DNA of 64,000 nt from Candidatus Woesearchaeota archaeon. Lineage in GTDB: Archaea > Nanobdellota > Nanobdellia > Woesearchaeales > B29-G15. A program made the translations under genes and the position numbers. How positions within the stretch are numbered: position 1 is the stretch's first letter; every line of letters starts with the position of its first letter. The stretch lies in the NCBI GenBank assembly GCA_017610005.1, contig JAFCCU010000005.1, positions 4,205 to 68,204 of the forward strand. The letters run 5' to 3'. This document shows, piece by piece, positions 1 to 64,000 of this stretch. Under the pieces are notes generated by a model that was not told the origin of the DNA, searched no databases, and worked only from the letters and a program-made list of their open reading frames with translations.

Positions 1-7
1 AACAAAA

Positions 8-274
8 ATGGGCTTTTTGTCCTTGGGATCATACTTGCAGGTATTTTCATTAAGCTTACTTAGGTATATGACTCATGGAATATTTGAAATCCTAGCTTAT
101 TTTATAGCAGGGCTTGCTGGAGGGATAATCTCTGTTGCAGTTATCAGGCATGACTTTGCAAGCAAGGACTTTAATCACATCATCGCAGATTCACTTGATC
201 TTTTAATAATTGCAATAATTGTACTCTTTGTAGCAGCGCTTGTTGAAGTATATATTACTCCGTTGATGTTTTAG
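8..274 (+). CDS. Stage II sporulation protein M (SpoIIM)-family membrane protein, probably the 3' part of a gene starting before the window
   Basis: Hydrophobic ORF with HGIFEILAYFIAGLAG and LFVAALVEVYITP motifs typical of SpoIIM-family C-termini; lies at the window edge. Confidence 0.7.
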   Translation: MGFLSLGSYLQVFSLSLLRYMTHGIFEILAYFIAGLAGGIISVAVIRHDFASKDFNHIIADSLDLLIIAIIVLFVAALVEVYITPLMF

Positions 275-362
275 TCTGAAGTTAGAAGTCTAAAGTTAAA
301 AACACTTTCTACTATACACTAAACCTTACACCCTATAACAGTCAGAAGTCTAAAGTTCAAGG
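271..362 (+). repeat. Heptamer (GAAGTCT-type) array with GTTAAAAACACT/ACCTTA linker
   Basis: TAGTCT GAAGTTA GAAGTCT AAAGTTA, starting at the upstream stop codon; more units at about 340-362. Confidence 0.8.
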
Positions 363-403
363 CCCAAACCTTAGTAAGTTTTTTATACATCACTTAATTT
401 TTT

Positions 404-862
404 GTGTTTGTGGAACAATTTGTGCTTGTTATTGAACGGGAAGGTAAGAAGCGTTATGTTTTAACATTAGAGAATCCTGGTAAGGGGTTAAAGGATGTTA
501 ATAGAAAGGCGCTTTTTGGGGCATTAAGAGAAGGTAATTCAGTAACTCCAGAAAACTTTATTGCAAGCCCTGATTTTTTGAAACTTTTGCACAAGGTTTG
601 GTCAGAAGATGTATTCCAAAATCCTGAAATGCTTGAAAATGCCAAAAAAGCAAATGATGGTTACGTGCTCGTGATTGATCCAAGAGCAAGAAAAACTAAA
701 GGAGAAGCCCAGAAAGAGGATATTATTGGGGCAATTGAAGTTAAAGGAGGGAAGATTGGCAAGTATTCTGCTAATCCAAAATATAAGCTCTTTACAAAAA
801 CAGGTTTTTTTAGAATGCCCTCTCCTGTTGAAAAAAAGCTTTTTGAAGAAATTAATAAATAA
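404..862 (+). CDS. Conserved hypothetical protein
   Basis: 152-aa ORF with VIDPR...EDIIGAIEVKGGKI...YSANPKYKLFT..GFFRMP; no function recognised. Confidence 0.6.
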   Translation: MFVEQFVLVIEREGKKRYVLTLENPGKGLKDVNRKALFGALREGNSVTPENFIASPDFLKLLHKVWSEDVFQNPEMLENAKKANDGYVLVIDPRARKTKGEAQKEDIIGAIEVKGGKIGKYSANPKYKLFTKTGFFRMPSPVEKKLFEEINK

Positions 863-1376
863 CTGCAACAACAATTCTTTGAATCTGGGAGAATCTTACT
901 CTTATTGGATCTCTTACTGGATTATTATCTCCTTTCATTAAAAAGTATTTTCCTTCATTATCTTCACTAATTCCAATCACTCTGTGAATGACTGTATCTT
1001 CTCCATCTTTGTAAGATACAATATCTCCTAAATGAATATCCTCTGGGCTTTGAGGTACAATTTCAATTGCATGAGAATCTTCATCAATCACGGGGTCCAT
1101 TGAATTTGTGTTTGTAAAATATGCCCATTGAGGGTTAGTTATGTCAATTACAACCTTATCTTGATAAACATGGATTTCCTCTTGTGCTATCCAATCATGA
1201 GGAGAAATTCTCTCAGATGAGGCGCTATTTGTAACAAGTCCCATTAAGCTACTTGATGCAGGTTGATTAGCGCCTTCTACAAGTAATACTTGGTTGGGAT
1301 TGGATAAGAAATTTTCAGTTAAGGCACCTACTAGAAAAGCAATTACAAGTAATATAAAAACACTTATCAACCTCAT
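852..1376 (-). CDS. Signal peptidase I-like protein (S26 family)
   Basis: N-terminal TM; NSMDP (catalytic Ser region), GDIVSY, VIHRV, MKGDNNPVRD motifs. Confidence 0.85.
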   Translation of the reverse strand: MRLISVFILLVIAFLVGALTENFLSNPNQVLLVEGANQPASSSLMGLVTNSASSERISPHDWIAQEEIHVYQDKVVIDITNPQWAYFTNTNSMDPVIDEDSHAIEIVPQSPEDIHLGDIVSYKDGEDTVIHRVIGISEDNEGKYFLMKGDNNPVRDPIRVRFSQIQRIVVAVIY

Positions 1377-1414
1377 TAGTTACTACTTTATAGTAATCCT
1401 TTATAAAGCTATGG

Positions 1415-1531
1415 GAAGTTAGGAGTTAGAAGTCTGAAGTCTGAAGTTAGAAGTTAGAAGTCTGAAGTCTGAAGTTAGAAGTCTGAAGTATATATTTTCT
1501 CTCCAAACTGCAGACTGCGTACTGCAAACTG
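1415..1531 (+). repeat. Heptamer array (11 units) followed by an inverted arm
   Basis: GAAGTCT/GAAGTTA units at 1415-1491; CAAACTG/CAGACTG units at 1503-1531. Confidence 0.95.
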
Positions 1532-1665
1532 TTAAGGGGCTTGAGAGCCAAGATCAATTGAACGAATCTTTTTTAGTGCGCTTGAGGGCACAGCCCGAAA
1601 CCACTTCACGTGGTACCGGAAAATTTATTTTCCGAGTACGCACAGATTGATCAAACGGATCTTTC
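1532..1665. repeat. Dispersed palindromic (REP-like) structured repeat, copy A
   Basis: 1569-1665 matches 44363-44459 at about 88/97 nt and contains nested hairpins. Confidence 0.85.
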
Positions 1666-1713
1666 CGTTTGATTAGAAAGTTTTTTATAGGAATTACTGT
1701 CTCGTTGACTAGA

Positions 1714-3912
1714 ATGGGCTTTGAATTAATTATAACTGAGAAACCAAAGCAGGCTCAGAAAATAGCTTATGCACTAGCAGATGGCAAGCCAAAAGCAATA
1801 AGAGTTGGTTCTGCAACAGCATATGAAGCGATCCATGATGGGAAGAAACTTGTTGTGGCGCCTGCGGTTGGTCATTTATTTGGGTTAAAGGAAAAAGAGA
1901 AAGGTTGGGATTACCCTGTTTTTGATATTGAGTGGGTTCCAACCTTTGAGTATGACAAAAAAGCGTTTTTCTCTAAAAAATATTTCACTCTTTTAACTTC
2001 ACTTGTTAAGGGTGCAACTGAATTTACTGTTTCATGCGATTATGATATTGAGGGAGAGCTTATTGGCTATAATGTTTTAAGATTTATTTTCAAGCAGAAA
2101 AATGCTGCAAGAATGAAGTTCTCAACATTAACTAAGCTTGACTTAATTGAAGCATATAAGAATAAGCAAAAGAAAATTAATATGGGGCAAGCAATTGCTG
2201 GTGAGACAAGGCATATGCTTGATTGGTATTATGGTATTAATGTGTCTCGAGCTTTAACTACTGCATTAAAACATTTTGGAACCTTTAGAATTTTAAGTTC
2301 TGGTCGAGTTCAAGGCCCTGCATTAAAGATTCTTGTCGACAGAGAAAGAGAAATTATTGCATTTAAACCAAAGACCTTTTGGAAAATTAGATATGATGGA
2401 GAACTAAATAAAACTGGAATTTCTGCTTTTCATGAAACTGATAAGTTTTGGGATGAAAAAGATGCAAAAGATGTTATTAAGAAGTGCAAAGGAAAGGATG
2501 GGTTTATTGAGAAATTTGATGAGAAGATCTATGAGCAGTATCCACCAGTTCCTTTTGATTTAACAACATTACAGTTAGAAGCCCACAGGTGGTTTAGGAT
2601 GACTCCACAAACCACTCTTAAGCATGCTCAATCATTATACCTTGGAGGGGCAATTTCTTACCCTAGAACTTCTTCTCAAAAGTTACCTCCTCAAATTGGA
2701 TGGAAAAGATTATTAACTGCATTATCAAAAAATGCAAAGTACACAAAGCTTGCAAAAAGCGTTTTGAAAAAAGAAAAACTTTATCCTAGGCAAGGAAAAA
2801 AGGAAGATCCAGCGCATCCAGCTATTTATCCAACAGGCCATGCTCCAAAAGAAGTTAATCCTCAAACAGCTAAATTATATGATCTAATTGTAAAAAGATT
2901 CTTGGCTGCATTTGGAGATCCTGCAAAAAGAGAACATGTTAAAATTACAATTAATGTTGAAAAGGAATTATTTATTGCAGAGGGGCATTTAACACTTGAA
3001 AAGGGATGGCATAAACTTTATTCTCCTTATGTTAAGTTTAATGAAGTATCACTTCCAAAAGCAGAATTAAATGATCCAGTGAAATACAGAGATATTGAGA
3101 AATCAGAAGATGAAACAAAACCACCAAGAAGATACACCCAAGCAAGTTTAGTTCATGAACTTGCTGAAAGGAATCTTGGAACAAAAGCAACACGAGGAAG
3201 TATCGTGGAGACGCTTTTTAAACGAGGGTATGTGACTGGTGGACCAATTACTGCAACAAAATTAGGGCTAGAAATTATTACAATTCTTGAAAAACGTGTT
3301 CCAGATATTATTGATGAGGAATTGACAAGATCTTTTGAAGAAGAAATGGAAGAGATTCGGGGAGGAGAACTAAAAGAAGGAGAAGTTTTAACGCGGGCTG
3401 AAGCGATTCTTAAAAAGACCCTGGGGTCATTTAAGAGAAATGAAAAATTAATTGGTGAAGAATTAAATAAAGCAAATATTGCGGCAAATCATGAAGCTTC
3501 TTTAGGGATTTGCCCAGTATGTAAAAAAGGTTATTTAATTATTAGACATTCAAAAGCTCACAAACGCTTTTTAGCATGTGACCAGTATCCAAAATGTGAG
3601 ACAACTTTTCCAATTCCTCAAATTGGGAAACTTTACAAAACTGAGGATACCTGTCAAATTTGTGGATATCCAATAATTAATGTCTTTAATCCAGGTATCA
3701 GAAGAACTATCAGGCAATGTATTAATCCAGAATGTAAGAGTAATAAAAGCGAAAATGAAGGTAAAAAATGTCCTAAATGCAAGAAAGGAACAATGGCAGT
3801 TAGAACTTCAAGATATGGAATATTCTTGGCATGCGATCAATATCCCACTTGCAAATATATCGAGAAAATTGAGCATAATTTAAATACAAGTTCTAATAAA
3901 TCTACTAAATGA
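1714..3912 (+). CDS. topA: DNA topoisomerase I (type IA) with C-terminal Zn ribbons
   Basis: ITEKP Toprim start, DYDIEGE, SSGRVQ, AISYPRT (catalytic Tyr), three C4 Zn-finger repeats; ATG at 1714 preferred over TTG at 1669, which lies next to the repeat. Confidence 0.97.
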   Translation: MGFELIITEKPKQAQKIAYALADGKPKAIRVGSATAYEAIHDGKKLVVAPAVGHLFGLKEKEKGWDYPVFDIEWVPTFEYDKKAFFSKKYFTLLTSLVKGATEFTVSCDYDIEGELIGYNVLRFIFKQKNAARMKFSTLTKLDLIEAYKNKQKKINMGQAIAGETRHMLDWYYGINVSRALTTALKHFGTFRILSSGRVQGPALKILVDREREIIAFKPKTFWKIRYDGELNKTGISAFHETDKFWDEKDAKDVIKKCKGKDGFIEKFDEKIYEQYPPVPFDLTTLQLEAHRWFRMTPQTTLKHAQSLYLGGAISYPRTSSQKLPPQIGWKRLLTALSKNAKYTKLAKSVLKKEKLYPRQGKKEDPAHPAIYPTGHAPKEVNPQTAKLYDLIVKRFLAAFGDPAKREHVKITINVEKELFIAEGHLTLEKGWHKLYSPYVKFNEVSLPKAELNDPVKYRDIEKSEDETKPPRRYTQASLVHELAERNLGTKATRGSIVETLFKRGYVTGGPITATKLGLEIITILEKRVPDIIDEELTRSFEEEMEEIRGGELKEGEVLTRAEAILKKTLGSFKRNEKLIGEELNKANIAANHEASLGICPVCKKGYLIIRHSKAHKRFLACDQYPKCETTFPIPQIGKLYKTEDTCQICGYPIINVFNPGIRRTIRQCINPECKSNKSENEGKKCPKCKKGTMAVRTSRYGIFLACDQYPTCKYIEKIEHNLNTSSNKSTK

Positions 3913-5615
3913 GGCCCTTAATATTATTCCTAATTGCGATTATTTTAATTGCACCAGTCTCTGCTTCATCTATGAAACTTTTAGCAGTTACACAAACTAA
4001 TGATGGATTAAAAGGTACAATTGCTTTGTTAGACATGGATGTTAAAGATGGGGCAGGAAGGATATTTATTGATTCATTTCCTTTATCAAAAATTGATACA
4101 CAAATATCTACTAGGTTTGCACAGCAAATGGCTTGCAAACAATTAATGGTGGATTGTTCAAAAATTGATTTTTTTTATGTTATTAGGGCTGGCTCCTCTA
4201 TTATTGGGGGACCCAGTGCTGGTGCTGCTTTGGCTGTTTTAACAACCTCTATTCTTGATAATTTTAAGTTAAGAGAAGATGTCGCAATAACTGGAACAAT
4301 TAATTCTGGAGGGTTTATTGGGCCAGTAGGAGGAGTTATGGAAAAGATTGTTGTGGCAGCTAAAAATAATATCTCTTTAGTTTTAATCCCCTCAACTGTA
4401 GATGTTGTGAATCATTCTAACAAATCTGTGAATATTTATGAATTTGCAGAAGAACTAGGAATCCAAGTAAAAGAGGTTGTGCATTTATCTGAAGCAATTT
4501 CTTACTTTAAGGGAGAAGAACCTGTAAAAATTGATACTGCTATTGAAATTAATCCTGTTTATGGAGATACAATGGCTATGCTTGCTGGTTCATTATGTAA
4601 TCGAACTAATTTTTTATTAAATAAATTTAGTTTAAATGAGAGTGAAAAAGAAAGAGTAAATAATCTTACAATAAAAGCAGATCAAGCGTTAGCAAACCAG
4701 CAAGTTTATTCTGCAGCTTCTTATTGCTTTGGGGCAAATACTTTGATTAGCCAATATTATGCTAAACGAACATATGGGAAAAAGGAATTAGCTGTAGTGT
4801 TATTTAAACTGCAGCTTGAAATTCGGGCTTTTTGGGATTCTCTTCCTAAATATAAAACCTTAACTGATCTAGAGAGTTATACAATTGTTGTTGAAAGGTT
4901 ACATGAGGCATTAGAACTTGTAAAGGAGGGGAGTGATAATTTAAAAGATAATAAAACATTAATTGCAGCAGGAAATTATGGTTTTGCTGTTGAAAGATTT
5001 CATTCAGCAGAGTCTTGGTCTCAATTTTATGGAAAATCAGATGAGGAGTCTGAGTTTAATTTGACTGCCCTTAAATCTCCTTGTTTAAGAAAAATTTTGG
5101 AGGCAAAAGAAAGGGTAGATTATTTGGAAGTTTACATCCCTCTTTCTCTCTTAGAAGATATTTCAGATGAATTGAAAACTGCTGTTAAGTATTCTGAAGA
5201 AGAATCATATGAATTGTGCTTATTTAAGGCATCAAAAGCTAAAGCCCAGGCAGATGCTATATTAAGTTCAATGGGGGCTGGAGAGGAAGGGCTTAAGCCT
5301 CTTTTAAAAGATATGCTCGTTTTTATCAAACAAAATATTTTTGAGCAAACACAAAAAGGCCATTTTCCAATTGTGGGTTATAGTTATTATGAATATTCAA
5401 ATTCATTAAAAGAAGATTCAGTTGTTTCTGCATATATTTACGCAATGTATGCTCTAGAACTGAGTAATCTTGATATGTATTTCCCTGAAAAAAATTTAAG
5501 GCAATTAAGAATAATCAACTGGCCATTAATTCAACTTATGATCTTGTCTGGATTAATAGGGATATTAATTGGGATAATGATCAGCAAAAAGCCAAAGGCA
5601 TTTTTGGGATCCTAA
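3909..5615 (+). CDS. Secreted, membrane-anchored S16 (Lon C-terminal-like) serine protease
   Basis: Signal peptide, GPSAGAA (catalytic Ser), TGTINSGGFIGPVGGVMEK (catalytic Lys), C-terminal TM; ATGA overlap with topA. Confidence 0.85.
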   Translation: MRPLILFLIAIILIAPVSASSMKLLAVTQTNDGLKGTIALLDMDVKDGAGRIFIDSFPLSKIDTQISTRFAQQMACKQLMVDCSKIDFFYVIRAGSSIIGGPSAGAALAVLTTSILDNFKLREDVAITGTINSGGFIGPVGGVMEKIVVAAKNNISLVLIPSTVDVVNHSNKSVNIYEFAEELGIQVKEVVHLSEAISYFKGEEPVKIDTAIEINPVYGDTMAMLAGSLCNRTNFLLNKFSLNESEKERVNNLTIKADQALANQQVYSAASYCFGANTLISQYYAKRTYGKKELAVVLFKLQLEIRAFWDSLPKYKTLTDLESYTIVVERLHEALELVKEGSDNLKDNKTLIAAGNYGFAVERFHSAESWSQFYGKSDEESEFNLTALKSPCLRKILEAKERVDYLEVYIPLSLLEDISDELKTAVKYSEEESYELCLFKASKAKAQADAILSSMGAGEEGLKPLLKDMLVFIKQNIFEQTQKGHFPIVGYSYYEYSNSLKEDSVVSAYIYAMYALELSNLDMYFPEKNLRQLRIINWPLIQLMILSGLIGILIGIMISKKPKAFLGS

Positions 5616-5687
5616 AAATCTGCTTAAAAATATGAAACCCTCTGGAATATTTGCAGATTTTAATGATATCAAAAAAAAGTATAAAAA

Positions 5688-5718
5688 CCCACTCTGGTCC
5701 GCGAGGACCAGGAGCGGG
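5688..5718. terminator. GC-rich hairpin with GCGA tetraloop, flanked by A-tracts; possible terminator
   Basis: CCC-ACTC-TGGTCC GCGA GGACCA-G-GAGC-GGG. Confidence 0.4.
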
Positions 5719-5827
5719 AAAAAGAGGTGATAGTAAGCAAACACATAGTGATTGCTATTTTGAAGTAAATACAAAATAATATTTAAAGGTTTCGGTGTAT
5801 TGAGCATTGCTAAGTGGTAAAAAAAAC

Positions 5828-6367
5828 ATGGAAAAATGTCCCTCTTGTAAAAGAACATTAGAACTTTATCGTCTAGATTTTATGCCACGACCTTTGTGTG
5901 AAAGTTGTTTATGCAAGAATATTGAGAGGAGAGTTAGGCGAGAGATAAGAACTCAATGCCCATTAACTAAGGGAGATACTGTAGTAATTGTAGATGATGG
6001 AAGTAAAGAAGCAAGGATGCTTGAATATATATTAAAGCGGTTGGAGAAGGATTTCCCAATTAAACTTTCAAAAAGTAAAGTAAAAAATGCAAAATATGCA
6101 TTACCTATTTCTTTAGATGAAGCAGCAGTAAGTTTTCTTGAACATGTAATAAATAAAAAAGGAAAAAAAATAGGATTTGCCCCATTAATGGTAGTTCATT
6201 CTGAAGAAGTAATTTTATTTACAAAATTAAAGAAACTTGGGGGAAAAAAGAAATTGATTAAGGGAAATATTAAAGATCATCTTGATACCCTTGAGAAAAA
6301 ACATGCGCAACTAAAATTTTCAATAATTAGATTTTCTAAAGAGTTAGAAGTAAGAAGTCTGAAGTAA
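5828..6367 (+). CDS. Degenerate TtuA/TtcA-like protein (Zn-binding N-terminus, eroded PP-loop)
   Basis: CPSC...LCESC followed by RRVRREI..., GDTVVIVDDGSKEA where SGGKDS is expected; C-terminus runs into the heptamer array. Confidence 0.5.
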   Translation: MEKCPSCKRTLELYRLDFMPRPLCESCLCKNIERRVRREIRTQCPLTKGDTVVIVDDGSKEARMLEYILKRLEKDFPIKLSKSKVKNAKYALPISLDEAAVSFLEHVINKKGKKIGFAPLMVVHSEEVILFTKLKKLGGKKKLIKGNIKDHLDTLEKKHAQLKFSIIRFSKELEVRSLK

Positions 6368-6637
6368 GAAGTCTGAAGTCTGAAGTAAGAAGTCTGAAGT
6401 CTGAAGTAAGAAGTAAGAAGTCTGAAGTCTGAAGTCTGAAGTAAGAAGTTAGAAGTAAGAAGTCTGAAGTCTGAAGTCTGGAGTGAAAAACAATATCAAC
6501 TATACCTTAAACCTTATACCTTAACGGTCTGGAGTCTGGAGTCTGGAGTGAAAAATATTATTTCTATATACCTTAAACTGTAAACCCTAAACTGTTCTCA
6601 GTATATATTAATACTTTAGACTGCAGACTTTAAACTG
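6340..6637 (+). repeat. Largest heptamer element: 21 tandem units, two linker modules and an inverted arm
   Basis: GAAGTCT/GAAGTAA/GAAGTTA at 6340-6486; GTGAAAAA-ACCTTA modules; GGAGTCT x3; TAGACTG/CAGACTT/TAAACTG arm. Confidence 0.97.
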
Positions 6638-6659
6638 AAATTTTTCCGGAAAAATTTCA
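6636..6659. repeat. Perfect 24-bp palindrome
   Basis: TGAAATTTTTCCGGAAAAATTTCA. Confidence 0.85.
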
Positions 6660-6695
6660 ATTAGACTATTTAATAAGCGAAGTTTGTTAAGATGA

Positions 6696-7538
6696 ATGAA
6701 GTATGTTATTTTGTTGTTGGTTCTTTGTTCTTGTTCTACGACAATTGAAGCACATTATTGTGATACAAATCATTGTAATGATTTATTTGCAGATTTTATT
6801 GGGAAGGATACTGATTGTGCTTTTTATTCTCTTAATTCTCCAAGTGTTATAAATGCTCTTGATAATTCTAATGCAAGAGTTATTATGGAAAAAGCAATTG
6901 ACAGAAAATATGTTAAGGCAAATAAATCAAGTGGGCTTATGCATAACAAATTTTGTGTGAATGAAGATATGGTTATTACTGGTTCATTTAATCCAGGAGA
7001 AAGAACTAATCGGATGGATAATGTAGTAATTATTAAAGACCGGTTGGTTGCTCAACTTTACAAAAAGGAATTTGAGGAACTTTGGGGGGATAAAACTGAT
7101 TTAAAAAATTTTTTTCAATTAAATAAACATAAAGTTTATTTTTGTCCTGAAGATGATTGTGCGAAAAAAATTATTAATGAGATTAATAAGGCTAAAAGGA
7201 AGATTAATTTTATGTATTATTCATTTACTTCTGGTGAGATTGCTTTAGCATTAATCCAAGCAAAAGCAAGAGGAGTTAGTGTAAAAGGCAGTTTAGAAGG
7301 GTCACAATTATCTGAGTATTCTCAATATGATTTATTAAATTATCAGGAAATTCCAGTTACAATAGAGAACACATCTATGCTCCTTCATCATAAGTTTATT
7401 GTAATTGATAATGCAACTGTAATTACTGGTTCATTTAATCCTACTAAAAATGGCCAATTAAGAAATGATGAGAATATTATAATCATTAGAAATGAAAAAA
7501 TTGCTCAATATTTTAATCCCTTCCAGGGGTTTGTATGA
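6696..7538 (+). CDS. Secreted phospholipase D/nuclease-superfamily protein with two HKD-type motifs
   Basis: HNKFCVNE...ITGSFN and HHKFIVID...ITGSFN; signal/lipobox-like N-terminus. Confidence 0.9.
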   Translation: MKYVILLLVLCSCSTTIEAHYCDTNHCNDLFADFIGKDTDCAFYSLNSPSVINALDNSNARVIMEKAIDRKYVKANKSSGLMHNKFCVNEDMVITGSFNPGERTNRMDNVVIIKDRLVAQLYKKEFEELWGDKTDLKNFFQLNKHKVYFCPEDDCAKKIINEINKAKRKINFMYYSFTSGEIALALIQAKARGVSVKGSLEGSQLSEYSQYDLLNYQEIPVTIENTSMLLHHKFIVIDNATVITGSFNPTKNGQLRNDENIIIIRNEKIAQYFNPFQGFV

Positions 7539-8484
7539 TCTTAACTGATCTTGATACAGAACTTCTATAGCCATAAGACATTTCAATTGATAAGGGGGCC
7601 ATGTAAGCTCCTGTGCCTTCTGGAATATTTTGTACAGAACACATGTAAACTGCTTTCCCATCAACTAATCTTAATTCTTGACCAGAGGGTTTACAACTGC
7701 TAGTAATTGAATTTCCCATTCCGCCAATTGTGACAGAATCAATATGTATTTTATTTATATCTTCGGGTCTAATGCCTTGAGGATGAGAGGGATTACAGTT
7801 TTCAACTTTTGCAGGATCATAAACAATTCCTCCTCCTCCATTTCGAATATGGAATGTGAATCTAGCAGAATTTTTTGAAGGGTCTACATCAACTGAAGTT
7901 ACTTCAATTGGGCCGCCTTGCCCTCCTGAAAGTGAAACATCATTTGATCTACAAGCCTTATTTTGGGCAGTGGAGTAAGGATCAGGATCAAGGCATATTT
8001 CTGTTGTGGCAAGTGTTGAATAAGAATAACAAGCAGTTACAAGTATTGTTGGGTTGTATGAAGTAACTTTTAAATTGTTTATATTCTCTGCAAATGAAAA
8101 AACATTATAGCCACCTTCGGGAGAATAAAAACTTTTTCCTTCTAATTTGAATGCATGAGGTTTATTTGAAAAACCAATTTGGCTACTTGGTGGGCCTGAG
8201 AAAATTTGGGTATCAAACCCAGAAAAGTAAAATGTTCCCGCAATATCTTGTGCTCCCAGGTTTTTTGCTTCAATCCCAATGTAAAGTTGATCTTCATCAA
8301 AGAGTTCAGAGGGTGGTGAAGAGGCCATGAAACTTAAAACAAGTGCAGAATTTCCTTTTCTATAGTCTTCATTTGAAGAACTGGAAGAGCCAATTCCTCC
8401 AAGATCTGAACATGCAGTTAGGAGCACTAAAAGAACTAAAATTGTAAATAGTCTCTTCATTGAATAATCGTGAGGGTGTTTCAT
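7513..8484 (-). CDS. Putative surface lipoprotein of unknown function (paralogue of the neighbour)
   Basis: LTAC lipobox-like signal; ACYSY...EICLD and SGGQGGPIEV motifs shared with 8498-9442. Confidence 0.75.
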   Translation of the reverse strand: MKHPHDYSMKRLFTILVLLVLLTACSDLGGIGSSSSSNEDYRKGNSALVLSFMASSPPSELFDEDQLYIGIEAKNLGAQDIAGTFYFSGFDTQIFSGPPSSQIGFSNKPHAFKLEGKSFYSPEGGYNVFSFAENINNLKVTSYNPTILVTACYSYSTLATTEICLDPDPYSTAQNKACRSNDVSLSGGQGGPIEVTSVDVDPSKNSARFTFHIRNGGGGIVYDPAKVENCNPSHPQGIRPEDINKIHIDSVTIGGMGNSITSSCKPSGQELRLVDGKAVYMCSVQNIPEGTGAYMAPLSIEMSYGYRSSVSRSVKIIQTPGRD

Positions 8485-8497
8485 TTATATCTTTTTC

Positions 8498-9442
8498 CTA
8501 AATTAGCCTCTTTATTGTAACCATGCTTGATAGTGATTCAGTATAAGCATAGGTAACATTTACTAGTAACCAAGTTAGATAAGGGGCGCTACCTTCTTCA
8601 ATTGGCTCTTCTAAGTAACATTTGACAAAGTCTTCTCCTTTTTTTAGTCTCAATTTCCCAATTCCTGCATCGCCAGGCATACAAAGCATCTTTTTATCTC
8701 CTAGACTCGCTGTTACAAATGCAGTGTTTAAGTCTTCTGTTGAAAGGGCATTTGGGCCGCAGACTTCTTGGATTTTATTTTCATTAATAACAGTTCCAGT
8801 TCCCATATTTTTTATATGGATTAAATATTGGGGTATTACCTTTGAATCTCTTGTAGTGAACTTTGGTTCAATTTTTGTAACTTGTAATGGTGCACCTTGT
8901 GAACTTGGGCTTTGAGCTCTTACAAAACATGCTTTTTCTTTATTAGCATTATTAATATTAAAATAATCATTATCCATGCAGACTTCTGTACGTAGTTCAG
9001 TTGAATATTTATAACAGCTTGTTAAGATAATTTCTGATTCAACTTGAGTGGACATGTTCTGAGGGATTGGCTTTGCTTTAAGAATAAATGAAGGCATTTG
9101 AGAGTCCCCTTTTGGATTGTAAATAGTTTTACCTTCAAGAGAAAATGTACCTTCAACAGATTCATCGGATTCAATATAATCTTTATCAAAAATTAGTTTT
9201 ATTATTCCCTCAGTTATTTCTGATGCACCTTTATTGTGAATATCTGCTACAAATGAAAAAGCTTGGTCTTCGTATAATTCACTTGGCGGTGCGCCTGGAA
9301 TTCTAGTTATTACCAGTCCTTGTGTTCCTGAATGGATTTTATCATAATCAATGCTTATATCATTATCTCCTCTCCAGGGTATTGTATCGCATGCACTAAG
9401 AAATAACATACAGGCAATTAATAAGATAGTTAGTTTTTTCAT
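8498..9442 (-). CDS. Putative surface lipoprotein of unknown function
   Basis: LSAC lipobox-like signal; SCYKY...EVCMD and SSQGAPLQV motifs. Confidence 0.75.
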   Translation of the reverse strand: MKKLTILLIACMLFLSACDTIPWRGDNDISIDYDKIHSGTQGLVITRIPGAPPSELYEDQAFSFVADIHNKGASEITEGIIKLIFDKDYIESDESVEGTFSLEGKTIYNPKGDSQMPSFILKAKPIPQNMSTQVESEIILTSCYKYSTELRTEVCMDNDYFNINNANKEKACFVRAQSPSSQGAPLQVTKIEPKFTTRDSKVIPQYLIHIKNMGTGTVINENKIQEVCGPNALSTEDLNTAFVTASLGDKKMLCMPGDAGIGKLRLKKGEDFVKCYLEEPIEEGSAPYLTWLLVNVTYAYTESLSSMVTIKRLI

Positions 9443-11304
9443 GTCATTATTATTACTGGGCCAGAGTTTTCAGTTCCATCAGTACTCCCTCCCTCAATTG
9501 AAGTTGTGGTAGACTCTTCATCTGTTAATGGTTCTTCTACTATTGTTGTTTCTGTTGTTTCACCTTCTGGTAAATCCTCTTTAGGAACATCAAAAATATC
9601 TAGGTAAATTGAAGAGGTCATTGTGTAGTCATAGTCTGCGGTTAGTCTTAAATATTGAATACTTACTGGATTGGTTCCTAAAATAGTATCTGCGTCAGAA
9701 ATATTTAATCTACATTTAAAGATCCTTCCTTCTTCTACATGGTCATCTATTGCTTTTGGTAAACGAAAATCAGTTCTTCCTTCATCAGTTTTTGTTCCAC
9801 TTGAGAAATATTTACAATCTCTATCAAAACCTTCGGGCAAATTGAGAGTTAGATCTGTGATATTTAGGATTTTCCCATCCCAATTTTTTGCAATCATCAT
9901 TGATAAAACAACTGAATTGCTCTTGTCACTTTCTGATCCCCAAATTCCATTTAAGTTTTGTGTTAAGGCCATTGAAAGTAGCACTGGTCCGTTGGTATAT
10001 ACTGCTACTGGTTCTCGATCTTGAATTTTGAGGTAATCAAAAGGATCAATCCCTTCTCTAATTAATGCCCTTCTTCTGCTCTCTTCAATAAAGTAAGTTT
10101 TTAGATAGGACATTGTGGTAAAAGGATATTCAACTGCAACTGTTACTAAGCGATATCCTTTTTTTAGTTCTCCTGGTTCAAATATACATTCAAAGTCTCT
10201 AATATCTTCAATTGTTATTTCAGTCCTATTAGGAATAACCCTTCCATAAACACGGCCTCTTCCTTCCCCAGACCAACATTTTAAGGTGACATTTATTGGA
10301 TCAAGTACAGTTCTACCATGAATTGTCCCCCAAACAGATACGCTTTCATCTACAAAAAAAACAGGATTAGCTAAAATCACCTCTTCAATAGTAACTCCAA
10401 GCGGTTCATGTTCCCCTTCTTCTACACGTGCTTCATACAATCCTCCAGTGGCATAGTTAAGCTCATCAACCATCCAGTTTTGGCCACCTCTAAAAACTCC
10501 AACAACCCCTTTAAGAATATTTCCTGAAAGTTCAGCAAATCCCCCCCAAATAGTTCTTGGTTTAAATTCTCCCCCTTCATTAACAAAAGGCATTGCTATC
10601 CATTGATACTCAATAATTCCGGCAATAAAGATTATTGCAATGATTCCCATCCAAATGGATAATGCCCTTTTCGCTGGAGCGCTTTTAAATTTCTTTAGCC
10701 CCATAATCACCCATGGTGGCCAAACTGCTGGAAGAGTTAAGAAGTATAGCGCCATTTGAGTAATCTCTGAAGGAGATGTTCTTAGCCTTCCTGCAAGCCA
10801 TGATTGGACAAAAGGCATTCCCCAGGGTAAGATGAATGCACTGAATAAAAAGCATCCCAAAAGCATCTCTTTTCCAACACCTGTTAATAGGAATAAAAAT
10901 AATGCTAATCCAAAGTTAAAAAGATACCAAGAAGGACTTGTAAGCCTGGATGTTCCCCATTGATAAAAGGAGATTTGGACAATCCAAAGGATTAGGCCTC
11001 CAAGGACCATCAAGCCATAGCCAGAAGAATCTCTTCTCCTATGATACCAACGATTTTTTACATGTTCTTTAGTTTTTTTCCATATTTTTCCAGTTTTAGT
11101 TTTTTCAAACTCTTCTTTTCTTTCTGCTTTATCCTTCCTTTTATCATCCTTTCTTTCATATTTGGATTTCCGATTATCTTTTCTTTTTTCATACCTTTTA
11201 TCACGTTTATCTTTAGAGAAATATTCTTGGGTTTTAGCCCACGCATACCAAGCTCCAAATTTTGCCTTACCTGCAGCATCTTTAATCTTATCTTTAAAAC
11301 CCAT
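9439..11304 (-). CDS. Multi-TM membrane protein with a large extracellular beta domain
   Basis: Charged K/D/R/E-rich N-terminus, about five TM helices, YPF...YLKTY and YTNGPV motifs related to the two lipoproteins, acidic S/T tail. Confidence 0.75.
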   Translation of the reverse strand: MGFKDKIKDAAGKAKFGAWYAWAKTQEYFSKDKRDKRYEKRKDNRKSKYERKDDKRKDKAERKEEFEKTKTGKIWKKTKEHVKNRWYHRRRDSSGYGLMVLGGLILWIVQISFYQWGTSRLTSPSWYLFNFGLALFLFLLTGVGKEMLLGCFLFSAFILPWGMPFVQSWLAGRLRTSPSEITQMALYFLTLPAVWPPWVIMGLKKFKSAPAKRALSIWMGIIAIIFIAGIIEYQWIAMPFVNEGGEFKPRTIWGGFAELSGNILKGVVGVFRGGQNWMVDELNYATGGLYEARVEEGEHEPLGVTIEEVILANPVFFVDESVSVWGTIHGRTVLDPINVTLKCWSGEGRGRVYGRVIPNRTEITIEDIRDFECIFEPGELKKGYRLVTVAVEYPFTTMSYLKTYFIEESRRRALIREGIDPFDYLKIQDREPVAVYTNGPVLLSMALTQNLNGIWGSESDKSNSVVLSMMIAKNWDGKILNITDLTLNLPEGFDRDCKYFSSGTKTDEGRTDFRLPKAIDDHVEEGRIFKCRLNISDADTILGTNPVSIQYLRLTADYDYTMTSSIYLDIFDVPKEDLPEGETTETTIVEEPLTDEESTTTSIEGGSTDGTENSGPVIIMT

Positions 11305-11312
11305 TTTAGGAA

Positions 11313-12506
11313 CTATTCATCCTCTTCAATAAAGACACGAAGTTGTGCAATATTTAGTTCAGTTTTTGGTATAAGTGTGATATAATTTGAACCTTGCCTT
11401 AAGTAACTTTTAATGTCTTTTGAAAAGGAAAGTTCATCAGTGTCCATGTAGAACTTTCTTCTGTTTATTTCAAATTCAGCTTCTTTATCTTCGTATTCTC
11501 TGATAAAATCTAAGTCTAGATAAACTTCTAAATCATCTTCAACAATTCTTTCCCAAGTTGTATCATTTAATTCAAAATAATAAATTGGGTATCTTGCCTC
11601 TTTTAATTCAAGTTTGATTTCAATATTTGTTAGATAAAGAGTTCCTTCACTTAGATCAAACAAAACTTCATTTTTCCCAGCAACAATATCTTCTGCGGCA
11701 ATGTCAATTTTTTCATAACCATAACAGTCAGTAATAGATGAACTGATTAATCCTCCATTTAAGTATACTTTTAAGATTCCTTCTTGTCTGCCTTTACATT
11801 CTTCTGTGAATCTTAAATAGCCATGGTCATATTCATCTACTTCTACTTGAGAGAGTCTAAAGGTTGATAATGCTTCCATTGCTTCTAAGTTTCTTGTTGA
11901 TGCAATTAACTTCACATCACGAATTTCATATTGGTTTCTTCCCCAAAATCTATACCATGGCACTTTTGGTACTGAAAATTCAAGATAATTAGTATCTTCA
12001 ATTAAAATAGTATCTATTCTAAGAGGCCCATTAACCCCCCGATTTAGTTCTCCATAAAATATTTCTTGACCATTAAATGTAATAATGATTTTACCACTTG
12101 AATCTTGCACATAAAATGATAAAATTAAGGCTTCATATTCTATTCCTTCAGTCGTTTCAAATCTAATTGTCGCATCTTTTTTATCTAATTTTGAACTCAT
12201 TACATAAACAGAGGATTTTTCTGCAACCACCCGATCTTCAGATTGGGAAGATAGAACTATTTGGCTTAAGGGATGTTCAAAACTTTTTTGTTCTTGTGCA
12301 AATAGTGAGCCTGGAGATTCAATAACCAATTCAGTTATATTATCTGCATCAACAATTCCTCCATTTGCCTCAGTTTCATTTATTCCAAGAATTGCATTTC
12401 TGTCATCTGGTCTTAAAACAAACAGGTAAACAATTAGAATCATTCCTATGAAAATTACAAGCCCCGCTGCATTGCCTGCCATCTCCTGCCCCTTTTTACG
12501 TGCCAT
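11313..12506 (-). CDS. Membrane-anchored acidic extracellular protein
   Basis: KKGQ followed by a hydrophobic helix (class III/pilin-like signal), then a beta-rich acidic domain. Confidence 0.7.
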   Translation of the reverse strand: MARKKGQEMAGNAAGLVIFIGMILIVYLFVLRPDDRNAILGINETEANGGIVDADNITELVIESPGSLFAQEQKSFEHPLSQIVLSSQSEDRVVAEKSSVYVMSSKLDKKDATIRFETTEGIEYEALILSFYVQDSSGKIIITFNGQEIFYGELNRGVNGPLRIDTILIEDTNYLEFSVPKVPWYRFWGRNQYEIRDVKLIASTRNLEAMEALSTFRLSQVEVDEYDHGYLRFTEECKGRQEGILKVYLNGGLISSSITDCYGYEKIDIAAEDIVAGKNEVLFDLSEGTLYLTNIEIKLELKEARYPIYYFELNDTTWERIVEDDLEVYLDLDFIREYEDKEAEFEINRRKFYMDTDELSFSKDIKSYLRQGSNYITLIPKTELNIAQLRVFIEEDE

Positions 12507-12560
12507 AACTATACTAATACACTATTTTATATATAAAAGTTATGATAAATCAAGGATTTA

Positions 12561-12595
12561 TGTCTGAAGTTAGAAGTCCGAAGTGAAAAATACTA
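12561..12595 (+). repeat. Short heptamer array with GTGAAAAATACT linker
   Basis: TGTCT GAAGTTA GAAGTCC GAAGTGAAAAATACT. Confidence 0.8.
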
Positions 12596-12606
12596 TTTTT
12601 TAAAGC

Positions 12607-13872
12607 TCAAAAGGGTTTTACTTTGGTGAAATAATCATTAATGCTTTTTAAATGGGTTTTTTCGTTTTTTATTTGTTTATTTTTCATAATTACCTTGCCG
12701 TTAATTATGCTTAATTCTACATCTGATCCATTGGATGAGTAGATAATATGGGAAATAATGGTTTCTTTTTTAGCTGGGAAGAATTTTGGTTGATTTATTG
12801 GGATACCTATAATATCTGCTAAAAAATTTTTTTCAATTCTTCCAGTTTTTAAACGTAAGATTTCTGCTGCATTTCTAGTTGCCATATCTAGAATGGCCTG
12901 AGTGGGCATTACAGTTGAATCATTTAAAGAATATTTGTGTAGCAAGCCAGTTGCCTTCATCTCTTCAAAGATATCTTGATTGTTGTTACTTGCATTGCTG
13001 TCTGTTCCTAAACTCACGTTTGTTTTAAATTTTAATAGCTCTGGTACTGGAAGTCTGGCGCCAGATGCAAGTTTAAGATTGCTAACTGGACAATGAACGG
13101 CGCTTGCGCCTGTTTTTGCATAATCTTTGGTTTCATTTAGCCAACAAAGGTGAATCCCAATTGTGTTTTTATTTAGGAAATTTATACTGTTTAGATAATC
13201 AATTACTCCTTTACCTGTTTTCTTTTTAATAAATTCTGCTTCGGGTTTTGTTTCAAGAATGTGAATAAAATTAAGCATGTTAAGTTCATTTGCAAGGCTT
13301 GCACCTGCTTTTAGTAAATCTTCTGAACAAGTATTTGGGGCGTGAATCCCAATAGCTTGGGTGATTAATTCTCGATTTTTTAATTTTGGAATCAGATCTT
13401 TTGTTATCTTCAATTCTTCTTTTATTTTGTTTTTATCAAATAAATCAAGCATGCAATAACTTAAAAATGCCCTGATCCCAATTGTTTCTGCAGCTTCTGC
13501 CACGCGTTCAATCCCAAAAGAGTGATCACAAAACGTGGTTGTGCCTGCTTTTACACTTTCAAGCGCAGTGAGTAGTGATCCATAATAAACATCTTTGATT
13601 TTTCTTTCGGCGGGCCAAACTTTCTTTTCAAGCCAATCTTTTAGTGGGAGATCATCTGAAATTCCTCTTAGAAGGTTTGTGCAAGTGTGAGTATGAAGAT
13701 TGATTAGGCCAGGCATAATCAACATGTCAGAGCAGTCAATTGCTGGACATTTCTCATCGGCCTTTCCAATTTTAACAATCTGATTATCTTGGATCAATAT
13801 GTCCTGGTGCTCCAGCACCTCGCGTTTATCATTTTGCGTTACAATGAAGCGGCAGTTTTTAAGTAATAACAT
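12607..13872 (-). CDS. mtaD: Amidohydrolase, MTA/SAH deaminase-like
   Basis: PGLINLHTH, IHILET, VHCPVSNLKLASG, LGTDSNASNN motifs. Confidence 0.85.
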   Translation of the reverse strand: MLLLKNCRFIVTQNDKREVLEHQDILIQDNQIVKIGKADEKCPAIDCSDMLIMPGLINLHTHTCTNLLRGISDDLPLKDWLEKKVWPAERKIKDVYYGSLLTALESVKAGTTTFCDHSFGIERVAEAAETIGIRAFLSYCMLDLFDKNKIKEELKITKDLIPKLKNRELITQAIGIHAPNTCSEDLLKAGASLANELNMLNFIHILETKPEAEFIKKKTGKGVIDYLNSINFLNKNTIGIHLCWLNETKDYAKTGASAVHCPVSNLKLASGARLPVPELLKFKTNVSLGTDSNASNNNQDIFEEMKATGLLHKYSLNDSTVMPTQAILDMATRNAAEILRLKTGRIEKNFLADIIGIPINQPKFFPAKKETIISHIIYSSNGSDVELSIINGKVIMKNKQIKNEKTHLKSINDYFTKVKPF

Positions 13873-13905
13873 AAAAGAAAAAGAAAGGAAGAAGTATATA
13901 AATTT

Positions 13906-13982
13906 TTACTTGTTCCCAGCATAAAAAATCTTTTCTATTGAGACATCTTCTGGGGTGAAGCCACCGGTTCTTTGGTGGAAGT
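13906..13982. repeat. 77-bp exact duplicate of the 3' end of ORF 15665-15934
   Basis: Identical base for base to 15665-15741. Confidence 0.97.
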
Positions 13983-14051
13983 GATAATGTGCTGAAGATC
14001 TTCCGATTTTTCTTCAAGAACTCATTTATATAGCCTTGAGCGGACTTTGTT

Positions 14052-15215
14052 ATGTTGCTTTCAACTCAGGATATTGAACGATTATCTCCAGGATATAAGC
14101 GATTTTATTATGGAGAAAGTGAATTGTTAGATGCGCCCATAGATCTTTATCAGAGAGGAAGGCTCCGAGATCTCTATAATCGAACAGATAATCTTGGAAG
14201 ATTGATTGGAACAGATTTAGAAAGTCTAAAAACAAGTAAAAGCAGATATAAAAATATCTTTTTTTGGAGAGGGATTTCTTATTATATGGGGCTAAGATTA
14301 AGCCCATTAGATAAATTGAGTTACTTGGCAAAAGATGAGCGGGAAGTAAAATCTGATTTATTAGAATCCATAATTCAAATAGATGATTTATTAGAAAATG
14401 AAATGGAGGAGACTGGAGATTTGACTTATTCTCTTTTAGATCATCAAAGAAATAATTTCCTGGTTATTTTTAAGTCCTATTTTTCTCAATTATTTAGTGA
14501 TCCTGGGTTAATTGAATATTTCCAACCAATGGTTGAAATGTTAAGTGAGGCAGTTTCAAACTTGTATTACTTTTGTTTATCCAAACCACCTATTTTTAAT
14601 CATCTTAATAATAAATTGTTAAGTGATCTCCTCCCATGGATAAAATTAGATCACTCAAGTTGGTGGAGAGAGTTAGATGATCCATTGAAAATATTATTTT
14701 ATTCGGCTAACGTGATTGAAGAAAGAAGAAAACCCTTTGAAGTAGTTATTAATCCTTTTTCTGGTGCTTTAGAGCTTGGATTTGCATTAAAAACTGTTAG
14801 TGAAATTCTTAATAACCCTGTAGTGAATGATATTGTCTTTTTTGATTATTCGGTTTATGATAGGGGGAAAATAATTGATATTTCTGAATCTGCAGATGAG
14901 ATTCTTTCAGATATAATCCAAGGGAGCTTTCCAAAACCTTTAGCAGATTCAAGTATGTCTAGAATGTGGGGAAAAGAATCATTTATTCTTGATGATAATC
15001 TAACGACGGGGAAAACTCTTTTTGGCATGAAGAGAAGCTTATTAAAATCAGGCATAAGTCCAAGAGTTTTTACTGGGGCAATTGAACTCGGGAGAGAGGA
15101 TAGGGCAGGCAGGTTTAGTGTGGGTGTTCTGGAAAATTTAGATTTCATGCCCATAGGGGATCGCATGAGTGCGGGAAAAAAGGCTAGAAAAATACTGGAG
15201 CCATTTATAAAATGA
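14052..15215 (+). CDS. Orphan protein with a C-terminal phosphoribosyltransferase-like motif (cassette cargo)
   Basis: FILDDNLTTGKTL resembles the type I PRTase PRPP-binding loop; lies between the 77-bp direct repeats. Confidence 0.6.
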   Translation: MLLSTQDIERLSPGYKRFYYGESELLDAPIDLYQRGRLRDLYNRTDNLGRLIGTDLESLKTSKSRYKNIFFWRGISYYMGLRLSPLDKLSYLAKDEREVKSDLLESIIQIDDLLENEMEETGDLTYSLLDHQRNNFLVIFKSYFSQLFSDPGLIEYFQPMVEMLSEAVSNLYYFCLSKPPIFNHLNNKLLSDLLPWIKLDHSSWWRELDDPLKILFYSANVIEERRKPFEVVINPFSGALELGFALKTVSEILNNPVVNDIVFFDYSVYDRGKIIDISESADEILSDIIQGSFPKPLADSSMSRMWGKESFILDDNLTTGKTLFGMKRSLLKSGISPRVFTGAIELGREDRAGRFSVGVLENLDFMPIGDRMSAGKKARKILEPFIK

Positions 15216-15664
15216 TAATGTTTATTAATATTAAGCACTTAAGGAAAATTAGAATGGGATCTCCAATATTCTCTCCTGAGGTAGGTACTTGGGTTAGAAT
15301 CAATACTAGGCCACCCCTAGTTGTAAGCCCTCTGAAATGCTCGTCTCAATATGATGTTGCTAGAGATTTGGTTGATATTGTGATGGATAGGATAATAACA
15401 AGTCATTACTTGAATAATGGTGAAATGAGTGATCCTGATTGGGATTCTACACTTGTGAAAATGGGAGATTTTATTAGTAGGAGATATCAAGGTGATTTAA
15501 GAGAAGATTTAATAGATTATGTTGGTGGCAGAATCTCTGTTTTAGAGGGTTTGATGGTACATTTGGGGCCCAGTGAGAAAGTTGAGCAATTTGCAATAGA
15601 AAATAGAAGAATCCCTTGGGAATGGGTATCCCTAAGTGGCTCTAGAATAAGGCTTTATGAGTAG
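15212..15664 (+). CDS. Hypothetical protein (cassette cargo)
   Basis: 150-aa ORF overlapping the previous stop by 4 nt; its stop codon abuts the direct repeat at 15665. Confidence 0.55.
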   Translation: MIMFINIKHLRKIRMGSPIFSPEVGTWVRINTRPPLVVSPLKCSSQYDVARDLVDIVMDRIITSHYLNNGEMSDPDWDSTLVKMGDFISRRYQGDLREDLIDYVGGRISVLEGLMVHLGPSEKVEQFAIENRRIPWEWVSLSGSRIRLYE

Positions 15665-15934
15665 TTACTTGTTCCCAGCATAAAAAATCTTTTCTATTGA
15701 GACATCTTCTGGGGTGAAGCCACCGGTTCTTTGGTGGAAGTTTGGTTTAGCTTCAACTTGCTTCTCAATTGGTCTTTGAATTTCAATTGGTCTTTCCATT
15801 TGTTTTTCCACTTGTCTTTGAACCATACTTGGATTGGAATCTCCCTTAAGATGGGCAATTTCTCGTCTTAACTCTGATAACTCAGAAAACACCTTTGAAA
15901 AATTAGATTCTAGCATACTTGTTATTTGTTCCAT
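15665..15934 (-). CDS. Small coiled-coil protein downstream of ftsZ
   Basis: 89-aa ORF 10 nt after ftsZ; coiled-coil N-terminus and TGGFTPEDVSIEKIFYAGNK tail. Confidence 0.7.
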   Translation of the reverse strand: MEQITSMLESNFSKVFSELSELRREIAHLKGDSNPSMVQRQVEKQMERPIEIQRPIEKQVEAKPNFHQRTGGFTPEDVSIEKIFYAGNK

Positions 15935-15944
15935 TAAATATCAC

Positions 15945-16982
15945 CTATATTAAGTTGTTAATATCGTTGACCATTTCTTTTCTTGGGCCCTCTTCTTGGA
16001 ACTTGCCTAGAATCCAAGGGGATTTTACTCCAGTTATAATTGTCATGACAGTAATCTTCCCAACCATATTCTCATCGATGCGTGCCCCCCAAATGACATT
16101 TGCATCTGGATCAAGTTCTTGAGTTATTTGTTCACCAACTTGAGTAATATCATCAAGAGTCAAGTCTGGCCCCCCTTCAATGTGAATTAGGGCCCCCCTT
16201 GCTCCTTTGTAATCAATTTCAAGCAAGGGATTTTTTAGTGCTAAATCCACTGCTTGTTGTACGTGTTTATCACCTGCGCTAGACCCTACGCCAATGGCAG
16301 CAACTCCTCCATTAGTCATAATGGCTTTAACGTCTGCATAATCAAGATTAACTAAGGAAGGCACTGAGATTGTTTCTACAATTCCTTTAATCATTGTTGC
16401 AATTAATTCATTTGCAATTGCAAATGCTTGTTGCACTGGTAAATTCCCTGCGATTTGCACAAGTCTATTATTATCAACCACAATAACTGTATCGCAGTGT
16501 GCCCTCATTTGTGAGAGCCCAAATTCTGCTTTATCCATTCTAGCTCTTTCTATTGAAAATGGCATTGTAACTGTTCCAATAGTTATTGCTTTCATTTCAG
16601 AAGTTAATTTTCCAATGACTGGAGCAGCACCTGTTCCAGTGCCTCCGCCCATGCCTGCGCATAAAAATACCATATCAACGCCTTGCATTAATTCCCTCAT
16701 TTCATATAAAGATTCTTCTGCAGCACTACTTCCTTGTTTTGGATAGCCACCAGCTCCAAGGCCCTTTGTGACATTTTTTCCAATTAGCAGTTTTTTATCT
16801 GCTTCACTGATATTCAAATGTTGTTGATCAGTGTTACATGCAATAATTTCAGCTCCTTTGATCCCTTTTTTATATAACCAAGAAACCATATTACAACCTG
16901 CTCCACCAATCCCAAGAACTTTAATATTAGCTTGACCTATATCAAGATTTCCAGAATGTTCCTCAACTTCTAAAATAGACAT
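15945..16982 (-). CDS. ftsZ: Cell division protein FtsZ (paralogue A)
   Basis: IKVLGIGGAG, NTD, GMGGGTGTG signature, NLDYAD T7 loop; ATG at 16982 follows a GAGG SD-like site (ORF track starts at 17018). Confidence 0.97.
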   Translation of the reverse strand: MSILEVEEHSGNLDIGQANIKVLGIGGAGCNMVSWLYKKGIKGAEIIACNTDQQHLNISEADKKLLIGKNVTKGLGAGGYPKQGSSAAEESLYEMRELMQGVDMVFLCAGMGGGTGTGAAPVIGKLTSEMKAITIGTVTMPFSIERARMDKAEFGLSQMRAHCDTVIVVDNNRLVQIAGNLPVQQAFAIANELIATMIKGIVETISVPSLVNLDYADVKAIMTNGGVAAIGVGSSAGDKHVQQAVDLALKNPLLEIDYKGARGALIHIEGGPDLTLDDITQVGEQITQELDPDANVIWGARIDENMVGKITVMTIITGVKSPWILGKFQEEGPRKEMVNDINNLI

Positions 16983-17061
16983 TTTAAACCTCGTTAATCT
17001 CTTTTTATTTGCATACACATAACTTATTAATAAATGTTACGTTTTTGTATACTAGTATATC

Positions 17062-17117
17062 TCAGTCTGAAGTCTGAAGTCTGAAGTCTGAAGTCTGAAG
17101 TCTAAAGTTTGAAGTGT
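17062..17117 (+). repeat. Heptamer array (8 units) in the ftsZ/trmI divergent promoter region
   Basis: TCAGTCT, GAAGTCT x5, AAAGTTT, GAAGTGT. Confidence 0.95.
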
Positions 17118-17170
17118 GACTGGCTTCAAGGTATCTGGGGAGGGTTTTTTGGAAAGGTTTTTAATAAGGT

Positions 17171-17926
17171 GTGGTTTTTAAATTATTAATGACGAAAATC
17201 AAGAAAGGCGAATGGGTGCTTTTACTATCTAAAGAACATTCTTATCTTCTTAAGGCAGATGGTAAGATGCATACAAGTGATGGTATTGTGGAGTTAAAGG
17301 ATTGTAAAGAATTTGGAACTTATGTAAAAACTCACAAGGATTTTGAATTTGCAGTTGTAAAACCTAATATTAATGATTTATTAAATAAGAAAATGAAGCG
17401 AATGCCCGCTTCAATTCATAAAAAAGATTTGGGGTTTATTATTGGTGTAACCGGGCTTCAGAAAGACTGGAAAGTACTGGAAGCTGGAACTGGGTCTGGG
17501 CATGCAACATTATTTTTTGCTGAGCATTGCACAAAAGTTATTTCTTATGAAGTAAGAGAAGATTTTCATAAGCATGTTAAGGATAATTTAGAGCTTTTAA
17601 ATATAAAAAATGTGGAGCTTAGAAATAAGGATATTAAAGAAGGAATTAAAGAAAAAGACTTTGATTTAATTTTACTTGATATGAAAGGGTCTGAAGAAAT
17701 AATTGAAATAGCAACAAAAGCTCTAAAACCTGGTGGTTTTATAGTTATTTACTCTCCTTATATTGAGCAAAGTAAACTTGCTGTTGAGAAATTAACTGAA
17801 CTTGACTTTAATGGGATAGAAACAAGTGAAACAATTTTGCGTACTTGGGATGTTAGAGATCATACACTGCCAAAGCGAGCCGGCATGATGCACACGGCAT
17901 TTATCACGATTGCCCGGAAGGTTTAG
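17171..17926 (+). CDS. trmI: tRNA (adenine-N1)-methyltransferase, TrmI/Gcd14 family
   Basis: VLEAGTGSG SAM motif, ISYEVREDF, ILLDM, YSPYIEQ, HTAFITIARK. Confidence 0.9.
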   Translation: MVFKLLMTKIKKGEWVLLLSKEHSYLLKADGKMHTSDGIVELKDCKEFGTYVKTHKDFEFAVVKPNINDLLNKKMKRMPASIHKKDLGFIIGVTGLQKDWKVLEAGTGSGHATLFFAEHCTKVISYEVREDFHKHVKDNLELLNIKNVELRNKDIKEGIKEKDFDLILLDMKGSEEIIEIATKALKPGGFIVIYSPYIEQSKLAVEKLTELDFNGIETSETILRTWDVRDHTLPKRAGMMHTAFITIARKV

Positions 17927-18788
17927 CCTTTCTTTTCCTTATTATATATGTTGTAATTGGGTATCCTGCGTCAAGAATAATACCTACTCCCAATAGTATT
18001 GCTAATGCTTTGGTAAGGCCTCGAAAAAACAAGTAATCTCTTTGAGCTTCCACTGCAGTATCATACAATTCATCTGAAACTTTTTGCCTTGGATTTAATC
18101 TTGATGCTTCCCCTACAATCAAAGCAGCAGACTCAAGGGATGCAATTGCTGGTTGAAAGGTTTCAACTGTAACTGGCATTCCATAAACTCTCTTTAAATC
18201 ATTTCCTTTAGGGAGATCACGAGCAATTTTCTCAAGGGCTGGTTTTAATGCCTTTATTCTTTCTAAGATATTTGCATATAAATTTATACTATTTGTAGCG
18301 AGACGTATGGCAACTTTAGCATCGCCGGGGTCAGGAAAATCATAAGAGCTGGAAAGGTATTCTTGGGCATTTCCAATCGAATTGATTGCTCCAGAAATCT
18401 TTTCTACATTTCCTTCTTTTGGGAGCTCTTGAAGTGAAGAAATAACTATATCAAGACTTGCCCTTACATCGGCAAATTGGTGCTCAATAATCCCATTTTC
18501 ATCAGTAACCCTGTAATCATTTTCTTCTGGAAGCCCCACCCTTATAATCAATAGGCTGTTTTTAATCATCTCCACTCTTTTTTCTAAAGAGGGCCCTAGG
18601 GTATGACCCTTATAGCTTAATGATTGTGCAATTCTTGCAGCTTCTTGAAGGCTATCTCTTGCGTTTAAGGGATCTGGGTCATCAGAATTCATTTGAAGAT
18701 GGATAATTGAGGCCAGCAAATTTTCATGTACATCATCATAGATCTGGCTTGGGCGAACCTCTCTACTTTCTACCTTATTTGCTCCCAT
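17904..18788 (-). CDS. Helical orphan protein with a C-terminal TM (cassette cargo; possibly frameshifted at its 5' end)
   Basis: Two DPxxA-containing helical halves and a C-terminal hydrophobic helix; the stop lies inside the trmI 3' end. Confidence 0.6.
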   Translation of the reverse strand: MGANKVESREVRPSQIYDDVHENLLASIIHLQMNSDDPDPLNARDSLQEAARIAQSLSYKGHTLGPSLEKRVEMIKNSLLIIRVGLPEENDYRVTDENGIIEHQFADVRASLDIVISSLQELPKEGNVEKISGAINSIGNAQEYLSSSYDFPDPGDAKVAIRLATNSINLYANILERIKALKPALEKIARDLPKGNDLKRVYGMPVTVETFQPAIASLESAALIVGEASRLNPRQKVSDELYDTAVEAQRDYLFFRGLTKALAILLGVGIILDAGYPITTYIIRKRKAKPSGQS

Positions 18789-18898
18789 ACTGCATCATAT
18801 TTAGTCTTATTAAGGTCATAAAAACCCCACAGGGTTCCAATCACTGCAATAATGACCGGGTAAACAATTGCTCTCACAATAGTTTCTTTTTTCCACAT
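18770..18898 (-). CDS. 42-aa TM peptide, probably the separated N-terminus of 17904-18788
   Basis: MWKKETIVRAIVYPVIIAVIGTLWGFYDLNKTKYDAVWEQIR*, overlapping the next ORF by 19 nt in another frame. Confidence 0.4.
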   Translation of the reverse strand: MWKKETIVRAIVYPVIIAVIGTLWGFYDLNKTKYDAVWEQIR

Positions 18899-18970
18899 GA
18901 AAAGGGAGAAGAGAGTATTATTTAAAAAAGTAGTTATTGTAGTAAGTTCATATTTCTATTAAGGGGTTAT

Positions 18971-19033
18971 ACCTTGCCCAAGCGAGCAGGCATAATGCGC
19001 CTCGCATTTATCACTGTGGCAAGAAAGGTTTAG
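18971..19033 (+). pseudogene. Diverged duplicate of the trmI 3' end (21 codons including the stop)
   Basis: Encodes TLPKRAGIMRLAFITVARKV* versus TLPKRAGMMHTAFITIARKV* at 17864-17926; 48/63 nt identical. Confidence 0.9.
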
Positions 19034-19082
19034 ACGTATACAACAAACCTTTAAAAAGCTCCTTTCATCCCCAATTAATACA

Positions 19083-19547
19083 ATGGATGTAAATTTAGTC
19101 TCAACAATAACTGCAGAGCATCCTGCTTTTGAAGCAACAAAAGATAATTTAGAAGAATTTGTTGTTGGCTTAGGGAAAGCTGTTGAGGGATTTGTCCATA
19201 ATTTTCGTTTAGCGCGGTCGCTTCATGAGCTTGATGATTTAATAAAAGAATATCATGTATCGAGCGCATGGTATAATGGTGACAGATTGTCCATTGAGAT
19301 TGATATAGCATATAAGTCACTAGAAAAAGGATCAATGTATGTAAAATTACGTTTAGGATCTGAAGATACGGGGGCAATAAGTAAGAGGGGGAGATTTACT
19401 ATGGCCCTTATTGATTATTTCAAAGAAAATGGAATGATCCAAAAAACTTGGACTTATGGAGAGGAGAGCTGGTTCAATTTAACTCCCGGAGCACCCGACA
19501 TGTATGGGGACCCTCCAATAAGACCAGATGAAGTAACACCTACATAA
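19083..19547 (+). CDS. Hypothetical orphan protein
   Basis: 154-aa ORF with an upstream TTTAAA promoter-like box. Confidence 0.55.
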   Translation: MDVNLVSTITAEHPAFEATKDNLEEFVVGLGKAVEGFVHNFRLARSLHELDDLIKEYHVSSAWYNGDRLSIEIDIAYKSLEKGSMYVKLRLGSEDTGAISKRGRFTMALIDYFKENGMIQKTWTYGEESWFNLTPGAPDMYGDPPIRPDEVTPT

Positions 19548-19579
19548 TCTTTAAATAGATCTCCTCGTAAAACTTTCTT

Positions 19580-20632
19580 ATGAAAATAATTAAGAGTAAT
19601 TATAAGCATGGTGAGCTTGTAATTAAAATTGAGAATTTGAATGATTTATGGTATTTGTCACAGGTTTTAGAGCCAAGAGATATTGTTAAGGGTAAAACTG
19701 AAAGGAAAATTAGTATTGGTGGTAAGGAAGAAAAAAGGCAAATAAAACGAGTTTGGATTACTCTTTCTTTAGAAGTTGAAAAAATTGAATTTCATAAGTA
19801 TTCAGATGTTTTAAGAGTTTCAGGAAAAATTACTGAGGGCACAGATGATATACCCCATGGTCAATATCACACAATTAATGTTGAACCAGGAATTATTTTG
19901 ACAATTACAAAAGTTGAATGGCTTGATTATCAAAAAAAATACATTAAAGAGTCTTTAGAAAATGCTCCGGAATTTTTACTTTGTGTGCTTGATCGCGATG
20001 AAGCTTGCTTTGCACTTTTAACGGGGCAAGGATATAGGATTTTGAGTTCTTTTAAGGGAGAAGTTGAAAATAAGCGGGTTAAAGATAAAAAACCAACTCA
20101 CTTCTATGGAGATGTAATAAAATTAATTGAAGATTACAATAAACGGCATAAAGTAAAATCCATAATTATTGCGTCTCCTTCTTTTTGGAAAGAGGATTTA
20201 TTAAAGGAAATTAAAAGTCCAGAATTAAAACAAAAAATTATTCAAGCAACTTGTAATCACACTGGGCAGCAAGGGATTAATGAAGTGTTAAAACGAGATG
20301 AACTACAAACTGCATTAAAAGAAGATAGAATTAGTCATGAAATGGTAATTGTTGAGCAATTATTAAAAGAAATTTCTTTAGATAAAAATGCGGCTTATGG
20401 TATGAAAGAAACAATTAAAGCAACAAATGCTGGGGCGGTATTAACTTTGCTTGTGACAGATGAACTAATAAGAGAAACAAGGCAAAAAGAAACATATGCT
20501 GGCCTTGCAAATATCATGAAAGCAGCACAACATAGCGGTGCCAAAATTGAAATTATTGAATCTGAGAACCCTGGCGGGAAAAAGCTTGATGGTCTTGGAG
20601 GCATTGGCGCAATTCTGAGGTACAAGTTATGA
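19580..20632 (+). CDS. pelA: mRNA surveillance protein Pelota
   Basis: NLNDLWYLSQVL, LRVSGKI, HTINVE, LDGLGGIGAILRY. Confidence 0.96.
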   Translation: MKIIKSNYKHGELVIKIENLNDLWYLSQVLEPRDIVKGKTERKISIGGKEEKRQIKRVWITLSLEVEKIEFHKYSDVLRVSGKITEGTDDIPHGQYHTINVEPGIILTITKVEWLDYQKKYIKESLENAPEFLLCVLDRDEACFALLTGQGYRILSSFKGEVENKRVKDKKPTHFYGDVIKLIEDYNKRHKVKSIIIASPSFWKEDLLKEIKSPELKQKIIQATCNHTGQQGINEVLKRDELQTALKEDRISHEMVIVEQLLKEISLDKNAAYGMKETIKATNAGAVLTLLVTDELIRETRQKETYAGLANIMKAAQHSGAKIEIIESENPGGKKLDGLGGIGAILRYKL

Positions 20633-20723
20633 GTCTAAAGTTTAAAGTTCAAAGTCCAAAGTCCCTTCTTACTTCAAACTTCTTACTTCAAACTTCTTAC
20701 TTCAGACTTCTTACTTCAAACTG
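20630..20723. repeat. Heptamer array with an inverted 14-bp-period arm
   Basis: TGAGTCT AAAGTTT AAAGTTC AAAGTCC AAAGTCC, then repeated ACTTCTT ACTTCAA units; begins at the pelota stop. Confidence 0.92.
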
Positions 20724-20733
20724 TAGGTGACGT

Positions 20734-21615
20734 ATGAGTTGGGTTTTGTTTTCAATAATTGCAGCTGTTGTTTGGGCAATTTGTAATATTATTGATAAAT
20801 ATTTGATTGATAGATGGTTTACTGATCCAGAACCGGCATCATTAACATTTACTATTTTTGCAATACTTTCAGGTATTGGCGCTCTAATTGTTGTAGGATT
20901 TCCAATAATCCCTTTCATGGATATTTTTTGGAGTGTACTTGCAGGATCCTTTTTGCTATTTATGGTTATTTTTTACTTTAAGGCGTTGCAAACTGGCGAA
21001 GCAAGCCGAGTTATGGCTTTATTTTGGGCAGCCCCAGTTTTTGTTGCATTTTTTGGAGCTGTGTTTTTAGGAGAGATTTTCTTGCCATTAACTTACCTGG
21101 GGATATTTTTAATGGTGGCAGGAGCTGTGGCAATTTCCTATCATGGGGGCAAATTCAAATTTAATAAGGCTTTTTGGTGGATAATGGCTTCAGGTATTGT
21201 GCATGGATTTCAGGTAATAATCACAAAATATCTGCTTAATAAATATGATTTTTGGACAGTTGTGGGATATACAAGAATTGGAGTATTGCCTCTGGCAATT
21301 CCAGTTATCATCTGGTTAATTCCAGGCTATAAAAAAGTTGTAAAAAAACATGGATTAAAGGTAGTATACACTCAAGTTTTTAATGATTCGATTAATTTAA
21401 TTGCAATTATTTTTAATTATGCTGCAATGGCAATTGGCACAGCTACTTTAGTTAATGCTTTATCTTCTTTAACACCTTTCTTTGTTTTGCTTTTTGCAGC
21501 AATATTAAGCATTTGGTTTCCTAAGATTATAAGTGAAGAAATTAAAGGTAGCACAGTAATACTCAAGATATTTGCAATCACAATGATAATTGCGGGAGCA
21601 ATTTTAATTACTTAG
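20734..21615 (+). CDS. EamA/DMT family transporter
   Basis: About ten TM helices in two repeats; YFKALQTGEASRV and FLGE motifs. Confidence 0.9.
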   Translation: MSWVLFSIIAAVVWAICNIIDKYLIDRWFTDPEPASLTFTIFAILSGIGALIVVGFPIIPFMDIFWSVLAGSFLLFMVIFYFKALQTGEASRVMALFWAAPVFVAFFGAVFLGEIFLPLTYLGIFLMVAGAVAISYHGGKFKFNKAFWWIMASGIVHGFQVIITKYLLNKYDFWTVVGYTRIGVLPLAIPVIIWLIPGYKKVVKKHGLKVVYTQVFNDSINLIAIIFNYAAMAIGTATLVNALSSLTPFFVLLFAAILSIWFPKIISEEIKGSTVILKIFAITMIIAGAILIT

Positions 21616-22251
21616 AACTTCAGTAAAGGTTCCTAGCTCTAAGATATCTTCTTCACAAAGAATGTGGACTTGATGTTGAATTGCTTGGTATACTGTGGGC
21701 ACTTCATACGTTGGTTTCCCATTTTGACCTAAATGGTTCCAAATTTGCTGAATTAGATAAGTCCCAGCCCCATCTGTTAAAATTGTTGTGCCCTTGAATC
21801 TCTCAGTATCTGATTTTAAGAGTTGATAAGCTTTCCCAAGTGGTTTAACAAGCTGTTCAAGCTCTCCTTCTTTTCCTTCTTTAGGATGAACTAAGGATAT
21901 TGAATAAAGTAGATTTTCAGGAGCTCCAATAACATGGCTCCAACTTGATTGGGGGAGACTGAACCATCCTAATTCTTGACTCTTTTCAGTTACTTGCCGA
22001 TTTGCATAACATAATCTTTTGAACTCTTCTTCAAAAAGTGGATTTTCAATAAATGCCTCAAACATGTTCTTTTCGTCCCAACTATTAAATGAAAGTTGGT
22101 TTAATCCTATTTCATCTCTTAAAAGTTGAATTCCTAAAAATCCTGCTCCCTGCCTAAAGAATGCTTCTTGTTCGCCCCCTGGGTCATTAAGAGCTTCAAA
22201 TTCAGGGACCTTCCCAGGTGTTACGGTTTGATTCCATACATATAATACCAT
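21604..22251 (-). CDS. Tandem ABM-like (dimeric alpha+beta barrel) domain protein
   Basis: Two repeats of V.PGK..EFE / HPKEGKEGELE followed by GFLG/RFKG and W.. motifs. Confidence 0.5.
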   Translation of the reverse strand: MVLYVWNQTVTPGKVPEFEALNDPGGEQEAFFRQGAGFLGIQLLRDEIGLNQLSFNSWDEKNMFEAFIENPLFEEEFKRLCYANRQVTEKSQELGWFSLPQSSWSHVIGAPENLLYSISLVHPKEGKEGELEQLVKPLGKAYQLLKSDTERFKGTTILTDGAGTYLIQQIWNHLGQNGKPTYEVPTVYQAIQHQVHILCEEDILELGTFTEVLSN

Positions 22252-22323
22252 TGTGATAACTAATGAGGATTAATTTATTAAGCTTTAGAAACCTTTATTA
22301 GAAACCTAATTAAAAGTTGATTT

Positions 22324-23433
22324 ATGCACTGGGGCCATGTTGTAAAGAATAAAGAACTTGGTGAACTTTATGCAAGCGTTGTTATTAGATTTTTTGCAGT
22401 TTCTATGATCATGATTTTTACCCCATTATATCTTTATAACCTTAATTTTTCTATTGTGCAAATATTCATGTTTTATGGATGTATGGCATTATCTCATGCA
22501 TTTGGGGTTTTTTTAGGGGGACAATTTTCTTCAAAATATGGGCTTAAACATTCAATGTTAATTAGTATTCCAATTATGATTGCATATTATTTATTGCTGA
22601 TATCTTTGGGAAAAATTCCAAATCTTTATTGGTTGGCAGCGATATTGTTTGGGATATCTAATTCAATATTTTATATAGGGTACCATACTGATTTTTCAAA
22701 ATCAAGTGAAGTTAAAAAAAGAGGGGAACAAATTGGCTTTTCAATGATTCTAACTTCTATTTCAAGAGCATTAGGCCCATTAATCGGTGGTGTGATTGTA
22801 GTATTATTTGGATTTCCAACACTTCTTTTAATCGTGTGTTTTTTACTTCTTGCATCAGTGGTGCCATTGTTTTTCTCAAATGAGATTCATGAACAAATTG
22901 ATTTTTCGTATAAAAAAATTTTCAAACATAAAAGTTGGAGAGATTATTTAGCTTACCTCGGCTGGGGAATTGAAGGATACTCTAGGTCTATTGTGTGGCC
23001 TTTGTTTGTATTTATTTTTATAGTTTCTTCGTACACGGTTATTGGAAGCGTAACAACTTTAAGCTTGATTGCATGCACTTTATTTATTTTTATTGTGGGG
23101 AGAGTTTCTGATATTAATAGAAGAACACTTTTAACAACTGGAGTATACCTTAATTTTGGAATTTGGATTATTAGATCTTTAGTAAATGCACCTATTCAGG
23201 TATTTGTAATTGACACCGCCGGCGGGGTAAATAGACCCTTAATCACAGTGCCAAGTGACGCATTAAGCTATGATAAGTCTGATGGGAAATCTCACTTAGA
23301 ATATATTATGTTTAGGGAATATTCAATTCACTTAGGAGGATTATTATTATGTATGTTTATGATTATTTTTAATTCTCTTCCTTTTGGTATTTATATTGCA
23401 GCAGGAGCTTCACTGTTATACCTCCTTTTTTAG
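22324..23433 (+). CDS. MFS transporter
   Basis: Multi-pass TM; KRGEQIG, GPLIGG and GRVSDINRR motifs. Confidence 0.88.
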   Translation: MHWGHVVKNKELGELYASVVIRFFAVSMIMIFTPLYLYNLNFSIVQIFMFYGCMALSHAFGVFLGGQFSSKYGLKHSMLISIPIMIAYYLLLISLGKIPNLYWLAAILFGISNSIFYIGYHTDFSKSSEVKKRGEQIGFSMILTSISRALGPLIGGVIVVLFGFPTLLLIVCFLLLASVVPLFFSNEIHEQIDFSYKKIFKHKSWRDYLAYLGWGIEGYSRSIVWPLFVFIFIVSSYTVIGSVTTLSLIACTLFIFIVGRVSDINRRTLLTTGVYLNFGIWIIRSLVNAPIQVFVIDTAGGVNRPLITVPSDALSYDKSDGKSHLEYIMFREYSIHLGGLLLCMFMIIFNSLPFGIYIAAGASLLYLLF

Positions 23434-23468
23434 AAAATTTTAAATAAATTAAATAGGGAATAAGAAAT

Positions 23469-23714
23469 ATGACAAAATACTGGTTTAGAAGAAGAAAAGG
23501 ACTTTTTACAAAAGATTTAGGGTGGGGTTGGACTCCAATAAGTTTAGAAGGTTGGGCGGTTGTGACAATCACTTTAATTTTAATCTTTTTATCATATTCC
23601 TTTTGGGACATTAAAAGTGCAGAGTATGGGAGAGGAATTGGGTTTTTAGTCACTTTAATTATTCTAATTGTTGTGTCTGGGGCGATTTCTGAGTGGAAGA
23701 CACAGAAAGATTAA
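23469..23714 (+). CDS. Small two-TM membrane protein
   Basis: YWFRRR..GWGWTPISLEGW followed by two hydrophobic helices. Confidence 0.7.
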   Translation: MTKYWFRRRKGLFTKDLGWGWTPISLEGWAVVTITLILIFLSYSFWDIKSAEYGRGIGFLVTLIILIVVSGAISEWKTQKD

Positions 23715-23740
23715 TAAAAAACTAAACGAATGGCAATAAT

Positions 23741-24466
23741 ATGTCTGAACTAAATGCTAGAATGAATATGCATTATAAGTTTACTGGGCAGGAGTTCTTG
23801 CACATATTAGTTGTTGCATTAGTAATGGGCTTTATGCTTGGACTTGATGATGGGTTGGTAGACTTTGAACCAATGCATTGGTTTGTTAACCTTTTAATTG
23901 CAATTGTTATTTCTTTAGTTACTATCCTTATTTCAATTACTGCTCAAAAGGCAATGGCACTCATGAAAGGCTATTTAATGGAGCTAAAACTATTTTTATG
24001 GGGGGCTGTTGGAGGAGTAGTTATTGGGCTTGGATCCGTTGGGAATGTGCTCATATTCCCAGCATTTGAATTTATTTTTGTTCATGATGAAGGGTTACGA
24101 CTTGGAAGATTTAGATATGGCTTAAATTATTTTGAAATGGCAACTTGTGTTATGATGGGGCCAATTATTAATTTTGGAATTGCAGTATTAGTAGCAGGGC
24201 TTGCAGGGCCTGAGCCTAGTCTTATTGCGTTAAACATTATGAAAGCAAATGTTTTTTTTGCAATCTCTTCAATGCTTCCAATTCCAAAGACTCCTGGAAG
24301 TTACTTATTTTTTGGAAGCCCATCACTTTTCTTTTGGGTTTTTGCCCCAATCACACTGGGAGGAATACTATTATTTTTCATGCCATTTTGGACTGCCCTA
24401 TTAGTAGGTTTAGTTGGAGGGGCAGCAATTGCAATAACTTACTTTTTTAAGGTTGAATACAGATGA
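23741..24466 (+). CDS. Membrane protein, degenerate M50 peptidase-like
   Basis: GPIINF and MLPIPKTPG resemble M50 regions, but no HExxH motif is present. Confidence 0.5.
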   Translation: MSELNARMNMHYKFTGQEFLHILVVALVMGFMLGLDDGLVDFEPMHWFVNLLIAIVISLVTILISITAQKAMALMKGYLMELKLFLWGAVGGVVIGLGSVGNVLIFPAFEFIFVHDEGLRLGRFRYGLNYFEMATCVMMGPIINFGIAVLVAGLAGPEPSLIALNIMKANVFFAISSMLPIPKTPGSYLFFGSPSLFFWVFAPITLGGILLFFMPFWTALLVGLVGGAAIAITYFFKVEYR

Positions 24467-24780
24467 ATAAAAAAGGATATATTCACTGGTTAATCCCCGT
24501 AACTTTACTAGTTTTAATTACTGGGGCATTAGCTTCAATGATTCTAGATACTAAATTTCTTGGAGTGATTAGTCTTTTAATGGTAGGTGGATGTTGTGGG
24601 CATATAATACATATAAGGAAAAAAATATCATTATTTTCACTTCATATAATCATCCTTGCATTTGTGGTAGGTTTTGCAACTTCTCAAGAATTATTAAGGA
24701 ATATTTGGATATTTATTCTATTTTATGGTTCCCTTGCGTTAGTTTATTATGGGGAGGATTACATTGGGAAAAATAAGTAA
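24463..24780 (+). CDS. Small membrane protein
   Basis: Four short hydrophobic helices; overlaps both neighbours in an operon. Confidence 0.6.
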   Translation: MNKKGYIHWLIPVTLLVLITGALASMILDTKFLGVISLLMVGGCCGHIIHIRKKISLFSLHIIILAFVVGFATSQELLRNIWIFILFYGSLALVYYGEDYIGKNK

Positions 24781-25564
24781 TTTCTCTTTAAAACACACAG
24801 TTGAGTCTGGCCAATTCTTCCAATATGAGAAATTAGGGGAGGGGTATATTATTTGGTTGGATGAGGATATATTCTATGTAGAACAAAAAGAAGATGGACT
24901 TAATTATTCTGGTATCTTGCCTGGGCCCTTAAAATATTATTTGGGAATTGATGATTGTTATGAAAAAATTATTTCAGCAATTTCAAAAGACAAACATATT
25001 AGGCAGGCAATTAAAAATCATCTAGGTATGAGAAACATGCAGCAAAGCTTTTATGAGTGTTTAATTGGTTATGTTTGTTCAGCAAACTCTAATATCCCCA
25101 AGATTAGAAAGAATGTAAAATTATTAGCTGAATTTTTTGGTGAAGAAGTTGAGTTTTTAGGAAAGAAGTATCATTTGTTTCCAAAACCAGGGAAACTAAA
25201 TGATCTTGATAAAATCCTTGAAGCAAAAACAGGATTTAGAGCGAAATATATTTACAAGATAAATAAAATTGTAGATGAGGATTGGATTAGAGAGATTAGA
25301 AGAAAAGATTACAAAGAAGCTAAAGAGATGTTAATGGCACTTCCTGGCGTAGGCCCCAAAATTGCTGATTGTGTGTGTTTATTCTCATTGCATCACGCCC
25401 AAGCAGTGCCAGTTGATGTGTGGATAAGAAGGGTTGTGACTGAATTATACTTTGATAACAAACCTGTTAAAGATGAAGAGATAATTAAATTTATGCAGGA
25501 ATATTTTGGCAAATATGCTGGCTACGCAGCGCAGTTTTTATTTTATTTTAAGAGAAAGCAGTAG
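24749..25564 (+). CDS. ogg: 8-oxoguanine DNA glycosylase (OGG1-like, HhH-GPD)
   Basis: SGQFF, SANSNIPKI, GFRAKYI, LPGVGPKIADC, VPVDVW. Confidence 0.9.
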   Translation: MGRITLGKISNFSLKHTVESGQFFQYEKLGEGYIIWLDEDIFYVEQKEDGLNYSGILPGPLKYYLGIDDCYEKIISAISKDKHIRQAIKNHLGMRNMQQSFYECLIGYVCSANSNIPKIRKNVKLLAEFFGEEVEFLGKKYHLFPKPGKLNDLDKILEAKTGFRAKYIYKINKIVDEDWIREIRRKDYKEAKEMLMALPGVGPKIADCVCLFSLHHAQAVPVDVWIRRVVTELYFDNKPVKDEEIIKFMQEYFGKYAGYAAQFLFYFKRKQ

Positions 25565-25597
25565 ATTTATAAAATAGAAGCATAATTCTCCCTAACA

Positions 25598-26536
25598 ATG
25601 GCAAACTTCATGTTCACTTCAGTCTTAGGCGTATTTGTATGTAATGAGACTGGGAAAATTGTAAAGAAAAGGCTTTTTTCTGATAGTGAACAGATTAAAT
25701 ATCAACCAATGTTAAAAGAGAATAAATGGATTTCACCTGAACTTGAGATGATAAAGGGCGTTGAATTGTTTTTAGGTTTTAAAACTGAAAAGAAAGAAGG
25801 AATTAAGTTTTCTCAAGATGTAAGAAAACTTGATAGAATTGAACTTGATTTTGAAAAACTTAGACTTGCAAACACTGCTATAAGCAAACAGGAAATTTCA
25901 GATGACTTTTCTGAAGATAGTGTGATTATGCATGCAATAAGGACTTACGATGAAACAGAGCGTGTTGTAAATGCCCTTGTTATGAGGCTTCGTGACTTTA
26001 CAAAACAATACGCCCCTATTGAAACAGATAAGGCAGAAACACCTGAGCAGATATTAAAATTATTACGAACTCCTCCTAATAATCTCGCAGTCCCTATTAA
26101 GGGAGGCCATATAAAAGCATTTTTGGAATTTTCAAAGTGCATTACTGAACTTGAAACTCAAAAAGAAACCTTAGAAAAACACCTTGAATTAACAATGAAG
26201 CGTGTTGCTCCAAATCTTTTAGGAGTTGGAGGGGCATTAATTAGTGCAAGACTAATATCTCTTGCAGGATCTTTAAAGAATCTTGCTAAAATGACTTATA
26301 GTAAACTTCAAGTTTTAGGAGCAGAAAAAGCAATGTTTAGGCATGTGAAGAAGGGTTCAAAAACACCAAAACATGGAATTATCATAAATCATGAAATTGT
26401 TGCAAGTGCAAAATTAAAAGGAAGAGCTGCAAGAGGGCTTGCAGAAAAACTTTCTCACGCAGCAAGATTAGATTATTTTAAAGGAGAAAATATGGCAGAA
26501 AAACTATTAGCAGACTTAATTGAGAAACTAAAATGA
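25598..26536 (+). CDS. nop5: Box C/D sRNP protein Nop5 (Nop56/58)
   Basis: APNLLGVGG..ISARLISLAGSLKNLA, LQVLGAEKAMF, TPKHGII, AARLDYF. Confidence 0.92.
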   Translation: MANFMFTSVLGVFVCNETGKIVKKRLFSDSEQIKYQPMLKENKWISPELEMIKGVELFLGFKTEKKEGIKFSQDVRKLDRIELDFEKLRLANTAISKQEISDDFSEDSVIMHAIRTYDETERVVNALVMRLRDFTKQYAPIETDKAETPEQILKLLRTPPNNLAVPIKGGHIKAFLEFSKCITELETQKETLEKHLELTMKRVAPNLLGVGGALISARLISLAGSLKNLAKMTYSKLQVLGAEKAMFRHVKKGSKTPKHGIIINHEIVASAKLKGRAARGLAEKLSHAARLDYFKGENMAEKLLADLIEKLK

Positions 26537-27180
26537 GAGAAATACAAACCGGAGTATTTGAAGGAAATAGGAAACTGTATACTTTAAACAAGATTAAGGG
26601 CAACCCGGTTTATGGTGAGCCTTTTGTAAATCAAAACGGAAAAGAGTTTAGAGAATGGAATCCAAGCAGAAGCAAACTTGCAGCAGCAATATTAAAGGGT
26701 ATGGAAGGAATTAAAATTGACGAAAAAACAACTGTGCTTTATTTGGGGGCTGCTTCAGGCACAACAGTTTCTCATGTTGCTGATATCTGTAAATGGGTTT
26801 TCGCATTAGAGTTTTCAGTTGAGACATTTTCAGATTTATTACTTGTTGCAGAAAAAAGAAAAAATATAATTCCTTTGCTTGCGGATGCAACAATGCCAGA
26901 AGAATATTTCCATAGAGTAAAGGCAGTTGACTTTTTATACCAAGATATTGCACAAAAACAACAAGTAGAGATATTTGAGAGAAATTGTAGATTATTCTTA
27001 AAACCTGGTGGACTTGGATTTTTATGTGTTAAAGCAAGAAGTATTGATGTTTCAAAACACCCAAAGAAAATTTTTGGAGAAGTTAAAGAGCAATTAAAAA
27101 ATTCTTTTAGAGTTCTTGATAATAGAACAATGCAACCTTTTCAGCGAGATCATGCAGCTTTTCTAGTACAAAGACGTTAG
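26533..27180 (+). CDS. flpA: Fibrillarin (rRNA/tRNA 2'-O-methyltransferase)
   Basis: REWNPSRSKLAAA, VLYLGAASGTTVSHVAD, YQDIAQ, VKARSID. Confidence 0.96.
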   Translation: MREIQTGVFEGNRKLYTLNKIKGNPVYGEPFVNQNGKEFREWNPSRSKLAAAILKGMEGIKIDEKTTVLYLGAASGTTVSHVADICKWVFALEFSVETFSDLLLVAEKRKNIIPLLADATMPEEYFHRVKAVDFLYQDIAQKQQVEIFERNCRLFLKPGGLGFLCVKARSIDVSKHPKKIFGEVKEQLKNSFRVLDNRTMQPFQRDHAAFLVQRR

Positions 27181-27266
27181 AAGTCTGAAGTAAGAAGTTT
27201 GAAGTAAGAAGTTTGAAGTAAGAAGTTTGAAGTAAGAAGTGAAAAACACTTATTTACCTTAACAGT
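27180..27266 (+). repeat. Heptamer array (9 units, 14-bp higher-order period) with GTGAAAAACACT/ACCTTAAC linker
   Basis: GAAGTCT, alternating GAAGTAA/GAAGTTT, GAAGTGA; begins at the fibrillarin stop. Confidence 0.95.
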
Positions 27267-27325
27267 TTGTAGAATTGTTAACAGTGTTTCTAGGAACAAA
27301 TTGAAGGATTCTTGAATTCTCTAAA

Positions 27326-28975
27326 TCATTCAAAATAAGCGTTAAGTATGTATTGTTGGACCATTCTGTGGGTGTTGAAAAAAGAACCATTAATTGCTAT
27401 TGCATGCTTCATTAAGTCAATCCATTTCTCTCTTTCTTTATAAAAAAGAGGGAGGATAACATAATCTAACTTCGAATACATATCATTTACATCATTAGAA
27501 TGTATATTTTCTTCTGATTCATTGGGATGTGGGCCTATACTCCATCCTGTTATCCCTTCAATATGTCCTTCTAACCACCATCCATCTAAAATTGAGAAAT
27601 GTAAAACTCCATTGTGGGCAGCTTTCATCCCAGATGTGCCTGATGCTTCTTTAGGTCTAATTGGTGTGTTAAGCCAAATATCTACACCTGCAATTAAGGT
27701 TTTTGCAATTTCAATATTATAATTTTCAATATAAACACATTTAATTTCAGAAGCAAGTTCATTCATCTTGCCGATGATTTTTTTGATAAGGTCTTTTCCT
27801 CCTTCATCTTTGGGATGTGATTTTCCTGCATAAATAATTTGGATTCCTTTGTGGTCCTTGGCAATTTTCTTTAAACGATTCAGATCAGAAAATAGCATAT
27901 CTCCTCGCTTATAAGTCGCAGATCTTCTTGCAAACCCTATTGTAAATGTATCTAAATTCATGTTTTTATTGTATCTTTTATTTACCAAAGAAATTAATTT
28001 TTCTTTGGCTTTTTGATGGGCATTCCAGATCTCATTTAATGGGATGCCAAAAGCATATCTAAGTGAAAAGGGATCTGTTTCCCATCCCTTAAAATATTTA
28101 TTGAAGAGTTTTTTAAAAGAGTCACAAGTCCAAAATTCAGAATGCACTCCATTTGTGATAGACTCAATTGAATAACCTGGAAACATCCCCCTGGATACTT
28201 CTCCATGTTTTTTTGCAACCCCGTTAATATATTGGCTAAATCTTAAACCAAGATAGGTCATATTAAGTTTTCCTTTATAGAATATTTCTGTTTTCAAATC
28301 CTCTGGAATTTCGAGCATTGATTCAACAAGTTGTTTAGAGAATTGATCATGACCTGCAGGAACAGGGGTATGTGTTGTAAAGACGCACTTTTCTCTTACC
28401 TTTGGAATTGATTTATGCTTTTCATGTAATTCTAATGTTAAAAGAGCAGAATGTCCTTCATTCATGTGAAATGTTTCAATATTTGAATATCCTTGGGCAT
28501 CAAGCATTCGTATGCCACCAATTCCAAGTACAATCTCTTGAGCTAATCTATATCTATGATCTCCGCCGTAAAGTTTTTGTGTAATAGTTTTGTCAAAATC
28601 TGAATTTCCTTCAATGTCTGTGTCTAAGAAGATTATGTGATTGGTATGGTTTTTCCCATGGATATTATAAAGCCAAGCCTGTACTTTTACATTCCTTCCT
28701 TCTATTTTAACATTAATAACTTTTGATAGAAGTTGTAAGTTCTTACTTGGGTCCCATAGGTCATCTTCATGAAGTTGGTTGCCATGCTCATCGATTTTCT
28801 GATTAAAGTATCCCCGTTTATATAGTAGGGAAATTCCAATTACAGGAACTTTTAAGTCTGCGCAACTGCGCAAGGTATCTCCTGCTAATACCCCCAAACC
28901 GCCAGCATATGTTGGCATTTTTGGGTCAATTCCAATTTCCATAGAAAAATATGCAACCTTGTAATTTTTTCTCAT
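27326..28975 (-). CDS. glgP: Alpha-glucan (glycogen/starch) phosphorylase
   Basis: YFSMEIG, YAGGLGVLAGD, HMNEGH, FTTHTPVPAGHD, GFARR...YKR, EASGTSGMKA. Confidence 0.96.
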   Translation of the reverse strand: MRKNYKVAYFSMEIGIDPKMPTYAGGLGVLAGDTLRSCADLKVPVIGISLLYKRGYFNQKIDEHGNQLHEDDLWDPSKNLQLLSKVINVKIEGRNVKVQAWLYNIHGKNHTNHIIFLDTDIEGNSDFDKTITQKLYGGDHRYRLAQEIVLGIGGIRMLDAQGYSNIETFHMNEGHSALLTLELHEKHKSIPKVREKCVFTTHTPVPAGHDQFSKQLVESMLEIPEDLKTEIFYKGKLNMTYLGLRFSQYINGVAKKHGEVSRGMFPGYSIESITNGVHSEFWTCDSFKKLFNKYFKGWETDPFSLRYAFGIPLNEIWNAHQKAKEKLISLVNKRYNKNMNLDTFTIGFARRSATYKRGDMLFSDLNRLKKIAKDHKGIQIIYAGKSHPKDEGGKDLIKKIIGKMNELASEIKCVYIENYNIEIAKTLIAGVDIWLNTPIRPKEASGTSGMKAAHNGVLHFSILDGWWLEGHIEGITGWSIGPHPNESEENIHSNDVNDMYSKLDYVILPLFYKEREKWIDLMKHAIAINGSFFNTHRMVQQYILNAYFE

Positions 28976-29014
28976 GTTATTGTTCTTTTGGTTTACAACT
29001 TAAATATATTGTGA

Positions 29015-30403
29015 TTAAATTAGATTTTTAACCTTATTTATCTCTATAAATGATGCCCTCTTACTTGGCCCAGAGCTCCCAGCCAATATAAGGATAAGCT
29101 CACTTTCCTTAATTTTGTTATCTTTAATTAATTGTTTTAAGGTTTCTTTAATAAACTGATCAGTTTTGCTTTTAGTATATCTTGCATAAATGCCAAAAGA
29201 TAATCCTAGCTCTCTCATAACTCTTTTTTCATAACATTGGGAATAAACTGGATTTTTGCCTCTGCACGCCGAAAGATACATCGCAGTTCTTCCAGTGATT
29301 GTGTCTGTAATAATTGCTTTTACGGGAAGAGAAAATGAAGCTTTTACTGCTGCCCTTGACAAAAATGCAGAGATTTCATCATCAATTGGCTCAACATCAA
29401 CTTCACTTTTTGTATTGCCTTCAACTTCTAATGCAATATTGGTAATAGTTTTTATAGATTCAATGGGGTATGCCCCATAAGCTGTTTCTCCACTGAGCAT
29501 AACTGCATCAGTTCCATCATAAATTGCATTTGCAACATCACTCACTTCTGCTCTTGTTGGCCTTGGATTTACTATCATTGAATGTAATAACTGTGTTGCA
29601 ACAATGACTGTTTTTTTCTTTTCAATACATTTTTTTATGATTTTCTTTTGAATGCCTGGAATCTTTTCTTTAGCTATTTCTAAACTTAAGTCTCCTCTTG
29701 CAATCATTATTCCATGGACATGATCTAATATCTCATCAAGATTTTCAACACCCTCTTGGTTTTCTATTTTTGCAATAATTTTAATCTTGCTTTTCTTTTT
29801 ATCCAGGATTCTTTGAATTATTAAAATATCATTTTTGTTTCTCACAAATGAATGCGCTATAAAATCAATATCCTGATCTATTGCAAAATTTATGTAATCT
29901 TTATCTCTCTGACTTAGGGAAGGAAGGTTCCTACGAATCCCTGGAACATTTACTCCTTTGTTCTTTTTGATAATTCCGCTATTTTTAACCTTACAAATTA
30001 ATTTTCTTTCTTTTTTCTTTACTACTTCAAATTCAACTTGGCCATCATCAATTAAAATCATGCTTCCAACTTTTAAGTCATGTGCAAATTTTTTGTATGT
30101 AACACAAATACATTCTTTTGAGGAGATCCCTCTTGGATCTCCAACAATTAGTATTTGTTGCCCCTTTTTTACAAAAAAATCTTCTGAATGAGTTGTTCTA
30201 ATCTCTGGGCCTTTTGTATCAATGATTATTGGGATTTTATCAGAAACTTTTCTTACATTGTTAATAATTTTTTTTGCACCAGGATATTCTTGATGAGCAG
30301 TATTGATGCGTATAGCATCCATTCCTGCTTGATAAGCTTGTTTTAAAAAAGAGACTTCACAATTAAGATCCGAGATTGTAGCAATGAGCTTGGTTTGCTT
30401 CAT
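29015..30403 (-). CDS. pyk: Pyruvate kinase
   Basis: RINTAH, DTKGPEIRT, IAKIEN, MIARGDL, ATQLLHSM, DAVMLSGETA. Confidence 0.97.
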   Translation of the reverse strand: MKQTKLIATISDLNCEVSFLKQAYQAGMDAIRINTAHQEYPGAKKIINNVRKVSDKIPIIIDTKGPEIRTTHSEDFFVKKGQQILIVGDPRGISSKECICVTYKKFAHDLKVGSMILIDDGQVEFEVVKKKERKLICKVKNSGIIKKNKGVNVPGIRRNLPSLSQRDKDYINFAIDQDIDFIAHSFVRNKNDILIIQRILDKKKSKIKIIAKIENQEGVENLDEILDHVHGIMIARGDLSLEIAKEKIPGIQKKIIKKCIEKKKTVIVATQLLHSMIVNPRPTRAEVSDVANAIYDGTDAVMLSGETAYGAYPIESIKTITNIALEVEGNTKSEVDVEPIDDEISAFLSRAAVKASFSLPVKAIITDTITGRTAMYLSACRGKNPVYSQCYEKRVMRELGLSFGIYARYTKSKTDQFIKETLKQLIKDNKIKESELILILAGSSGPSKRASFIEINKVKNLI

Positions 30404-30477
30404 AGTAAGTATTTGGAGTGACTTCTATAAATATTTATTTATTTTCAAAATGCATTAGAATTGATTATTTTTAATAT

Positions 30478-30575
30478 ATTTACTGCAAATCGTTAAGGTG
30501 GAGGGTGAGAGGTATGGAGTTGAAGGCATAGTATTTTTCACTACAGACTCCGAACTGCAAACTCCAGACTGCTAA
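30478..30575 (-). repeat. Heptamer/linker element immediately 3' of tRNA-Ser
   Basis: Minus strand reads GCAGTCT GGAGTTT GCAGTTC GGAGTCT GTAGTGAAAAATACT ... ACCTTAACG. Confidence 0.85.
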
Positions 30576-30658
30576 CGCCGAGGATGGGACTCGAACCCAT
30601 GTGTCCGCGAAGACAGAGAATTAGCAATCCTCCGCAATAGCCACTATGCGACCCCGGC
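30576..30658 (-). tRNA. tRNA-Ser(GCT), long variable arm, CCA not encoded
   Basis: Folds as GCCGGGG/CCTCGGC acceptor stem, GAGGA-TTGCTAA-TTCTC anticodon arm, TTCGAGT T-loop, discriminator G. Confidence 0.96.
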
Positions 30659-30803
30659 ATGAAAATCTAATGTTGTGGGACCTTTTTTATAGTTTTCTGT
30701 TAAGTTTTCTTAAAATTGAAGCTAAAAGGGAGATTGTGGTTTTTTGCGTTAAAAAATATCTTTTGACGTAACTTTTTTATACTTCTTAGTTAAAGATTGA
30801 TAA

Positions 30804-32789
30804 ATGAAAAGAGGTATGTTATTATTATTGCTACTGTGCATGCCTTTAGTTACGGCTAATACTGACTGGATGTTTCAGGCATCTTCTGTTGAATTCACTC
30901 AGGATATCACTCAATTAATTATTATTGATCGATTTTCGGATTTTTCTAGGGTTGCATCATTATCTATGAATACAACTTTATTTCCAAGGGAAACAACAAG
31001 ACAAGAAATTGGTTATCAGTATTCAATCCCAAATATGTCAAAAATAGATGAGGTGTATACTAAAAAATGGCTTTTGCCACAAGATATTATTAATTTCTCA
31101 GTATATTCTAAAATTATAAATAAACATGTGATCAAAGAGGTAAAAAGAGAAGTTGCATATCCCATAACAAGAGTTACAAAAGAAACTTTGGAGTACACAG
31201 GCCCAACAGAAAAAATAAATTCAGAAGATTCTTCAATTAAGCAATTAGCTTCAAAATTAGCTGGAGGGGAATCTGATTTATTTAGAATTGCAAGTAAAAT
31301 TGGGTTTTGGATTCATGACAATATAACGTATTCTTCTGAGGGAGAAACAAGGGATGCAACTTTTGATGCTGTTTGGACATTAAAAAATAAAGTTGGCGCT
31401 TGTGATGAACTTTCTGGATTATACATTTCATTACTCAGATCATTAAAAATCCCAGCAAGATATGTTGTGGGGCAAGCTTATTCAGGTCAAGAAGACTTAC
31501 CTTACCAGAGTCATGGTTGGGTTGAAGTATTCTTTTTAGGTCATGGGTGGGTTCCATTCGACTCGGCTTATGGGGAATTTGGATATGTAGATAATTCCCA
31601 TATCGAATATTATGATTCAGTTAATCTTGTGACTAGTCCAATTGTAGTACTTTATGATGGGAGTGGCATTAATATATCAATTCTACAACCAATTTCTAAA
31701 ACAACATTAATTAATAAGGGAAAGGAAGTACTCCCCCCCTATAATCTTAAAATTACACCCTACAAGACAACTGTTGGTTTTGGTTCATATAATTATGTAG
31801 AGGTAATAATCAACAACACTGAACCATATTATGTTGCAGAAATTTTAACAATGTCACAAACTGAAGGGCTTAATTTTGTAGGTGATAGAAATCGATATGT
31901 TCTTCTTGGGCCTAATGAGATTGTTAAAGAATATTTTGTATTCCAAACACCAGATAATGTGTCAGATAGATACTTTTATACATACCCCCTGGTTGCAAAG
32001 ACTTTGCGGAATTATGAAGTTTCTACTCAGTTTCAAGGCAGAGATTCATTTGAAGTTATATCTAAGGAGAGGGTTGATGAAATATTATCAATAATTCCCA
32101 AAAACATAATTAAAAAAAGCATTAGTAAAAATGTGATTTTAGAATGCATTCATGAGGGCGGTGCAGTTTATCTTGATGAGGAGACAGTTTATAATTGCTC
32201 TGTTGAAAATCGGGGGAATACCCCCTTGAAGAATCTTAAATTGTGTTTAAATAAAAATTGTAAACCTCTTAATCTTGAAATGGGAGAATTAAATTTATTT
32301 GAGTTTACTCATAATTTTAAAAATCCCGGCCCTCAAGATGCTATTTTTATATTAGAAGGAGAAGGTATTGGGGAGTCTTACATACTTTCAGCAGATGTTT
32401 TGGTGGCCCCAGAATTATCTATTACAATCTTTTTTGCTCCAAGTATAGTTTCTTATAAAGACAAATTTGAAATTGAATTCCAACTGAATAATACGTTGCG
32501 TTCACCTGTAAAAGAGGTGTTTGTAAATATTTCTCATGAATATTTCTCAGATGGATTTTCTGTGCCTTCTTTTAAGAATGCCAGGATAATTACTGTGGGG
32601 GCAAGGGCTAGAGACTTAAAAGTTGGAGAGAATATCCTATTAATTAAGGTTAATTATACAGATATGCTTGAAAGAGATTATCTCCTTGAAAAAGAAGTAT
32701 CAATTACCCTTGGAAAGTTATCTGTTGTTCAAAGAATTGCGCAGTGGATTAAGGGCGTTTTTAAAGGGTTAGATTCTCTGTTTGAATGA
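30804..32789 (+). CDS. Secreted transglutaminase-like domain protein with Ig/CARDB-like C-terminal domains
   Basis: Signal peptide; GACDE, HGWVEV, WVPFD (Cys-His-Asp triad). Confidence 0.85.
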   Translation: MKRGMLLLLLLCMPLVTANTDWMFQASSVEFTQDITQLIIIDRFSDFSRVASLSMNTTLFPRETTRQEIGYQYSIPNMSKIDEVYTKKWLLPQDIINFSVYSKIINKHVIKEVKREVAYPITRVTKETLEYTGPTEKINSEDSSIKQLASKLAGGESDLFRIASKIGFWIHDNITYSSEGETRDATFDAVWTLKNKVGACDELSGLYISLLRSLKIPARYVVGQAYSGQEDLPYQSHGWVEVFFLGHGWVPFDSAYGEFGYVDNSHIEYYDSVNLVTSPIVVLYDGSGINISILQPISKTTLINKGKEVLPPYNLKITPYKTTVGFGSYNYVEVIINNTEPYYVAEILTMSQTEGLNFVGDRNRYVLLGPNEIVKEYFVFQTPDNVSDRYFYTYPLVAKTLRNYEVSTQFQGRDSFEVISKERVDEILSIIPKNIIKKSISKNVILECIHEGGAVYLDEETVYNCSVENRGNTPLKNLKLCLNKNCKPLNLEMGELNLFEFTHNFKNPGPQDAIFILEGEGIGESYILSADVLVAPELSITIFFAPSIVSYKDKFEIEFQLNNTLRSPVKEVFVNISHEYFSDGFSVPSFKNARIITVGARARDLKVGENILLIKVNYTDMLERDYLLEKEVSITLGKLSVVQRIAQWIKGVFKGLDSLFE

Positions 32790-34194
32790 TCCCAGTAACA
32801 CTTCTTAACATATGGCCTGTGACTTTTATATTATAAAATTTCCTTAGTTCAATTCTTTCATTTAGTCCAACAATTAGCGGGTAACTGCCAAATTGTCTTC
32901 CAAAGGTATGGTTGCCATCGTGAACTTCCATAAATACATCTTTTAGAATTGTTCCAATTGGGACAATTTTTTTTAACATTTCATGATCAATTTGCTCCCT
33001 TACTGCTTTTCTAAATGAAAAATAATGTTTTCTGTTCTTACGCCAATATTTTAATCCCCCATTTTCTGCTAAGAAGGTGCCTGGAAAAACATTAATTTGA
33101 CGAATATTTATTCTTCTAAAAAGCATTCCAGAATCAAGAATTTCTTTTAAGAATTTCAAATTAAGTTCAAGGCTTTTTTTATTTTCACCAAGAAGCCCAA
33201 GAATTAAATTTATTCCGGGTAGAAACTTTGGCAGGCCATTTTCCCCCCTAACTGCTCCAAATTTGTTAATAGTCATTATTGCATCTAACACTTGCTTTGG
33301 GCTTGAGTTGATATTATTGGCTTTGATTACTGCTTCATCAAAACTTTCAACCCCTAGTGCAGCCACATTCCCAGAAGTGCAATACTTGGCAATTGCTTCA
33401 GATATTTCTGGCCTTTTAGCTGCAATTGCAGGATCAACATTGTCAATATGGAGAGTTTTAAGTTTTAAGTTATGAAGCTTTTCTAAAATTTCAATCTCTG
33501 GGTATGAGAAAAAATCCGATTGTTTTCCAAGCCTGAAATGCTCTACTCCCTTGGCTTTTAAAGCAATAACTTCTTTTATAACTTCCTTGCTTTTCCTCCA
33601 TTCATGCTTATTTTTTAAAGGTTCAGTGCAAAAAGAACAACCTGTTTTCCGAGCGCACCCCTTGCCCAATTCAATTTCAGCGATAATTGGTAATTTTATT
33701 TGATCAACAATGCTTACACCAAGTGGTGCAAATTTGTTAATTTCTTTATAATCATTTGGGATTAGGTAAGTGCCATCAAGATAATCTAATTCACTTTTTA
33801 CTTTCTTGCCTCCAAATTGCTGCCCCCCAAGTCCTGCACTTGGACCAGCGAGCAGTTTTTTTGCATTGTATGGGGCAAGTAATCTTGCAGCTTCTTTAAC
33901 TGTGCCAGGGATTGCTGATAAATATTTGCCAGGGGTTTGTATACCTGCAATAACAATAATTAAATCTGCTTCTTTTATAACTTCTTTAGTGTTCTTAGTT
34001 CTATTAAATGTTAAGATGTCTGTTTTTTGTCCGGGTTTTCTAGCTTCCCTTAAATCATCAATCCGCAGGTAAAAAGGTTCATCTTTATTGGCTAATGCTT
34101 CTCCAAATAAATACCTTGGATAGACTCCAAGGTAAGGTGGGACTCCAAGCCCCGCAGGTTCATCTGTGTAACAGTCAACAATTACTATTTTCAT
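32761..34194 (-). CDS. Archaeal radical SAM protein (COG1031-like)
   Basis: DCYTDEPAGLGVPPY N-terminus; GCARKTGCSFC cluster motif; PGINLILGL; C-terminal FGRQFGSYP. Start moved to MKIVIVD. Confidence 0.85.
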   Translation of the reverse strand: MKIVIVDCYTDEPAGLGVPPYLGVYPRYLFGEALANKDEPFYLRIDDLREARKPGQKTDILTFNRTKNTKEVIKEADLIIVIAGIQTPGKYLSAIPGTVKEAARLLAPYNAKKLLAGPSAGLGGQQFGGKKVKSELDYLDGTYLIPNDYKEINKFAPLGVSIVDQIKLPIIAEIELGKGCARKTGCSFCTEPLKNKHEWRKSKEVIKEVIALKAKGVEHFRLGKQSDFFSYPEIEILEKLHNLKLKTLHIDNVDPAIAAKRPEISEAIAKYCTSGNVAALGVESFDEAVIKANNINSSPKQVLDAIMTINKFGAVRGENGLPKFLPGINLILGLLGENKKSLELNLKFLKEILDSGMLFRRINIRQINVFPGTFLAENGGLKYWRKNRKHYFSFRKAVREQIDHEMLKKIVPIGTILKDVFMEVHDGNHTFGRQFGSYPLIVGLNERIELRKFYNIKVTGHMLRSVTGIIQTENLTL

Positions 34195-35338
34195 AAGTTT
34201 CCTCAATTGCATTTGCAACTACATCAACAACCTCTTTGTTTAATGGAGAAGGGATAATGTTCTCTTCATTAAGCGCTTCACCTGGAATCATTGATGCGAT
34301 AGCATTTGCTGCAGCTAATTTCATCTCTGTTGTAATCTGCGGGGCCTTACACTTAAAAACTCCCTTGAATATCCCTGGAAATGCAAGTAAATTATTAACT
34401 TGGTTTGGAAAATCAGAGCGGCCGGTTGCAATAACTCTGGCGCCTCCTGCTTTTGCAATATCTGGCATTATTTCTGGAGTGGGGTTTGCCATTGCAAGAA
34501 TAATTGCATCTTTGTTCATAGCCACTACCATCTCCTGTGAGACAAGATTTCCTTTTGAAACTCCAATAAATACATCTGCTCCCATAATTATTTGAGATAA
34601 GGGGCCAGATTCTCTATTTGGGTTTGTCCGGGATGCTAGCTCTTCATGGTGGGTAGCTATAAAACTAGGTTCATCAAGTAAGGCGCCATTTTTGTCACAT
34701 ACAATAATATTCTTTGCGCCTGCATTAATTAATTGGTTTGTTACTGCAGTCCCCGCTGCTCCCCCCCCATTTATTACTATTTTAACCTCTTGTATTTGTT
34801 TACAGACCACTTTTAGTGCATTGATTAGCGCAGCATGCACAACTATTGCAGTTCCATGTTGATCATCATGGAATACTGGAATGTCTAACTTTTCTTTTAA
34901 TTGCCGTTCAATTTCAAAACAGCGTGGGGCCGAAATATCTTCAAGATTTATTCCTCCAAATCCCGGGGAGATTAAGACAGTAGTTTTTACTATATCCTCA
35001 ACTTCTTTTGAATCAATACAAATAGGCATTGCATCAACTCCTCCAAATTCTTTAAATAGCAGGGCTTTTCCTTCCATTACAGGAAGTGAAGCTTCTGGTC
35101 CAATGTCTCCTAAGCCAAGAACCGCCGAACCATCAGTAACAACTGCTACAAGATTGCCCTTGCCAGTGTATTTGTAGACAGCAGATTTATCTTGCGCTAT
35201 AACCTTGCAAGGCTCTGCGACCCCAGGGGTATAAAGTAAAGAGAGATATCTTCTTTCTTTAACTTTAAATTTACTGTTGATGCTTAGTTTCCCTTTAGCT
35301 TTTTCATGTATTTCCAATGCTTCTTCTTTTAAGTCCAT
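34175..35338 (-). CDS. NAD(P)-dependent malic enzyme
   Basis: YTPGVAEPC, VTDGSAVLGLG, PVMEGKA, INLEDI, FHDDQHGTA, ANPTPEI, TGRSDFPNQ. Confidence 0.95.
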   Translation of the reverse strand: MDLKEEALEIHEKAKGKLSINSKFKVKERRYLSLLYTPGVAEPCKVIAQDKSAVYKYTGKGNLVAVVTDGSAVLGLGDIGPEASLPVMEGKALLFKEFGGVDAMPICIDSKEVEDIVKTTVLISPGFGGINLEDISAPRCFEIERQLKEKLDIPVFHDDQHGTAIVVHAALINALKVVCKQIQEVKIVINGGGAAGTAVTNQLINAGAKNIIVCDKNGALLDEPSFIATHHEELASRTNPNRESGPLSQIIMGADVFIGVSKGNLVSQEMVVAMNKDAIILAMANPTPEIMPDIAKAGGARVIATGRSDFPNQVNNLLAFPGIFKGVFKCKAPQITTEMKLAAANAIASMIPGEALNEENIIPSPLNKEVVDVVANAIEETYENSNC

Positions 35339-35344
35339 GTTTAT

Positions 35345-36265
35345 CTATTCCTTAAATTCAGCATCATCTATTATTCCATCAGAATCAAAGTCAATGCCTT
35401 CTACAACTTTTGCCATTATACTTTCATCATATTTATTGCCTTTAGTTACTTCATTAAAATGTTTTAAAATTCCCACGATTGCTGCTTTTGTTCCTGCATG
35501 CCTTTTACCTGCAATTAGAAGCACATTATGGTCCGGGGATAATGGATTTTTAGTACGAACGATTATTCCAAGTTCATCTCCTGTGTAAGTATTGCCAGTA
35601 ATTGTTGATTTAATAGTTAAGGTGTCTCCTTTTTCAAAGTGTACTGGCAGGGAATCATTTATTTGTTCTGTAATTTTATTTACAATTGGGCCTCCAATTA
35701 GAATTAAATTTTGTTTTAGTTCTTCGGGATTTACTTCAGTATCTAGTTTTACATTTGGTTTTTGAACAAAATTTAGGAACGTTCCAATTAAAAGTCCTAG
35801 ATCAATACCATAATAACCATCCCTTGCTCTTGCTTTATCTGGTCCGTGAGGATCTGGAGAGCCTGTAACAATTAAAGCATTTAGGGCCCCATTTTCAATA
35901 AAAGGTGCGAAGAATGACGCTTCTTCTTTTAGTTTTAGTGCATTAGGGCTTCTTTGGAACTCACTAAATGAAAAGAAAAATCCTTTTTTTGAAAGCGTAT
36001 AGTATTTTGCAAAAGAGCCTTTGATTCGTTCTGTTTTTGTGGGGATAACAATCCCTGCTTTTTCTAAATTTCTAATGTGGTAGTAAATCTTTTGCTCGTG
36101 TTCATCTAATACTTGGGCAATTGCCTTAGGGTAGAGCTCATTTCCCTTTAATGCATTAATTATTTTAAAGACTAGGGGGGAATTAAGATGATTTAATTTC
36201 TTAAGAGAAATCTCCTCTGCAGGTAAAGATTTAACACCAGTTTCATCAGTTTTTACAATATACAT
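35345..36265 (-). CDS. ArsR-like HTH transcriptional regulator with an uncharacterised C-terminal domain
   Basis: YPKAIAQ..EQKIYYHIRNLEKAG wHTH; C-terminal GSPDPHGP, LILIGGPIVN, AGKRHAGT. Confidence 0.7.
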   Translation of the reverse strand: MYIVKTDETGVKSLPAEEISLKKLNHLNSPLVFKIINALKGNELYPKAIAQVLDEHEQKIYYHIRNLEKAGIVIPTKTERIKGSFAKYYTLSKKGFFFSFSEFQRSPNALKLKEEASFFAPFIENGALNALIVTGSPDPHGPDKARARDGYYGIDLGLLIGTFLNFVQKPNVKLDTEVNPEELKQNLILIGGPIVNKITEQINDSLPVHFEKGDTLTIKSTITGNTYTGDELGIIVRTKNPLSPDHNVLLIAGKRHAGTKAAIVGILKHFNEVTKGNKYDESIMAKVVEGIDFDSDGIIDDAEFKE

Positions 36266-36330
36266 TTAACCACCCAAAATCATTTTATAGAACAGCTAAA
36301 AATAACTTTATAAAACTTTCGAAAGATAGC

Positions 36331-37251
36331 TTATTTAAAATTCCTTATTTGGTCAATGATCAATCTAAGCATCATAGATACGTATAGCTTAGCATTCCCA
36401 TTATCAGACTCTTCTAATGTTGAGTAGTAATCTTCTCTTTTTTCAAATGGGATAAAAAACATAGGATATTTATTTTTCATTAAAATCCAGTTCATAATAA
36501 CCCTTGCAGTTCTTCCATTTCCATCTTCGAAAGGATGAATCCAAGCAATCTTAGCATGAATTAAAGTTGCGAGTGAAAAAGGGTGGATAGTTTGTTTATT
36601 GGCGCTGTACCATTTATACATATTTAGAAGATGCTTTTTCACTTCCTCATTCTTAGGAGGAGTATGGCTAGCTCCTTCGATTTTAACATCAAAGAATCTA
36701 ATTCTCCCTCCATAAACTACGTCCGTATTCTTTGTTAAAATTCCATTTACTTGCTCAAGCAGTTTGTTGTTTAGCCCTCCATCATATCCCTTTAAAAATT
36801 CAAGGCATTTCCTGCCATTGATCGCTTCATGATAATCAACTGCCCTTACCCCTGAAGGGAGCACTTTATCTTTTAGGATTAGTGCAGTTTGCCTTAATGT
36901 AAGTCGATTGCCTTCAATAGCATTTGTGTTGTAGGTAAATCTTATCACAAAATCATCATAGAGTTTTTCCCTAACACTCTTTGGAGTTTTTTTAATCCAC
37001 TCCTTAAAACCTTCCTTTAGATCTTGAAGTGTCTCCGCATTTTGGTTTTTTAAGAAAGAGTATGTTGGTTTTAAAAATTCCTTGGCTTTTTTCTCTATCT
37101 CTTTAGCATGAGCGTTTATTTCTTCTTTAGTTGGAGTTTTATCTCCTAGATATACTCTTATCTTCTTCCATTTATTTATTTCTAGTCTAACATTCTTTGT
37201 GAGATAGAAATATTCCTTATTCCCCTTCCTCATCCTCTCTAAATAAGTCAC
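36331..37251 (-). CDS. Fic family protein with an N-terminal extension
   Basis: Canonical HPFEDGNGRTAR; TNAIEGN. Confidence 0.93.
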   Translation of the reverse strand: MTYLERMRKGNKEYFYLTKNVRLEINKWKKIRVYLGDKTPTKEEINAHAKEIEKKAKEFLKPTYSFLKNQNAETLQDLKEGFKEWIKKTPKSVREKLYDDFVIRFTYNTNAIEGNRLTLRQTALILKDKVLPSGVRAVDYHEAINGRKCLEFLKGYDGGLNNKLLEQVNGILTKNTDVVYGGRIRFFDVKIEGASHTPPKNEEVKKHLLNMYKWYSANKQTIHPFSLATLIHAKIAWIHPFEDGNGRTARVIMNWILMKNKYPMFFIPFEKREDYYSTLEESDNGNAKLYVSMMLRLIIDQIRNFK

Positions 37252-37257
37252 AGGAAC

Positions 37258-37306
37258 CTTATGTGCACATTAATATTTAAATCTTTCGTTAAAATGTGCA
37301 CATAAG
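37258..37306. promoter_or_regulatory. Pair of inverted operator-like sites around a TATA box between the divergent Fic and CYTH genes
   Basis: CTTATGTGCACATT (37258-37271) and its exact inverse (37293-37306); each contains the palindrome ATGTGCACAT. Confidence 0.65.
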
Positions 37307-37346
37307 TTCTGATCGATTTAAATACGTAAGAAAGTTAAGAATTCTT

Positions 37347-37823
37347 ATGCAAGAGATTGAGAGGAAATTTTTAGTTAAAGTGCTCCCTAGTTTGGACGCT
37401 TTTCCAAGTACTGTTTACGAGAGATATTTTTTAGTCATAAAACCTGATTATGAAGAGAGGATTCAGAAGAAAGGAGAGATATTTGAAAAAGAGATTAAAA
37501 GAAAAACCTCAGAACTCACGCGAATTACTGAAAAGAAGACAATTTCAAGGGAAGAATTTGAAAAATTAAAAGAAACGGCGAGTTATAAGATTTCTAGGAT
37601 AAGTTATTTCCTTGAGCCAAACCTTACCATTAAAGTGTATTTGGGAGATTATGAAGGATTAGTGCGAGCTGAAATTGAATTTGATTCTGAGATTGATGCG
37701 AAGAACTTTATTCCTTTAGACTGGATGGGCCAGGAGATAACAAACACCAAATTAGGAAAAGATTCTAAACTAGTTAAATTAAATCAAAAAGAGTTTTTAT
37801 CTTTAATTAAAGAATATTCGTAA
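37347..37823 (+). CDS. CYTH-domain (adenylate cyclase/triphosphatase-like) protein
   Basis: MQEIERKFLV (ExExK motif), AEIEF, WMGQEIT. Confidence 0.85.
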   Translation: MQEIERKFLVKVLPSLDAFPSTVYERYFLVIKPDYEERIQKKGEIFEKEIKRKTSELTRITEKKTISREEFEKLKETASYKISRISYFLEPNLTIKVYLGDYEGLVRAEIEFDSEIDAKNFIPLDWMGQEITNTKLGKDSKLVKLNQKEFLSLIKEYS

Positions 37824-38082
37824 TCTGATTAATATGCTCAGCAACCTTCTCTCCTCTTTTGGTTAGCTTTAGAAGTTTGATACGGCCTTGCTTAACAAAT
37901 TCAATTAAACCAGAATTGTGCATTTGTTGAAGGATTTTGACAACGTGAGAATATGTGCAATTGATGTCTTTTGCTAAAGAAGATGCGTAAATTTCTGTCT
38001 TTGCATTAAGTAGGCCCAACAACATTAAGGCTGGTTTTTTCCTAAAAAACACATTAAATATTTTCTTTTCTCTTCCTAACAT
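37807..38082 (-). CDS. Winged-helix (MarR-like) DNA-binding protein
   Basis: ASSLAKDINCTYSHVVKIL...GLIEF.KQGR...LTKRG. Confidence 0.8.
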   Translation of the reverse strand: MLGREKKIFNVFFRKKPALMLLGLLNAKTEIYASSLAKDINCTYSHVVKILQQMHNSGLIEFVKQGRIKLLKLTKRGEKVAEHINQITNIL

Positions 38083-38123
38083 TTTAACCCTCGTAAACTA
38101 TCTATTAAGAAGTATGTTTTCAT

Positions 38124-38651
38124 TTATATACTTTTCCATAGTACCTTTTTTGGTTGTGATATCATACCCATAGATAATTGCTGCTCAAACCGCTTGGCTG
38201 TAGACGTGGCATAGCGGACCATAAAGTTAAATTCGATCTTAACATCTTTAATTGCAACTTCAATTTTTTCTGAATCAAGTTTAGTTCCAATTATGAGCAG
38301 ATTTGCTGAAGTTGTTTTTTCTGCATAAAGAAGAACTGATTCTACTCCTTCTACCCCCTTTATTTTTGAAACAAAGCGATCAACAGGATTTTTTGAGATT
38401 AAAGCTGAAAGCTGTGCAACTCGTTCATTATCATTAAGTTGGTAAAACTTAAAACGGTTAATCTGGTTAAGTTTGATTATTTCAAGATCAGTTAATTTTT
38501 TTAAGATTCTAAATGTTGTTGCTACTGGAACTTTTGTTATAACTGAAATTTCTCTTAAGTAAAGATTAGAATTTTTATTTTCTAAAAAGTGTGTGAGGAT
38601 TGAAAGCATTTTTTGATCAAAGAGGGCTCCTAAGAATTTTGAGTTATCCAT
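38124..38651 (-). CDS. HTH plus degenerate minimal nucleotidyltransferase domain protein
   Basis: LYLREIS...VATTFRIL HTH; VLLYA...NLLIIG in place of the usual G-S/DxD motif. Confidence 0.65.
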   Translation of the reverse strand: MDNSKFLGALFDQKMLSILTHFLENKNSNLYLREISVITKVPVATTFRILKKLTDLEIIKLNQINRFKFYQLNDNERVAQLSALISKNPVDRFVSKIKGVEGVESVLLYAEKTTSANLLIIGTKLDSEKIEVAIKDVKIEFNFMVRYATSTAKRFEQQLSMGMISQPKKVLWKSI

Positions 38652-38693
38652 GAAATATTTGTTTTAGAGGTAGTATTTATACTTTTCCATTTA

Positions 38694-38719
38694 TGGAACA
38701 ATGTTCCAGATTTGGAACA
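38694..38719. promoter_or_regulatory. Palindromic operator-like site upstream of the HTH-NTase gene
   Basis: TGGAACA-A-TGTTCCA plus a third half-site TGGAACA at 38713-38719. Confidence 0.55.
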
Positions 38720-38755
38720 TCCTCAATAAAAAAGAGTAATTTACTATTAATTCAT

Positions 38756-39490
38756 TTAAAGTTGGTCTAAGAATTCTTCTTCTAGGAAGTGTAAGTTTCC
38801 GGGGAGAATGATACAGTGAGGAGTATTTCCAAGCCCCTTGATCTCGCTAGGTTTTGAATAAATTATCTTCTGTTCTTTGCTTCCCAATTGTGAACAGGCA
38901 ATTATTTTCTCGTCGGGAGAGATAACTCTTTCATTATATTTTGATTCCATATCCAAAAGGATTTTGCAAGCAGCTTTCGCTGTCATTGCTTCTTTATCCT
39001 CTCGTTTAACATCAAGTAAAAGTAGTGTGTGCAGGCATATCTCTTTATTTTCTTTAATGTATGTATAAGGAGATTTGGCTTTTTCCCAAGGCAAACTAAC
39101 TATCCTTCCAAACTTATATCCTTGTAAACCAGTTTGCAAGATGCCATTAATAATCGATGCATTTTGAAAAACTTCGACGACAACTTTAGCTTTTTTCATT
39201 CTTAGCAGAAGTTCAATGTGGGTTGTTGCAAATAAAGGATCACCTAGGATTAAAAGTCCTACATCAGCTTTCGCTGAGAGCTCCTCAAGCAACTTAGATT
39301 CCTCTAATTCTTGACGAGAGATGATCTTTACATCTTTTTGGAAAAGTGTTTTATACATAGCCATATTCGGTTTAATAGAATTTGTATAAATCTCTAAAAA
39401 AATATGGGTGCAAGTTTTAATAATTTCTAGTGCTTCCACTGTTATACTCCTTGGCGGATTAAGTCCTAGTCCGACGATAAAAAGTCCCAT
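38756..39490 (-). CDS. dph5: Diphthine synthase
   Basis: VGLGL, GDPLFATTH, YKFGRIVS, LHTLLLLD, HCIILPGNLHFLEEE. Confidence 0.93.
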   Translation of the reverse strand: MGLFIVGLGLNPPRSITVEALEIIKTCTHIFLEIYTNSIKPNMAMYKTLFQKDVKIISRQELEESKLLEELSAKADVGLLILGDPLFATTHIELLLRMKKAKVVVEVFQNASIINGILQTGLQGYKFGRIVSLPWEKAKSPYTYIKENKEICLHTLLLLDVKREDKEAMTAKAACKILLDMESKYNERVISPDEKIIACSQLGSKEQKIIYSKPSEIKGLGNTPHCIILPGNLHFLEEEFLDQL

Positions 39491-39843
39491 AGGATATTAC
39501 TATATTAGATAATTTATAAAGATTCTCCTAATAGTTGTCACTCTAGAAAAATTCGAAAAGTTTAAATATAAGCTATGTGTATTAATTTTTTATTAAAGGT
39601 TTTTGGTAAAAACTTTAATCGGCTTTAAATTTGTTCTAACTCATTAAACTACTGAGATAAAGGTTTTTTGGTAAAATTTGGTAAATTGTTAGTTGGTAAA
39701 AGGCTTGTTTGTTCTAAAGGAAAGGATGATAAAAGTAGTATATAACTGTTATGGTTATAGGAAATATACTTTATAGTACATACTTTCCGAGATATTAATT
39801 AGGAAATGATATCCAATAAAAAACCGAAAGGGGGCAGAAAAAA

Positions 39844-40923
39844 ATGGACTTTGTAGTCGAAAACGCAGTTAAAAATGCACAAGAAAATTTTGAAGAGTTA
39901 GATGTAGGGCAAGCCAACATTAAAGTTATTGGTGTTGGCGGTGCTGGTAATAATATGGTTTCTTGGTTATATAAGAAAGGAATCAAGGGAGCGGAAATTA
40001 TTGCATGCAACACTGATCAACAACATTTGAATATCTCTGAAGCTGATAAAAAGTTCTTGCTAGGTAAGGATTGTACCAAGGGACTTGGATGCGGTGGATA
40101 TCCAGACAAAGGCGCTGAAGCAACTAAGGAATCTATCCAAGAAGTAAAAGAATCACTTCGCGGTTCAGATATGGTATTTGTTTGCGCAGGAATGGGTGGA
40201 GGCACTGGAACCGGTGGAGCACCAGTTATTGCAAAACTTTCCAAAGAAAACAATTCAATTGTGATTGGAACAGTTACTATGCCCTTTAAAATTGAAAGAG
40301 CCAGAGTAGATAAAGCAGAGTATGGTTTACAACAATTAAGGCAAGTAGCTGATACTGTTATTGTGATAGATAATAATAGACTTGTGCAAATTGCAGGAAA
40401 CTTGCCCGTGCAGCAGGCTTTTGCAGTAGCAAATGAACTTATTGCAACCATGATTAAAGGCATTGTTGAAACAATTGCAATTCCAAGTTTAGTTAACTTA
40501 GACTTTGCTGATGTTAAGGCAATTATGACAAATGGTGGAGTTGCTGCAATCGGAGTAGGAGCAAGTGACACCAATAACCGAGTTGAAGAGGCAGTTAACA
40601 GTGCATTAAGTAACCCTTTATTGGATATTGACTACAAGGGTGCCTCTGGCGCACTCATTCATGTTGTTGGTGGTCCAGATTTAACCTTGGATGAAATAAG
40701 CCAGATAGGTGAGCTTGTTACAGGTTCACTTGATGAAGATGCAAATGTCATCTGGGGAGCAAGGATTAGAGAAGATATGAAGGGACGTGTTACTGTCATG
40801 ACTATTATGACTGGTGTTAAATCTCCTTGGATCTTAGGGCGAAATCAGACAGAAGAGCGCGTTGTTCAGAGAGTCGAGATGACTGAACTGGATGATGAGC
40901 TAGGCATTGAAGTCTTGAGATAA
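39844..40923 (+). CDS. ftsZ: Cell division protein FtsZ (paralogue B)
   Basis: IKVIGVGGAG, GMGGGTGTG, NLDFAD. Confidence 0.97.
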   Translation: MDFVVENAVKNAQENFEELDVGQANIKVIGVGGAGNNMVSWLYKKGIKGAEIIACNTDQQHLNISEADKKFLLGKDCTKGLGCGGYPDKGAEATKESIQEVKESLRGSDMVFVCAGMGGGTGTGGAPVIAKLSKENNSIVIGTVTMPFKIERARVDKAEYGLQQLRQVADTVIVIDNNRLVQIAGNLPVQQAFAVANELIATMIKGIVETIAIPSLVNLDFADVKAIMTNGGVAAIGVGASDTNNRVEEAVNSALSNPLLDIDYKGASGALIHVVGGPDLTLDEISQIGELVTGSLDEDANVIWGARIREDMKGRVTVMTIMTGVKSPWILGRNQTEERVVQRVEMTELDDELGIEVLR

Positions 40924-41007
40924 ATTTTTTTAATCATTTTTTTTCTCTGCCTTCATTATCAACCACCCCCAACCAAAAGTCCAAAACGTGAAGGCAAACT
41001 CATTTGT

Positions 41008-41052
41008 CTTCATTGCCCTCCAATTGGGCAATGAAGTTTTTTTCTTTTTTTT
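41008..41052 (+). terminator. Hairpin plus T-tract between the convergent ftsZ and rio1
   Basis: CTTCATTGCCC-loop-GGGCAATGAAG followed by a long T run. Confidence 0.65.
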
Positions 41053-41741
41053 TAATTTAATATATAATCTAGAATTTCTTCTTTACTCATTATTTTAAAA
41101 TCATCGGCAATATTCTTACAATCCCTTTCTAAAAGTTCTTTGTAAATCGGATTGTTTGGAGGGGTTGAATGTGAAAAGTCAATTAAGACTGGTTTCTCAT
41201 TATCATTTAAAATGTTATATTTGCTTAAGTCCCCATGGACTAAGCCTGAATTATACATAATTTTCATATTCTTTAATACTTCTTCAAAAAATTTCTTAAC
41301 ATCTTTGGGTGGTGAATCTTTAACCATTGGTGCTGGTTTGCCAATCATCTCCATTAGTAGGATGTTTTGTTGAAATTTGATTGGTTCAGGAACAGGTACA
41401 CCTTCTTTTCGCATAAGAAGCAAGTTTCTATATTCTCTTTGAACCCATGCAAAGATGATCTTTCTCATCTTGTGGTTTAGACCAATGAATCTAGGATCTG
41501 ATTTAATATATCTATACATTTGGTTAAAGTTAGCTGTTTCAAGTCTGTAAATTTTAATGCAAATGTCCTTTCCTTCTTTGGTTTCAGCTGCAAAGACTAC
41601 TGCTTCTTTGCCAATTTTTATTGGAGATAATGAATCTTCTAAGAAAAATCCTTTTCTCATTAAGCTGATGATATTTTTGAGAGTGAAATTATCAAAGACT
41701 GAATCTTTTGTCTTAAACTTTTCTTTTGTGATTTTGGCCAT
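41052..41741 (-). CDS. rio1: RIO1-family serine/threonine kinase
   Basis: GKEAVVF, IKIYR, WVQREYRNL, VHGDLSKYN, LIDFSH; start moved to MAKITK. Confidence 0.92.
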   Translation of the reverse strand: MAKITKEKFKTKDSVFDNFTLKNIISLMRKGFFLEDSLSPIKIGKEAVVFAAETKEGKDICIKIYRLETANFNQMYRYIKSDPRFIGLNHKMRKIIFAWVQREYRNLLLMRKEGVPVPEPIKFQQNILLMEMIGKPAPMVKDSPPKDVKKFFEEVLKNMKIMYNSGLVHGDLSKYNILNDNEKPVLIDFSHSTPPNNPIYKELLERDCKNIADDFKIMSKEEILDYILN

Positions 41742-41773
41742 TGAATCATCGAGCAGAATGTGCTTTATAAAGC

Positions 41774-42298
41774 TTACCAACAATCTTTATGGGTGATGTT
41801 ACTAAGGGGTAAGAGAGATTTACTATCTAAACGTTCTATTGGATTAATATACCCTATTGGAAGAATTGTTATTGGCATGATACCCTCAGGGATGTTAAGT
41901 ATTTCTCTAACTTCCTTAGCAATCTTAGGGTTTGATTGTTTGCACCCCGTAACATAGACTGAACCAAGCCCTAAAGAATGTGCTGCTAATAGGATATTTT
42001 GAGTGGCACAAACACCATCTTCGATAAATCTGCTTGGTGATTTCTCTGTATCAACACAAACAATTATTGTTACAGGGGCAGTTAAGATGTGATTTTGATT
42101 ATCCGCTGATTTAAGTTTTGCAAGTCTTTTTTGCTTTTCTTTATCCTTAACGATAATAAAATGCCAAGGTTGGCAGTCTATTGAAGAAGGGGCGTTAATT
42201 GCGCATTTTAAAATTTGATTTATGATACTGTCTGGAATCTCTTTATTAAGAAATAGCCTTATTGACTGTCTTGAGTTCATACAATTAATTGCATCCAT
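41774..42298 (-). CDS. Nitroreductase family protein
   Basis: RQSIRLF, APSSIDCQPWHF, LAAHSLGLGS. Confidence 0.92.
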   Translation of the reverse strand: MDAINCMNSRQSIRLFLNKEIPDSIINQILKCAINAPSSIDCQPWHFIIVKDKEKQKRLAKLKSADNQNHILTAPVTIIVCVDTEKSPSRFIEDGVCATQNILLAAHSLGLGSVYVTGCKQSNPKIAKEVREILNIPEGIMPITILPIGYINPIERLDSKSLLPLSNITHKDCW

Positions 42299-42381
42299 TT
42301 GTATATGTTGAACTTATTTGTATATAAATCTTAGTATGGACCATAATAAATTTTATATATCTCCTGGAATCATATCAAAAT

Positions 42382-43221
42382 ATGTTAGATTGGTTTTGGT
42401 TGGCTGTTATTGGGAGTTTACTATTTGGTTATCAGTTAGTTCTTTACAAGATTGTTGCAAAAAAGAATGTTGATAAGTTTGCAGTGCTATTTGTGCTTAA
42501 TACTGTCGGAGCAATATTTACTTATATTTACATGCTTATTAAAGGGATTCCAGTTGATTTCACAGGAGTTTTATGGTTAGGTATTCTTATTGGAATCTTT
42601 TTTATTAGCAGGACTGCTGCGATGATTGAAGGATTAAAGGTAATGCCTGTTAATTTGTTCATGCCAATTACCTCTCTTCATCTAATTGGTGTTGTTGCAG
42701 TCTCAATTATTTTCTTAGGAGAACAGCTAAATGCATTCAAATGGATTGGACTTTTGTTAGCATTAATTGCAGTATTGTTATTCAATTCCGAGCGAAATTC
42801 AAAGGTAGGAATTACTAATTTCAAGAAAGGAATAACATTAGCAATATTTTTCATTATTATTGCAATTGCTGCAGGGTTTACTAATCGGGCTGGAGCAATA
42901 TCAAAGAACTTAGAGTCATTTATGCTTTGTGCGTGGATTATGTCTGCAATTGTGGGAGGGGTATGTACCTATTTTTCTAAAGGGCTAAGTTTTCAAGCAA
43001 TTAAGCATGGGGCGTGGATTGCAGTAAGTAATTTCATTGCGTACTTTGCAGTCTTAATGGCGATGGCAAAAGGCCCAATGTCTGAGATATATATAATCGG
43101 CAATCTTAAGCTACTTGTTGCAGTACTCCTCTCATGGTTATGGTGTAAGGAGAGGTTAACCTTGAAAAGGATTATTTTGGTATTACTTTCTATTATTGCT
43201 GTAATCTTACTTAGAGTATAA
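42382..43221 (+). CDS. EamA/DMT family transporter
   Basis: About ten TM helices; FLGEQL and CKERLT repeat ends. Confidence 0.88.
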   Translation: MLDWFWLAVIGSLLFGYQLVLYKIVAKKNVDKFAVLFVLNTVGAIFTYIYMLIKGIPVDFTGVLWLGILIGIFFISRTAAMIEGLKVMPVNLFMPITSLHLIGVVAVSIIFLGEQLNAFKWIGLLLALIAVLLFNSERNSKVGITNFKKGITLAIFFIIIAIAAGFTNRAGAISKNLESFMLCAWIMSAIVGGVCTYFSKGLSFQAIKHGAWIAVSNFIAYFAVLMAMAKGPMSEIYIIGNLKLLVAVLLSWLWCKERLTLKRIILVLLSIIAVILLRV

Positions 43222-43263
43222 ATCTGGCCTAATCTTTTTAAATCTCCTTTAATTTCTTAATAT

Positions 43264-44262
43264 ATGCAAGAGCTTGATCCATTTATTCTTCCACAGGGTT
43301 ATTTGTTAAGGGATTTTGTGACAGATGGAGAATTAACCCATGCGCTAGTTCATTTTCATTCTAAGAAAAAAAAGCCTCATTATCGGCTACTTGATATTAA
43401 ATCTAGTGGAGAGATTGTTGAAGACTTTAATCTGGAAGAAATAATTTCCGCTGATAATATTGAATCTTTAAGTCTTACTTCAAAAGGATTGGGGGTTGGA
43501 GTGATGCACGCTGTTCAAAAGGAAGGTTACCACCCTTTTAGTGTAGGGGTCGTTTACCTTAATGGGAAGAAAGTTGTTGGAACAACCCCCTTTGTTGAAG
43601 ATCCTGATGCAAACAGGGGGCCCAGATTTGTTAAAGCAGTTACACAAAATGATGTAATTTATAGAATTGTTGGCACAAAATTGGTTGGATTTCAAGGTGA
43701 TTCTGCTAAATCAACAATAAGTTTGAATGTTGGAGAAGATCAACTTGCATCAGTACAAGATATTTGTGGAGATGGCGAAAATATGTATGTGCTTAGTAAA
43801 TTTATAAATACATATGAAACTGATTCAGAAGAACCAAAAGAAACTCAAGAGTATCATGCTGTTTTAAAGGTAAATTCTAATGTGAGTATTGAAGCAACAG
43901 GACCAAGACTTTTTAAAAGGGAAATTGGAGTTCAACTTGAATATCATGACCATTTTCATGGAATTGTACATGACGGCAAAAGGATTTTATTGACAGGAGA
44001 TAAGATTGTTGCCATAAAAGATGGAGAAGTAAGGAAAGTCAGTTCATCAAGAGGATATGATCTAATGAGAGATAAAGATTTGGTTTATGCGACAACTGAA
44101 GCAGGCATTTTAGTGATTGGGGAAGGAAGGATTTTAGACAATTTAGCACAAATTAAATTTTCTTCAGCAAAGATGAGGCCTTTTCCTGGAGGGGTTATGG
44201 TAGAGGATTATTCTACTCAGACTGATGAAGGTTTTGGAAGGATTAGACGGTTTTTTATTTAA
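43264..44262 (+). CDS. Hypothetical orphan protein, possibly beta-propeller-like
   Basis: 332-aa ORF rich in short beta strands; no motif recognised. Confidence 0.55.
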   Translation: MQELDPFILPQGYLLRDFVTDGELTHALVHFHSKKKKPHYRLLDIKSSGEIVEDFNLEEIISADNIESLSLTSKGLGVGVMHAVQKEGYHPFSVGVVYLNGKKVVGTTPFVEDPDANRGPRFVKAVTQNDVIYRIVGTKLVGFQGDSAKSTISLNVGEDQLASVQDICGDGENMYVLSKFINTYETDSEEPKETQEYHAVLKVNSNVSIEATGPRLFKREIGVQLEYHDHFHGIVHDGKRILLTGDKIVAIKDGEVRKVSSSRGYDLMRDKDLVYATTEAGILVIGEGRILDNLAQIKFSSAKMRPFPGGVMVEDYSTQTDEGFGRIRRFFI

Positions 44263-44280
44263 TTACTCTATTTGCCTCTC

Positions 44281-44570
44281 TTAGCGAAACCACTTCACTA
44301 CCGGAAAATTTATTTTCCGAATACCCCTAGACTGATTGAACGATTCTTTTAGTATCCTTCCTTTTTTTAGTGTGCTTGAGGGCAAAGCCCGAAACCACTT
44401 CACGTGGTACCAGAAAACTTGTTTTCCGAGTACACACAGATCGCTTAAACGGATCTTTCTAGGAGCAAACGTACGGCCGCAATCCTTTGGATTAGGCCAA
44501 ATTAAGGGGCTTGAGGACCAATGGGCCGAAACCCCTAGACTGATTGAACGAGTCTTTTCGTTCAATACAA
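44281..44570. repeat. Mosaic of palindromic REP-like modules including copy B of the repeat at 1569-1665
   Basis: 44363-44459 matches 1569-1665; modules GAAACCACTTCAC, CCGGAAAATT, CCCCTAGACTGATTGAACG and TTAAGGGGCTTGAG recur. Confidence 0.85.
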
Positions 44571-44602
44571 AACTATATAAATCAACAAACATTTAGTTTT
44601 TT

Positions 44603-44680
44603 AAGCCCGACACAGAGAGTATCCACGGGAGCTTACGGCGTTGTCCAAGCTTTGATCGTGGAGGTTAGTGGTGCGGGCTT
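44603..44680 (+). ncRNA. Putative structured RNA or 5' leader upstream of dnaG
   Basis: Long interrupted hairpin AAGCCCG/CGGGCTT, TCCACG/CGTGGA, AGCTT/AAGCT starting about 22 nt after a TATATAAA box. Confidence 0.4.
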
Positions 44681-44797
44681 CATATTCATTCACGTTCATC
44701 AGGTATAAATCATGTTCATTATTCACAAAAAGAAGAGAAGTATTGTGTAATTAAGAATTATTTCTGTTAGGACGTGTAAACAAGGAGGTAGTTTACA

Positions 44798-46081
44798 ATG
44801 GGAAAAATATCCCCAGTATCAGCAAAATATATTACTCATGCAACAATCGCTATTAGTGGAGTCGTTGACCGACCAGATGTTATTGGAGCCATCTTTGGCC
44901 AAACAGAAGGACTTTTAGGTTCTGAGTTAGAATTAAGAGAGCTTCAAAGATCTGGAAGAATCGGCAGAATTGAAGTTAATGTTGAAACAGCAGGCGGCAA
45001 AACAACAGGGACTATTGATATTCCTTCAAGTCTTGATAAAGCTGAAACCAGTATTGTTGGTGCAGCTTTAGAAGTAATTGATAGAATTGGTCCATGTGAA
45101 GCTAAGATAAAGGTAACATTAATTGAAGATGTAAGAGTTTCAAAAAGAGAATATGTTATCGAAAGAGCAAAAGAATTATTAAGAGAATTAATGGATAAAA
45201 CTCTTCCAGATTCTCAAGAGATTTCTGATGAAGTTGCTCAGTCTGTAAGAGTGATGGAATTAACAACTTGGGGAAGAGAAAGACTTCCAGCTGGCCCAAC
45301 TATTGAAGACAGCGAAGATATTATTGTTGTTGAAGGTAGAGCAGATGTAATTAATTTATTAAAACATGGTTTTAAGAATGTGATTTCTTTAAATGGCACA
45401 AATGTGCCTGAAGCAATTAAAGCTTTGTCAAGAGAAAAAGTTGTTACCGCTTTTGTTGATGGTGATCGAGGAGGAGACTTAATTATCAAGGAGCTTATTG
45501 GAACAAGTGAATTAGATTACATTTCAAAAGCACCAGATGGTAAAGAAGTTGAAGAAATAACTAAAAAGGAAATCCATAAGGCGCTAAGGAGCAGGGTTAA
45601 TTTAGAACAATATAAATTGGAACATGGCATACCCAAAGAGACTGCAGTCAGCAGTCCGGAGTCTGGAGATAAGGGCCCGCAGTCTGGAGAAATTAAAAGT
45701 TTAAAGGTTGAAGAACCTGTGTCTGAAGAAAAGGCAAAGAAGAAGGTCATTGTTAAGAAAAAGGAAGAAAAAGTAGAAATTCCTTTGACTGATGAAGAAA
45801 AAACTTCTTTAAGTGACATGGCTGATGAGCTTATTGGTTCCCGCGGAGCCTATTTGCTTGATGAGAAACTAAATGTGCTGGGCAAAGTTCCTTTATCTGA
45901 ACTTGAGACTAATTTAAAGGATATGGCAAATAAAGTGTATGCAGTTATAATGGATTCATCAGTTGATGAGGCGATTTGTGCTGTTGCAAAGGAAGCAAAT
46001 GTTAAATGCCTTATTGGGAAGGAATTAAATGTTGATCCAGTTAAGGTCGGAATTTCTGTCATGGTTGGGGATGATTTATAA
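44798..46081 (+). CDS. dnaG: Archaeal DnaG-type primase
   Basis: DVIGAIFGQTEGLLG, GRIGRIEV, IVVEGRADV, FVDGDRGG Toprim motifs. Confidence 0.96.
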   Translation: MGKISPVSAKYITHATIAISGVVDRPDVIGAIFGQTEGLLGSELELRELQRSGRIGRIEVNVETAGGKTTGTIDIPSSLDKAETSIVGAALEVIDRIGPCEAKIKVTLIEDVRVSKREYVIERAKELLRELMDKTLPDSQEISDEVAQSVRVMELTTWGRERLPAGPTIEDSEDIIVVEGRADVINLLKHGFKNVISLNGTNVPEAIKALSREKVVTAFVDGDRGGDLIIKELIGTSELDYISKAPDGKEVEEITKKEIHKALRSRVNLEQYKLEHGIPKETAVSSPESGDKGPQSGEIKSLKVEEPVSEEKAKKKVIVKKKEEKVEIPLTDEEKTSLSDMADELIGSRGAYLLDEKLNVLGKVPLSELETNLKDMANKVYAVIMDSSVDEAICAVAKEANVKCLIGKELNVDPVKVGISVMVGDDL

Positions 46082-46105
46082 TCCCTTTAACTTTTTTTTA
46101 ATATA

Positions 46106-46228
46106 TTATTGTTCTATTATGTAAACAATTCCTCGAGTCGTGCCATGAAGACCTATAACTCCGTCTAAATTATAATCAGTAGTCAGATAATCTCTTACAA
46201 ACTCTGCTCTGTCAATTACATAGCTCAT
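46106..46228 (-). CDS. Possible 40-aa leaderless microprotein
   Basis: MSYVIDRAEFVRDYLTTDYNLDGVIGLHGTTRGIVYIIEQ*; TTTAAA about 25 nt upstream; no SD. Confidence 0.3.
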   Translation of the reverse strand: MSYVIDRAEFVRDYLTTDYNLDGVIGLHGTTRGIVYIIEQ

Positions 46229-46262
46229 AAAAAATAAAGAATAAGAAATAATTTAAAAAGGT

Positions 46263-47537
46263 TTATCCGCAAGTTGCGTCTGGTGCGCCTGTAGGAGCAG
46301 TTTCTCCCCATCCAAAGCCTGGAGTAGGGTTTGCTGCATCAAGAGGTACATTACATTCAGCTGGCGGTACTGCAAATGCAGAACAGATTACTTCTTGTAA
46401 TGCTGCTGGACTTCTACCTGCACTAACTTTAATACCATTAATAACTAGGCCAGGGGATCCACCAATCTCATACTTCTCATTTAATTCTTTATCAGAATTA
46501 AATAATGGGAATCTTCCATTTAGCCAGCTTTCTTTATCTTCAAGAAGTGCTGTTGCGGTAAATTCAGTATCAGCTGCCGCGACACAAGTGTCAAGTGCTG
46601 CTTGATTAACCCCAGTACTTGCAATACATTCATCCCTTTTTCCTTCTTCAAGGAAGCATTTTAAGTATGGGATGAACTTGTCATTTTGTTCCTTTTGGAT
46701 GCAGTATTGGTTTAATTGTTCGACAACTTCGGTTTCACCATGCATTGCATAATAAACATATCTAACTGTATAGTCGAATTTGTCCCCAAATGCTTCTACA
46801 ACTGGAATAAATCCTTTTTCAATTTGAGTTCCGTATGGGCAGTGGCTCATGACAAATAATTCAACTTCTGGAGTAGCTCTTTTATTACAAGCTAAAATTG
46901 CTCCCTTGCAATCGTCATCATCACAATCAACCTTTCCATCGCCATTATCATCTTTACCATTATCGCAAATTTCTGCTGCAGGATCAAAAGATGATCCTAG
47001 TCTTAATGATAATAATTCTCCTGTATCGTCAACAAAGTTTTCAATGTTGGCAAAGTTTTCATGAGACTGTACGCTTTTATCAAATAAGACTGCTGGTAAA
47101 AACTCAATATTGTTTTCTTCATATGCTTTTTTACCTGCTTCTGTGTTATAATCTAATTCAGTAACATCTAAGCCAGGGAAAATTTGTTCAAGAGATGTTT
47201 TAAATTGGCTTGTATCACAAGTTTCACATCTTGTATCACTGATAATTGTTAGTTTAACAACTTCTCCACTTGGTGTCACAGTTTCATCTGGTGTCACAGT
47301 TTCATCTGGTGTAACAGTTTCATCTGGTGTAACAGTTTCATCTGGTGTTTCAACAGGAGTTGTTGGTTTTTTTATAGACATAAAAATTACAAAAGCAATA
47401 AGTGCTATAACAACTGCAACAGTTGCAATTGTTCCCCAATCAGTTCTTGGAGCTTTTTTATCCTTAGTTACCTTTTTTGTTTCATGCTTAGTTACCTTTT
47501 TTGTTTCATTTTTTTTTGTAGTTTTTTTCTTTGCCAT
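46263..47537 (-). CDS. Membrane-anchored thioredoxin-fold (DsbA/glutaredoxin-like) protein
   Basis: Basic N-terminus, TM, TPDETV linker, CETC, Cys/Asp-rich repeat, FVMSHCPYG, GSPGLVING. Confidence 0.75.
   Translation of the reverse strand: MAKKKTTKKNETKKVTKHETKKVTKDKKAPRTDWGTIATVAVVIALIAFVIFMSIKKPTTPVETPDETVTPDETVTPDETVTPDETVTPSGEVVKLTIISDTRCETCDTSQFKTSLEQIFPGLDVTELDYNTEAGKKAYEENNIEFLPAVLFDKSVQSHENFANIENFVDDTGELLSLRLGSSFDPAAEICDNGKDDNGDGKVDCDDDDCKGAILACNKRATPEVELFVMSHCPYGTQIEKGFIPVVEAFGDKFDYTVRYVYYAMHGETEVVEQLNQYCIQKEQNDKFIPYLKCFLEEGKRDECIASTGVNQAALDTCVAAADTEFTATALLEDKESWLNGRFPLFNSDKELNEKYEIGGSPGLVINGIKVSAGRSPAALQEVICSAFAVPPAECNVPLDAANPTPGFGWGETAPTGAPDATCG
47271..47348 (-). repeat. 18-bp in-frame tandem repeat (TPDETV, about 4 copies)
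   Basis: TCTGGTGT(C/A)ACAGTTTCA period visible on the + strand. Confidence 0.95.
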
Positions 47538-47543
47538 TTTCTA

Positions 47544-48899
47544 TCATCCTCGCAAAACTTCGTCAATAATTGCTCTGAAGTCAGATTCTTCTGCTGCAAT
47601 GTCATTTTTAGCTTCATGGACTGCTCCAACTCTTACATACTTACAACCAAATACCATTGTTGGTACGGTTCGTTGTGGATTTGAGTCCAAGAAAATTTGC
47701 ATTGCTTCTTCTGGAACACTTTCCTCAATTTCTGGGGTTAGTGCATCATCGCCAGTATCAAGTATCCACAAGTGGGCATTTATTTTTCCCTGTTCAATAT
47801 AGTCTGTTGTTACCCTTTCAAACCCTGGTTTAACCCAGTGGCAATGTGGACAAGAAGAGGTTGAAAACATATGAATTACTGGTAAGCCATCTTCATAGCA
47901 AATCTCCTTATTAGTATCTGTATAATTTGGAGTGATTACAGGGGCTTCACTAATTTTAATGTCCGCTTCCTTATTTAATTCTTCAATTCTTTCCAAAAGT
48001 AATTTATTCTGTTCTTCAATTTCTAGCATAGCTGTAATTTGGGGTTTTGCTTCATCCCAAGGTACAATTCTAGCAGGATTCTTATCAGTTACTTTAATTA
48101 TATGCCATCCAAATTGAGTTTGGACAACTTCTGAAATATCACCTACATCAAGAGCAAATGCTGCTTGAGAAAAGCTTGGAACCATATCTTCAGCTGTAAA
48201 CCATCCAAGTTCTCCGCCATTCAATGCGCTTGAATCAATTGAGTTTTCTTTTGCTAAAGTTGCAAAGTCCTCTCCTGATTTCAGCTTTGTTAAAAGTTCT
48301 TGTGCAAGCTCTTTATCTTCAACTAGAATGTGAGATGCAAAGATTGTTGCAGGTTCTGAGAACAGTTCAGGGTTTGAGTCATATTGTTCCTTAATAATCT
48401 CTTCATCAATATTAATTAATGGATTGATTGTATCATTCATATACTGGGCAATCATTAGTCTTTCAAGCATATCTGCCTTGAAATCTTCATATTCAATCCC
48501 TTGAGTCTCAAGAATTGAATTAAATTGCTCTTTATCAGTACCAGTAATTGAGAAGTAAGTTTCCATAGTGGTTGCAAAGTATTCTTCAGTTACTTCAATC
48601 CCCTCAGCTTTTGCAGCTTGTACTAGTAGCTTTTTGTTGATTAATTGTTTTAGAAGTTCTTCATCGCTAATCTGTGGAGCAGATGATGGATCTTGAATAA
48701 TTAATGTTTTAATTTCTTCTAATTCTGATAAATAAATTGGTTCTCCATTTACCATCGCAGCGATATCGCTATCAATTGTTTCACTGGAGTAAGTTTTTAC
48801 TAAGATAAAAACAACTGCTAAAATAGCTAAAATAGCTACAATTAAAAGGCCTTGGTTTAAAGTCTTATCTTCTTTCTTATTTACTTTTTTTTTAACCAT
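47544..48899 (-). CDS. SurA/PrsA-like parvulin PPIase fused to a C-terminal thioredoxin-like domain
   Basis: AMVNGEPI, ASHILV, FATLAKENSID, GGELGWF, FGWHIIKV; C-terminal CPHC and TVPTMVFG. Confidence 0.88.
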   Translation of the reverse strand: MVKKKVNKKEDKTLNQGLLIVAILAILAVVFILVKTYSSETIDSDIAAMVNGEPIYLSELEEIKTLIIQDPSSAPQISDEELLKQLINKKLLVQAAKAEGIEVTEEYFATTMETYFSITGTDKEQFNSILETQGIEYEDFKADMLERLMIAQYMNDTINPLINIDEEIIKEQYDSNPELFSEPATIFASHILVEDKELAQELLTKLKSGEDFATLAKENSIDSSALNGGELGWFTAEDMVPSFSQAAFALDVGDISEVVQTQFGWHIIKVTDKNPARIVPWDEAKPQITAMLEIEEQNKLLLERIEELNKEADIKISEAPVITPNYTDTNKEICYEDGLPVIHMFSTSSCPHCHWVKPGFERVTTDYIEQGKINAHLWILDTGDDALTPEIEESVPEEAMQIFLDSNPQRTVPTMVFGCKYVRVGAVHEAKNDIAAEESDFRAIIDEVLRG

Positions 48900-48992
48900 A
48901 AAAATCCCCCCATAGGAATACTCCTGGAAGAATAACTGGCCATATTTATATCTTTTGGTAACTTTGGCGTGATACTATTATGTTAATCGAAC

Positions 48993-50075
48993 TTAATCCT
49001 TCAAGAAGTTCCAATATCTCAGGTAAACGCTTCTATGCAATATATTGCCACTTTGCCAAGGAGTGTATTTGTAAAGTGAGTAGGTTGCCATGTTGCTAGG
49101 AATAACTGGAGGGATATCATAAATTTCCATTGTTGGCAATGGTGACCCAAGGGTGCTTGCATAACTGTACCAATGTTTTAATCTTTCTGCAGCACATTCA
49201 ATTTGTCCATCTGGATTTCTTCTAGAATCATCCCATAATTGACATCCAGTGAGATTATTTAATGCATCTTGCTTAGTTGGTCTTTGTTGTATTGCAGATT
49301 GTTCTGTTTGGATTCTTGCTAAAATTAAAAGTGGATTGATTTGCTGTTTTTGGGCTTCAGAAAAAATTTTTTTACTAATTAAAACACCGCTTGGAAGTCT
49401 ATAATTTCTCACCCACCACTTATTAGTTTCAAAGAGGGTTTGAATTTCTTGTTCTGTTACTGAATTTACATCTAAAAATTCTTGATTGCTCATAAGTGTA
49501 TTAGCATTAAATCCAGTATCTAAAGTTCCAGAGTAAATTCTTTTAAGACCATTAAAGATTTCAAGGGAATAAACTCCTCCATCTAACTGGGGAGTTAACG
49601 CATATGAAAATTTTTCCATTGCCCTAAATGGGATTTCAAATGTATTTATTCCATTTCTTAAAAATACAACCATCTGTCCTCCTGTTGCCCAAATTGTTAT
49701 TTGGTAGCTGTTTCCTCTTGCCAGTCTTGTTTCAACTTTAGGGTGTAGGTCAGAATGCTCAGTGCATGAATCTATTTGATAACAGCTTCTAGCTTCGGGA
49801 GAATGGAACCATCCGCATCCTCCTTCAACACTTTTAATACAACTTGCTACAGGGATGATTGTGCTCCTTAGACAACAGCCTGCATAGCGTTCGTTAAAAC
49901 AGGTTGCATATCCTATGGAATCATCGCACCCTTCACAGTTTTTATGCTCTACCCAAAAACCCTTAAAGCATAAATCTAATTTACCATTGTTACATTTTGT
50001 TTCCCCGGTTGTACAGGTTGCATTAACAAGAGGAATTAAGAAAATAGCCAAAAGAATTATTGAGAGTAGTTTCAT
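48993..50075 (-). CDS. Secreted protein: Cys-rich N-terminus plus a possible lysozyme-like cell-wall hydrolase domain
   Basis: Signal peptide; INPLLILARIQTEQS, GQIECAA, NMATYSLYKYTPW...GN motifs. Confidence 0.55.
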   Translation of the reverse strand: MKLLSIILLAIFLIPLVNATCTTGETKCNNGKLDLCFKGFWVEHKNCEGCDDSIGYATCFNERYAGCCLRSTIIPVASCIKSVEGGCGWFHSPEARSCYQIDSCTEHSDLHPKVETRLARGNSYQITIWATGGQMVVFLRNGINTFEIPFRAMEKFSYALTPQLDGGVYSLEIFNGLKRIYSGTLDTGFNANTLMSNQEFLDVNSVTEQEIQTLFETNKWWVRNYRLPSGVLISKKIFSEAQKQQINPLLILARIQTEQSAIQQRPTKQDALNNLTGCQLWDDSRRNPDGQIECAAERLKHWYSYASTLGSPLPTMEIYDIPPVIPSNMATYSLYKYTPWQSGNILHRSVYLRYWNFLKD

Positions 50076-51739
50076 CCTATAACCTCTGCTATTTTGTTTA
50101 CTTCAGCTATAAAGCTTGCAGGGCACATTGCAAGAGAGTCAACTATTGAAGAACAGTCAGTATTTTTAATATTTAATTCATCCATATACTTTTCAAGGTT
50201 TTGATTCATTGCAAAGAATTGCGCTTGAGTTTCTGGATCAGGAGAATTACAAAGTTCTCTGCATTGATTAAGGGCAGTTTGTCTTGTATTACGGGCATTT
50301 TCACTTGCTTCTTTATTTACAGTTTCCGTAGCTTCAAAAGGGCAGTTCCAAACGCACAGCCCATCTCTGCAAGAGTAAAAACCTCCTTCACATTCACTTT
50401 CTGGCTCTTTATCAAAACAGTCTCCTGTGTTAAAACACTCTACATCATTTTTTATTAGATTTTGGTCACTGGTTGATGCCCCAGAATTATCTGTGCATTG
50501 ATATTCAATTCTATAATCTTTTGGAACCAAGTAATGGTGATTTACTTTATTAAATCTTATTGGGTCAAATGCTTCAGTATTTCCATCTCCCCAGTTCATA
50601 GTACATTCTCTTATTTCATTGTTTGATCCAACCCCGGCCAATACATCAACAAACCCACTCCCTAAATTATTCGTTTCAATATCTGTACCTATGTTTGGGC
50701 CATAAAAGATTGAAAATCCTAAGTCAATTGATGCAGTGCTTCTGCAAAGGAAAAATAAACATGTTTTACCTCTTGCTTCAGCAAAAATATGGTCTCCTGC
50801 ATTAACTGCTAATTCAATTACTTTTGATCCACTTTTTATCTTCTCAAACTCTTTGCCATTAATACTAATGCTTGAAAATTGTTTATTTGTAAAATATTTC
50901 TTATCTGCTTTTAATCCGGCCCATAATGTTCCTCTTTCCGGAATAAAAAAAGATAGTCCTTTACTCCCAAGTTCAGAATATCTATTTAGGTAAACAAGTT
51001 CGTAGGTGGAATCAGAATTATATTCTGATTTAATATCTATCATTCCAATTTGGCAGCATTTTCTAAATATTCCACAATCAGACTCTTCAATAAGTTCTTC
51101 TCTTGAGTTACAAGGATTTGCACCTAATGGGGAAAATAAAGAATATCTACAAACCCCTCCATATGTAGAACATTCAGATCCATCTGGAACATTCATTATA
51201 GGATTTTCAAAGTTTAAATGTTCTTCTTCAATTATCTCTTCGACATTAACAGTTGTAGTTGTTTGTTCGAAAGGTTCGTAACAATGAAATTCTCCATTGG
51301 AGTCTTCCCAGCAAACTGGTCCATCTCCTGGTTGCCACCAATCTGGGGCAGATTCACTTTGTGGAGAAATAGATGTAAATGCCCCTCTGCAAAAAGAATC
51401 ACAGTTATCTCTTGACGCAGTCCATCTTTTAGTTTCTCCTTGGCAAGCAGTTTGTGAAAGGAGATTACTAGTAATCCCTCCTGCATTTCTCTCACAGCAA
51501 CATCCAGTTTCGCAAGCGGTTGCGTAAATGCCAGTAAGGGTAGCGCAAGCTTCAGAATTACCTTCTACAAACATTTGGTTTTCACATTCTTCTGTTTCAC
51601 AACAAATGGCAATATCTGTTACATATTCACAGGCATAATCTCCTGGATTTAAACAGCATCCTCCGCCTAAAACCATATTTAATGACAAAAAAAAAATTAA
51701 GGTAAAAAGGAGTTGTTTTATCATCATTTTAAATAACAT
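50072..51739 (-). CDS. Secreted Cys-rich protein with a PKD-like domain
   Basis: Signal peptide, CC-rich repeats, MNWGDG...HHY...Y.IEYQCTDNSG PKD pattern. Confidence 0.65.
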   Translation of the reverse strand: MLFKMMIKQLLFTLIFFLSLNMVLGGGCCLNPGDYACEYVTDIAICCETEECENQMFVEGNSEACATLTGIYATACETGCCCERNAGGITSNLLSQTACQGETKRWTASRDNCDSFCRGAFTSISPQSESAPDWWQPGDGPVCWEDSNGEFHCYEPFEQTTTTVNVEEIIEEEHLNFENPIMNVPDGSECSTYGGVCRYSLFSPLGANPCNSREELIEESDCGIFRKCCQIGMIDIKSEYNSDSTYELVYLNRYSELGSKGLSFFIPERGTLWAGLKADKKYFTNKQFSSISINGKEFEKIKSGSKVIELAVNAGDHIFAEARGKTCLFFLCRSTASIDLGFSIFYGPNIGTDIETNNLGSGFVDVLAGVGSNNEIRECTMNWGDGNTEAFDPIRFNKVNHHYLVPKDYRIEYQCTDNSGASTSDQNLIKNDVECFNTGDCFDKEPESECEGGFYSCRDGLCVWNCPFEATETVNKEASENARNTRQTALNQCRELCNSPDPETQAQFFAMNQNLEKYMDELNIKNTDCSSIVDSLAMCPASFIAEVNKIAEVIG

Positions 51740-51813
51740 AAAATATGATATATATACTTTTCTAGAGAAAACTATTTTAAGGGGGAATCAAAGAAGGTTA
51801 ATAGGTGATTTTT

Positions 51814-52089
51814 ATGAAGATAATTATTGATACAAAGGAAGATTCCAAAGAACATATAAGAAAAGCAGTTTTATTTTTGCAGACTATTGTAGACAGCAAC
51901 AATGTTGAGCCTATAACACCTGATTTTAACCCAGAACCTGCTGAAGGAGCCTTTGGGATGTTTGATACGCCACAGCAGTCTGGAGATAGCAGTCAGGAGT
52001 CTGGAGATAGTAGTATGGAGTCTGGAGATAGTAGTCTGGAGTCTGGAGAGAAAGAACCGTTTAATATGAATGATTTAATAGAATACTGA
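51814..52089 (+). CDS. Small acidic protein with SGDSSxE repeats
   Basis: MKIIIDTKEDS...; 21-bp repeats at 51975-52051; coupled to archease. Confidence 0.7.
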   Translation: MKIIIDTKEDSKEHIRKAVLFLQTIVDSNNVEPITPDFNPEPAEGAFGMFDTPQQSGDSSQESGDSSMESGDSSLESGEKEPFNMNDLIEY

Positions 52090-52493
52090 TGAAAGAATAT
52101 GAATTTGTGGATGATTTAACATCTGATGTGCTATTTGTTGCTTATGGAAAAGATGTTAATGAATTGTTTGTTAATTCAGCAAAAGCTATGTTTGATATAA
52201 TATGTGAGATTGTTCCAGCAACTGAGGAAGTTAGCTTTGAAATTGAAGCGAAAGATTTGGAGAATTTACTCTATTTGTATCTCTCAAGACTTTTAGCGGA
52301 GTATGAAATCAATGAACTTTTCTTTTCTGAGTTTCAGGTTGAAATTAGTGGAAATAAATTAAATGCTAAAGCTTTAGGAAGTGAAGCTGATCCTAAACAA
52401 GGAAAAACTCAAGTAAAGGCAGTTACAATGTATAAATTTGGAATAAAAAAAACAGATGAGGGGTATGAAGCAACTGTAAGCTGCGATATTTAA
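52089..52493 (+). CDS. Archease
   Basis: YEFVDDLTSDV, A..MFD, VKAVTMY, TVSCDI; directly upstream of rtcB. Confidence 0.93.
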   Translation: MKEYEFVDDLTSDVLFVAYGKDVNELFVNSAKAMFDIICEIVPATEEVSFEIEAKDLENLLYLYLSRLLAEYEINELFFSEFQVEISGNKLNAKALGSEADPKQGKTQVKAVTMYKFGIKKTDEGYEATVSCDI

Positions 52494-52494
52494 A

Positions 52495-53901
52495 ATGAAA
52501 TCAAAATTACAAAAGATTAATGAGAATATGTGGCGATTACCTAAATCAGTTAGACCTGGTATGCGAGTAGATGCAATGATTCTTGCAAATGCGCAAGCCT
52601 TGGATATGATTGAAAATGAGGCAATAGAGCAATTAACTAATGTTGCAATGTTGCCAGGGGTTGTGGAGCCTGTTATGGCTATGCCTGATGCTCATTGGGG
52701 ATATGGGCTGCCAATGGGGGCAGTTGGGGCATTTGATCCTGAAAATGAGGGGGTAATAAGCTCTGGAATGACTGGATTTGATATTAATTGTGGAATTAAT
52801 CTTGTTAGAACTAATTTAACTCCAAAAGAAGTCCAAGCAAAATTAAGAGAGCTTGTTGATGAATCATTTAAAACAATTCCTTGTGGCGTGGGCGCTAAAG
52901 GAAAACTTCATTTAGAAAAGGATGATCTTAATAATTGTTTAAAAGATGGCATGAAATGGGCTTTATCGAAGGGTTTTGGAGTACAGGAGGATCTTGATAA
53001 CACTGAAGAAGGGGGATCGATGGCTGGTGGCGATCCTAGTAAGGTTTCTGAACTTGCATTAAAAAGAGCAAAAAAACAACTTGGAACTTTAGGTTCTGGC
53101 AACCATTTTTTAGAATTTCAAGAAGTAGCTGAAGTTTATGATCAAGAAATGGCAAAAAAATGGGGTATAGAAAAAGGTAAAGTTTGTTTTATGGTTCATT
53201 GTGGTTCTCGTGGGCTTGGCCATCAAATTGCAACTGATTATCTCAAAATTCATGAAGAAGCTGCAAAAAGGTATAATATCATTTTGCCAGATAGACAACT
53301 TGCGTGCGCCCCTATTAACTCTCAGGAGGGCCAAGATTATTATAAAGCGATGGTTTGTGCAGTTAATTATTCTTTTACAAATAGATTAGTTATTACACAT
53401 TGGATGAGAGAAGTTTTTGAAAGAATTTTTAATAAAAGGTGGCAAGAATTAGGACTGCAAACAGTTTATGGGCTTGCACATAACATTTGTAAGAAAGAAA
53501 TGCATATAATTAACGGACAAGAAAAAGAAGTTTATGTGCATAGAAAGGGGGCAACGAGGTCTTTTCCAGATATTCCTGTTTTAATCGCTGGGTCAATGGG
53601 AACAAGTTCATGGCTTCTTAAGGGAACAAAAGAAGCAATGACAACAACATTTGGAAGCACGGCGCATGGTGCAGGCAGAGTATTATCAAGAAAAGCTGCC
53701 ACTCAGAAATATGCGGGTGGAGCAGTTGAAAGGGAAATGATTGCTAAAGGAAGAATTGTAAAAGCAGCTAATATGAGGGTGCTCGCTGAAGAAGCCCCTG
53801 GCGCATACAAAGATGTTGACGCCATAATTGAAACAGTTGACTCAGCAAATGTTTCTAAGAAGGTTGCAAAGTTAATTCCAATGGGAGTTATTAAAGGGTA
53901 G
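52495..53901 (+). CDS. rtcB: RNA ligase RtcB
   Basis: MPDAHWGYGLPMG, GFDINCG, LGSGNHFLE, HCGSRGLG, HRKGAT, HGAGR, EEAPGAYKD. Confidence 0.97.
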   Translation: MKSKLQKINENMWRLPKSVRPGMRVDAMILANAQALDMIENEAIEQLTNVAMLPGVVEPVMAMPDAHWGYGLPMGAVGAFDPENEGVISSGMTGFDINCGINLVRTNLTPKEVQAKLRELVDESFKTIPCGVGAKGKLHLEKDDLNNCLKDGMKWALSKGFGVQEDLDNTEEGGSMAGGDPSKVSELALKRAKKQLGTLGSGNHFLEFQEVAEVYDQEMAKKWGIEKGKVCFMVHCGSRGLGHQIATDYLKIHEEAAKRYNIILPDRQLACAPINSQEGQDYYKAMVCAVNYSFTNRLVITHWMREVFERIFNKRWQELGLQTVYGLAHNICKKEMHIINGQEKEVYVHRKGATRSFPDIPVLIAGSMGTSSWLLKGTKEAMTTTFGSTAHGAGRVLSRKAATQKYAGGAVEREMIAKGRIVKAANMRVLAEEAPGAYKDVDAIIETVDSANVSKKVAKLIPMGVIKG

Positions 53902-55177
53902 AGGCAGCTTTTAAAACATGAGGCCAGGCAATAAAAACCTTTTCTGCTTTTAGTAGTTCATTATCAACATAACTTGTGATTTCTTTTATTCTTTCATTAG
54001 ATTCATTAAACCCTGAACTATTAAGTACAATTTCTACTAACAGTTCAAGTCCAGATTTAAAATGTTCTTGTCCAGTTCTTTTTTTTAAAATAGGTTTTGC
54101 AAATTCAAAATTTTCAGCGCCTTCTCTAAAAAGCGCTACAGTTGCAGCCACAAGTGATTCGTAAGGGGATGAGGTTACACAACATGTTAAAAAAGTTCCA
54201 ATAACATCTGATACTGCATCTATTGTAGCAATAGTTTCATCAGTTAAATCCCTTCTTGCAGGGTCATGAGTAATTGATGCCCCAATAAATGCTGAAACCC
54301 CTTGCCTTTGTGCAAAACTGCTATGAACAATATCTTCATATCTAAAATTAGGACTATCTTTCTGTGCCCCAGCGATTTCATTAGGTACAAAAGGGGCCTT
54401 CACTAAACTTAAGTCTATTGCATAACAACCATACCCTCTGGATTGATAAGTGATTGCTGGTTCTAAAAATACAAATTGCCTACTAAGTAATCCTGTTTTA
54501 ACTAACGAGGATAATCTTAAATCAGGAATTCCTTCAACAAGTGGATAACTTGAAACAATTTTTTGGTTGTCTTTTATTTCATAAGGTGAACTTAATTCTT
54601 CAAGCAAGGTTATTTCTTGCCACAATTCCCTTGGTGCAATTGGGATATCAATGGTAAATCCCCTTGGCCATCCAACTTCTCCAACTGTTTTTCCTAAGGG
54701 TTCTAGTAAAAGCTCACTAAGATTAATAGATAAGGGATATCTTTTTTTATTTGTTGAATATTTTACAAAACCTTGTTCATCTCCTTTACTTCTTGGTATC
54801 CTTCCAGGGTCATAGCTTTCTAAAACCATATCATCATCTAGAAATATTACTTGTCTTTCTCTTAGATATAATTGCATAAAATTTCTTATTCCCCCAATTC
54901 CGGCTCCGAGAAGAGAAGGTATAAAAGATTCCACGATTCTTCCTCTTCTTGCAATTTTGTGGGCAAAATTAACTTGCTTAAGTGGTCCAACATAATGAAT
55001 TGGAAGTTTTTTTCCAAAGCTTTTTACTAATCTTCTTGTTGCTCCACAAGCTGTGTGATTAAAAATATAGATATCTGGCAATGGTCCAAAACTTTCTTCT
55101 TGATCTAAAAGCCCATTAAGCAACTTAGATAAATATTTGGGTCTTCCCAATGTGGGAATTGCAATTGCAGGGTTCAT
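53891..55177 (-). CDS. Orphan GT-A fold glycosyltransferase-like protein
   Basis: IAIPTLGRP, GIGGIRN, VIFLDDD, RYED motifs. Confidence 0.6.
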   Translation of the reverse strand: MNPAIAIPTLGRPKYLSKLLNGLLDQEESFGPLPDIYIFNHTACGATRRLVKSFGKKLPIHYVGPLKQVNFAHKIARRGRIVESFIPSLLGAGIGGIRNFMQLYLRERQVIFLDDDMVLESYDPGRIPRSKGDEQGFVKYSTNKKRYPLSINLSELLLEPLGKTVGEVGWPRGFTIDIPIAPRELWQEITLLEELSSPYEIKDNQKIVSSYPLVEGIPDLRLSSLVKTGLLSRQFVFLEPAITYQSRGYGCYAIDLSLVKAPFVPNEIAGAQKDSPNFRYEDIVHSSFAQRQGVSAFIGASITHDPARRDLTDETIATIDAVSDVIGTFLTCCVTSSPYESLVAATVALFREGAENFEFAKPILKKRTGQEHFKSGLELLVEIVLNSSGFNESNERIKEITSYVDNELLKAEKVFIAWPHVLKAASTL

Positions 55178-55250
55178 GGATCTTGGAAGCGTCCATGATT
55201 TAAAACCTTAAGGGAGAATAATTATTTTTATGCTGTGTTCATTAGAATTT

Positions 55251-55853
55251 TTAAATTTCAATAATCTTCCCTTTTCGCCCAACATTAATTAATCTTGTTT
55301 TACCTATTTTCTCTTCTATTCCTTCTGCTTCATGGACATGTGAACAAAGCGCAATGTCTGGCTTAAATTTTTTAATTGCTTTTGTAACACCAGTTGAGCC
55401 TGGAAATATATCAGTGAATTTGGCCATCTTTGTAGAATCAGGGTGAACATGGGTCACCATTATTTTTTTCTTTAAATATTCAATTTTTTTAAAGCCTTTT
55501 TCTAGCTTGTCATAAATTTCTTTTTCACCTAATTGAAAAAGACCAATGTTGGCTCCACCACAACCAAAGAATCCAACGTCCCCATATTTAACAGATGTGC
55601 CATGAATGTTTTTAACGCCGTAAAATTCTGCGAAAAAATTAGCAGTAGCATTGGTTTCATGATTCCCTGGGATAAGAATTACTTTTTTCTTTTTTGCAAC
55701 AAATGGCCCAATAATATTATCAAGAGATTGTTCAGCGTAGGTTAGGTCGCCACAAAGAATAACTAAATCAACATTTTCTTTCTCAGCTTGCTCTGCTAGT
55801 TTTTTAGCTAGCTTTGTATCCCCGTGAATGTCTCCAGAAGCAAGAATTTTCAT
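55251..55853 (-). CDS. Calcineurin-like metallophosphoesterase
   Basis: GDIHG, LCGDL, PGNHE, THVHP, SHVHE. Confidence 0.92.
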   Translation of the reverse strand: MKILASGDIHGDTKLAKKLAEQAEKENVDLVILCGDLTYAEQSLDNIIGPFVAKKKKVILIPGNHETNATANFFAEFYGVKNIHGTSVKYGDVGFFGCGGANIGLFQLGEKEIYDKLEKGFKKIEYLKKKIMVTHVHPDSTKMAKFTDIFPGSTGVTKAIKKFKPDIALCSHVHEAEGIEEKIGKTRLINVGRKGKIIEI

Positions 55854-56422
55854 CTTCGTGTAATTATCTCGGCTTTGTCTCCTGTTAAATCAATAACTTC
55901 AGAAGGTTTGCCTTTTTCATAAGCTTCGTAAATCATGAAGTTTGTATTGTTGGAAATATCATCATGTACTTCATCAATGTCATGAGAATACTCTTCTCCT
56001 GAAACATTTGCAATAGTTGAGATAATTGGTTCGCCAATATGCTCAACAAATTCACTTATCCAGTGTTTTGGGATTCTAACTCCGATTGTATCATTTTTAG
56101 GATTTACGTGCTTTGAAACTGCATTTTTATTTTTTAGATTTAAAACAAGCGTATAAGGCCCTGGAAGTTTAGCTAGCCATTCTTCAGCATGAATTGGCAC
56201 TTCACAATTTTCTCTTATCCAAGCTTTTGAAGGGACAATAATAGATAGTGGTGCATGGGGATTCTTCTTAATCCTTCGTAGTTTTTTAACTGCTTCATCA
56301 TGAGTTGCAGCAGCACCTAGGCCGTTTATTGTATCAGTGGGGTGTAAAAAAACAGCACCTTTGGCAATCTCTCTAGCATACCTTTCCTTCTCTTCAAAAA
56401 GCTCGGTTTTAGTGATAATCAT
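55850..56422 (-). CDS. Threonylcarbamoyl-AMP synthase (Sua5/YrdC/TsaC)
   Basis: HPTDTINGLG, KLPGPYTLVL, TIGVRIP, STIANVSG, KPSEVIDL. Confidence 0.9.
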   Translation of the reverse strand: MIITKTELFEEKERYAREIAKGAVFLHPTDTINGLGAAATHDEAVKKLRRIKKNPHAPLSIIVPSKAWIRENCEVPIHAEEWLAKLPGPYTLVLNLKNKNAVSKHVNPKNDTIGVRIPKHWISEFVEHIGEPIISTIANVSGEEYSHDIDEVHDDISNNTNFMIYEAYEKGKPSEVIDLTGDKAEIITRR

Positions 56423-56517
56423 AAGGTTAAGAGAACTAACGTATGTTTATAAATTTGTTTATTGAAAATCTTCGATTTGTAAATTTTTGTTATTTAAAAT
56501 TTCTTCCGAAATTTTAC

Positions 56518-56737
56518 CGGGGTTTAATACCCTGGACTTCAGTCCGAAATTTTTAATCCCAAAAATCCATCTTTTTTCGAGGGCCACAATACTTAGAAAT
56601 GCCTTTGGCATTTCTTGTACATGAAATCTTTTTGGATTTCAAAGTACCCCAACTTTTAAGTTGGGGATATCACAGAGTGATACCAGTGAGTTGTGCTCAC
56701 TTGTGCTCACTGAGTAGGTCCGAGTGATGGATTTTTG
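56518..56737. other. Multi-hairpin intergenic element with terminal inverted repeats
   Basis: CAAAAATCCATC (56560-56571) / GATGGATTTTTG (56726-56737) enclose five hairpins; two more hairpins lie at 56518-56545. Confidence 0.75.
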
Positions 56738-56747
56738 TTATTGTGAA

Positions 56748-57695
56748 TCAAGACAACAGAGAAAAAATTGCTTCTGGTTTGGCAAATGGGGACTGTTCAA
56801 TGAGTTTTAAATTTACACCCACGGCATTTCTTGCCAATTGAATTGCTTCTTCTTCAGTTCCATCTGAGACAGATAATTCTTTTAAAAGAAGTTCTGTCAA
56901 GTTTCCAAGTGCTTCCTTAGTTGTTGTTTCCTCTGAAAAGATTCGGGCAGGAGCATTATATTCTCCCACTAATGTGTTTGGAGTGAAGATTTCACGATCA
57001 AGCAAAAAGAGTTTGAAAATTTCATTAATGAATGGAGAATTTAAAAATTCTGTATTCCCCATTAGATCCAGCTCCAGTCCGGAGTGCATAGGATCTTGCA
57101 TGTATGCCAACATAAATACTTCATCAGGTTTTATGTTATCTGTAATATGTCCTAAACCACTTTGAAGATTAAGACCCATAGAGAGCCCGTACCAAGTATC
57201 ACTTACAAGAGCATTTCTTATAGTCTTATCTCCAGCTAATTCTAAGATTGTATCAATATCATTTTGTTGGTACCACCAAGCTACCTTCATCAATGCTGCA
57301 AGTCTAACTCTTTTTTCTTGTGAAAGCCTTGCTTCAATAGCTTGGTAATCACTCCTTCTTGCTTTTCCTAAAATGCTTAGATCTCCATGCCTGGGGGAGT
57401 GAGTTAGGCCTTCATGTACATATTTAGGGATTCCAGCTTTTTCAATTAATTTTTTGTAGTTAGTTTCTGTAGAAAAAGTAAGAGTTTGCAACCGCCTTAC
57501 GGTTCTTCGCGCTGGTTCAATTAATCTTGTGTGCGACTCAGGGAAAGTCTCAGGATTAGCAGCCACATAAGCTGCAATTTCAGTTAAAGTGTGTGCAGCA
57601 TCAAAACTAGCTGGAACTTTTCCTAATTTATTTGGGCTGTAGCTATGCATAGAAGGAGCATCAATATTTAGGTATTTATAAAGGTTACTACTCAT
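56748..57695 (-). CDS. Hypothetical orphan protein
   Basis: 315-aa helical ORF; no motif recognised. Confidence 0.55.
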   Translation of the reverse strand: MSSNLYKYLNIDAPSMHSYSPNKLGKVPASFDAAHTLTEIAAYVAANPETFPESHTRLIEPARRTVRRLQTLTFSTETNYKKLIEKAGIPKYVHEGLTHSPRHGDLSILGKARRSDYQAIEARLSQEKRVRLAALMKVAWWYQQNDIDTILELAGDKTIRNALVSDTWYGLSMGLNLQSGLGHITDNIKPDEVFMLAYMQDPMHSGLELDLMGNTEFLNSPFINEIFKLFLLDREIFTPNTLVGEYNAPARIFSEETTTKEALGNLTELLLKELSVSDGTEEEAIQLARNAVGVNLKLIEQSPFAKPEAIFSLLS

Positions 57696-57725
57696 TGAGG
57701 ATTAAAAAGGCTCGAAAAAGATAAT

Positions 57726-57839
57726 TTATGCCTCAATATTGGCTCTCCTCACACCTTGTTGCCAGTAGAATTGATCTACAAAATCGATTTTGGCTTTGTA
57801 TTCATCCCATTCAATATAATTGATTTTTCTAAAAAACAT
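57726..57839 (-). CDS. 37-aa microprotein
   Basis: MFFRKINYIEWDEYKAKIDFVDQFYWQQGVRRANIEA*; GGGGTG SD; starts right after the upstream stop. Confidence 0.5.
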   Translation of the reverse strand: MFFRKINYIEWDEYKAKIDFVDQFYWQQGVRRANIEA

Positions 57840-57956
57840 TTAAGCCACCCCCAGATCTTCTAAATATCCCATCATAAATCCCTCTTCTCCTGCTGAAATT
57901 TCATCATCCTCTAAAAAATTTGTTAAGTGATGCATGGAGTAGATATCTTCTTCCAT
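57840..57956 (-). CDS. 38-aa acidic microprotein
   Basis: MEEDIYSMHHLTNFLEDDEISAGEEGFMMGYLEDLGVA*; GAGGTG SD. Confidence 0.7.
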   Translation of the reverse strand: MEEDIYSMHHLTNFLEDDEISAGEEGFMMGYLEDLGVA

Positions 57957-58033
57957 TAGATAACACCTCTTCTTGTTTGCTCTCTTATGCAATCAAAAAA
58001 TAAACTTTCTATTGTCCCAACCGTTGTATCCAT
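57956..58033 (-). CDS. 25-aa microprotein
   Basis: MDTTVGTIESLFFDCIREQTRRGVI*; GAGGTG SD; TAATG stop/start overlap with the next ORF. Confidence 0.5.
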   Translation of the reverse strand: MDTTVGTIESLFFDCIREQTRRGVI

Positions 58034-58220
58034 TTGATTCACCTCAAATATCTTAATGGCGGGAACTGTTTATAAAGAGTCTTCACCAAGATGTCTTGTG
58101 TCCAGTGGATTTGTCGTCTATGCTAATTAACTGTTTAAGAAAATCTTAGAACTTATTGGTCTTGTTTGTAATCAACATGCGATTGCACAACCTTTATAAG
58201 CGCCCCATTATAATTTCTAT

Positions 58221-58295
58221 ATGGGTAGTAATGATGAGGTGAACACCCTCTGACGCGAGAATGATGAGCGGAAGTAACTACTGAGCTACCCCCAT
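58221..58295 (+). ncRNA. Box C/D methylation-guide sRNA
   Basis: C box ATGATGA 58231-37, D' CTGA 58250-53, C' ATGATGA 58261-67, D CTGA 58281-84, 12- and 13-nt guides, GGGTAG/CTACCC terminal stem, TTTATAA box about 25 nt upstream. Confidence 0.9.
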
Positions 58296-58372
58296 TTTTA
58301 AGTCTGAAGTATAAAGTTAGAAGTACGAAGTTTGCAGTAAATATTTCTCCTGACTCCAAACTCCAGACTATT
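58296..58372. repeat. Two facing heptamer arms between the sRNA and the pan stop
   Basis: TAAGTCT GAAGTAT AAAGTTA GAAGTAC GAAGTTT GCAGTAA, then TGACTCC AAACTCC AGACTA. Confidence 0.85.
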
Positions 58373-59512
58373 CTATCCAAACATTCTCAGATAATCGCTG
58401 CCTTCTCGTTCTTCAGATTCTTGGACTTTCTCAATGGCCTTAACCATATCAGAATGAGTGATGTAGTTTCGTTTTTTTCTTATTGCAAAATAACCTGCTT
58501 CTGTTGCAGTTGCCCTTATTTCTGCCCCTGAGAAGTTTTCCATTTTAGCGACTATTACTTCTTCATCAATGTCTTTAAGGGTCATATTTTTGGTATGGAT
58601 TTTGAAGATTTCCTTTCTCCCTTCTATTTCGGGAAGAGGCACTTCAATTAATCGGTCAAGTCGGCCAGGTCTTAATACTGCTGGATCTAGAATATCGCGT
58701 CTGTTTGTACAACCAATGACTTTTACATCTCCAAGATTTTTAAAGCCGTCAATTTCTGCTAAAAGTTGCATAAATGTTCTTTGTACTTCTCGTTCTCCAC
58801 TTGTACCAATCTCAATCCTTCTGGATGCCAGAGCATCAATTTCATCAATAAAGATTATTGATGGAGCTTTTGCTTTAGCAAGTTCAAAAATTTCTCTAAC
58901 AAGTTTTGCACCTTCGCCGATGAATTTCTGTACAAGTTCTGAAGCTACAATCTCAATAAACGTTGCATGTGTTGAATGCGCTACTGCTTTAGCAAGAAGA
59001 GTTTTCCCAGTTCCCGGTTCACCATATAATAAGATTCCTTTTGGAGGAATAATCCCAATTTTTTCAAAGAGTTTAGGATTTTTCAAGGGAAGCTCAATTA
59101 CTTCTTTTACTTCTCTAATTTGATCCTTTAAACCACCAATCTCTTTGAAAGTTAAAGTAGGTTTTTCAATTATTACAAATTTCTCAACATTAAATTCATG
59201 GTTGCTTTCAATTTTTTTAATAATAGTTAGATTTTTTTGTTCAACTAACACTGATTCTCCTGGCACAAGAGCTAATTCTGGCATTTTATTAACACAGAAT
59301 TGGTTGCCATTTGGAATTTTAATTACAATGCCATCTTTGATAACATTTTTAACTTCACAAACCATTAATGGTTTAGCAGAAAATCTATTAATTTGCTCCC
59401 TCATATGATTAACTGTTTCTCTAAGTATTCTATTTTCCTCTTCTAATTGGGAGTAGGAATAAGCATAACTGTATCCTGCTTTTTCTGTTTCATCTGTTTT
59501 TTCTTCTGACAT
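58373..59512 (-). CDS. pan: Proteasome-activating nucleotidase
   Basis: Coiled coil and OB N-terminus; GEPGTGKT Walker A, IIFIDEID Walker B, EREVQRT, DPAVLRPGRLDR. Confidence 0.96.
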   Translation of the reverse strand: MSEEKTDETEKAGYSYAYSYSQLEEENRILRETVNHMREQINRFSAKPLMVCEVKNVIKDGIVIKIPNGNQFCVNKMPELALVPGESVLVEQKNLTIIKKIESNHEFNVEKFVIIEKPTLTFKEIGGLKDQIREVKEVIELPLKNPKLFEKIGIIPPKGILLYGEPGTGKTLLAKAVAHSTHATFIEIVASELVQKFIGEGAKLVREIFELAKAKAPSIIFIDEIDALASRRIEIGTSGEREVQRTFMQLLAEIDGFKNLGDVKVIGCTNRRDILDPAVLRPGRLDRLIEVPLPEIEGRKEIFKIHTKNMTLKDIDEEVIVAKMENFSGAEIRATATEAGYFAIRKKRNYITHSDMVKAIEKVQESEEREGSDYLRMFG

Positions 59513-59559
59513 TTTTTAAAGGAAGACCCAATGGGTTTAAAAAGGTTATCCAAAAGGTA

Positions 59560-61308
59560 TTAAAAAAGAAGTTTACCTTCTTTCATTAGAATTACCCTCT
59601 TTTTCTTATTTATTGCAGTTATGTTGAGCTTTTGTCTTTTTGCATTAATCACAATATCTGTATGATAGACTGAAGCGCGATCAGCTTCAAAGCCAGACCC
59701 GAGAGCAATATGAATCATGCCTGCAATTTTTTCATTTACAATTAAATAATCACATAAACTTGCTTTTGGATTTGTGTTAATTGCAAATTCTCCAATATTA
59801 TTGAAGTTTCTTTTCTTCATGTTAATTATCTTCTTTGGAGTTGATTTATGCTTTTCTTGTTCTTTAAGCAGTTTCATCCCTTCATCTTTCTTTTTCTTTA
59901 ATTGCTCTAGAATTTTCTTTTCTCCACTAATAACCTTATAATCTCCATTAACTTCAACTACAAGAGGCTTATTTTCATTTAACATATAGCTTTGATCAAG
60001 AGCAATAACTACATCTCCAACAAATTTCCCAATCATTTTTTCAGGAGTAATAAACATCTCTCCTGCAGGGATATTTGCCATTCTACCAAACTTCTTTTTG
60101 GTTATTTTTAATGCCTCAGGATCAATAATGTTTCTTGAATCTCCATCCGACCGCATTGGCTTTCTGCCTTTAGTTATTACTTTAAGTTTTGTTTGACCGC
60201 CTTTTACTTTGATTCCTTCTACTTCTAAATAATCTGCTTCACCTGTTAATTTTTGCAGTTTTTTATTCTTATTTCTCATGCTTAACCAGTCAATGTTATT
60301 TGATTCAATAAAAGAGTCAATGGGCAGAGTTTCAGTAAACCCTATTCGTGTCAATGGGTCTCTTTGTTCCTCGTGAGATTGAGGAGTAAATTCAAGTTTT
60401 AATGCCATCCTAGTTGGGCTTTGCCACCTTGATTTTCTGTTCTTTGTAGGGTATCCGATTCTTTCCCCAAATAGATGCCTTCCACCATATCCCTTGCCAG
60501 AAATGCCAAATATTGCATTAGCAATTTTTATTCTATTAAGCTTCAATGCACTTGATAATTTTTTGAAGGCCATAAATACTGGCTCTTTGATGTTTTTGTC
60601 AAGTTCGCATCCCTTAAGGACTGCAAGTAGATCACTTGTTGGAAATGGTGATGATAATTGTGAGGGTTTTGCACTGCCTCCAGACATACTAGGTTTTCCA
60701 GGACAAGAGTTTATCATTGAACTTGCTATAGCAAAATTATCTAGGTAATCTTCTAAAGGTAATTCAAGAAGCTTTTTTCCAGGAACTAACTCAAAACCAC
60801 AAGCAACAGTTTCGGATTTTTTTAATGCAAAAACACGCTTCCAAACAAGCTTACATGTTTTTGTTAATAGTGCTGCTTTGTATGGTTTAAACCAGGAATA
60901 CTTGTAATCAACAATTTCTTTATTAATTTTGAATCCTTTTTTGGTTGCATAGATCAATTGTGGCTTTTTGAAGTTCTTTTCGAAGTTTGGCACCTTCTTA
61001 GCAACAATTTTGATAAATGAAGCTAATGCAGTGGTTGCTTTATTTTTTACACCTTTTTTAAAGTCAGCATAGCAAGCCCAGATATCATCTAAGATCTCAA
61101 TAACATGTGAATTACCGTTTGGAATCATTACAAGCATTTCCTTGCCCTCTTCATGTGCTGCTTTAGAAAATGGGGCTAAAGAGAAAAATGCCTTTTTATT
61201 AAATCTTGGCATAATAATTATCAATTGTTTTGCCCTTGGTAAGACTTTCTGATAGAATTTAACTTCTGATTCAAACACCTTTTTTTCGTATTTCATTTGA
61301 TTTTTCAT
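59560..61308 (-). CDS. M29-family (thermophilic metallo-) aminopeptidase-like protein
   Basis: NIPAGEMFITP, IGEFAINTNP, EKIAGMIHIALG, HTDIV. Confidence 0.75.
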   Translation of the reverse strand: MKNQMKYEKKVFESEVKFYQKVLPRAKQLIIIMPRFNKKAFFSLAPFSKAAHEEGKEMLVMIPNGNSHVIEILDDIWACYADFKKGVKNKATTALASFIKIVAKKVPNFEKNFKKPQLIYATKKGFKINKEIVDYKYSWFKPYKAALLTKTCKLVWKRVFALKKSETVACGFELVPGKKLLELPLEDYLDNFAIASSMINSCPGKPSMSGGSAKPSQLSSPFPTSDLLAVLKGCELDKNIKEPVFMAFKKLSSALKLNRIKIANAIFGISGKGYGGRHLFGERIGYPTKNRKSRWQSPTRMALKLEFTPQSHEEQRDPLTRIGFTETLPIDSFIESNNIDWLSMRNKNKKLQKLTGEADYLEVEGIKVKGGQTKLKVITKGRKPMRSDGDSRNIIDPEALKITKKKFGRMANIPAGEMFITPEKMIGKFVGDVVIALDQSYMLNENKPLVVEVNGDYKVISGEKKILEQLKKKKDEGMKLLKEQEKHKSTPKKIINMKKRNFNNIGEFAINTNPKASLCDYLIVNEKIAGMIHIALGSGFEADRASVYHTDIVINAKRQKLNITAINKKKRVILMKEGKLLF

Positions 61309-61603
61309 TAACTAAGTGTTTATTAATTTTGCTAAGATTGTAGTATTTTGATTGGCCAATGATTAATACGGTTGCAAACATGACAGTTCCAAAGATATGA
61401 CTAAATTCTGTGAAGAAGTACCCTATGTCAATTAATTTTGTAATGTTTGACAATCTAAGCAAGAAACCTAGAGAGAAGATAGACAGGATTGCAATTAATG
61501 GGATTATTAGTTGTTTGTTTATTTTAAATTGATTTACAAAAAAGTAGAGAAGTATAATAGTTAATATTAATGTGCAAGATATTAGTATTATATTAATAAT
61601 CAT
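61271..61603 (-). CDS. Small three-TM membrane protein
   Basis: Three hydrophobic segments. Confidence 0.55.
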   Translation of the reverse strand: MIINIILISCTLILTIILLYFFVNQFKINKQLIIPLIAILSIFSLGFLLRLSNITKLIDIGYFFTEFSHIFGTVMFATVLIIGQSKYYNLSKINKHLVNEKSNEIRKKGV

Positions 61604-61671
61604 TTTTATATATTATTTAATATACATTTTATAATATAGATAAAGAAGAATACAAATAAAAAGGTTTCGGT

Positions 61672-62109
61672 TCATTCATGATATGGGTAAAAGTTTCCAT
61701 CAATCATTATGTAATGGGCTTCGATGACGCCTTTTGACGCATCAAATTCCCCAACAACCTGAATTGGATCGTTATCTTGGTCTCTAATTTCTTCATTAAT
61801 TGCTTCAACTGTGGTTCGATAGTCTCCTACAGTATATATGCTTCCATAGATACCTCTTGTGACTGGAAGAGAGTAAGATCCACTTTGAATTATAAATACT
61901 GGGCTTAGATCTTTGGTTCCAGGAGAACCTATTGGCTGACCTGTAACAACTACATTCCCATTATTAAAAGATCCTGGATTATTTGCAATTTCCTCTAGGG
62001 TTGTTGCCATATAGGAGGAGGTTTGTGTGCATCCAGATAATGCTAAGATTCCTAATCCTATTGCTGCGATATTTCTGATTTTTCTTGCTAGTCTTTTCAT
62101 TTTAACCAC
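61672..62109 (-). CDS. Putative lipoprotein, OB-fold-like
   Basis: LSGC lipobox-like; TLEEIANNPGSFNNGNVVVTG...VVGEF. Confidence 0.6.
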   Translation of the reverse strand: MVKMKRLARKIRNIAAIGLGILALSGCTQTSSYMATTLEEIANNPGSFNNGNVVVTGQPIGSPGTKDLSPVFIIQSGSYSLPVTRGIYGSIYTVGDYRTTVEAINEEIRDQDNDPIQVVGEFDASKGVIEAHYIMIDGNFYPYHE

Positions 62110-62179
62110 CTAATTTATGTAAGTAAATGATGCTTTTAAATGTAAAAGTAAGAAAAATGCGACTTTGCTGAGAATTTTA

Positions 62180-63682
62180 TTATTTAATTAATGATTTGCC
62201 AGTCATATCGTCAGGAATTGGAATACCCATTATTTCAAGAATTGTTGGGGCAACATCTTTTTGACCACCAGATTTTAAGTCTGAAGTCTGAAGTTTAAAG
62301 TCTGAAGTGACTAGGATGAAATTGATTGGGTTGCTTGAGTGGGCGGGTTTTGGGGTGCCATCTTTGTAGAGTTTTTCTTCGGCTGAGCCGTGGTCTGCTG
62401 TAACTAATAATGTATAGTTGTTATCCAGCGCTGATTTTACAATTCTGCCAGTGCATTCATCTACAACTCCAACACATTTAATTATTGCTTCTTTTACTGC
62501 GCTATGGCCAACTAAATCACAATTTGCTAAGTTGATTAAGATGAAATCATACTTCTGAGATTTGATTTGTTTTTCAGCTTCAACTGTTATTTCATATGCA
62601 CTCATTTCAGGTTTTTCATCATAAGATGGCACTTTTGCAGAAGGAATCATTATTCGTTCTTCTCCTTTATTAGGGTCTTCAATTTGAGAATTGAAAAAAT
62701 AAGTAACGTGGCCATACTTCTCTGTTTCAGCCATCCTTAGTTGTTTTAAACCATGTTCTGCGAGTACATGTCCTAAATTGTTTTTTACAAATTCTTCTTT
62801 GAATGCAACTGGGCACATAAACGTTCTGTCGTAAGAAGTCATTGCCAAATAATTGACTTTTAAGACTTTTCTTTCAAACATATGGAATCCATGAGAGATA
62901 AATGCCCGTGTTAATTGCCTTGGTCTATCTGTTCTGAAGTTGAAGAAGATTACAGAATCTTTATCTTTAATTGGTTGAAAACCGTCAAGGATTGTTGGTT
63001 GTATATAGTAGTCGGTTTTGTCTCCTCTTTTGTAAGCTAAATCAATTGCTTCGTTTGCAGTTTTTGCTTTAAAACCAGTTCCTTCTGTTAACATTTCATA
63101 GGCTTTTTTTGTTCTGTCCCAGTTTTGATCTCGATCCATTGAATAATATCTGCCAATAATAGAAATAATCTTGCCACAATTAAGTTCTTTACATTTATCT
63201 TCAATTATTTTTATATATTTTTTAGCTGATTTTTCAGGCACATCTCTGCCATCAGCAAAGAAATGAATAAAGACTTTCTTTTTTTTCTTGGCAGCTATTT
63301 CAAGCAGAGCTAGCAAGTGATTTGTGTGGGCATGCACGCCTTCATCAGAACAAAGCCCCATTAAATGGAGAGTATCTGACTTATCCATTACCTTTAAAAT
63401 TTGTTCATTTCTAAAAAAAGAGCCATCCTCCATAGCTTTGTTAATTTTCTCATACATCTGCCAAACAATTCTACCTGCCCCTAAATGTAAATGCCCTACT
63501 TCAGAATTGCCTTGAGTGCCTTTTGGCAGACCAACTGCATTTCCAGAAGCTTTATTTTGACAGTGAGGATATTTTGTTAATAGAGAATCAAATACAGGAG
63601 TATTTGCCATATCAATGTAATTTCCTGGCCCTGGAGGTGCAATACCCCACCCATCCTGAACAAGTAAAATTACTTTTTGCAT
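62180..63682 (-). CDS. gpmI: 2,3-bisphosphoglycerate-independent phosphoglycerate mutase (bacterial type)
   Basis: DGWG, VGLP..GNSEVGH, GRYYSMDRD, NFRTDR, AETEKYGHVT, DLVGH, TADHG, DVAPTIL. Confidence 0.97.
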   Translation of the reverse strand: MQKVILLVQDGWGIAPPGPGNYIDMANTPVFDSLLTKYPHCQNKASGNAVGLPKGTQGNSEVGHLHLGAGRIVWQMYEKINKAMEDGSFFRNEQILKVMDKSDTLHLMGLCSDEGVHAHTNHLLALLEIAAKKKKKVFIHFFADGRDVPEKSAKKYIKIIEDKCKELNCGKIISIIGRYYSMDRDQNWDRTKKAYEMLTEGTGFKAKTANEAIDLAYKRGDKTDYYIQPTILDGFQPIKDKDSVIFFNFRTDRPRQLTRAFISHGFHMFERKVLKVNYLAMTSYDRTFMCPVAFKEEFVKNNLGHVLAEHGLKQLRMAETEKYGHVTYFFNSQIEDPNKGEERIMIPSAKVPSYDEKPEMSAYEITVEAEKQIKSQKYDFILINLANCDLVGHSAVKEAIIKCVGVVDECTGRIVKSALDNNYTLLVTADHGSAEEKLYKDGTPKPAHSSNPINFILVTSDFKLQTSDLKSGGQKDVAPTILEIMGIPIPDDMTGKSLIK

Positions 63683-63756
63683 AGGCTTTTGAAAATGTTA
63701 TTGATACTTAAAGGTTTCTAGGAAAGCTTTTATTATCATTTGGATTCTTTGATGAA

Positions 63757-64000
63757 ATGGGGGATAAGTATGAGATCACACCAGAAGTAATAGCAAGAGC
63801 AGAAGCTATGTGGGAACAAGAAAGAATTAAAGATTTAACTCTGGGGGGACTTTTTTCTGGCGGACTTTATTCTTTAATGTCAGCATATGAAGATCATAAA
63901 ACACATATTGAAAGGTACAGGTATTTGGTAACTCAAGACTTAGATACTCCTGAGGCAATTACTGTAAGACAAAATGAAGTTAAAGGAGTGATATGTGGAA
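63757..64000 (+). CDS. Hypothetical protein, truncated by the window end
   Basis: Open frame MGDKYEITPEVIARAEAMW... runs to the edge; not in the ORF track. Confidence 0.5.
   Translation, partial: MGDKYEITPEVIARAEAMWEQERIKDLTLGGLFSGGLYSLMSAYEDHKTHIERYRYLVTQDLDTPEAITVRQNEVKGVICG

What the first reader, a model, noticed from the sequence alone, without database searches (positions are those of the whole stretch)
17864..19033. Displaced trmI tail that diverged mostly at synonymous sites
Seen: the copy at 18971-19033 differs from 17864-17926 at 15 of 63 nt. Eight differences are synonymous, 16 of 20 residues are identical, and the stop is kept; the conserved HT became RL in the copy. The cargo ORF uses a stop located within the active trmI tail. 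Inference: the two tails come from diverged orthologous trmI genes, so the incoming DNA brought its own trmI end from a related organism and displaced the resident one. Simple tandem duplication followed by neutral decay would not enrich for synonymous changes.
Basis: partly seen in the sequence, partly recalled or inferred. Interest (0 to 1): 0.65.

Follow-up and report, generated by a model that had tools for sequence, protein, structure and literature searches.

The report
Displaced trmI gene end beside inserted orphan gene
A small piece of foreign DNA carrying an unknown membrane-protein gene and its own version of the last ~22 codons of the tRNA methyltransferase gene trmI inserted into the end of that gene in a low-GC DPANN-type archaeon. 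The old gene end now lies 1.1 kb downstream as a decaying relic. This is a known kind of event, but here the insert is unusually small and has no integrase.

Summary
Window 17864-17926 and 18971-19033 differ at 15 of 63 nt, share 16 of 20 residues and both keep the stop. The repeat really spans 72 nt (17855-17926 and 18962-19033).

The two ends diverged under protein-level selection (pN/pS 0.22). Local duplication followed by decay of one copy fits poorly (P about 0.01).

Close relatives have trmI next to pelota, with gaps of 39 or 320 nt. Here 1.65 kb lies between them: a compact promoter + 42-aa + 294-aa unit with no homologue in 1.8-5.8 billion proteins, then the displaced end, then a second orphan ORF.

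GC3 in trmI jumps from 0.18 to 0.65 at nt 17867, which is the repeat boundary. Unexpectedly, the displaced end is also GC-rich (0.55), so it is not simply the native end.

No integrase, transposase or viral relative was found. The same anatomy occurs at trmI in another archaeon (L077) and at secD in a third (L062).

Best reading: C-terminal displacement by a small unit that carries its own gene end, comparable to icd/e14 and Rhs tip displacement. The vehicle and the enzyme are unknown. Interest is moderate.

The parts
15945..16982 (-). ftsZ, the conserved left neighbour, divergent from trmI
   Evidence: Pfam Tubulin and FtsZ_C. The ftsZ(-)/trmI(+) pair is kept in L001, L002, L004 and L005.
17189..17926 (+). 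trmI, tRNA (adenine-N1)-methyltransferase, intact (a possible alternative GTG start lies at 17171)
   Evidence: Pfam GCD14 scores 61 bits against a cut-off of 26. It aligns full-length to P. abyssi TrmI (3LGA/3MB5, E 1e-40) and T. thermophilus TrmI. There are 471 homologues; the closest are 60% and 58% identical.
17855..17926 (+). Active tail, repeat copy 1: the incoming 3' end now used by trmI. It is identical in protein sequence to the tail of the closest relative, L001.
   Evidence: Repeat D1. GC3 is 0.65, in the top 0.03% of 16,554 20-codon windows, and codon usage gives p < 5e-5. The GC3 change-point is at 17867, support 17861-17879. The tail-minus-body GC3 gap is the largest among 160 trmI genes.
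17916..17942 (+). Hairpin across the trmI stop codon followed by a T-run; terminator-like, with its distal arm in the inserted DNA
   Evidence: GGAAGGTTTAGCCTTTC followed by TTTTCCTTAT; also seen in the fold. This is a consensus match only.
17904..18788 (-). Cargo ORF of 294 aa, an orphan. Predicted all-helical with one C-terminal hydrophobic helix. Its last 6 codons and stop are antisense to the active tail.
   Evidence: ORF list. The only hit is itself in 5.8 billion proteins and in 1.84 billion representatives by phmmer. No Pfam, PHROGs, NCBIfam or PADLOC hit. The AlphaFold model is unreliable, pLDDT 41. GC3 is 0.265, host-like.
18770..18898 (-). 42-aa ORF with one hydrophobic helix, overlapping the cargo start by 19 nt; probably the first gene of the cargo transcription unit
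   Evidence: ORF list. No significant family hit. Coding status is not shown.
18899..18961 (-). Spacer holding an archaeal TATA-like box (TTTAAATA on the minus strand, + coordinates 18917-18924), about 18 nt upstream of the 42-aa ORF's ATG. It is the presumed promoter of the cargo unit.
   Evidence: Read directly from the sequence. This is an inference; no expression data exist.
18962..19033 (+). Displaced trmI tail, repeat copy 2: a 3' fragment only, with the stop kept and the invariant His-Thr replaced by Arg-Leu
   Evidence: No trmI similarity upstream of it. GC3 is 0.55, in the top 0.5% of windows, and codon usage gives p = 0.0015.
19083..19547 (+). Second orphan ORF (154 aa), between the displaced tail and pelota. 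It is absent from relatives and may be an older insertion.
   Evidence: The only hit is itself in 5.8 billion proteins. No family hit. L005/L084 have 39 nt and L002 has 320 nt between trmI and pelota.
19580..20632 (+). pelota (aPelota/Dom34), the conserved right neighbour of trmI in the closest relatives
   Evidence: Pfam eRF1_1, eRF1_2 and eRF1_3. Synteny in L002/L003, L004 and L005/L084.

Best explanation
A roughly 1.1-kb unit recombined inside the last ~24 codons of the resident trmI. The unit consisted of a trmI 3' end from another lineage of the same archaeal clade, joined to one compact transcription unit: TATA box, 42-aa ORF and 294-aa orphan ORF, antisense to trmI.

The incoming end now completes the gene. 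It keeps the invariant His-Thr and supplies the stop and a hairpin/T-run. The end that was in use before was pushed 1107 nt downstream, lost selection and is decaying (HT to RL).

The most likely path is a Campbell-type single crossover of a small circular cassette made of one tail plus one gene. It would be catalysed in trans by a recombinase encoded elsewhere or by host recombination. It has probably happened more than once at this site, which would explain why the displaced end is also not native in composition.

- **Shown:** the repeat, selection-shaped divergence, a compositional break at the repeat boundary, an insertion relative to relatives, orphan cargo, and no recombinase in or near the insert.
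- **Inferred:** which end came in, the circular intermediate, the repeated cycles and the enzyme.

Taken together, all readings in which foreign DNA displaced the gene end have a probability of about 0.85. The cassette version specifically is about 0.45.
For: **Divergence and origin of the two ends**
- The repeat is 72 nt at 75% identity and ends exactly at the stop.
- pN/pS is 0.22, and the duplication-plus-decay simulation gives P about 0.01.
- Both tails carry the clade-specific KRAG..AFIT.ARKV motif.

**Composition**
- The GC3 change-point at 17867 (0.18 to 0.65, p = 0.004) coincides with the left edge of the repeat.
- A GC-rich tail is not a family trait. This gene has the largest tail-minus-body gap of 160 trmI genes, +0.44 against a next-best 0.26.

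**Continuity with the cargo and synteny**
- The cargo's stop and a terminator hairpin straddle the tail/cargo junction.
- trmI and pelota are adjacent in relatives, with gaps of 39 and 320 nt, against 1654 nt here.

**Two further independent cases with the same compact anatomy**
- L077: trmI, then 5 nt, then a 258-aa Bestrophin-like ORF, then about 20 nt, then the displaced tail. 9 of 33 nt differ with 1 residue change; pN/pS 0.055.
- L062: secD, then a 159-aa GNAT gene (antisense, with its own TATA box), then the displaced tail. 12 of 102 nt differ; pN/pS 0.27.
- In each case the insert is one complete gene with little spare DNA, which fits defined cassettes better than random fragments.

**Evidence that the ends are exchanged in populations**
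- Some L077 strains carry a copy-type patch (713-731) in the active tail. Other strains diverge exactly after the trmI stop at 740.
- A precedent exists for excision leaving a chimeric gene end: icd/icdC after e14 loss (PMC13626634).
Against: - No recombinase was found in the 1.1-kb insert or within about 10 kb either side.
- No excised circle or empty-site reads exist; the only run holding this DNA has fragments.
- The cargo has no homologue, so its mobility cannot be shown.
- No tail-bearing viral contig was found.
- The longest identical block between the tails is 11 nt, which is poor substrate for plain homologous recombination.
- The cargo has host-like GC3 (0.265) while both tails are GC-rich, so tail and cargo do not obviously share one history.
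- Displaced tails are rare: 2 of 164 trmI loci and 3 of 2053 genes. Without the window itself, trmI is not significantly enriched.
- Three cases are too few to establish a cassette class.
Confidence: 0.45

Rival explanations
1. Homology-facilitated illegitimate recombination. A linear chromosomal fragment from a related archaeon, in which the cargo lay just downstream of trmI, paired with the resident trmI 3' region as a one-sided anchor. Its far end joined illegitimately just upstream of the resident tail, which was therefore kept downstream.
For: - It needs no integrase, which matches.
- It explains orthologous, selection-shaped divergence and the break at about 17867 as the crossover point.
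- The same mechanism is proposed for sequential displacement of T6SS effector ends and Rhs tips (PMC5361080).
- The trmI-pelota gap varies among relatives: 39, 320 and 1633 nt.
Against: - The crossover (17861-17879) and the left edge of the displaced copy (equivalent to 17855) coincide, which this model does not predict.
- All three inserts are complete single genes with minimal spare DNA.
- The displaced, supposedly resident, tail is GC-rich.
Confidence: 0.25
2. A remnant of a larger integrase-encoding provirus or plasmid that integrated into the trmI 3' end with a replacement end in its attP, exactly as e14 and phage 21 do in E. coli icd. Later internal deletions removed the integrase and most genes.
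For: - The architecture matches icd/icdC: an active gene end inside the element and a 3'-fragment pseudogene at the far side, differing mainly at synonymous sites (PMC13626634).
- Orphan genes are typical of archaeal mobile elements.
- ORF154 is also an orphan.
Against: - No integrase lies in the insert or within about 10 kb either side.
- No PHROGs hit.
- No viral contig carries a trmI tail.
- No integrase family appears among the 25 commonest families in the genes directly downstream of trmI in 123 loci.
- Three independent cases would all have had to be trimmed to one intact gene flush with both repeats.
Confidence: 0.15
3. Local origin: a tandem or target-site duplication of the trmI end made when the cargo inserted. 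The active copy then evolved under selection and the other decayed neutrally.
For: - It is the simplest model.
- The displaced copy has lost the invariant His-Thr.
- Selection on one copy does by itself enrich synonymous differences.
Against: - Simulation gives P about 0.01 for the window and about 0.001 for L077.
- The tails are as far from each other (75%) as from other families' tails (72-80%).
- The substitutions show no AT bias: 8 GC-to-AT against 6 AT-to-GC, counted from the sequences printed. This is despite a 34.5% GC genome.
- It does not explain the GC3 break inside trmI.
- 63-72 nt is far longer than transposase target duplications, and no transposase or terminal inverted repeats are present.
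Confidence: 0.05
4. The whole block, tail-cargo-tail (perhaps with ORF154), was imported at once from a relative that already had the displaced-tail structure. It replaced the native end by double crossover, so neither tail is native.
For: Both tails are GC3-rich (0.65 and 0.55) and carry the clade motif. Relatives L001 and L002 have tails with GC3 0.52.
Against: The cargo and ORF154 have host-like GC3 of 0.27. No donor-like locus was found among 163 loci. No compositional break is visible at a right-hand crossover, since the pelota 5' end is AT-rich.
Confidence: 0.08

Closest known systems
Prophage e14 / phage 21 integration into the 3' end of E. coli icd (icd plus the icdC pseudogene)
   Same: The insert carries a substitute 3' end that keeps the gene intact. 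The former end survives as a 3'-only fragment on the far side. The two ends differ mostly at synonymous sites, and excision gives chimeric ends (PMC13626634; older literature recalled from memory).
   Different: e14 is about 15 kb and encodes its own integrase/excisionase. Here the insert is 1.04 kb with one small transcription unit of orphan genes and no recombinase. The host is a DPANN-type archaeon, and the displaced end is itself compositionally foreign.
C-terminal displacement in Rhs/CDI toxin genes and sequential displacement of T6SS effector-immunity modules
   Same: Incoming DNA anchors on the conserved part of a gene and brings a new 3' end plus a downstream gene. The old 3' end is left as an orphan downstream. 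Homology-facilitated illegitimate recombination has been proposed as the mechanism (PMC5361080).
   Different: In those systems the new tips encode different toxins with cognate immunity genes, and the arrays are under conflict-driven selection. Here the two ends are orthologous and functionally equivalent parts of a housekeeping tRNA methyltransferase. The cargo shows no toxin, immunity or defence signature.
Genomic islands at tRNA/tmRNA genes with displaced 3' gene fragments
   Same: Integration into the 3' end of a conserved gene, a direct repeat made of that gene end, and the possibility of stacking successive inserts (from general knowledge).
   Different: The target here is a protein-coding gene. 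The repeats are 24% diverged rather than near-identical. There is no integrase and the size is about 1 kb.
Integron gene cassettes
   Same: One compact gene plus a short recombination site, possibly moving as a small non-replicating circle and inserted by an enzyme encoded elsewhere (a functional analogy only).
   Different: No IntI or attI was found nearby. The active tail has no attC-like folded site, z = -0.05. The cargo has its own promoter-like TATA box, and the presumed 'site' is a coding gene end.

Membership tests
TrmI (tRNA m1A57/58 methyltransferase), identity of the target gene | GCD14/TrmI catalytic-domain match above the curated threshold, and full-length similarity to solved TrmI structures | tested here: met
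   PF08704 scores 61 bits against a cut-off of 26. 3LGA/3MB5 give E 1e-40 over residues 4-245, and 2PWY/5C0O TrmI also match.
TrmI (tRNA m1A57/58 methyltransferase), identity of the target gene | Conserved C-terminal motif HT[GA][FW][LIM]T[FI][AG]R[KR] present in the expressed gene | tested here: met
   The active tail reads HTAFITIARK. H241 and T242 are invariant in 26 sequences. The displaced copy reads RLAFITVARK.
Integrase-borne element in the 3' end of a protein gene (icd/e14 type) | Direct repeat made of the gene's 3' end; the proximal copy completes the gene and the distal copy is a 3'-only fragment | tested here: met
Integrase-borne element in the 3' end of a protein gene (icd/e14 type) | The two ends differ mainly at synonymous sites, i.e. 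they diverged while both were functional | tested here: met
   pN/pS 0.22; the duplication-plus-decay simulation gives P about 0.01.
Integrase-borne element in the 3' end of a protein gene (icd/e14 type) | The element encodes a tyrosine or serine recombinase next to one att site | tested here: not met
   The insert holds only the 42-aa and 294-aa ORFs, with no family hit. None of the 16 flanking ORFs scanned between 12.6 and 26.5 kb is a recombinase. ORFs further away in the window were not scanned.
Integrase-borne element in the 3' end of a protein gene (icd/e14 type) | Element or attP form seen elsewhere (free, in other hosts, or as excision products) | tested here: not met
   The cargo has no homologue. 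No viral contig matches. No joints were seen in the single low-coverage run, which is weak evidence.
C-terminal displacement (Rhs/CDI/T6SS effector-immunity arrays) | A conserved upstream anchor, a new 3' end plus an adjacent gene inserted, and the old 3' end retained downstream | tested here: met
C-terminal displacement (Rhs/CDI/T6SS effector-immunity arrays) | The alternative ends encode distinct toxin domains paired with immunity genes | tested here: not met
   The ends are orthologous TrmI tails, 16 of 20 residues identical. No toxin, immunity or defence hit.
C-terminal displacement (Rhs/CDI/T6SS effector-immunity arrays) | Arrays of several orphan ends from successive events | tested here: inconclusive
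   There is only one displaced tail. However, a second orphan ORF lies beyond it, and the displaced tail is itself non-native in composition.
Integron gene cassette | attC: an imperfect palindrome that folds as a single strand, at the cassette boundary | tested here: not met
   Active tail z = -0.05 (+ strand) and +1.18 (- strand). The copy gives z = -1.04 and -2.35, marginal at best. No Rfam hit.
Integron gene cassette | An IntI integrase with attI and Pc next to the array | tested here: not met
   No recombinase among the ORFs scanned within about 10 kb either side. The rest of the window and genome was not scanned.
Transposon / insertion sequence with target-site duplication | A short, initially identical target duplication, terminal inverted repeats and a transposase | tested here: not met
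   The repeat is 72 nt and 25% diverged with a selection signature. The only flanking inverted repeat is a 16-nt, 81% match of the kind abundant by chance. No transposase was found.

The most novel reading that the evidence does not exclude
DPANN-type archaea may host a class of integrase-less, single-gene cassettes that use the conserved last 12-35 codons of housekeeping genes (trmI, secD) as their recombination site. Each cassette would carry a working substitute end, insert without harming the gene, and leave displaced or chimeric ends behind. This would be a route for gaining orphan genes in reduced genomes, and a reason for a gene's last codons to have a different history from the rest of the gene.
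Probability: 0.2. Interest if true: 0.75.

Novelty: new variant of a known kind. Interest (0 to 1): 0.45.

Why it matters
It shows concretely how a lineage-specific orphan gene entered a streamlined archaeal genome without damaging an essential-type tRNA-modification gene.

The last ~20 codons of a housekeeping gene can be xenologous to the rest of it. That matters for gene-tree inference and for detecting recombination.

If the three cases found here (two at trmI, one at secD) reflect a common mechanism, displaced gene ends would be a cheap, sequence-only marker. They could be used to map recent gene gain in uncultured archaea and to look for the recombination machinery behind it.

Tried and rejected
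- **Chance similarity:** rejected (E 2e-8).
- **Longer trmI pseudogene behind the copy:** rejected; no similarity upstream, and an in-frame stop is present.
- **Third tail copy, or a native tail remnant after ORF154:** none found.
- **GC-rich tail as a property of trmI genes:** rejected (160 genes).
- **GC-rich tail caused by conserved residues preferring GC codons:** rejected by eye; other invariant motifs of the same gene, such as AGTGSG and YSPYIEQ, use AT-ending codons.
- **Functional RNA in the tails:** no Rfam family. No significant fold for the active tail. The minus strand of the copy gives a marginal z = -2.35, left unexplained.
- **Identifying the donor by nucleotide similarity:** failed; synonymous sites are saturated against all 159 relatives.
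- **Cargo function:** no homologue, no family, and an AlphaFold model at pLDDT 41 that was not worth a fold search.
- **Relation of the cargo or ORF154 to the two genes filling the same gap in L004:** none.
- **Viral or proviral origin:** no trmI-tail-bearing viral contigs.
- **Integrases as frequent trmI neighbours:** not seen; DUF371 is the usual neighbour.
- **Excision or empty-site reads for the window:** the only run holds 5% of the words, as short fragments. No run was found for L062.
- **Other displaced gene ends in this window:** none.
- **A shared junction motif in the three cases:** only a 7-mer (AAATTCC) shared by L077 and L062, compatible with chance; judged by eye.
Full report
**1. 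Setting**

The window is low-GC archaeal DNA (34.5% GC). The genes around the finding are:
- ftsZ (15945-16982, minus strand);
- trmI (17189-17926, plus strand; Pfam GCD14, full-length match to the solved TrmI of P. abyssi and T. thermophilus);
- a 294-aa ORF (17904-18788, minus) preceded by a 42-aa ORF (18770-18898, minus);
- a 154-aa ORF (19083-19547, plus);
- pelota (19580-20632, plus).

The closest TrmI proteins in 5.8 billion sequences are only 60% and 58% identical. They come from uncultured archaea. More distant hits are labelled Woese-, Pace- and Aenigmatarchaeota, so this is a DPANN-type archaeon with no close sequenced relative.

**2.

- 17864-17926 and 18971-19033 differ at 15 of 63 nt. 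They translate to TLPKRAGMMHTAFITIARKV* and TLPKRAGIMRLAFITVARKV*, and both end in TAG.
- Seven codons carry only synonymous changes, 8 nt in all.
- The His-Thr pair that became Arg-Leu is invariant in 26 aligned TrmI sequences.
- The repeat finder extends the pair to 72 nt (17855-17926 and 18962-19033), 75% identical and 1107 nt apart.
- Similarity ends at the stop codon and is absent upstream of 18962, where an in-frame stop lies 15 codons before the copy. The copy is therefore a bare 3' fragment, not part of a longer pseudogene.
- tblastn gives E = 2e-8 for the copy, and the window holds no third copy.
- The 294-aa ORF does end at a TGA (17904-17906) that is antisense to the active tail.

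**3. There is an insertion**

In the nearest relatives trmI is flanked by ftsZ on one side and pelota on the other.

| Locus | Gap between trmI and pelota |
|---|---|
| L005 / L084 | 39 nt |
| L002 / L003 | 320 nt |
| L004 | 1633 nt, filled by two unrelated genes |
| This window | 1654 nt |

So this intergenic spot is variable, and the window's content is lineage-specific.
- The 294-aa protein has no homologue at all. It matches only itself in the word-indexed search of 5.8 billion proteins and in an exhaustive phmmer scan of 1.84 billion representatives.
- The 154-aa protein is equally orphan.
- Neither hits Pfam, PHROGs, NCBIfam or PADLOC.
- A single-sequence AlphaFold model of the cargo is unreliable (pLDDT 41). 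It says only that the protein is helical. The hydrophobic stretch near the C-terminus is read from the translated sequence.

The cargo unit looks self-contained. A TATA-like box (TTTAAATA on the minus strand, + coordinates 18917-18924) lies about 18 nt before the 42-aa ORF's ATG. This is read from the sequence, and expression is not shown.

**4. The two ends diverged under selection, not by decay of a duplicate**

- Nei-Gojobori counts give pS 0.59, pN 0.13 and pN/pS 0.22.
- I simulated the rival model: identical copies at time zero, the active one accepting only synonymous changes and the other neutral. At 15 nt differences it gives a mean of 8 residue changes, and 4 or fewer in about 1% of runs, with or without AT-biased mutation.
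The conclusion still stands.
- The substitutions are not AT-biased: 8 GC-to-AT against 6 AT-to-GC (counted). That is unexpected for neutral decay in a 34.5% GC genome.
- The two tails are as far from each other (45/60 nt) as each is from the tails of L001 and L002 (43-48/60). Yet both carry KRAG..AFIT.ARKV, a motif restricted to this small clade.

They are orthologous ends from different lineages of one clade.

**5. Composition marks the active end as foreign to its own gene**

- GC3 of the trmI body is 0.21, and that of the last 20 codons is 0.65.
- Given the window's codon usage, the probability is below 5e-5. Only 0.03% of 16,554 20-codon windows in the window's genes are that GC-rich.
- A likelihood change-point sits at nt 17867 (support 17861-17879; 0.18 against 0.65; permutation p = 0.004). 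That is the left edge of the repeat.
- This is not a TrmI habit. Among 160 trmI genes collected from genome and metagenome contigs, the window has by far the largest tail-minus-body gap, +0.44 against a next-best 0.26. The 91 low-GC3 genes have a mean tail GC3 of 0.28.
- The cargo's last six codons and stop, and a hairpin/T-run terminator-like site (17916-17942), both span the junction between the active tail and the insert.

Together these make the active tail the incoming one.

**6. The complication**

The displaced copy is also GC3-rich: 0.55, in the top 0.5% of windows, codon-usage p = 0.0015. The cargo (0.265) and ORF154 (0.273) look like host genes, which run 0.17-0.30.

Any single-event model predicts one AT-rich native tail, and none is present. 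Phylogenetic placement cannot say which tail is native either. Outside the two damaged codons, both are equally similar to 159 relatives.

The simplest reconciliation is that the site has been used more than once, so that the end displaced by the latest event had itself been left by an earlier one. There are two routes to that:
- an integration/excision cycle, as e14 excision leaves icd-icdC chimeras (PMC13626634);
- serial displacement, with ORF154 as the older cargo and the truly native tail lost.

GC-biased conversion between the repeats, or import of the whole block, are alternatives. This point remains unexplained.

**7. The same anatomy occurs elsewhere**

I scanned 163 trmI loci for a second tail. 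That found one more case, in L077, an uncultured groundwater archaeon whose TrmI is 41% identical.
- Its layout is trmI (18-740), 5 nt, a 258-aa Bestrophin-like membrane protein (745-1521, same strand), about 20 nt, then HTGFMTFGRKV* against the active HTGFMTFGRKI*.
- 9 of 33 nt differ with one residue change. pN/pS is 0.055, and the duplication-plus-decay model gives P about 0.001.
- This case was found by protein similarity, which biases it towards conserved copies.

I then scanned the C-terminal 24 residues of all 2053 ORFs of at least 120 aa in the 2.16 Mb collected. That found a third case at another gene, in L062.
- Its layout is a SecD-like gene, then a 159-aa GNAT acetyltransferase on the opposite strand with its own TATA box, then a displaced 102-nt SecD tail.
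- 12 nt differ, and pN/pS is 0.27.

In all three cases the insert is one complete gene with almost no spare DNA. Homology ends at the stop codon, and no recombinase was seen on L077's 6.3-kb contig or among the three ORFs scanned at L062. No other displaced end exists in this window.

Frequencies are low: 2 of 164 trmI loci and 3 of 2053 genes. Without the window itself, trmI is not significantly enriched.

**8. Population data for L077**

Contigs from public runs, laid on L077, show three things:
- strains whose active tail carries a patch (713-731) of the displaced-copy variants;
- strains in another study whose sequence matches trmI up to its stop at 740 and then continues with unrelated DNA;
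- a strain lacking the next downstream ORF (an 825-nt skip).

The gene end is therefore a real breakpoint, and the two tails exchange sequence in nature. No such data exist for the window. One run holds 5% of its words as short fragments.

**9. Mechanism**

What is established is C-terminal displacement by DNA that brought an orthologous end. How that DNA entered is inferred.

I favour a small tail-plus-gene cassette inserting by a Campbell-type crossover within the tail (0.45). The reasons are:
- the compositional break and the edge of the displaced copy coincide;
- the inserts are compact complete genes;
- repeated cycles would explain two non-native tails.

One-sided homologous anchoring of a linear fragment, i.e. 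homology-facilitated illegitimate recombination (PMC5361080), needs no special enzyme and is the main rival (0.25).

A decayed integrase-bearing element of the icd/e14 kind (0.15) is weakened by several negative results:
- no integrase in the insert or among the 16 flanking ORFs scanned;
- no PHROGs hit;
- no viral contig with a trmI tail;
- no integrase family among the 25 commonest in the genes directly downstream of trmI.

Import of the whole tail-cargo-tail block in one step stays possible (0.08). Local duplication is unlikely (0.05).

**10. Comparison and verdict**

The thing works like the icd/e14 replacement-end arrangement and like Rhs/T6SS tip displacement. It is not a member of either.
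- The integrase test is not met.
- The ends are functionally equivalent housekeeping ends, not alternative toxins.
- Integron-cassette and transposon memberships fail on attC, IntI, target-site duplication and transposase.

It is best filed as a new variant of a known kind, of moderate interest. The label 'resident' for the displaced copy is not supported.

Noticed in passing
L077:18-1577 (CAZZNM010000051.1): A second, independent displaced trmI tail in a distant archaeon. The layout is trmI, a 258-aa Bestrophin-like ORF, then a 36-nt tail copy that differs almost only at synonymous sites. Downstream lie further non-conserved genes (an unknown 236-aa ORF, an ASCH-domain gene and a small GIY-YIG gene) before Hel308. 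In relative L058, Hel308 directly follows trmI.
   Followed up: yes
L062:6385-8663 (JBDRKL010000013.1): The same anatomy at a different gene: a SecD-like gene, an antisense 159-aa GNAT gene with its own TATA box, then a displaced 102-nt SecD tail (88% identical, pN/pS 0.27).
   Followed up: yes
L077:690-760 and 1715-2541, runs X3, X5 and X6: Strain variation at the gene end. Some strains carry a copy-type patch in the active tail. In X6, contigs diverge exactly after the trmI stop (740) into unrelated sequence. The X5 strain lacks the 825-nt stretch holding the next ORF.
   Followed up: partly
window 18962-19052: In the displaced copy, four substitutions within 5 nt (CAC ACG to CGC CTC) destroy His-Thr and create AGGC/GCCT pairing. 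CTTGCC...GGCAAG arms flank it. The minus strand folds better than shuffles (z = -2.35), while the active tail does not (z about 0). This could be chance or a secondary use of the relic.
   Followed up: partly
window 17064-17119: Eight tandem copies of the heptamer AGTCTGA (91% matches) in the divergent ftsZ-trmI intergenic region, just upstream of trmI.
   Followed up: no
window 14052-15664 and L001:2111-3903: Two adjacent genes without Pfam hits (387 aa and 150 aa) lie upstream of ftsZ here. The 150-aa protein is 34% identical (E 4e-24) to the 134-aa gene that directly follows trmI in L001, so this gene has moved relative to trmI between relatives. L001's adjacent 412-aa gene resembles the 387-aa ORF only by eye; this was not tested.
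   Followed up: partly
window 39844-40923: A second FtsZ paralogue. Its N- and C-terminal peptides match those of the ftsZ at 15945-16982.
   Followed up: no
L055:10637-11393: A 19-residue fragment matching the C-terminus of a 152-aa ORF lies about 240 nt upstream of that ORF, just before a two-gene unit that looks by eye like a vapBC (PIN toxin-antitoxin) pair. No domain scan was run. It may be another displaced gene end, in the opposite arrangement.
   Followed up: no
window 30575-30659: The only tRNA gene in 64 kb is tRNA-Ser(GCT), on the minus strand. No other Rfam family reaches its threshold in the window.
   Followed up: no
L004:10777-12361: In the Woesearchaeota relative, the same trmI-pelota gap holds two other genes (a 231-aa HAD-like hydrolase and a 298-aa unknown), with no tail copy. 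The gap is a recurrent site of gene gain even where no displaced end is visible.
   Followed up: partly
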